Assembly (NCBI GenBank): GCA_039545335.1
Contig: BCIN01000010.1
Location: 515,804 to 540,843, forward strand
Direction: 5' to 3'
DNA length: 25,040 nucleotides
Source: Kondoa subrosea
Lineage: Eukaryota
Made by a program: the position numbers and the translations under genes. Shown one piece after another: positions 1 to 25,040 of the stretch (positions within the stretch are counted from its first letter, which is position 1; every line of letters starts with the position of its first letter). The notes beneath the pieces were generated by a model. The model had not been told where the DNA came from. It worked only from the letters and a program-made list of their open reading frames with translations, and ran no database searches.

Positions 1-2266
1 GGTCCACCAGTTTGCGCTTCCGCTGGATTGTCCGCTTAGCTTGTGATGAAATTGATGTACATCGTACTTACGAACAACATGACCAACGCAGAATCCGTGA
101 GTTCTGGTCGAAACCGTGTCAGCATAGAGGCATCGTGACGTGAGCCAATTACTGACCCTCCGCTAAATCTTCCATCTGTAAGACACGCAACATCTAATCC
201 AAGACCAGCGCCCATGATCATAGAGGTTGGCTATTACCCCATATCAGCTTTCTTCCACTCAAAACCACACAAGAAATACTGACTTTCAACATTTCTGGCA
301 TACCTGGACCACCTTTAGGTCCCATATATCTTAATACGACTACAGTCTTTTCACCCTTCTTGATCGAACCGCTTTCAACAGCTGAAATTAAGGCATCTTC
401 TGTATCGAATACTCTTGCTTTGCCTTTGAAATGTAGACCTTCTTTGCCTGTGATCTTGGCTACTGCTCCTCCAGGTGATAGAGATCCTTTCAGAATACTA
501 TGGCGCGCAAGCATGAGCGCCGCTTGCATATAGTGCAATGAAAAATCGAACGAACCGAATATGACCTGTTGATTTTATCGGATTGCTCAGAGGTCGAATC
601 ACATCTTGACCATGCGGTAGATCTTTCGCATGTTCCAGATTCTCGCCTAGAGTCTTTCCCGTGACAGTCATAGTATTGCCATCGATGAGTTTCTCTTGCA
701 AGAGGTATTTCAGAACCGCTATGACATCAATGGATCAGCTCAATTCGCAAGTCATACAAAAAAGACGTACTAGGGATACCACCGATCTTGAAAACATCTT
801 CCATCACGTACTTGCCGGAAGGCTTCAGATCAGCAAGGAAAGGTATGCGATCGGAAACAGTTTGGAAATCGTCAATAGAAAGCTTGATGCCAACAGAGTG
901 AGCGATAGCGATAATATGTAGGACAGCGTTTGTAGAACCTCCTAGAATCATAGTGAGTACCTGTTTACATGATTGTCAACTCAACACGTGTGATGCAAAG
1001 GCTTAAGAAAGGCTGTGGCTGACCATCGCATTTTCGAAGGCTGCACGAGTCATGATGTCTCTAGGCTTGATATCCTTTTCCAGCAGGTTGCGCATAGCAG
1101 CACCGACGCTATCACATTCTTGCAGCTTTTCTGGTTCCTCTGCTGGGAAACTACTTGATCCGGGTAATGTCATTCCCATTGCTTCGGCAGCGCTTGCCAT
1201 AGTGTTACTGCATCTCGTTTTCAGATACGAAGGACACCTCAAAAATGATCGAGACAAACGCTGTATACATGCCTGTGTGTCGACAAAACTCACTCAGTGA
1301 ACATAAGTCACCAAGCAGCTCATCGACGCACCTCCACAAGCACCAGCACCAGGACACGAATGTCGCACGGTATTATAACGAGTCCTTTCCGCTTCTTCCG
1401 TTTTGCCTTCGCTGACATAACGACCATACGATTGGAAAGCGCTAACAATATCAAGTTGAGGAGCTCCTTCGCAACTTCCAGGCTTGATCGTTCCTCCATA
1501 AACCATCAAACCAGGTCTATTCAATCTTCCAAGGGCCATAAGAGTTCCAGGCATATTTTTGTCGCACGCCTTTTTCAACACCCAATTGAGCGAGCATTCG
1601 ACCAAAAGGAACAGAGGGACGAACAGGAATGACAACCATTCCATCTAACCAATGACCACCAGCAACAGTTTCCACAGCATCCGCTATCAGATCTCTTGAT
1701 TGGAGAGAGAAGTTCATCCCTGAAGTACCCATGGATATCCCATCGCTCACTCCTGGTACACCAAATTGATAGCCTGTGATACCTGCTTCTGAGATAGACT
1801 TTCTTATCCTTTGACCTAGGCCTAGGACGTGCTTGTTACAGCTGCAAGTGGTCATTTGATTGAGAATCACGGTTGAAATAGGGTTATGATCGAGCTTACG
1901 GATTGCCTTCGTACCTTTGCAAGAAGTTAGCTTGAAGTATACTGAATGCATGCAGAAGACTGACCAAATGCTAGCTACACCAACCATAGCTTTTTGTAAA
2001 TCTGCATCTGAAGTAATTTCATCCGTAGCATACAGCATAGCCTACAATTCGATCACTCATTAGATCTCTCACTTGAAGTATTCTGTATGAAAGAAGCTGA
2101 CCTGGGAAGCTCCCTGATCTTTAGGCTGAGTTATAGTCTTGCTGTATTTGTTTAAAGCTTGTGCATTGCGAGTTGCATTGCTTGATAGACAGCGACGTTT
2201 GGCTGCATTGGTACATATCGCTTGTGCTCGCTGTCCTGCACTTAGCCACTGTGAAGAACCAATCAT
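1..2266 (-). CDS. ILV3: Mitochondrial dihydroxy-acid dehydratase (IlvD/Edd family), multi-exon, 3' end outside the window
   Basis: Spliced exons give [94 protein letters not shown] and [21 protein letters not shown]. The N-terminus resembles an Arg/Ser/Ala-rich presequence. ATG at 2266. Confidence 0.97.
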
Positions 2267-2375
2267 CGTCGCTGGAAAGAAAAAAAGTAAAGTCTTGTTG
2301 TTTCAATGCGATGACTCTATATGCGGTCTCAGTGACAATTAGGATAATACGAGCAAGAGTTCTGGAATAACACGG

Positions 2376-3557
2376 ATGTCACAGCAAGAAATGACAGAAC
2401 GATGGGCGAGTCTCGCTGAAGAGCGATTGAATGCGAGAGAATTGGATGATGAGCCTCAGCAAGAAAGGGCAAATCTGGAGCAAGAGGATCAGTTCCGGAT
2501 CAAGCGGAACACTGTGCTGGAGGTTGGAGCCATCTATTCCAGTTTGGCATTCTTTGCTATTCTCGGTGCTTTGGCTAGAATCGGCTTGACTGGCTTAGCG
2601 ACTTATCCTGGTCAATCTGTCTTTAGTACAGCTGCTGCACAAGCTGTGGGATGCGCTCTCATGGGTCTATTCGTCAGGAATAAGGAAGGGTTGGAAAATT
2701 TGTGAGCCAAGACTCATGCTATAAGTAAACCGCTAAGTATTGTAGATATGTTCCATTATACGTTGGATTGACTACTGGCCTATGTGGCTCGATTACGACC
2801 TTTTCGACTTGGATGTTTCAGACCTTTGAAGCGTTTGGCGATTTACCACAACTGCATAATGGCGGTGTTCGCAACGTGAGTTTGTACGCTTACCCACCTT
2901 CATATGTGTTCAAGAAATGTTCAGGTCGTCGACGCCTTCACCCAAATCTACATCACTTTCGCAGTTGCTTCCGCTGGGCTGAGATTTGGCATCCATACTT
3001 CTACTTCCCTTCGACAAATAGGTCTTTTACCTCCAACTCCATCTAAAGATGATTCTCTCAGAGCAAAGCACAAGACACGCAAACTTCATCTTTGCGTGAT
3101 CCTGTTTGGCATCGCTTTTTATGCGGGTACCGGTATTCTGGCGGGTTTAAAACCTTCTTTCCGACACGTCACCTTCCCACTCATCTTTGCACCTCTTGGA
3201 GCTTGGCTTCGATACTTGCTATCCAAACAACTCAATTCTCTCCAACCTTCTTTTCCTCTCGGCACTTTCACAGCCAATATGATCGCAACAGCTCTTATTT
3301 CCGCTTTCACTCTTCTCAAATATACAGAAGCAACAAGTACAATCAGTTGCGTAGTCCTTACTGGTTTGATTGATGGCTTTTGTGGTTGTTTGAGTACGGT
3401 ATCAACTTTCGCTACTGAATTAAGAGGAATGAAAAGGTTTCATGCTTATCGTTATGCTATAACAAGTATTGTCGTCGGTCAAGCTTTGGTCGTACTTGTT
3501 TTTGGTTCGTATTGGTGGTCGAAAGGGTTGAATGGGCAATGTTCGGATCGATATTGA
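2376..3557 (+). CDS. FEX1: Fluoride export channel with two Fluc/CrcB domains
   Basis: Introns 2702-2745 and 2876-2924. Two Fluc signature motifs, GLTTGLCGSITTFSTW and GLIDGFCGCLSTVSTF, plus GALARIGL, APLGAWLRY and FPLGTFTAN, with multiple hydrophobic segments. Confidence 0.93.
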
Positions 3558-3727
3558 AGCTTCAGAATGATCGATTCCTTGATCTCGACTGCAAGATCTA
3601 TCTACCTATCGTTGCTACTATCGGGGTTCAGATTGGACTAAAAGAGCCGGTCTTTCGACCGAGGATGACTTGCAGAGCCCTTTCGGTCATTTCCTCTCTC
3701 TTTCTCTTTTGCTTCAACTAGCTGACT

Positions 3728-3770
3728 TTCTGTTGATCAGAACTCAACAGCTGCTTCTGTTGATCAGAAC
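3728..3770. repeat. 16-bp direct repeat TTCTGTTGATCAGAAC x2, each copy quasi-palindromic
   Basis: Copies at 3728-3743 and 3755-3770, read directly from the sequence. Confidence 0.85.
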
Positions 3771-4641
3771 AGCCCAACTGTCATCCCTCGCTGGTCGATA
3801 AACCCTTTCATCCATCCATTCTTCTAGTGATGAATTGCGCTTCGTTCAATACCGTTCGTTTGTTAAGCTGGTCTCCATCGAATGATCTATCAGCTACTGC
3901 GCTGTTGGAAGTCAGTGTTTGATCCTTTGGCAGATGATATTCCTGGGTGCTGATGACACCTTCTTTTCATTGTTTAGTCCAATCGAGAATGTAATCCGAT
4001 TCTGAAGTCGGCAGAACAGTGGATGAGAAAGCGCATTTATAATCTTACTGGTGAGGTTGAGGATTCCACTCCTTTGATCCAAGATCTAGCTGTCCGTCGT
4101 TATTTTTCTTGAAGAGGAAAGAAAATACTCAATGTTGCTTCGTACAGAACACGAGATCTTATGGTACACTGACTCCTGATGTCTCACTCTCTGCTTCTGT
4201 CGATTACTTTACTCTCCCGTTATACAATGAGGCAAATGTTGTTCATCAAGGGCTTTCTCAAGAGTTGGTTTAGCAGGCAATCAACGATCATGCCTTTGAT
4301 GTATTGGAATCACGCATGCAGTCACTAGCATAATAGCTTGACACCTACAGATGCATTCAATTGCTCTGAACGTTTTAGCTGAGGATCGGAATTTCCATCT
4401 GTTCTGTTGGTGCCGATTGACTTGTGTTGTGTAATTGAGTTTCAGGGATTGAAAAAGCGACTGCACCTGCATCTGCAACTGTTTCTGCAACTGTTTCTTG
4501 GTTTTAGCAATTACAACGACTTTCTTCTCCTTTGAGACGCGTTTCTAGCGTGTAATAGTCTCAACAGCAACATCACAGGACAGGACTAGCCCTAGAAAGC
4601 TAGATCTCAACTGTATATCTCCACATTCCCAAAAATCGCAA

Positions 4642-5451
4642 ATGGCAGAAGTTCAAGCGGCTCCTGTGAACCCGTTTCAGATTGGCTCAGAATGGGCGAG
4701 CATTGATCACTGGGTATCTGCTGCAAGATCTGTAGCTGAACGAGCTGGATTCAGAGTAAATCGTAGAACAGCTTTGGCCAAATGTCGACTCTTCTGTACT
4801 CATTCTCATGGCTCAAACAAGTGTAGCTTCAGTATAACGTTGAGAAGAATAAGAGATGATGAGGTGATCGGGAACATGTTGTGGTTTGTTGCGGATGGAG
4901 TCTTGCAGCACTCAGGTGAGCTTTTGTGCATTTCTTTGAAACCTCAAGTGATAACCTTGATTACAGGACATTATCCAACAGCTGTCGATCCACGTCAACT
5001 AACAAAAGAAGAAGAGAAATCATTGGCCAGTAACTTCGCAGCTCTCAAAACCGCTTCGCCTAGGACCCCGAGCAGGCGTTCCAGCGCACGATCAGATGCT
5101 TCCGGCTCCACACAGGTCTCTGTACACTCTTCTGAATCACCTCACTCGCCTTCTACTTCTTTTACTGGACCGAAAAGCGATGAACTGTCTCATCTTCGGC
5201 CGGAGAGCACAATCGCCCAATTGCTCGACACTCTCTATCTTCCAGCAGATGCAGCAAGTCTAGAAGGAGCTGGAGCGGAAAATGTTGACGACCTACTGTG
5301 GCTGTCTCACGACGAGTTGAGGGAGTTCCTCTTTGAGACATGCTCTCCGCCGCTCAGGAAGATCAATGCGTTGAGGATCGTGAGCGCTTGCAAAGTCCTC
5401 GAAGAGATGTTTGGGAGAATAGCGAGAGTGAAAATGGAACCTGTCGAGTGA
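4642..5451 (+). CDS. Putative DNA-binding protein: FAR1/MULE (WRKY-GCM1-type) zinc finger, Ser-rich linker and SAM-like C-terminal domain
   Basis: N-terminal FQIGSEWASIDHWVSAARSVAERAGFRV followed by C-x8-C...W...HSGH after removing a 51-nt GT-AG intron (4916-4966). C-terminal TIAQLLDTLYL...LEGAGAENVDDLLWLSHDELREF...LRKINALRIVSAC resembles a SAM helical pattern. Domain calls are by eye. Confidence 0.7.
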   Translation: MAEVQAAPVNPFQIGSEWASIDHWVSAARSVAERAGFRVNRRTALAKCRLFCTHSHGSNKCSFSITLRRIRDDEVIGNMLWFVADGVLQHSGELLCISLKPQVITLITGHYPTAVDPRQLTKEEEKSLASNFAALKTASPRTPSRRSSARSDASGSTQVSVHSSESPHSPSTSFTGPKSDELSHLRPESTIAQLLDTLYLPADAASLEGAGAENVDDLLWLSHDELREFLFETCSPPLRKINALRIVSACKVLEEMFGRIARVKMEPVE

Positions 5452-5712
5452 GGCATGGACAAGAAGATTGTATCGAAGAGTGTATTATTTGTGTGTATAT
5501 ATTCGTGAATCGTTATTTTGTATCTATATGCGACAAGAGTAGTCATACAACAGGAACAGACCGAATTACTAAACGAATGATTCTGCACCAATACCTAACC
5601 AACCATTGCTATACGTCCAGCGTCAAAGCACAACTTCAGCACAACTTCATTGCGAGTTGATCGTTCAGCGCTTTCAGCTGAGCCTCAGGAGAAGGCGACT
5701 CGGACCTCACGA

Positions 5713-7010
5713 TCACCATTGAGGGTGTTCTTCAGAGAACGGCGAGTCAAGATCCATAGACTGATCTGCTCCAAAGGCACCACCAAGAGACAGGGGTTGA
5801 TCCTTGTGCTTGTGAATTGCCTGAGAAGGAGAAGAGGGGTTTGGAACCTCAAGATGTAAAGCCTTTCTTTCGGCAGAACGAGGTGTGGACAGTAGTGACA
5901 TTGAGCTTAGACGACCCTCGACGTGCTGAGATGGACGGCGAGGAGGAAGATGAGACGATTTAGGTGTACTCGGGAAGTCTATTTCAAAGGATGAAGCCAG
6001 GGTAGATGTGGAAGCTTTCGAAGCTAAACTATTAGCGAAGAAAGACGCTGCAGAAGAGGAGCCGGAAGACGAGAAGCTGCAGATCGAACTTGTCGGAGAT
6101 GGAGGAGTTGCAAAATCTTCGAAAGAAAGCAGCGGCTCAGAGGCGGTAGCAGTGAGGCAAGGTCTTGCTTTGGCATCAGATTGTGATCTTGCTGCTCTCG
6201 GGGTGCCTTGGATAGGTGAAAGAGGCGTGCCAAAGCTGAAAACTGCGGAATGAGAAGAGCCATATGAGTTTGTGTTTGATCGGCGAGGTTTGCTATAAGG
6301 AGATGTCGACTGGTGTAACTTGTTGGAAAGACGATTCAGTGTAGAAGAGGAGGATTCGCGCTGCACAGGGAGAAAATCCATTGAGTTCTGTCGGACTAGA
6401 GAGCGTTTCCTTGGATTCTTTGGAGTAGCCTCAGCATCGAAAGCAGAAGGCGTTTGAAGCAGATCGTGGCCATAGACATCAAATTGGCTTCTGGTTCTTG
6501 CCAGCTCCATCAGTCTTGCTCGTGTGGCTTTCAGAGAGTGTTTCCAGGCATGCTCCTTCTTCAATACTGTAATTGCCCGATAAATGCATTGTACGTCAAA
6601 AAACGCGTCAAAACGGTCACTAACCTGCTTTAGCCATCGAGTGTAAGAGCTGAGAGGGAGGTAGACCGATAAAGGGAGTGTTACAAGCAAGCTGGCCATC
6701 GATGAACTACAAATTACGCGTCACAACCATTCTTTCGCTAGCATTCGGTAAGCCTCACCTCATCCAATGCCGTTTTCAACAATGCCTCTTCATCATGGCT
6801 CCAATGACCTTCGTGTATTGAATCGCGCTCATCGTCCTCCTCTTCGTCCTCAACGCTGGACATTGATGCTATAGAACTGCGCTTGCGGAGGAGACCAGGT
6901 CTTGGTCCTTGATGACCATATGTGCCAAACTTGAATGTGGTTTCATAGCAGGGCGGTGTGACCATATCAGGCGTGCATCGACCGCTGACTGGTTCATCGA
7001 TTTGGAGCAT
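5713..7010 (-). CDS. Uncharacterised fungal protein with a Myb/SANT-like helical domain and a long Ser/Pro-rich tail
   Basis: ATG at 7010, introns 6707-6758 and 6567-6624. Spliced core HWSHDEEALLKTALDEFIDGQLACNTPFIGLPPSQLLHSMAKAVLKKEHAWKHSLKATRARLMELAR, with many SP/TP sites downstream. Confidence 0.75.
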
Positions 7011-7141
7011 TATAGACTTGATCTGAATTGATGTAGTTGAGATTGAGTGAGACGGATATGTGGTGCTGGGGGTAATTAGAAGCAGCGATGCTTGATGAGC
7101 GGAGTGGTAGTAAAGAACAAGATGAGCAAGAAAAGTCAAGG

Positions 7142-7250
7142 ACGCGTTTGTAAATGGAACGTTGGTTGATCTTCGCGTGAATTCTGTTGTTTCTTTTTTA
7201 ATTGATTGCACCTCAGAAAGGAAAGGTTCGCGACGAGTTTCAATACGCGA
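7142..7250. promoter_or_regulatory. Cluster of MCB/SCB-like CGCG elements upstream of the 5713-7010 gene
   Basis: ACGCGT 7142-7147, TTCGCGT 7172-7178, TTCGCGA 7227-7233 and ACGCGA 7245-7250. Function is inferred only. Confidence 0.4.
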
Positions 7251-7262
7251 CACGGGAGAAAC

Positions 7263-10200
7263 TCAGCCCCGCAGAGGCTGTCGACAAGCAGGACAATTGC
7301 GCGATCTGGCCAACCATTTCACCATGCAGTCTTGATGGAAGCTAAGATCAATAGCTTCAGATCGATCGTCTCTAGCTACAACACTAAAAAGCTCACCAGT
7401 GTGTACATTCTGGAAAAATGCACGCCATCTCATTGGCTTTGAACTGAGTCAAGCATATCTGCTCCATATTAGTTTGCTTTTTATCAAGCTAACTTTGCTG
7501 CTCACTGTACACTTGTTCACTCGAACTCCAGCACAGCCTAGTTTAGTCTTGGTTTTACCATTTTTGTCTACTCTTCTGCTCTCGACTTCAATTCTCGCAA
7601 TAGATAACAAATCCCAATCAGCGTCAGAAATGACATTGGTAGGTTTGGCTGTTCCAAGCACTTCTTGAATCGTAAGGTAATCTTCGTAATGTCTTCCATC
7701 GTCCGGGGCAGCACCTTGCTCTCTGTCAACTCGAGCCAAAAGTGCATCGAAATCTGTGTAAGCCACAGAACGCTGCCTCTGTAGAGTGGGAGGCGCAACA
7801 GCAGTCTGCGCTGGTGTTGCGCTCGTCGGAATGTCTTGAGCAGCCAATGCTTGTACTGGGATTGGATGAGAAATGACTGGAGATTCTATTGTACCAGAAA
7901 TGGTAGGCGTAGGGCTTTGTGCTTGCGCTGAAGACTCGCTAAGTGTCTGGACATCAGGTCTGGGCGTAGTGTCGCTCGGTACAGCTGCTTCGGAGGTTGA
8001 GACATGTCCGTTGATGCGGGCTCGAGATTTTGTTGGTGTATGTGAATCTGCCTTGATTTCAGGATGCACGACAGACTGAGGATGACTTGAGTCTTCTTCT
8101 TCTATGTCTTCATCCACAGAAGGTTGAACGTCAACAATTGGCGTCGTTGGTGGCGGGGCGAAATATCGAGCATAACGCCATTCTTGACTTCGCGTTCGCC
8201 CATGTGTCGGCGCTACTACAGGTCGCTCTGGCGGAACAGGCGGAAGAGGTCTGAGAGGCTCACGAATCTCGGAGGACGACAGATTGGTACTCTTCCGCGC
8301 TGGAGGTAAAGGAGGAAGTTGCCTAGAGAAACGATTTGCAAGCTTGGGCGGTAATCGTCGAGCGTTATTCCGAGTCAGGATAGCTTCCGTTCGCTGTATG
8401 ATGGGCAGTTCGTCAGATTCATCAGAACTTCCTGCTTCAGAAGAATCGCTGCTGGTACTTGTTTCTGTTGAGGTAGTTCTATGACTTGCAGGTCGATTCC
8501 ATTGTTGCTGATATACTATATCTGGTTCAAGAGGTGGCGGTAAGCTGCTTCGATTGGGTTGGTAAGCCATGAACGAAGGTGTTCCAGGTAAAGGCGGCGA
8601 TTCTGAGGTCATTCGCTGCTTGCCTCTCTGCTTCTCAGACAGTCTCATCGCCCATGAATCTGCCTTAGTCTCTGTCCCGCTGCTTGATTCGTCGACGGAA
8701 GGTAAGTACTCGCTTTGAGGTCTTGCGGATTCAAAAGCTTTCGCTGCAGCGGCCCATCGTCTAGGCGCTGGGATAGGAGGCGGTTTCCGACGGATAGAAA
8801 GAGGTCGAACGAGAAGAGCTGAATGCCTCCGGCCTTCTTCTCTTCTGTACGAATCAGCCGAAGAACCAGCAGCAGGAGAAGTGACTTCTGGTGTCGAAAT
8901 ACGATGAATTTCAGGTCGTACAGGTATGAAAGGAGGGAAAGCACGAATGAGAGGCTCGTCAATTGCTGAGCTCGCTGATGAGTAATGTCCGGGCGCAGTA
9001 TTGCTGTTCTCGTCTTCCAAATCAGAAGAGTCAGTACTGATTGGTTCTGGTGCAGTTTTGACTACGCGAGGAAGAGAAGCATCCAAAATGCTTGTCAGAT
9101 CAGAAACGCCTGGATGATCTGGATGCATTCGCATTGTAATAGGTGTCCATGCGGAAGTTCGAGGCGCTGTAGGTATGAACAAAGATGAAGATGAAATAGT
9201 ATTGCTTAAGACCGATGCCGCCGGCCCAGTCGTCTTTGTCTGAGGAGATTCACTTTCTGCATTAGATTTGACATACAATGGACTACGAGGACTTGGAGCG
9301 CTGATGGTCTCTGAGGAGGGTCTGGGAGGTAGAAGTCTTGTAGGTGAAGGAGGAGGTTGCGAGGTTGGATTTACCTGCACTTCTTGTTGCGGCGAGTCTG
9401 CGGCTTTGCTACTATTGACTAGGCCAAAAGGCCGGCTATTGAAAAGATTGGCTAGTACAGATTGTGCTGGAGCAGATGTGCTTGCTTGCTGCGAGACTGT
9501 AGGTTCGCTTGGGATGCTTTTCGGTCTGATTCTGCTTGGAGTCAGCAATTGACGTATGGAACTAATAGAAGAGCGCTTTATTGGAGTAGTTGATGGTGAA
9601 GGGCGTTGCAATTCGGGCACATTGTGATTCTTGTCTTCGGTGTTGTCTTGTTCAAGCACTGCCGCAGAATCTTGCAAGGGAACAGCGGCTTCTTCCTCAA
9701 CGCTTTCTGATGGTGCGGCCGTTTCCTCAACATCGGCTTGCTGTTCTACTTTTGACAATGCTGGTACGGCGCTTGGCAACCTAGCCTGCTCTGGAGCCGT
9801 TTCTTGCTCTCCTTCAGCCTCATTTCGCCTCGACGCATTCGCATCTTCGCCTTGAGCTTTTCTACGTCTCGCCTGGTCGTTCGCTATCCGAGTTCCCAAG
9901 TCTACACCTCGTTCAATCTCTTCATTCCATATCCTCTCAAATTCCCTTTCTGTCTCAAGCGCGGCAGGAACGACAAACGACCTAGGTAGAGGATATTCAG
10001 GCATATTCAAAGATCCATTTTCAGAGGCAGTAGGTGAAGAAGGAGGTGAGTAGTAAACTGGAGGTGCTTCAAGAGGAAAAGACCATGCCGGCGGAGGTTG
10101 TTCAAAAGCAGGTGGTGCCGCTTCATTCGTTTCTAGCTCCAGACCTGTATGATGTCGCTTCAGAACAATCAAAGTTCGTGAAAACGAAGTGGGATATACC

Positions 10201-11016
10201 TTCGTATACATCACGTCGACGCATAGCAGCTTGATATTCTTGTCTAGCTACATTCTGCGCCTGTTCTTCCGCGTCTTCAATGTTAGAGATAGTGAAGACT
10301 TGTTCCTCTTCTTGAGACTCAGGTTGATTTGCTTCCATGCGAACGGAAGCCACTTCATTAGGGGTCGTCTGTGTTTCTTCAGGTTGGACTACTACAGGCT
10401 TGACCTTCTTGCGCTTCTTCTTCTTAATTACCATAGGTGGTGCAGGTACTTCGTTGACAGATGCAGTAGAAGTAGATGCGATAGGTTGAGCAATTAACAA
10501 AGGCTGATCGGCAAGTGGATGAGAAACTTGTCGAGCTAGATTATTACTGCTTCGGCTTCGAGCATTCAAAGGTGGTCTTTGTAGCGAAGACGCTGAAGGA
10601 ACCGTAGAAGCAAGAGGCAGTGAGACTGTTGATGTATTTGTTTCCAGTGAAGGGAAGGTTGGATTTCGAGGTGCAGCGCTTCTGCTTTTCACAGAAGTCT
10701 TTGCAGCAGTAGCATGTTGCTGTACTGGAGCTACTGGCCTGCGTGCTTGAGCAGTGGAAGGACCAGAAATACTTGGAGTCAAGCCGACATTAGCTACCGC
10801 AGCTTTGACTTGTGAATCAATACTCTTCTTCTTTGGTTTCTTGCTTTTCTTCTTAGGTTCCTCAGCTTTAGCTTTGGGCTGGAGAGCAGGCATTCGTAAA
10901 GAAGGGGTCTCGAGCGACAGCGAGCTCTGATTTGCCGAAAGGTAGACTGTTGAAGACGAGGACGCTGCTGCAGCAACAGCCTGCTGTTGAGCTGACTTCT
11001 TGGGCTTGCTGGTCAT
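7263..11016 (-). CDS. Large, mostly disordered protein (about 1198 aa) with a C-terminal RING-H2 finger; putative E3 ubiquitin ligase
   Basis: Introns 10145-10199, 7459-7505 and 7342-7396 join the ORFs. The C-terminus reads KCTICLTQFKANEMACIFPECTHCFHQDCMVKWLARSRNCPACRQPLRG*, a C3H2C3 pattern preceded by YEDYLTIQEVLG. Confidence 0.9.
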
Positions 11017-11112
11017 GTTTGCGACACTCGCTGGGCATCCTATTTGTGGTATAATCTAGAAGGACATCATTGTCTCGAATCAACCTTGTCTTGTATCAAA
11101 GGGATGATGGCA

Positions 11113-12498
11113 TTAGAGCTGCGACTTTCCCTTCTCTGGAAGCTCAAAAGTGACCAGCACTTCAGAGCAACCTCCCTCTAAAAACTCCTTGACTTTACTT
11201 GTCACCCTTTGCCTAAGGACCAAGATTTCACTCAGTGATATATCCCTTCTCACAACCAAGCACATCTCCAGCAAAGTATAGCTGCCACTCTTGAGCGATC
11301 GCACTCTTGAGACGCTGCTGATTTCTTTAGCTTCTTCTGCTTCCAAGAACAGCTTAACTTGGCTTGCTACTGTGAGATCTGAGGAAGCGTCCAATAGCTC
11401 CATGGCGGAGGACAAGATGAGAGAAAGCCCTTGTCGAAGAATCATGAATGCTACTGCTAGACCACCTAGTGGATCTGCCATGCTCAATCCCGCCCAACTC
11501 GTGCCCTAACAATTAAATTAGTTTGGAACAGATTCCGACGAAAGGACTAGCTCACAATAGCTGCTAAGGCTATTAGACCAGAGAAGGCATCTGATCGATG
11601 ATGCAACGCATTTGCCTTCAAAACATTTGAGTTTTCCTCTTTAGCGACCTTCATCGCTGATCAAGACATGAGACAATGTAAAATTTCACTCAGCGCTGGA
11701 CTGACTGATTCGATACAGATATTCTTTGAGCAGAACGCTTCCAAGCGCAAACCAAGCTGCATTTGGGTCAACTGATATAGAGTGATCCGCGCTTTCAATG
11801 TGTAGCGAGTGGGAGTGAGAATGTGATGACGAAGAAGAGGAGTGAGAATGGGAAGATGGCCAAAGGGTGTCGCGTAGTAAATTGAAGGAATGCAAACCTA
11901 GAAACGCGTAAGTTTCAAAGAGGGAGCAGCAGAAGATCAGCTCACCTATTCCCACACCTCCTAGTATCAAAAGCACCGATACTATCAAAGATCCTAACGA
12001 TTCGTACTTGCCATAGCCAAAAGGATAGCGATCAGATGCTGGTTTACGCGAGAAGCGCCAGCAGAAGAGGACCACAAAGTCACCAAGTAGATCTGTCATG
12101 TAGATGCTCTAGTAATCTAAAGCGTGTCTAGAAGGTCTACCGACCGCTTAGCGAATGCCCAGCATCTGCAACCAATGCAGCTGAATTTAAAGCCCTGACC
12201 AGCAGATGAGCTGATATCCCTGCAGTACACCATAAGGAACTGACCACCCTGCCAATCCCTTAACAAAGACCAAGCCAACATTCGCAAACAAGCCAATCAA
12301 CGTAATCCTGCTGCCTTTGTCCTTTGATTTCCCGCTCAAAGCAGATAACAGCAAGGTCATTTCATCCTGCTCTTTATGATCATGATCATGCTCATGCGAT
12401 GTTGATGCTGTGTCGTGATTATGTGAATGCGAATGTGACGATGAAGACCGTGAAAGAGAAGGTCGCAGAGCTGCTAACTGAGGGTGCTCCAGTGCCAT
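11113..12498 (-). CDS. MMT2: Cation diffusion facilitator metal transporter, MMT1/MMT2-like (mitochondrial iron); start codon uncertain
   Basis: Spliced GSRITLIGLFANVGLVFVKGLAGWALNSAALVADAGHSLSDLLGDFV, YPFGYGKYESLG, ANALHHRSDA and ADPLGGL, with His-rich HSHSH tracts and a C-terminal dimerisation-domain-like region. Confidence 0.88.
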
Positions 12499-12934
12499 TG
12501 GGTTGCAGGGTATGCCTAATGAAGGGTAGCAACAGCTTCCTTCCAACGGAATGGCACTCGTCGTCACACGTCACGGTTTTGGGTCAAACATGGGCGATAT
12601 TTTTAAGACACAGAACCGAAGGCGTGAAAAGTGAAGAAAACCAGACAGAAAGGACTGCGGGAATGAGTCAGTAAGAACGCACCAAATCTCTTCTCTGTGT
12701 CATAATTGGTGCGGACGAAAAGCGAAGTTATGCAATAATCTATAAAGAAGTAACGAATTGTAGGACAACAACGATGCAATGGTAGCCCTAGATAATACCA
12801 TGAACAAGAACTACTACCTAGAAGACACGTTTATAATAAAAAGAGAGGAGTAAAACCGCCGTTTACAGATTGATTTGAGGAGAGGGTGAGTTTGCTTGAG
12901 GGATACAAGACGAGTCCAACTGGCTGGTGCTTGT

Positions 12935-14200
12935 TTATGCCTTGGAGCAGTATGCTGGAGAGCCGCGAGGAGTGACCTTAGTGAGACCCCAGCAAGATAA
13001 TCCGCATTCGCCACTGCATATCAAGTCGGCGCGATACCAGCACATACAGGAGATTAACTTACCCGGCGCAGTAAGCTTTTCCCAAACCGTTGTACGAGGG
13101 AGGGCAAACGTTTCCAGGAGTACCGCAGTTGTTGGTGTCATTACCAGTGTTGGTGCACTGTTAGGAAATTCAGAGATGATACCAGACTGTCAGGCTCTGA
13201 CATACCTGGCAGACTGATCTGTCGGCATTGCAGTACAATTGGAAACCAAGGTGAGCATTGCAGTTGGCAGTGCATTGACCATCTCGGCAAAGGGAGTAAC
13301 CGCTACAATAGAAACGCAATCAGCATGGATTTCACTGGAAGCAGGCAAGGAAGGGCGAACCCGGCGATTGGAGGGCAAGTAACACCACCGCATGTCTGAG
13401 CGCTTCGGACGCAAATGGAACCGGAAGCGTAGAAACCATCATCACACTTGAAGGAGCATCGGCCAGCGATGCAGATTCCCTGCGCTCTGGCAACTGTGGT
13501 AGGGCATTGACGGTCGTAAGAGCAGCGAGGTGCGACGATCCTGATAGGTTTATAGCATTAGCGCACAGCAAAAGATGAGTACAAATATTGACTTACTGTC
13601 CGGTGCAAGCTGTACCATCGAATCGAGTGTTACCCAAGCACATGTAACTGCAGGTGCCTTCTGCAGTGCAGATAGCTCTTGCGTTTTGGATTCCAGTTGA
13701 GCACTAACGATAAAGGTAAAAAACGGTTCAGCTTAATACCAAGATTGTAGACGCGTCGAAGTTTCCTGACCTGGTTGTTCATGCGACATTGGGCTCCTGG
13801 ATTGGCAGGTCGAGGCTGGATAAGCGCCTTTGTAAGCCAAATTTTCTGAACGGAAGAGTACTCAAACTTACATCCTTGAAACCACCTGGAGTGATTGGCA
13901 TACGTGGACCAGGAGGAGGTGGGCCACGGTTGTGTGGGTAACCATATTGACTGCAGAAGAATCACGTTAGCACTGTAGTAAACACCCAAAGCTATTGATT
14001 CACTCGGCGTGGTTGGGTCTTCCGCGAGGAGGACGAGGAGGGCGACCAGCAGGTGGTGGAGGAGGGCCACCAGGACCAGCAGGAGGACCAGGAGGACCAG
14101 CAGGAGGACCAGCAGGAGGTGGAGGGGGTGCTTGACCGAGAACGGAAGTAGCAGATAGAAGCGCAAGCGCGATAGTAGTGATAAAAGCTAGTCTAGGCAT
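12935..14200 (-). CDS. Secreted Pro/Gly-rich, Cys-rich repeat protein (8 exons, 26 Cys)
   Basis: Signal peptide MPRLAFITTIALALLSATSVLG, then PPAG/PPG repeats. Seven GT-AG introns spliced by hand keep the frame open and give four six-Cys modules ending ...GSPAYCSKA* at 12935. Confidence 0.85.
14030..14130 (-). repeat. Coding tandem repeat (CCTCCTGCTGGT / CCTCCTGGT units) encoding PPAG/PPG
   Basis: Seen on the + strand as repeated accagcaggagg / accaggagg. Confidence 0.85.
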
Positions 14201-15487
14201 TGTTGATTAATTTCCTTGTGGGAGTGAGTGATTACTGAGTGTCGAAGGACTTGTAGCTGAAGCTGTAAAAGAATGTCGGTCACCGAAACAAAACAGACGA
14301 TTAGTTGAATTGATTGTAATGGGAAGAGAAGCAAGAAACACAGGTGTGCAAGCTTTTTTAGCTTGTCCGTTGTTTGTTTTCGTTGGCCCGGAACATACTC
14401 AACGGTAATTCATGGCGTTGGATCGGCAAGACAAAACGCTCCTAGTGGCCTCATGACGCGTCTGTACTCTAACGCTCAGCTACAAACTGAGCCAAGGCTT
14501 GAACCGAAATTAAGACTTTCTAAAGAAAGAAGAACATAAATTGGAACACAAATTGGAGTATGGAGTAGTGAAAACAAAACAGAGATTTACTGGGATACCT
14601 CTCAGCAAGAGATCAGAAACAACAATACAGTCACAGAATGCAGTCACAGAATTTCTGCAGGAGATGAGATTGAGAAGAGATTGGGCAGCGACACAGTTTC
14701 AAGACAAGTGACTTTTCACGAATCTTCATCTTTATTTTGCCCAAGTCTTGTCAGTACACAACACCATCTGCAAGGCCTCCGATTGCTCCTTGAACGACCA
14801 GCAGCCTAGCTTGTCTCCTGTGTCTGCTTCAATATAGAAGGGTCATACTTCCGTTCTTTCATAATTTCGAGCGATGTACGACGGCCTCTTCTTCTTCAGG
14901 ACCAGCATGTCCGTCGCTACAATTCTGCTGCTGTATAACCCAGCATGGATTGCTACGGTTGCTCTCCTGACTCCTGCTTCCGCTCTTTCTGTGAAGCTTG
15001 TCATTGCCGATCCTTACACATACCATCAAGCAGAAACAGACAATAAACGCACAGAGTATCTACGGCTTGTCTGCAGTCTGTTTGATTTGGACAGCTGAAA
15101 ATGAAGCAACTCTCTTCTGATGCATTGACGGTCAGCTTTATTCGCTCCATGATCAACTGGTTACTTCTAGAGCCTGTAACAATCCGAACGGTATCCCTAA
15201 AGAAGTCTCTGTATATATCGATAAGAATTTTGCGGCCGTCCTACAACTCTAAATACTGCTTCCGATGCTGCGCTGCTTAAATAAAGGTTTGGCAGTCTCT
15301 CTCTCTCTGCAGAGGAAGCTAACGATACGAGATCCCGTCGTCGCTGTATCCGCATTCGTCTGTAGCTGCTCTGTCGTCAGCCCGTCGATCTCACTGTCGA
15401 GTGCTGGGTATGCAATCGTATCATCACTGGAGCTATCAGTCAAAACCTCCGGAATGATGGCCTTGAAAGAATGGATGCCATCCAAGT

Positions 15488-15773
15488 ATCTGGTTTAATC
15501 AATTCGAGAGCAGCATCTTATGCATCGCTCGTCGACTAGAGACCTGCATAGACTAGTGGGCTTTGCCTCTCTCAGACAGACACGATTACTCATAACTGGT
15601 TCAGCGACAAGATTCTGGTTCTGGATAGCGGAAAGCTGGTCGAATATGACTCACCTGCTCGACTGCTTGCCAACAAAGAAGGCGCATTTTCAGCTTTGTG
15701 CAGGGATAGCGGGAACTACGAAGGCTTGATTGCTGCAGCTGGTCAACCTTTCGCAGAAGTAGAAGCGACATAG
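15488..15773 (+). pseudogene. 3' fragment of an ABCC/MRP-type ABC transporter (end of NBD2)
   Basis: Splicing 15556-15604 gives IWFNQFESSILCIARRLETCIDYDKILVLDSGKLVEYDSPARLLANKEGAFSALCRDSGNYEGLIAAAG...*, matching the IAHRL.T..DYD.ILVLD.G...EYD.P..LL consensus. In-frame TGA at 15464; no Walker, signature or TM-domain sequence recognised upstream. Confidence 0.85.
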
Positions 15774-15942
15774 ATCGGAATTAGACTTGATAGACAAAGC
15801 ATGAGATATCCAATTCAACTACTAGACTATACAAATCAAATGATAACTATTCATACTGCCAGAGATCAATGCGAGTTCGCTACGTAAAACCAAAACTGAA
15901 ATTTGCTTAAACCCAAAAACACATAACTAAATAAAAAGCTGA

Positions 15943-15984
15943 ATCCAACCCAATCCATCTCAATCTAATCTAATCCAATCCATC
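15943..15984. repeat. Degenerate pentamer repeat (CCAAT/CTAAT) just past the stop of the 15985 gene
   Basis: atccaacccaatccatctcaatctaatctaatccaatccatc read directly. Confidence 0.6.
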
Positions 15985-16519
15985 TCACTTGCCAAAGGTC
16001 TTTGTCCTGACCAATTTTGTGGAGTTCTTCATCTTGACCAGCTTCTCAATCCCTTTACCAACTTTGACAAGCATCGAAGATGATTTGACAACAGGTGATG
16101 CCACAGATATAGGGGGAACTCGATCTTCCATTCTAGGTGAGCATCGATAGAGCTGATCCATGTCTTTTGCAGCTGGATATTCNTCCATGTCNAAAGTGAA
16201 GACAGNGCAGANCGAAGTATTTGGACCTTGGTAGANGCTGACAGAAGAGTTGGATGAGCTNGATGAAGAGGAGAAGGTATCNGAGCTCGACTCTTTGCGT
16301 TGAAGAATTNAGCGAGAAGGTTGTTTGGCAAGCCAAAGGAATTGTTCTGAGCTTTCATTGATTGAGCTAGAAGGTGAAGCCTGTACGCTGTATCTGTCTG
16401 ACAACTAGGAGATGGGAATCAGACTGGAAGTTTGAGGGATAAAAGGAGAGACATACGTCAGAAGAACAGGTTTCGCTTTGAGGAGTTGCTGGCTGCTCCA
16501 AACTNAAGGAGGACTCGTN
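15985..16519 (-). CDS. Ser-rich hypothetical protein (paralog A); 5' exon(s) hidden in the N-masked block
   Basis: 63-nt exon 16457-16519 (xESSxSLEQPATPQSETCSSD) preceded by a CTGAN...TTCAG acceptor, intron 16405-16456, last exon ending VKVGKGIEKLVKMKNSTKLVRTKTFGK*. Confidence 0.6.
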
Positions 16520-16556
16520 CTGAANAGAGAAATNTCAGNTAGGAACTGCANAAGGA

Positions 16557-17056
16557 NNGNNNANNNANNTNNNNCNNNNNNNNNNANGNNNNNTNNNNNN
16601 NNNNNNNTTNNNNTTNANNNNANNNCNATNNNNANAGTNNNNGNTNNNNANNNNANNNGNNNANNNANNANNANGNNNNGNNNNNNNNTNNTGNTTNNNA
16701 NNNNNNNCNNNNNNTNTNNNGANTNGNNNNNNNTNNAGNNNNAANTNNNANNNGCNNGNNNNTTNNNNNTNNNNNNNNGGANNANNGNGNNNNNCGNNAN
16801 NNGTANNNANNNNNNNNNNNNNNNNNNNNAANNNNNNNGANACNANNNNCNNCNNACNNNNNNNNNNNANNNNCNNNAANNNNNNNNNNGANNNTNNNNN
16901 NNNNNGNNAANAGNNNNNNNNCNTGNANNNANNATNNANNNNNTNNANNNNCNNCNTNNNNNNNNNNNNNCNTNNNTNNNNNNNTNNCNTNNNNCNNNNC
17001 NNNCNNNNNNNTNNNANNNGNCNNNNNNCNNNNNGNANNNNNNNANNNNCNNNNNN
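16557..17056. other. Heavily N-masked low-confidence block
   Basis: Mostly N with scattered called bases; isolated Ns already appear from 16183. Confidence 0.95.
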
Positions 17057-18287
17057 CAGAAGCGCTGAGGTAGAAGACAGGAATCAGCAGCAGATAGGAG
17101 AGCCCTGGTGCAGTCCTGTGCAGTAGAGCAATGTGAGAGCAGATTAAAGTTGCCAGAGTAGAAATCGTGTACGGTTTCCAAGCAGAGAGTAATGGGAAAC
17201 TCGAGCCCTACTTGAATAGTTGCAAGGCATGGTCGGCCTACACTAGGATGGATTGGGGGCCAATGAAGTTGCGAGCAGACGTTCTTGCTCGCTCGAGGTC
17301 AAGGGAGCTTTCGACCCGTTGCAGCGAAACGATAGCCAAAAGATAGCTCGTCTCAGTCATACAGAGCTTTGAAGACTTATAGCAAGCCTACACGAGCACT
17401 GCGTCCTATTCTGCTGTCAGCCAGACGCAAGCTCACCGATTCAACTTTTAATTTCGAGCTCTTCCTCGGTAATCTCCTCGGCGGGACGTAGTACAGCGCT
17501 TTTTCGCAGCATACGTACTACCAGAATCAGGATCCCTTAGTTTGAGTCACAACGGCTCACATACTGTGAGACATTTCCGAGACAATGGCTCTGTGTCCGA
17601 GTTCCTTTCATTCTGGTTCTGCATGTGTTGTGCTTCTCTCTGGCTCAGATGAATTCCTTTGTATGGATACTGCTACGTTGTGATTATTGGCCTGTTAGAT
17701 ATCGATTATCTCGCTCACATCCCCATCCTCTGTTCCGTCGTGTCGTTTCAACACTACGACGGTTTTCTGCTCCTGTGGCTTATTTACTATCTGCGTGTTC
17801 AGCACTATCATATTCGATCACCTTGCATCCAGTCTGGAGCACTTCTTTCACTTGTGCTTTCGTGTATGCCAGGACATGCTGGTCAAAGCTGGCTTTAACT
17901 ATAATGACTCGCAAGATCTCCTGTACCTTGCTTCTCCGTTCTAGCTATTCCCATGATGAAATCGCTCCGTCTTTATCATTGTACATTTTTTTCAAAATTT
18001 CGTCATCGCGCGAAGAGGTGCATGTCAACAGGTCGAGTAAGAGATATGAGCGAATATCCGTGTATCAATTGCAATTCAGAAGCACTACAATATCAGAATG
18101 CCCAATGTATGGAAAATTACTTAGCATCCAGTGCTCTTGAAGAAAAGTATGAAAAAAGGTTACAATGACAAAAAGCGCTCATGTGAGTATTACCGCGCAA
18201 CAAATTTTGGCACCAACTTCCCCGAACCAAAAAGAAAAACGACGAAAAGGAAACCACCATACGAAACCCATACGAAAGAGTCGGCGA

Positions 18288-19328
18288 TCAGTAAGTAGTT
18301 GATCGAGCCAAACGTTTCTTGCCAACCAATTTCGCTACCGCTTTGCCTACCGCAGCGAACAATTTCGTCCCTCCTTTAGTACTACTACTACTGCGACTTG
18401 AACTTCTTTCCCTTTCTGGTGAAAGCGAAGCATTCGTTCTAGCCACACTTGCTTTACTTGATCTTCTGCTTAATCTTTCATCTTCCATCTGAGAGACCAT
18501 AACAGAGTTGAGCTCCTCAATGTGAATAGGTAGAGCTTCTTTTGAAGTGTAAGCTGAAGCTTCGTTACCATAACGAGATAAAGGTTCCATCTTTGCAGCA
18601 TGAGGTGAGTCATGAATTTCTAGCGTTTGAACAGAATGATGTGGCGCAGGAGGTAAAGGAAGGAATTGGCGAGCATCGTAATCCAGATCAATGCCTGTCA
18701 GGTCGATCAGCTGAGAGCTTTGCGCAAGTTTTATGGGCATGGACTTACACTTCATCATATGTTCATCATTGCGATAACCATCTAACAAACTCGCTGGAGG
18801 TGTTTGAACTCGATAAAAGGATAAGACGGAAGAAGAAACCGAAGCCAGAGAGACAGAGGAAGCTTGAGGATCATTCCACCAATAAGGACTTGCACGTTCT
18901 CCCCCCTCTTCTACATCATCACCGTCTGAGTCATCATGTTGTGGTTCGTTGTTGTTGTCATGAAAGAGTAGAATTTCTTTAGGTATGAGAGGAGAATTTT
19001 GTGTTGATGTGACCGCAGTAGAGGGACCAGCAGGTGAGAAGAACCCATCTGAGTCTTCACAGTCTGTGGCAGAAGACTGATGCAAATGCGGATTTCATTG
19101 AGCGGGATTCATCATTCTCAAGAGGGAAAAGAACCCACTTCGCGTGATAAAGGATTGCCAGGCATACTGAGATCCTCTTGCTGATGGTTGTGAAGAAAGG
19201 CCAGACACTTCTATACAGTAAGCAAGCAAACAGGTCAGAAGGTTGCCTCTCGAGAGCAGAACTATCTAGAAATAGGGACTGACCGCCTCGAAATGCTGAG
19301 AATCGTTTGCGGTCCTATAGGATACCAT
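18288..19328 (-). CDS. Ser-rich hypothetical protein (paralog B), about 301 aa, 3 exons
   Basis: Exons 19284-19328 (MVSYRTANDSQHFEA), 19139-19210 (KCLAFLHNHQQEDLSMPGNPLSRE) and 18288-19076, joined by phase-0 GT-AG introns. Ends LFAAVGKAVAKLVGKKRLARSTTY*. Confidence 0.7.
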
Positions 19329-19472
19329 GGTTAAGGAAACGAGAATATGGTTGGGAGCAAAAGGGGAAGGACGAACTAGAAAAGCTTTGAATAGCAAATT
19401 GCAAAAACGGTCCGCGGTGCCGCGAGGATTTTGAATGGATCACAAGACGTGAGCGCGGAATAAGAGTAATGG

Positions 19473-19475
<3 letters not shown>

Positions 19476-19531
<56 letters not shown>
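19476..19531. repeat. (AG)n microsatellite of about 28 units between the divergent paralog B and ATP10 genes
   Basis: Direct reading. Confidence 0.98.
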
Positions 19532-19533
<2 letters not shown>

Positions 19534-19880
19534 GAATGCCCATGGGCTCATGCCGTACAACCGTTTCGAATTTATCATGCCAAAGCGCCTAGATACAAAA
19601 ATGGAATCGGAATTCGAAGTCAATCGAAGCAAAACCTGAGAATTTAGTCAGGGGGTTGAGCATGACCGCATGCTATACAGTACAGTAAGGGCAGCACAGA
19701 GTAATTGAGGAGACAATCACTGGAGAATCAGAATCATTTCGCAGCGATTTTTGAGCAATCACTTGATTGACTGTTCATATAGTTATATCGATGATTTAGT
19801 CGCCTGTCAGTATCGCTTACATCGCTGTTTGGCAATGAGAACGCGTTTTCTTCAAGAGCGCGTTGATTCGCGACGGCGTC

Positions 19881-20937
19881 ATGCAAAATTTGGCAAAGAG
19901 AGCAAGACTGTTGGAGCCTATCCTCGTGACAAGTCCTAGTGCAAGACATGTCGCAACCGAATCCAAACCTATCAAGTCAGCAAATATAGCAGGACCACCT
20001 TATTTACCTCGACCTTTAGGTATTTCTACACCTCCCAGCAGTTCAGTAGCTCCACAACCTTCAGTCAAGTCAAGATTGTTGGATTCAGAAGGAAGGAAAC
20101 AGGAGCGCAAGATTTTAACAAAGCAATTATCGAAATCTTACTTTGAGGATTTGAGCCAATTGTCGCATACTGGAGGAAAACTATGGATCGCTCCAGAAAC
20201 AGTCATTCGATCAGATGTGCGTATAAATCTCGCTTGCCGAGGACCAGAGGGGACTGATCAAAATGTGAGGTGTCGCTAGAAAGCACTCTATTTTCCTGCT
20301 ATACAAGGAATCTCGTTGGCGAATAAGGAGACTAAGAACACTGCTGATCTACTCAAAGATAAAGTTTCCCTTGTTGCTGTTCTAAATACCAAAATCTCTG
20401 TAGTAAATTGTTTCTCCGTTGACCATTTGTTCGAGCTAAGGCTGAGGCGGAAAGGAACATGTCGATTCTTTCTTACCGACAATAGCAAAAGATCAAGCTT
20501 CTGAACCTCTTTTCCAAATAGTCAATGTAAGTTCTTCCTTTCAATGAAATTGTCTTTCAAGCTTGATCGTCGTTCGGACAGATCAATTTACAAGACAACT
20601 TACTCAAATCATGGCTTGTTTCAATGTACCTATCATCACTGAGGAAACAAGTTCCTTTAGAACAGCATGAGAATTATCTTCTGACAAATCAAAACATCGA
20701 ATTGCTCAAAGAAGTGAGTTCCATTTCTTCTCTTAATGGTAATACCTTGCTCATTTCATCTCATAGCCACTGGGGATGCTGAATAAGCATGTAGGCTATC
20801 TATACTTGGTAGATTGGCAGCAAAAAATTCGATGGGCAGGAGTAGGTTTTGCTGAAGAAGGTGGGAAAGAATTATCGGGTTTGAGAACATGTACATCAGT
20901 TCTGTTATCGAGATTAAAAGAGGGTGCAGAGCCCTAA
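19881..20937 (+). CDS. ATP10: Mitochondrial ATP synthase assembly factor Atp10
   Basis: Spliced LPRPLGISTPP, SKSYFEDL...GGKLWIAP...KALYFP, INLQDNLLKSWLV and LGMLNKHVGYLYLVDWQQKIRWAGVG; four short introns; stop TAA 20935-20937. Confidence 0.93.
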
Positions 20938-21103
20938 TTCTGATCGATCGTAAAAATATCCCTTGGTCCATTTTCATCTTCATCTCCTGACGTTGCAAAC
21001 ATGAAAAAAACCTTCTTTACGCCCCTTTTTCCAAGTACACTTTAGACTAGACATGTGAAGCTATGCATTACTTATACTTTCTTCCTGCTTCCTTCCTTTC
21101 CTT

Positions 21104-23399
21104 TCATTGAGCGGTGACCAGACCTGCAGCTTTAGGTCGCTTGAACTTGAATTCCGATAGAATGCAAATATGATCCGAAGGATAGTGCTACAATCACAAA
21201 AAGTTAGCATTTGATTTCCTACAAAAGAACGGAAGGTTACTTACAGCATTTGGGAAACCGACAACTTTCGAAAGGTAATTCGGATCCACTTCACCAAGCA
21301 ATCCGGTAACGTTGAGCGTGTTTGAGGTATGCCAAATATAATCCAAAACACCTTTGAAGTGAGGGACGTAGTTGGTGAAAGGTAATTCATTGATGGATTG
21401 ATAAGATGATTTGAGATTGAGCCGATGTTGCAATCCATCTGAAGTATAGGTTCCGTATACATGATCACCGAAATCGTCATGATCATGCGATACTCGACCT
21501 TTCGAGAGGTATTCGTATACACCGGAAGAAGGTTCAGAGTTGAAATCACCGCAGATCACGGTTGGGATCTTTGGTGCTCCTCCTTCCTTGTATGAGGGTG
21601 CATCGGCAGCAAGATCGAAGCGAGGTGGTAGTCGAGAGAATCGTTCGGCTATATTGTCCAATTCATCCATCAACATGGCGACTTGAACAAGCTTGACATC
21701 CCTAAATTCTGGATTCCAGAAAATGTGGACATTGGCGACAATCAACCTTGCGCCGGTCACTTTGTGCTCGAGCAAAGCAATGACAGCGATATCGTCTCTT
21801 GTCATGACTCGGTTGAACATGTCTTGAGTCTTCTTAAAATCAGGTCGACGCATTGCGATCTGACTGAATTCTATGAGCTGTTCTTCAACCAAGGCGAAAC
21901 TGCATCTTTCGTCAGCACTAATCATGAATATGACACGGAACATACGTTGTTGACTTGTAGAAGATAGCGCATCCATCGACGTGCCGCCTTTCATCACCCG
22001 ACATGGTTCTTGCTCTAGATTTCGGATAGTAGACACCATCGTAATCTTGCTGGCTGAGGTTGTGCGCAAAATATTCTTCGTACTGTTCTACATCCACTTC
22101 CTGTGCCCGGTTATTCGTCAGCATCGCTTGAAACGCGACTTCGAAATAGAAACCACTGACTTGCAAGCAGAGAATATCTGCTTCGTAGCCAACCACTTCC
22201 TGCAGAACCAATTCCTTTCTATATTCCCAGCTCAAAGCCCAAGATGGTGTATAACCATACATTGCCGTTGTAGCATATTTCTCGCAAAGAATATTATAAC
22301 TCAAGACTGAGAATCCATCATTCTTGTCTTCTGCATCCTCAGCTGTAGGTAATTCATCTAAATCGATATTGATCCATTCTCTTTCTTGTGGTGGCATAGG
22401 AACTGGACAACTATCCCTCAAGAAAGCCACTAGACCTGAAGTCCCATCTTTTTCCGCAATGACTCGTAATGAGTCTTGCAATGGGTTGCCTTCTATACCA
22501 AGAACGTCTAGTAGATGAAGTGTGCCAAGTTCGGGAGGTAAATTGACAATCAAGTTGTCGAAAAGGAAGAGTTCGCGCAGGGAGGTTAGAGTGCCTAATT
22601 CAGCTGGAACGGAAGTGAGCTTGTTTGAGGACGCATCAAGCCGGACCAAATGATTGAGTTGACATAAGGCTGTAGGTAAGGTTGTAAGGGAATTATGAGG
22701 TATATATAGGGCGGTCAAGAAAGTATAGGCGAAGAGAGCTGGAGCGAGATTCTTGAGTGACATTCCTCCCATATCCAAAGTTGACCAGGAAGAGGAGCCG
22801 GCATCCGTTTCTTTCTCTGATGCTGACAATTGCGAAGGTGAAGAAGAAGCTTTGCTGGCTGATTTAGATTTATCCGAGGCCAAAGAATCCGTCTTCTTAT
22901 GTGAGAGAGTCCGAGCAGTAGCTACTGCACTACCCGGGCGAGCGAGACCAGGTGGACCAGAGGAAGAGATGAAAGATGTTTCGCTTGTCGAGACCAGCTT
23001 TTCTTTCGGATCAACTATAGACAGAGCTGAACTGTTGTGACCTCTTTTCTCCAATTGTGCGACCCTTGCGTGATGATGAGGTGAAGCAGCCATCCGAGAG
23101 GCAGCAGCATATTCGAGTTGCTTTGCCCAAGCTGGTGAAATAGCTTGTGCGGGTTGGGACTGCGCTTGAGATTGGACTTGCCGTTCTCTAGGATTAGGCG
23201 TTTGCGAATGCAGGGAAGATCCGCTGTTAGGATAGCCATGTTGTTGCAAGTTTCCGCCAGCGTGATGGCCGTGGTAATTATTGGGCGGTAAATTGTAAGG
23301 ATTATAGCCCGAGAAGGAGTGCTGGCCATTTTGTTGGTTGCCAGATGAGCCAGAGTTGTTCCCATTGGCCGCGTTGTAGTTCTGTTGTAGCTTGAGCAT
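21104..23399 (-). CDS. CCR4: CCR4-NOT deadenylase subunit Ccr4 (LRR plus EEP nuclease domain)
   Basis: Asn/Gln/His-rich N-terminus, SPHHHAR, LRRs, SYNILC, CLQEV, CGDFNS, LDYIW, FPNAHYPSDH. Introns 22101-22160, 21900-21945 and 21188-21244. Confidence 0.97.
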
Positions 23400-23877
23400 C
23401 TTGAGCTTTCAAGCCTTTCTGAGAACAGCAGGGTACAGCTGTACAGTACAATACGGCAGGCGATGAAGAGTCTTAGCTTGAAAGAAGGGTAGCAGAATGT
23501 GTGTGTATTTGACTGAGGCCAGCAGCGGACATTGCCTATTGAGCGCGAAACAGCAATAGGATGGATCGACTTCAAGTCTGACTAGCGTGCCGCCTAGCTA
23601 GTGTGATGAAGATAGTCCAGGCCGTTGCTGTGTGTAGCAAAGCAGGCTGAATGTAACCTCTTCTGGACGTACAGAACTAACAAAGGGAAATTGGGTTGAA
23701 GTTGTTGGACTCGGTATGGAACAGCCGAGCAGTGAAGCTGCACAGCGATGTATCAGAACAAAAGCAAATGTTACACACAACACTACAACGCAGCAAAGTC
23801 TATGCACAAACAGAACGGTCTAAATCCCCTTGCAGCTTGCACCTGTTACATGAGTTAGCGGACTTCTCTTCCTCTCG

Positions 23878-24670
23878 CTACAACCTCAGCCCTCTTGCTT
23901 TGCTGCCCAACGGTCTCATTGTCGGCCTTTGCACTCGAGTCTTCTTGATTGGTGATCCTTGATACACTACTGTGCTGGAGGTTGGATCGTCAGCGTGATC
24001 TTCCGCATCCGGTAAGACGAGAATCCTTCCGCCTGTCGGTGTAGGTAGCTCATACGCATCAGAGGGTTGAGGTTTAGGTGTCTAGTATTGATCATATCAG
24101 TCAAAGTACAGGAAGCAACAAGCCAAAGAAACTTACCATTGGCGAGAAGTGGAAACCCCCATTGCCATTATACGCTTCCGTAACATTGGCCAGAACAGGT
24201 GAATGAGGTGGTGTAGCCGTCTCTTCTCTCAAAGCTTTCCACATTTCTTTCCCCTTCACTTGCTGTTTTCCGAAGACGACAGAAGTACTTGAAGCTTTCT
24301 TCATCGGATCTCCTTTACTTCCTCCTTCTCCTCTCATCATACTGTTCAACCTCTTATTCTGTAGTTTCGCTCCTGGATCATTAGGTGCGAAGAAACCTAG
24401 AGTTTGCGACAGTTGATCTGCGAGGTTGGAAACAGGCGAAGCGAGTTCGTATGGAATTTTGCCGTTGAAAGGAGTGGATTTCTTTGATGGTGCTATAGAT
24501 GTGAGAGCTGAAGTGTTCTCTTTATTGCTTAGAGCTGAAGGATGCTGTTTTCGCTTCAAAGGAACGCCATTGATGTTTCTAGCGCTGCTGCTTCCTTGTT
24601 GCGGCTCTTCTATATCCATATCGCAGTGCACAGCGAAGATGGAGCCTTTGGCTTTCCTTGTGGTAGACAT
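23878..24670 (-). CDS. Small disordered protein with ABBA, KEN and D-box-like motifs; candidate APC/C substrate or inhibitor
   Basis: Exon 1 24137-24670, intron 24082-24136, exon 2 ending ...QGSPIKKTRVQRPTMRPLGSKARGLRL* at 23878. FAVHCD at aa 12-17 and KEN at aa 50-52. Confidence 0.75.
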
Positions 24671-24994
24671 ATTGCTGTTTGTTTTGATAGATTTTTGTGT
24701 GGACAGATTTCGATTGTGAGGGTGAGCGCTACTCTTCTGTGTGTATGAAGGTGCTGCTAAGTGTGGACAAATCCAAGAAAGGTGCCTAGAGAGGTGAGAA
24801 AAGGAAAGAAGACCTCTTAGCGAGTTTTTGGTGACTTAAAGGTAAACAAAGTGTGAAATGTCAAACACCTATACGCGTCAGGTGCCCAAAACTTCCTTCT
24901 TCCTCTTCCTTCCTCAATTTTTCTCAATTCTTGTTCAATCCCTTCCAGCATGATATACCAGTGCTGCTCAATTTGTTGTTGCTGCCTTTTCTTG

Positions 24995-25040
24995 TTCTTC
25001 TTCTTCTTCTTCTTCTTCTTCTTCTTCTTCTTCTTCTTCT
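24995..25040. repeat. (TTC)n microsatellite running off the window end
   Basis: Direct reading. Confidence 0.97.

Follow-up and report, generated by a model that had tools for sequence, protein, structure and literature searches.

We asked whether the minus-strand reading at 24670-23878 of the window, the 25,040-nt stretch of Kondoa subrosea DNA analyzed here, is a real gene, and whether its product acts on the APC/C. The original prediction had placed here a candidate unannotated, lineage-specific APC/C pseudosubstrate inhibitor that follows the logic of Acm1, Mes1, and Emi1, and every string on which it relied was found in place. Its gene, its docking motifs, and its disorder held up, whereas its D-boxes, its GLRL tail, its Emi1-like parts, and homology to the named inhibitors did not. 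From sequence comparison, the product is probably a cell-cycle regulator that has no name as yet.

The gene, as a predicted two-exon model, is genuine (Table 1). Its exons, joined across a GTAAGT..TAG intron, give exactly 245 aa (178 + 67), where a protein of about this length had been proposed, and the N-termini of 12 of 14 relatives line up with the Met at 24670. Splicing is required to enter the exon-2 frame, because the unspliced reading ends after 11 further codons. The database gene calls of the relatives continue with Val (GTN) right past the island that ends in SP, which fits an unspliced intron at the same place, and a GT..AG interval also lies near this position in L001, a relative found at a metagenome locus. 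The interval in L001 (positions 1089-1126, from where the SP island stops to the continuing frame) is only 38 nt, which would be unusually short for an intron, so the exon-2 reading of this GC-rich locus is tentative. A different second exon had been named as a danger to the prediction; the middle of exon 2 matches the C-terminus of another relative, P0006 (50% identity over 40 aa, E = 8e-11), and this match supports exon 2 as coding. An alternative acceptor at 24050-24049, which is in frame and would remove 11 residues, was set aside in favor of the first AG after a branch-point-like CTGAT.

Table 1. Coordinates in the window of the predicted gene, the conserved segments of its product, and two upstream sequence words; residue numbers refer to the 245-aa product.
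Feature	Start	End	Strand	Remarks
Exon 1	24137	24670	-	178 aa; ATG at 24670 is the first start codon past an in-frame stop
Intron	24082	24136	-	55 nt, GTAAGT..TAG, phase 0
Exon 2 with stop	23878	24081	-	67 aa at 24081-23881, stop codon at 23880-23878; frame opens right at the acceptor
ABBA-type motif FAVHCD (residues 12-17)	24620	24637	-	Family form hydrophobic-F-x-V-[YFH]-x-D-[DE]
NKEN, KEN box with favored Asn/Asp before K (residues 49-52)	24515	24526	-	KEN itself is residues 50-52 (24515-24523); [DN]KEN in 16/16
Island F-x-G-K-x-P-[FY]-x-L-A-S-P (residues 68-79)	24434	24469	-	Mean column conservation 0.76; Ser78 invariant, in an SP site
Island Q-x-L-G-F (residues 89-93)	24392	24406	-	Mean column conservation 0.78; Q89, L91, and G92 invariant; closes a predicted short helix
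Island G-D-P-x-K (residues 120-124)	24299	24313	-	Mean column conservation 0.65
Longest island SPVLANVTEAYNGNGGFHFSP (residues 157-177; SPVLANVTEAYxGxGGFHxSP)	24140	24202	-	Mean column conservation 0.76; two flanking SP sites
Part of exon 2 matched by a relative, ...ILVLPDAEDH...VVYQGSPIKKTRV	23932	24051	-	Holds LPD and the full CDK consensus SPIK (residues 221-224)
Basic tail RPTMRPLGSKARGLRL	23881	23928	-	Covers RPTMRPLGSK (23899-23928) and the GLRL end (23881-23892); not conserved
ACGCGT (MCB-type hexamer)	24873	24878		203 nt upstream of the ATG
Octamer GTAAACAA	24842	24849	+	172 nt upstream of the ATG, 24 nt from ACGCGT; sole copy in the window

The product has a pI of 9.8, 75% disorder-promoting residues, 21 Lys, and a single Cys, and it carries eight [ST]P sites against 4.2 expected (a count of eight was reached in 3.7% of shuffles). 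AlphaFold2, given a 14-sequence alignment, returned a mean pLDDT of 53 and a pTM of 0.16, with only two short helices (residues 83-89 and 163-168), and no Pfam family matched either exon even with E up to 10. The 245-aa protein is thus, by prediction, intrinsically disordered, and the earlier impression that it has no folded domain was borne out. Among the 16 sequences of the family assembled below, none had a Pfam cyclin domain above threshold. The sub-threshold matches, which we did not count as family membership, were Cyclin_N2, the N-terminal part of cyclin A that binds the APC/C, which in P0010 covers residues 8-52 and is the one near-match that falls in the right place (E = 0.15; 13 bits vs. 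a cut-off of 24), DUF5882 (E = 0.068), and SR-25 (E = 5.8), each in one member; a literature word search for DUF5882 returned no papers. A family profile searched against all PDB chains with E up to 10 gave just two chance matches to cytochrome c and no Acm1, Emi1, or securin chain, in a bank that includes Cdh1-Acm1 (4BH6) and separase-securin entries. The protein atlas gave no usable neighbor of the window protein (best score 0.79) and none of P0008.

Relatives were collected in several searches. A word-indexed search gave three close relatives among 102 candidates (55-59% identity), and a profile of these three, run against 1.84 billion representatives, gave 14 matches at E up to 0.001. Two of these (P0014 and P0018) are internally repetitive and match one short stretch only, and were excluded; the remaining 12 were retained, P0019 was added by a second indexed search, and L001, of which exon 1 was translated for the alignment, by a metagenome scan. 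An earlier metagenome scan had produced 213 pattern matches with none confirmed; the second produced this one locus. With P0005 omitted as near-identical to P0004, the final alignment comprised 16 sequences with 26-67% identity to the window protein, a small family consisting mostly of unspliced metagenome gene calls. The database relatives have neither names nor precomputed Pfam domains, and scoring of 7994 candidates turned up no longer or fused form of the protein, a weak negative. The assignment to fungi and basidiomycetes is drawn from gene structure and from the original prediction. Searches of the accessible full texts found no paper that deals with the family and none with a basidiomycete securin or APC/C inhibitor, and five peptide words of the family were absent from these texts; the available part of a preprint on Cryptococcus Bub1 does not mention such a protein.

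The two motifs at the center of the original prediction were retained in this family, the ABBA-type motif in 15 of 16 sequences and the KEN box in all 16. The pattern F.[ILV][FHY].[DE] lies near the N-terminus of every member except P0013, whose gene model begins later. A review gives the ABBA form as Fx[ILV][FY]x[DE] (PMC5717348, in excerpt), and 12 members, in which position 4 is Tyr or Phe, fit it strictly; in the window protein and its two closest relatives this position is His, which falls outside that form. KEN is invariant, the residue before it is always Asp or Asn, and Pro follows within two residues in 5 of the 16 members; Asp or Asn at P-1 and Pro shortly after KEN are the favored flanks of this motif (PMC5717348, in excerpt). 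The gap from ABBA to KEN ranges from 20 to 59 residues across the family and is 32 in the window protein. Shuffling exon 1 of the window gene produced the ABBA pattern 0.3% of the time and KEN 5.6% of the time, and the corresponding ranges for shuffles of single members were 0.2-1.1% and 0.4-5.6%, so that the two together are expected by chance in less than about 0.1% per sequence. Mean column conservation is 0.72 in the ABBA motif and 0.88 in KEN vs. 0.28-0.44 in the linkers. Both motifs are known to act by binding the Cdc20/Cdh1 WD40 domain (PMC5717348, in the part available), and their retention across 26-67% identity supports docking on that domain. The comparative evidence is good that both would be functional.

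The D-boxes of the original prediction fared differently. The 245-aa product has no RxxL and no [RKHQ]xxL, and no positionally conserved RxxL was found in 14 relatives. Against the D-box form RxxLx[D/E][O]xN[N/S] (PMC5717348, in excerpt), SPVLANVTEAY (residues 157-167, 24170-24202) fits just Leu4 and the hydrophobic position 7. Its position 1 is the Ser of an SP site, and at its position 9 (E165) 12 of the 16 members have Glu and four have Gln, not Asn; this best-conserved island, which had been called D-box-like, is therefore without the D-box Arg and Asn. The second supposed D-box, RPTMRPLGSK, misses the pattern as well and occurs in none of the four relatives with a readable C-terminus. The same four (P0006, P0013, P0017, and exon 2 of L001) differ from the window protein in the tail, have no RxxL in their C-termini, and lack any ending like GLRL, which is itself not LRRL; three of the four rest on possibly imperfect database gene calls.

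It had been asked whether only the predicted motifs are conserved. They are not: conservation is concentrated in ABBA, KEN, and four more islands (Table 1), and the linkers between these six are poorly conserved. In the longest island, L160, A161, A166, G169, F173, S176, and P177 are invariant, and one of the two predicted helices falls within it. The island at residues 68-79 lies 14-26 aa past KEN in 15 of 16 members, and 8 of 16 have an acidic residue at its position 75; the sole invariant Glu of the whole alignment is that of KEN. The SP sites S78, S157, and S176 are in invariant or near-invariant columns. The four extra islands argue for a second binding function besides coactivator docking. 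Several known motifs were considered by eye and dropped: a PIP box at Q.LGFF (one residue short, aromatics not conserved), a Mad2-interaction motif at KIPYELASP (second position not conserved), an RVxF motif at KGSIF (wrong spacing), and a PxIxIT motif at PVLANV.

We tentatively prefer the reading in which the protein docks on the APC/C as a client, is probably degraded as a substrate, and has an effector patch regulated by CDK; we hold this to be plausible rather than established. The ABBA-type motif and [D/N]KEN would attach the protein to the WD40 propeller of the coactivators Cdc20 and/or Cdh1, the former in the groove that separates blades 2 and 3 and the latter on the top face, and docking would tie the abundance of the protein to the cell cycle, as happens with cyclin A, Clb5, and securins. 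The four downstream islands, chiefly the one of 21 residues, would make up an effector part of their own with a binding partner, and CDK, acting on the three conserved SP sites beside them, may switch this binding. We infer docking, degradation, CDK control, and the effector role. Three features favor a substrate with its own effector function: ABBA and KEN stand at the very start of the protein, where cyclins and securins also have such motifs, lysines are plentiful (21), many of them beside the motifs, and the four further islands point to a second partner. The N-terminal region of cyclin A and Clb5 is a partial precedent, in that an ABBA-type motif is used there with other degrons for APC/C recognition (PMC5717348, in excerpt), and the sub-threshold Cyclin_N2 match in one member recalls it; the window family differs in having neither a cyclin box nor a D-box. 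Cyclin A and Clb5, the ABBA-bearing substrates named in that review, also carry a D-box (PMC5717348, in excerpt), and the absence of one here weakens the reading as a processive substrate. We did not assign the protein to the Acm1, Emi1, Mes1, or securin families, because features that define them were looked for and not found.

A wider proposal, possible but doubtful in our judgment, is that these proteins form a phylum-level, free-standing ABBA-KEN family (ABBA-KEN-ABBA in one clade). Such a family might take a role so far unassigned in these fungi, as either the missing securin, with ABBA rather than a D-box as its degron partner, or an inhibitor of Cdc20/Cdh1 that dispenses with the D-box, like a detached BubR1 cassette.

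Inhibition is also the essence of the original prediction. On this reading a lineage-specific inhibitor would grip Cdc20/Cdh1 tightly by its ABBA and KEN motifs, escape ubiquitination, and block the coactivator or sequester it in the manner of Acm1, Mes1, or the ABBA-KEN-ABBA cassette of BubR1/Mad3. We regard this as unlikely for the protein at hand. The conserved order, ABBA then KEN, is the core of the inhibitory cassette of BubR1/Mad3, and the ABBA1-KEN2-ABBA2 arrangement of BubR1/Mad3/MadBub resembles the window family in having both motifs in one disordered stretch with variable spacing; the spacing of the BubR1 cassette is itself highly variable (PMC5204127, in excerpt). A second ABBA after KEN is present in three of 16 members (P0009-P0011), in which the island after KEN satisfies the wide ABBA pattern, and it is missing from the other 13, the window protein among them. 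Two of the three, P0009 and P0010, have a further strict ABBA, F[KR]VFGD, just before the K-Q-P-F island, giving ABBA-KEN-ABBA(-ABBA-like). The window protein also departs from BubR1/Mad3/MadBub in being free-standing, without TPR, KEN1, GLEBS, or kinase. Acm1 of budding yeast is alike in being small and disordered, with ABBA (its A-motif, around residue 65; PMC5717348, in excerpt) followed by KEN and with CDK sites. It is unlike in blocking Cdh1 with a D-box too, the window protein having none and its family four extra islands, and the PDB profile search detected no sequence relationship. Emi1 and Mes1, the latter a D-box/KEN protein, are alike in logic only, as short motifs that engage a coactivator. 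All three inhibitors rely on a D-box pseudosubstrate (PMC5717348 and PMC3084671, both in excerpt), and Emi1 needs a zinc-binding region and an LRRL tail as well (PMC5717348, in excerpt); in the window family each of these is absent or unconserved, the single Cys leaving no Emi1-type zinc-binding region. That cyclin A and Clb5 have D-boxes (PMC5717348, in excerpt) and the window protein has none is a point in favor of inhibition; a high-affinity binder without a D-box could compete while remaining unprocessed. Inhibition gives the four further islands no role and does not call for 21 lysines, many adjoining the motifs. The 21-residue island, which has conserved SP sites at its flanks, and the other three speak for a second partner, for which an inhibitor model has no need.

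Similarly unlikely, we think, is a disordered regulator with no connection to the APC/C, in which the islands serve other partners and ABBA and KEN are kept for a different reason. Both patterns are short, and motifs of that kind may be retained on account of other partners; islands that carry no APC/C meaning show the strongest conservation, and a D-box is lacking. The long island contains L-x-x-[IV]-x-E, which could be a PP2A-B56 docking site, and LANVTE agrees with this pattern in 12 of 16 members. On the other side, two independent coactivator-binding patterns are conserved jointly, in the usual N-terminal position and with the preferred KEN flanks, and a joint chance below about 0.1% per sequence gains further weight from conservation over 26-67% identity.

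Within the preferred reading as a docked client, the leading candidate for a more specific identity would be a divergent securin, although outright identification as the basidiomycete securin, with N-terminal degrons for destruction by the APC/C at anaphase and islands that wrap separase, one of them as an active-site pseudosubstrate, strikes us as quite improbable. Securins are small and disordered, are conserved among close relatives only, and are defined by function, and many lineages have no identified one (PMC6690013 and PMC6743357, both in excerpt). The securins Pds1, Cut2, PTTG1, and Patronus, and the candidate Eip1, are like the window family in size, disorder, N-terminal APC/C motifs, downstream patches, CDK sites, and fast divergence, so that the layout matches, with N-terminal degrons followed by several conserved patches and CDK sites, and our literature search yielded no named basidiomycete securin. 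Exon 2 of the window gene adds ELPTP at residue 189, which has the E-x-x-nonArg-P form of human EIEKFFP, and LPD at 201, seven residues past the end of ELPTP, which recalls LPE; in securins the LPE/VPE docking motif lies 11-14 residues past the pseudosubstrate (PMC6858450). P0006 retains ILP-SEDH (LPSED) with no Glu aligned to ELPTP, and exon 2 of L001 has neither ELPTP nor LPD, so these LPE-like features are confined to the clade of the window protein. The securin profile is KEN, a D-box, and an invariant Glu in a conserved patch (PMC6690013, in excerpt). Here KEN is present, the D-box is absent with ABBA in its stead, and no patch has an invariant Glu, that of the best patch being replaced by Gln in four members and that of F.GK.PF.LASP being acidic in half; nor did the PDB profile search return a securin chain.

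Anaphase regulators such as securins and APC/C inhibitors change so quickly that most fungal lineages have none assigned, a point stressed for Candida and for plants (PMC6690013 and PMC6743357, both in excerpt). A conserved ABBA and KEN in an otherwise unrecognizable family make a concrete and cheaply testable candidate, in a fungal group that includes important pathogens and model mushrooms. As a candidate motif-driven APC/C client or regulator the family appears to be new, judged against the full texts searched. If the reading is true, its pairing of ABBA with KEN in the complete absence of a D-box would be rare, and would bear on how the APC/C coactivators read combinations of motifs.

The region upstream of the gene adds little. 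The MCB site cited in the original prediction, ACGCGT, is present, and its worth as cell-cycle evidence is weak because the hexamer is frequent: the window has nine copies (about 1 per 2.8 kb) against 2.5 expected, nine was reached in 0 of 100 shuffles, and a single copy would turn up by chance in about one of eight promoters of 370 nt. The hexamer is enriched over the whole region, not at this gene alone. The nearby GTAAACAA is presumably a forkhead-type octamer; it was spotted post hoc and is a hint only, and the 7-mer GTAAACA occurs three times in the window. ACGCGT and the sole GTAAACAA together would lend weak support to a cell-cycle role.

The next gene downstream, in the same orientation, combines leucine-rich repeats with an Exo_endo_phos domain, which fits the CCR4 gene that had been recognized there. 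Neighboring fragments at 1517-2038, 2904-3557, 11686-12099, 19863-20279, and 21194-23399 correspond to dihydroxy-acid dehydratase, a CrcB fluoride channel, cation efflux, ATP10, and the CCR4-like LRR and Exo_endo_phos protein, ordinary housekeeping genes with no cell-cycle theme. A minus-strand frame of 921 codons (7449-10214) and an adjoining one of 297 codons (10123-11016, also minus strand) had no Pfam match at E up to 1e-4, and may be a large gene of unknown family. The dip in GC to 0.28 in the 16-17 kb bin is an artefact, and open reading frames there are meaningless, because the stretch is mostly N. Simple repeats include (AG)28 at 19476-19531 and, upstream of the gene, a 17-copy (TTC)n / (GAA)n microsatellite that runs from 24989 to the window end at 25040.
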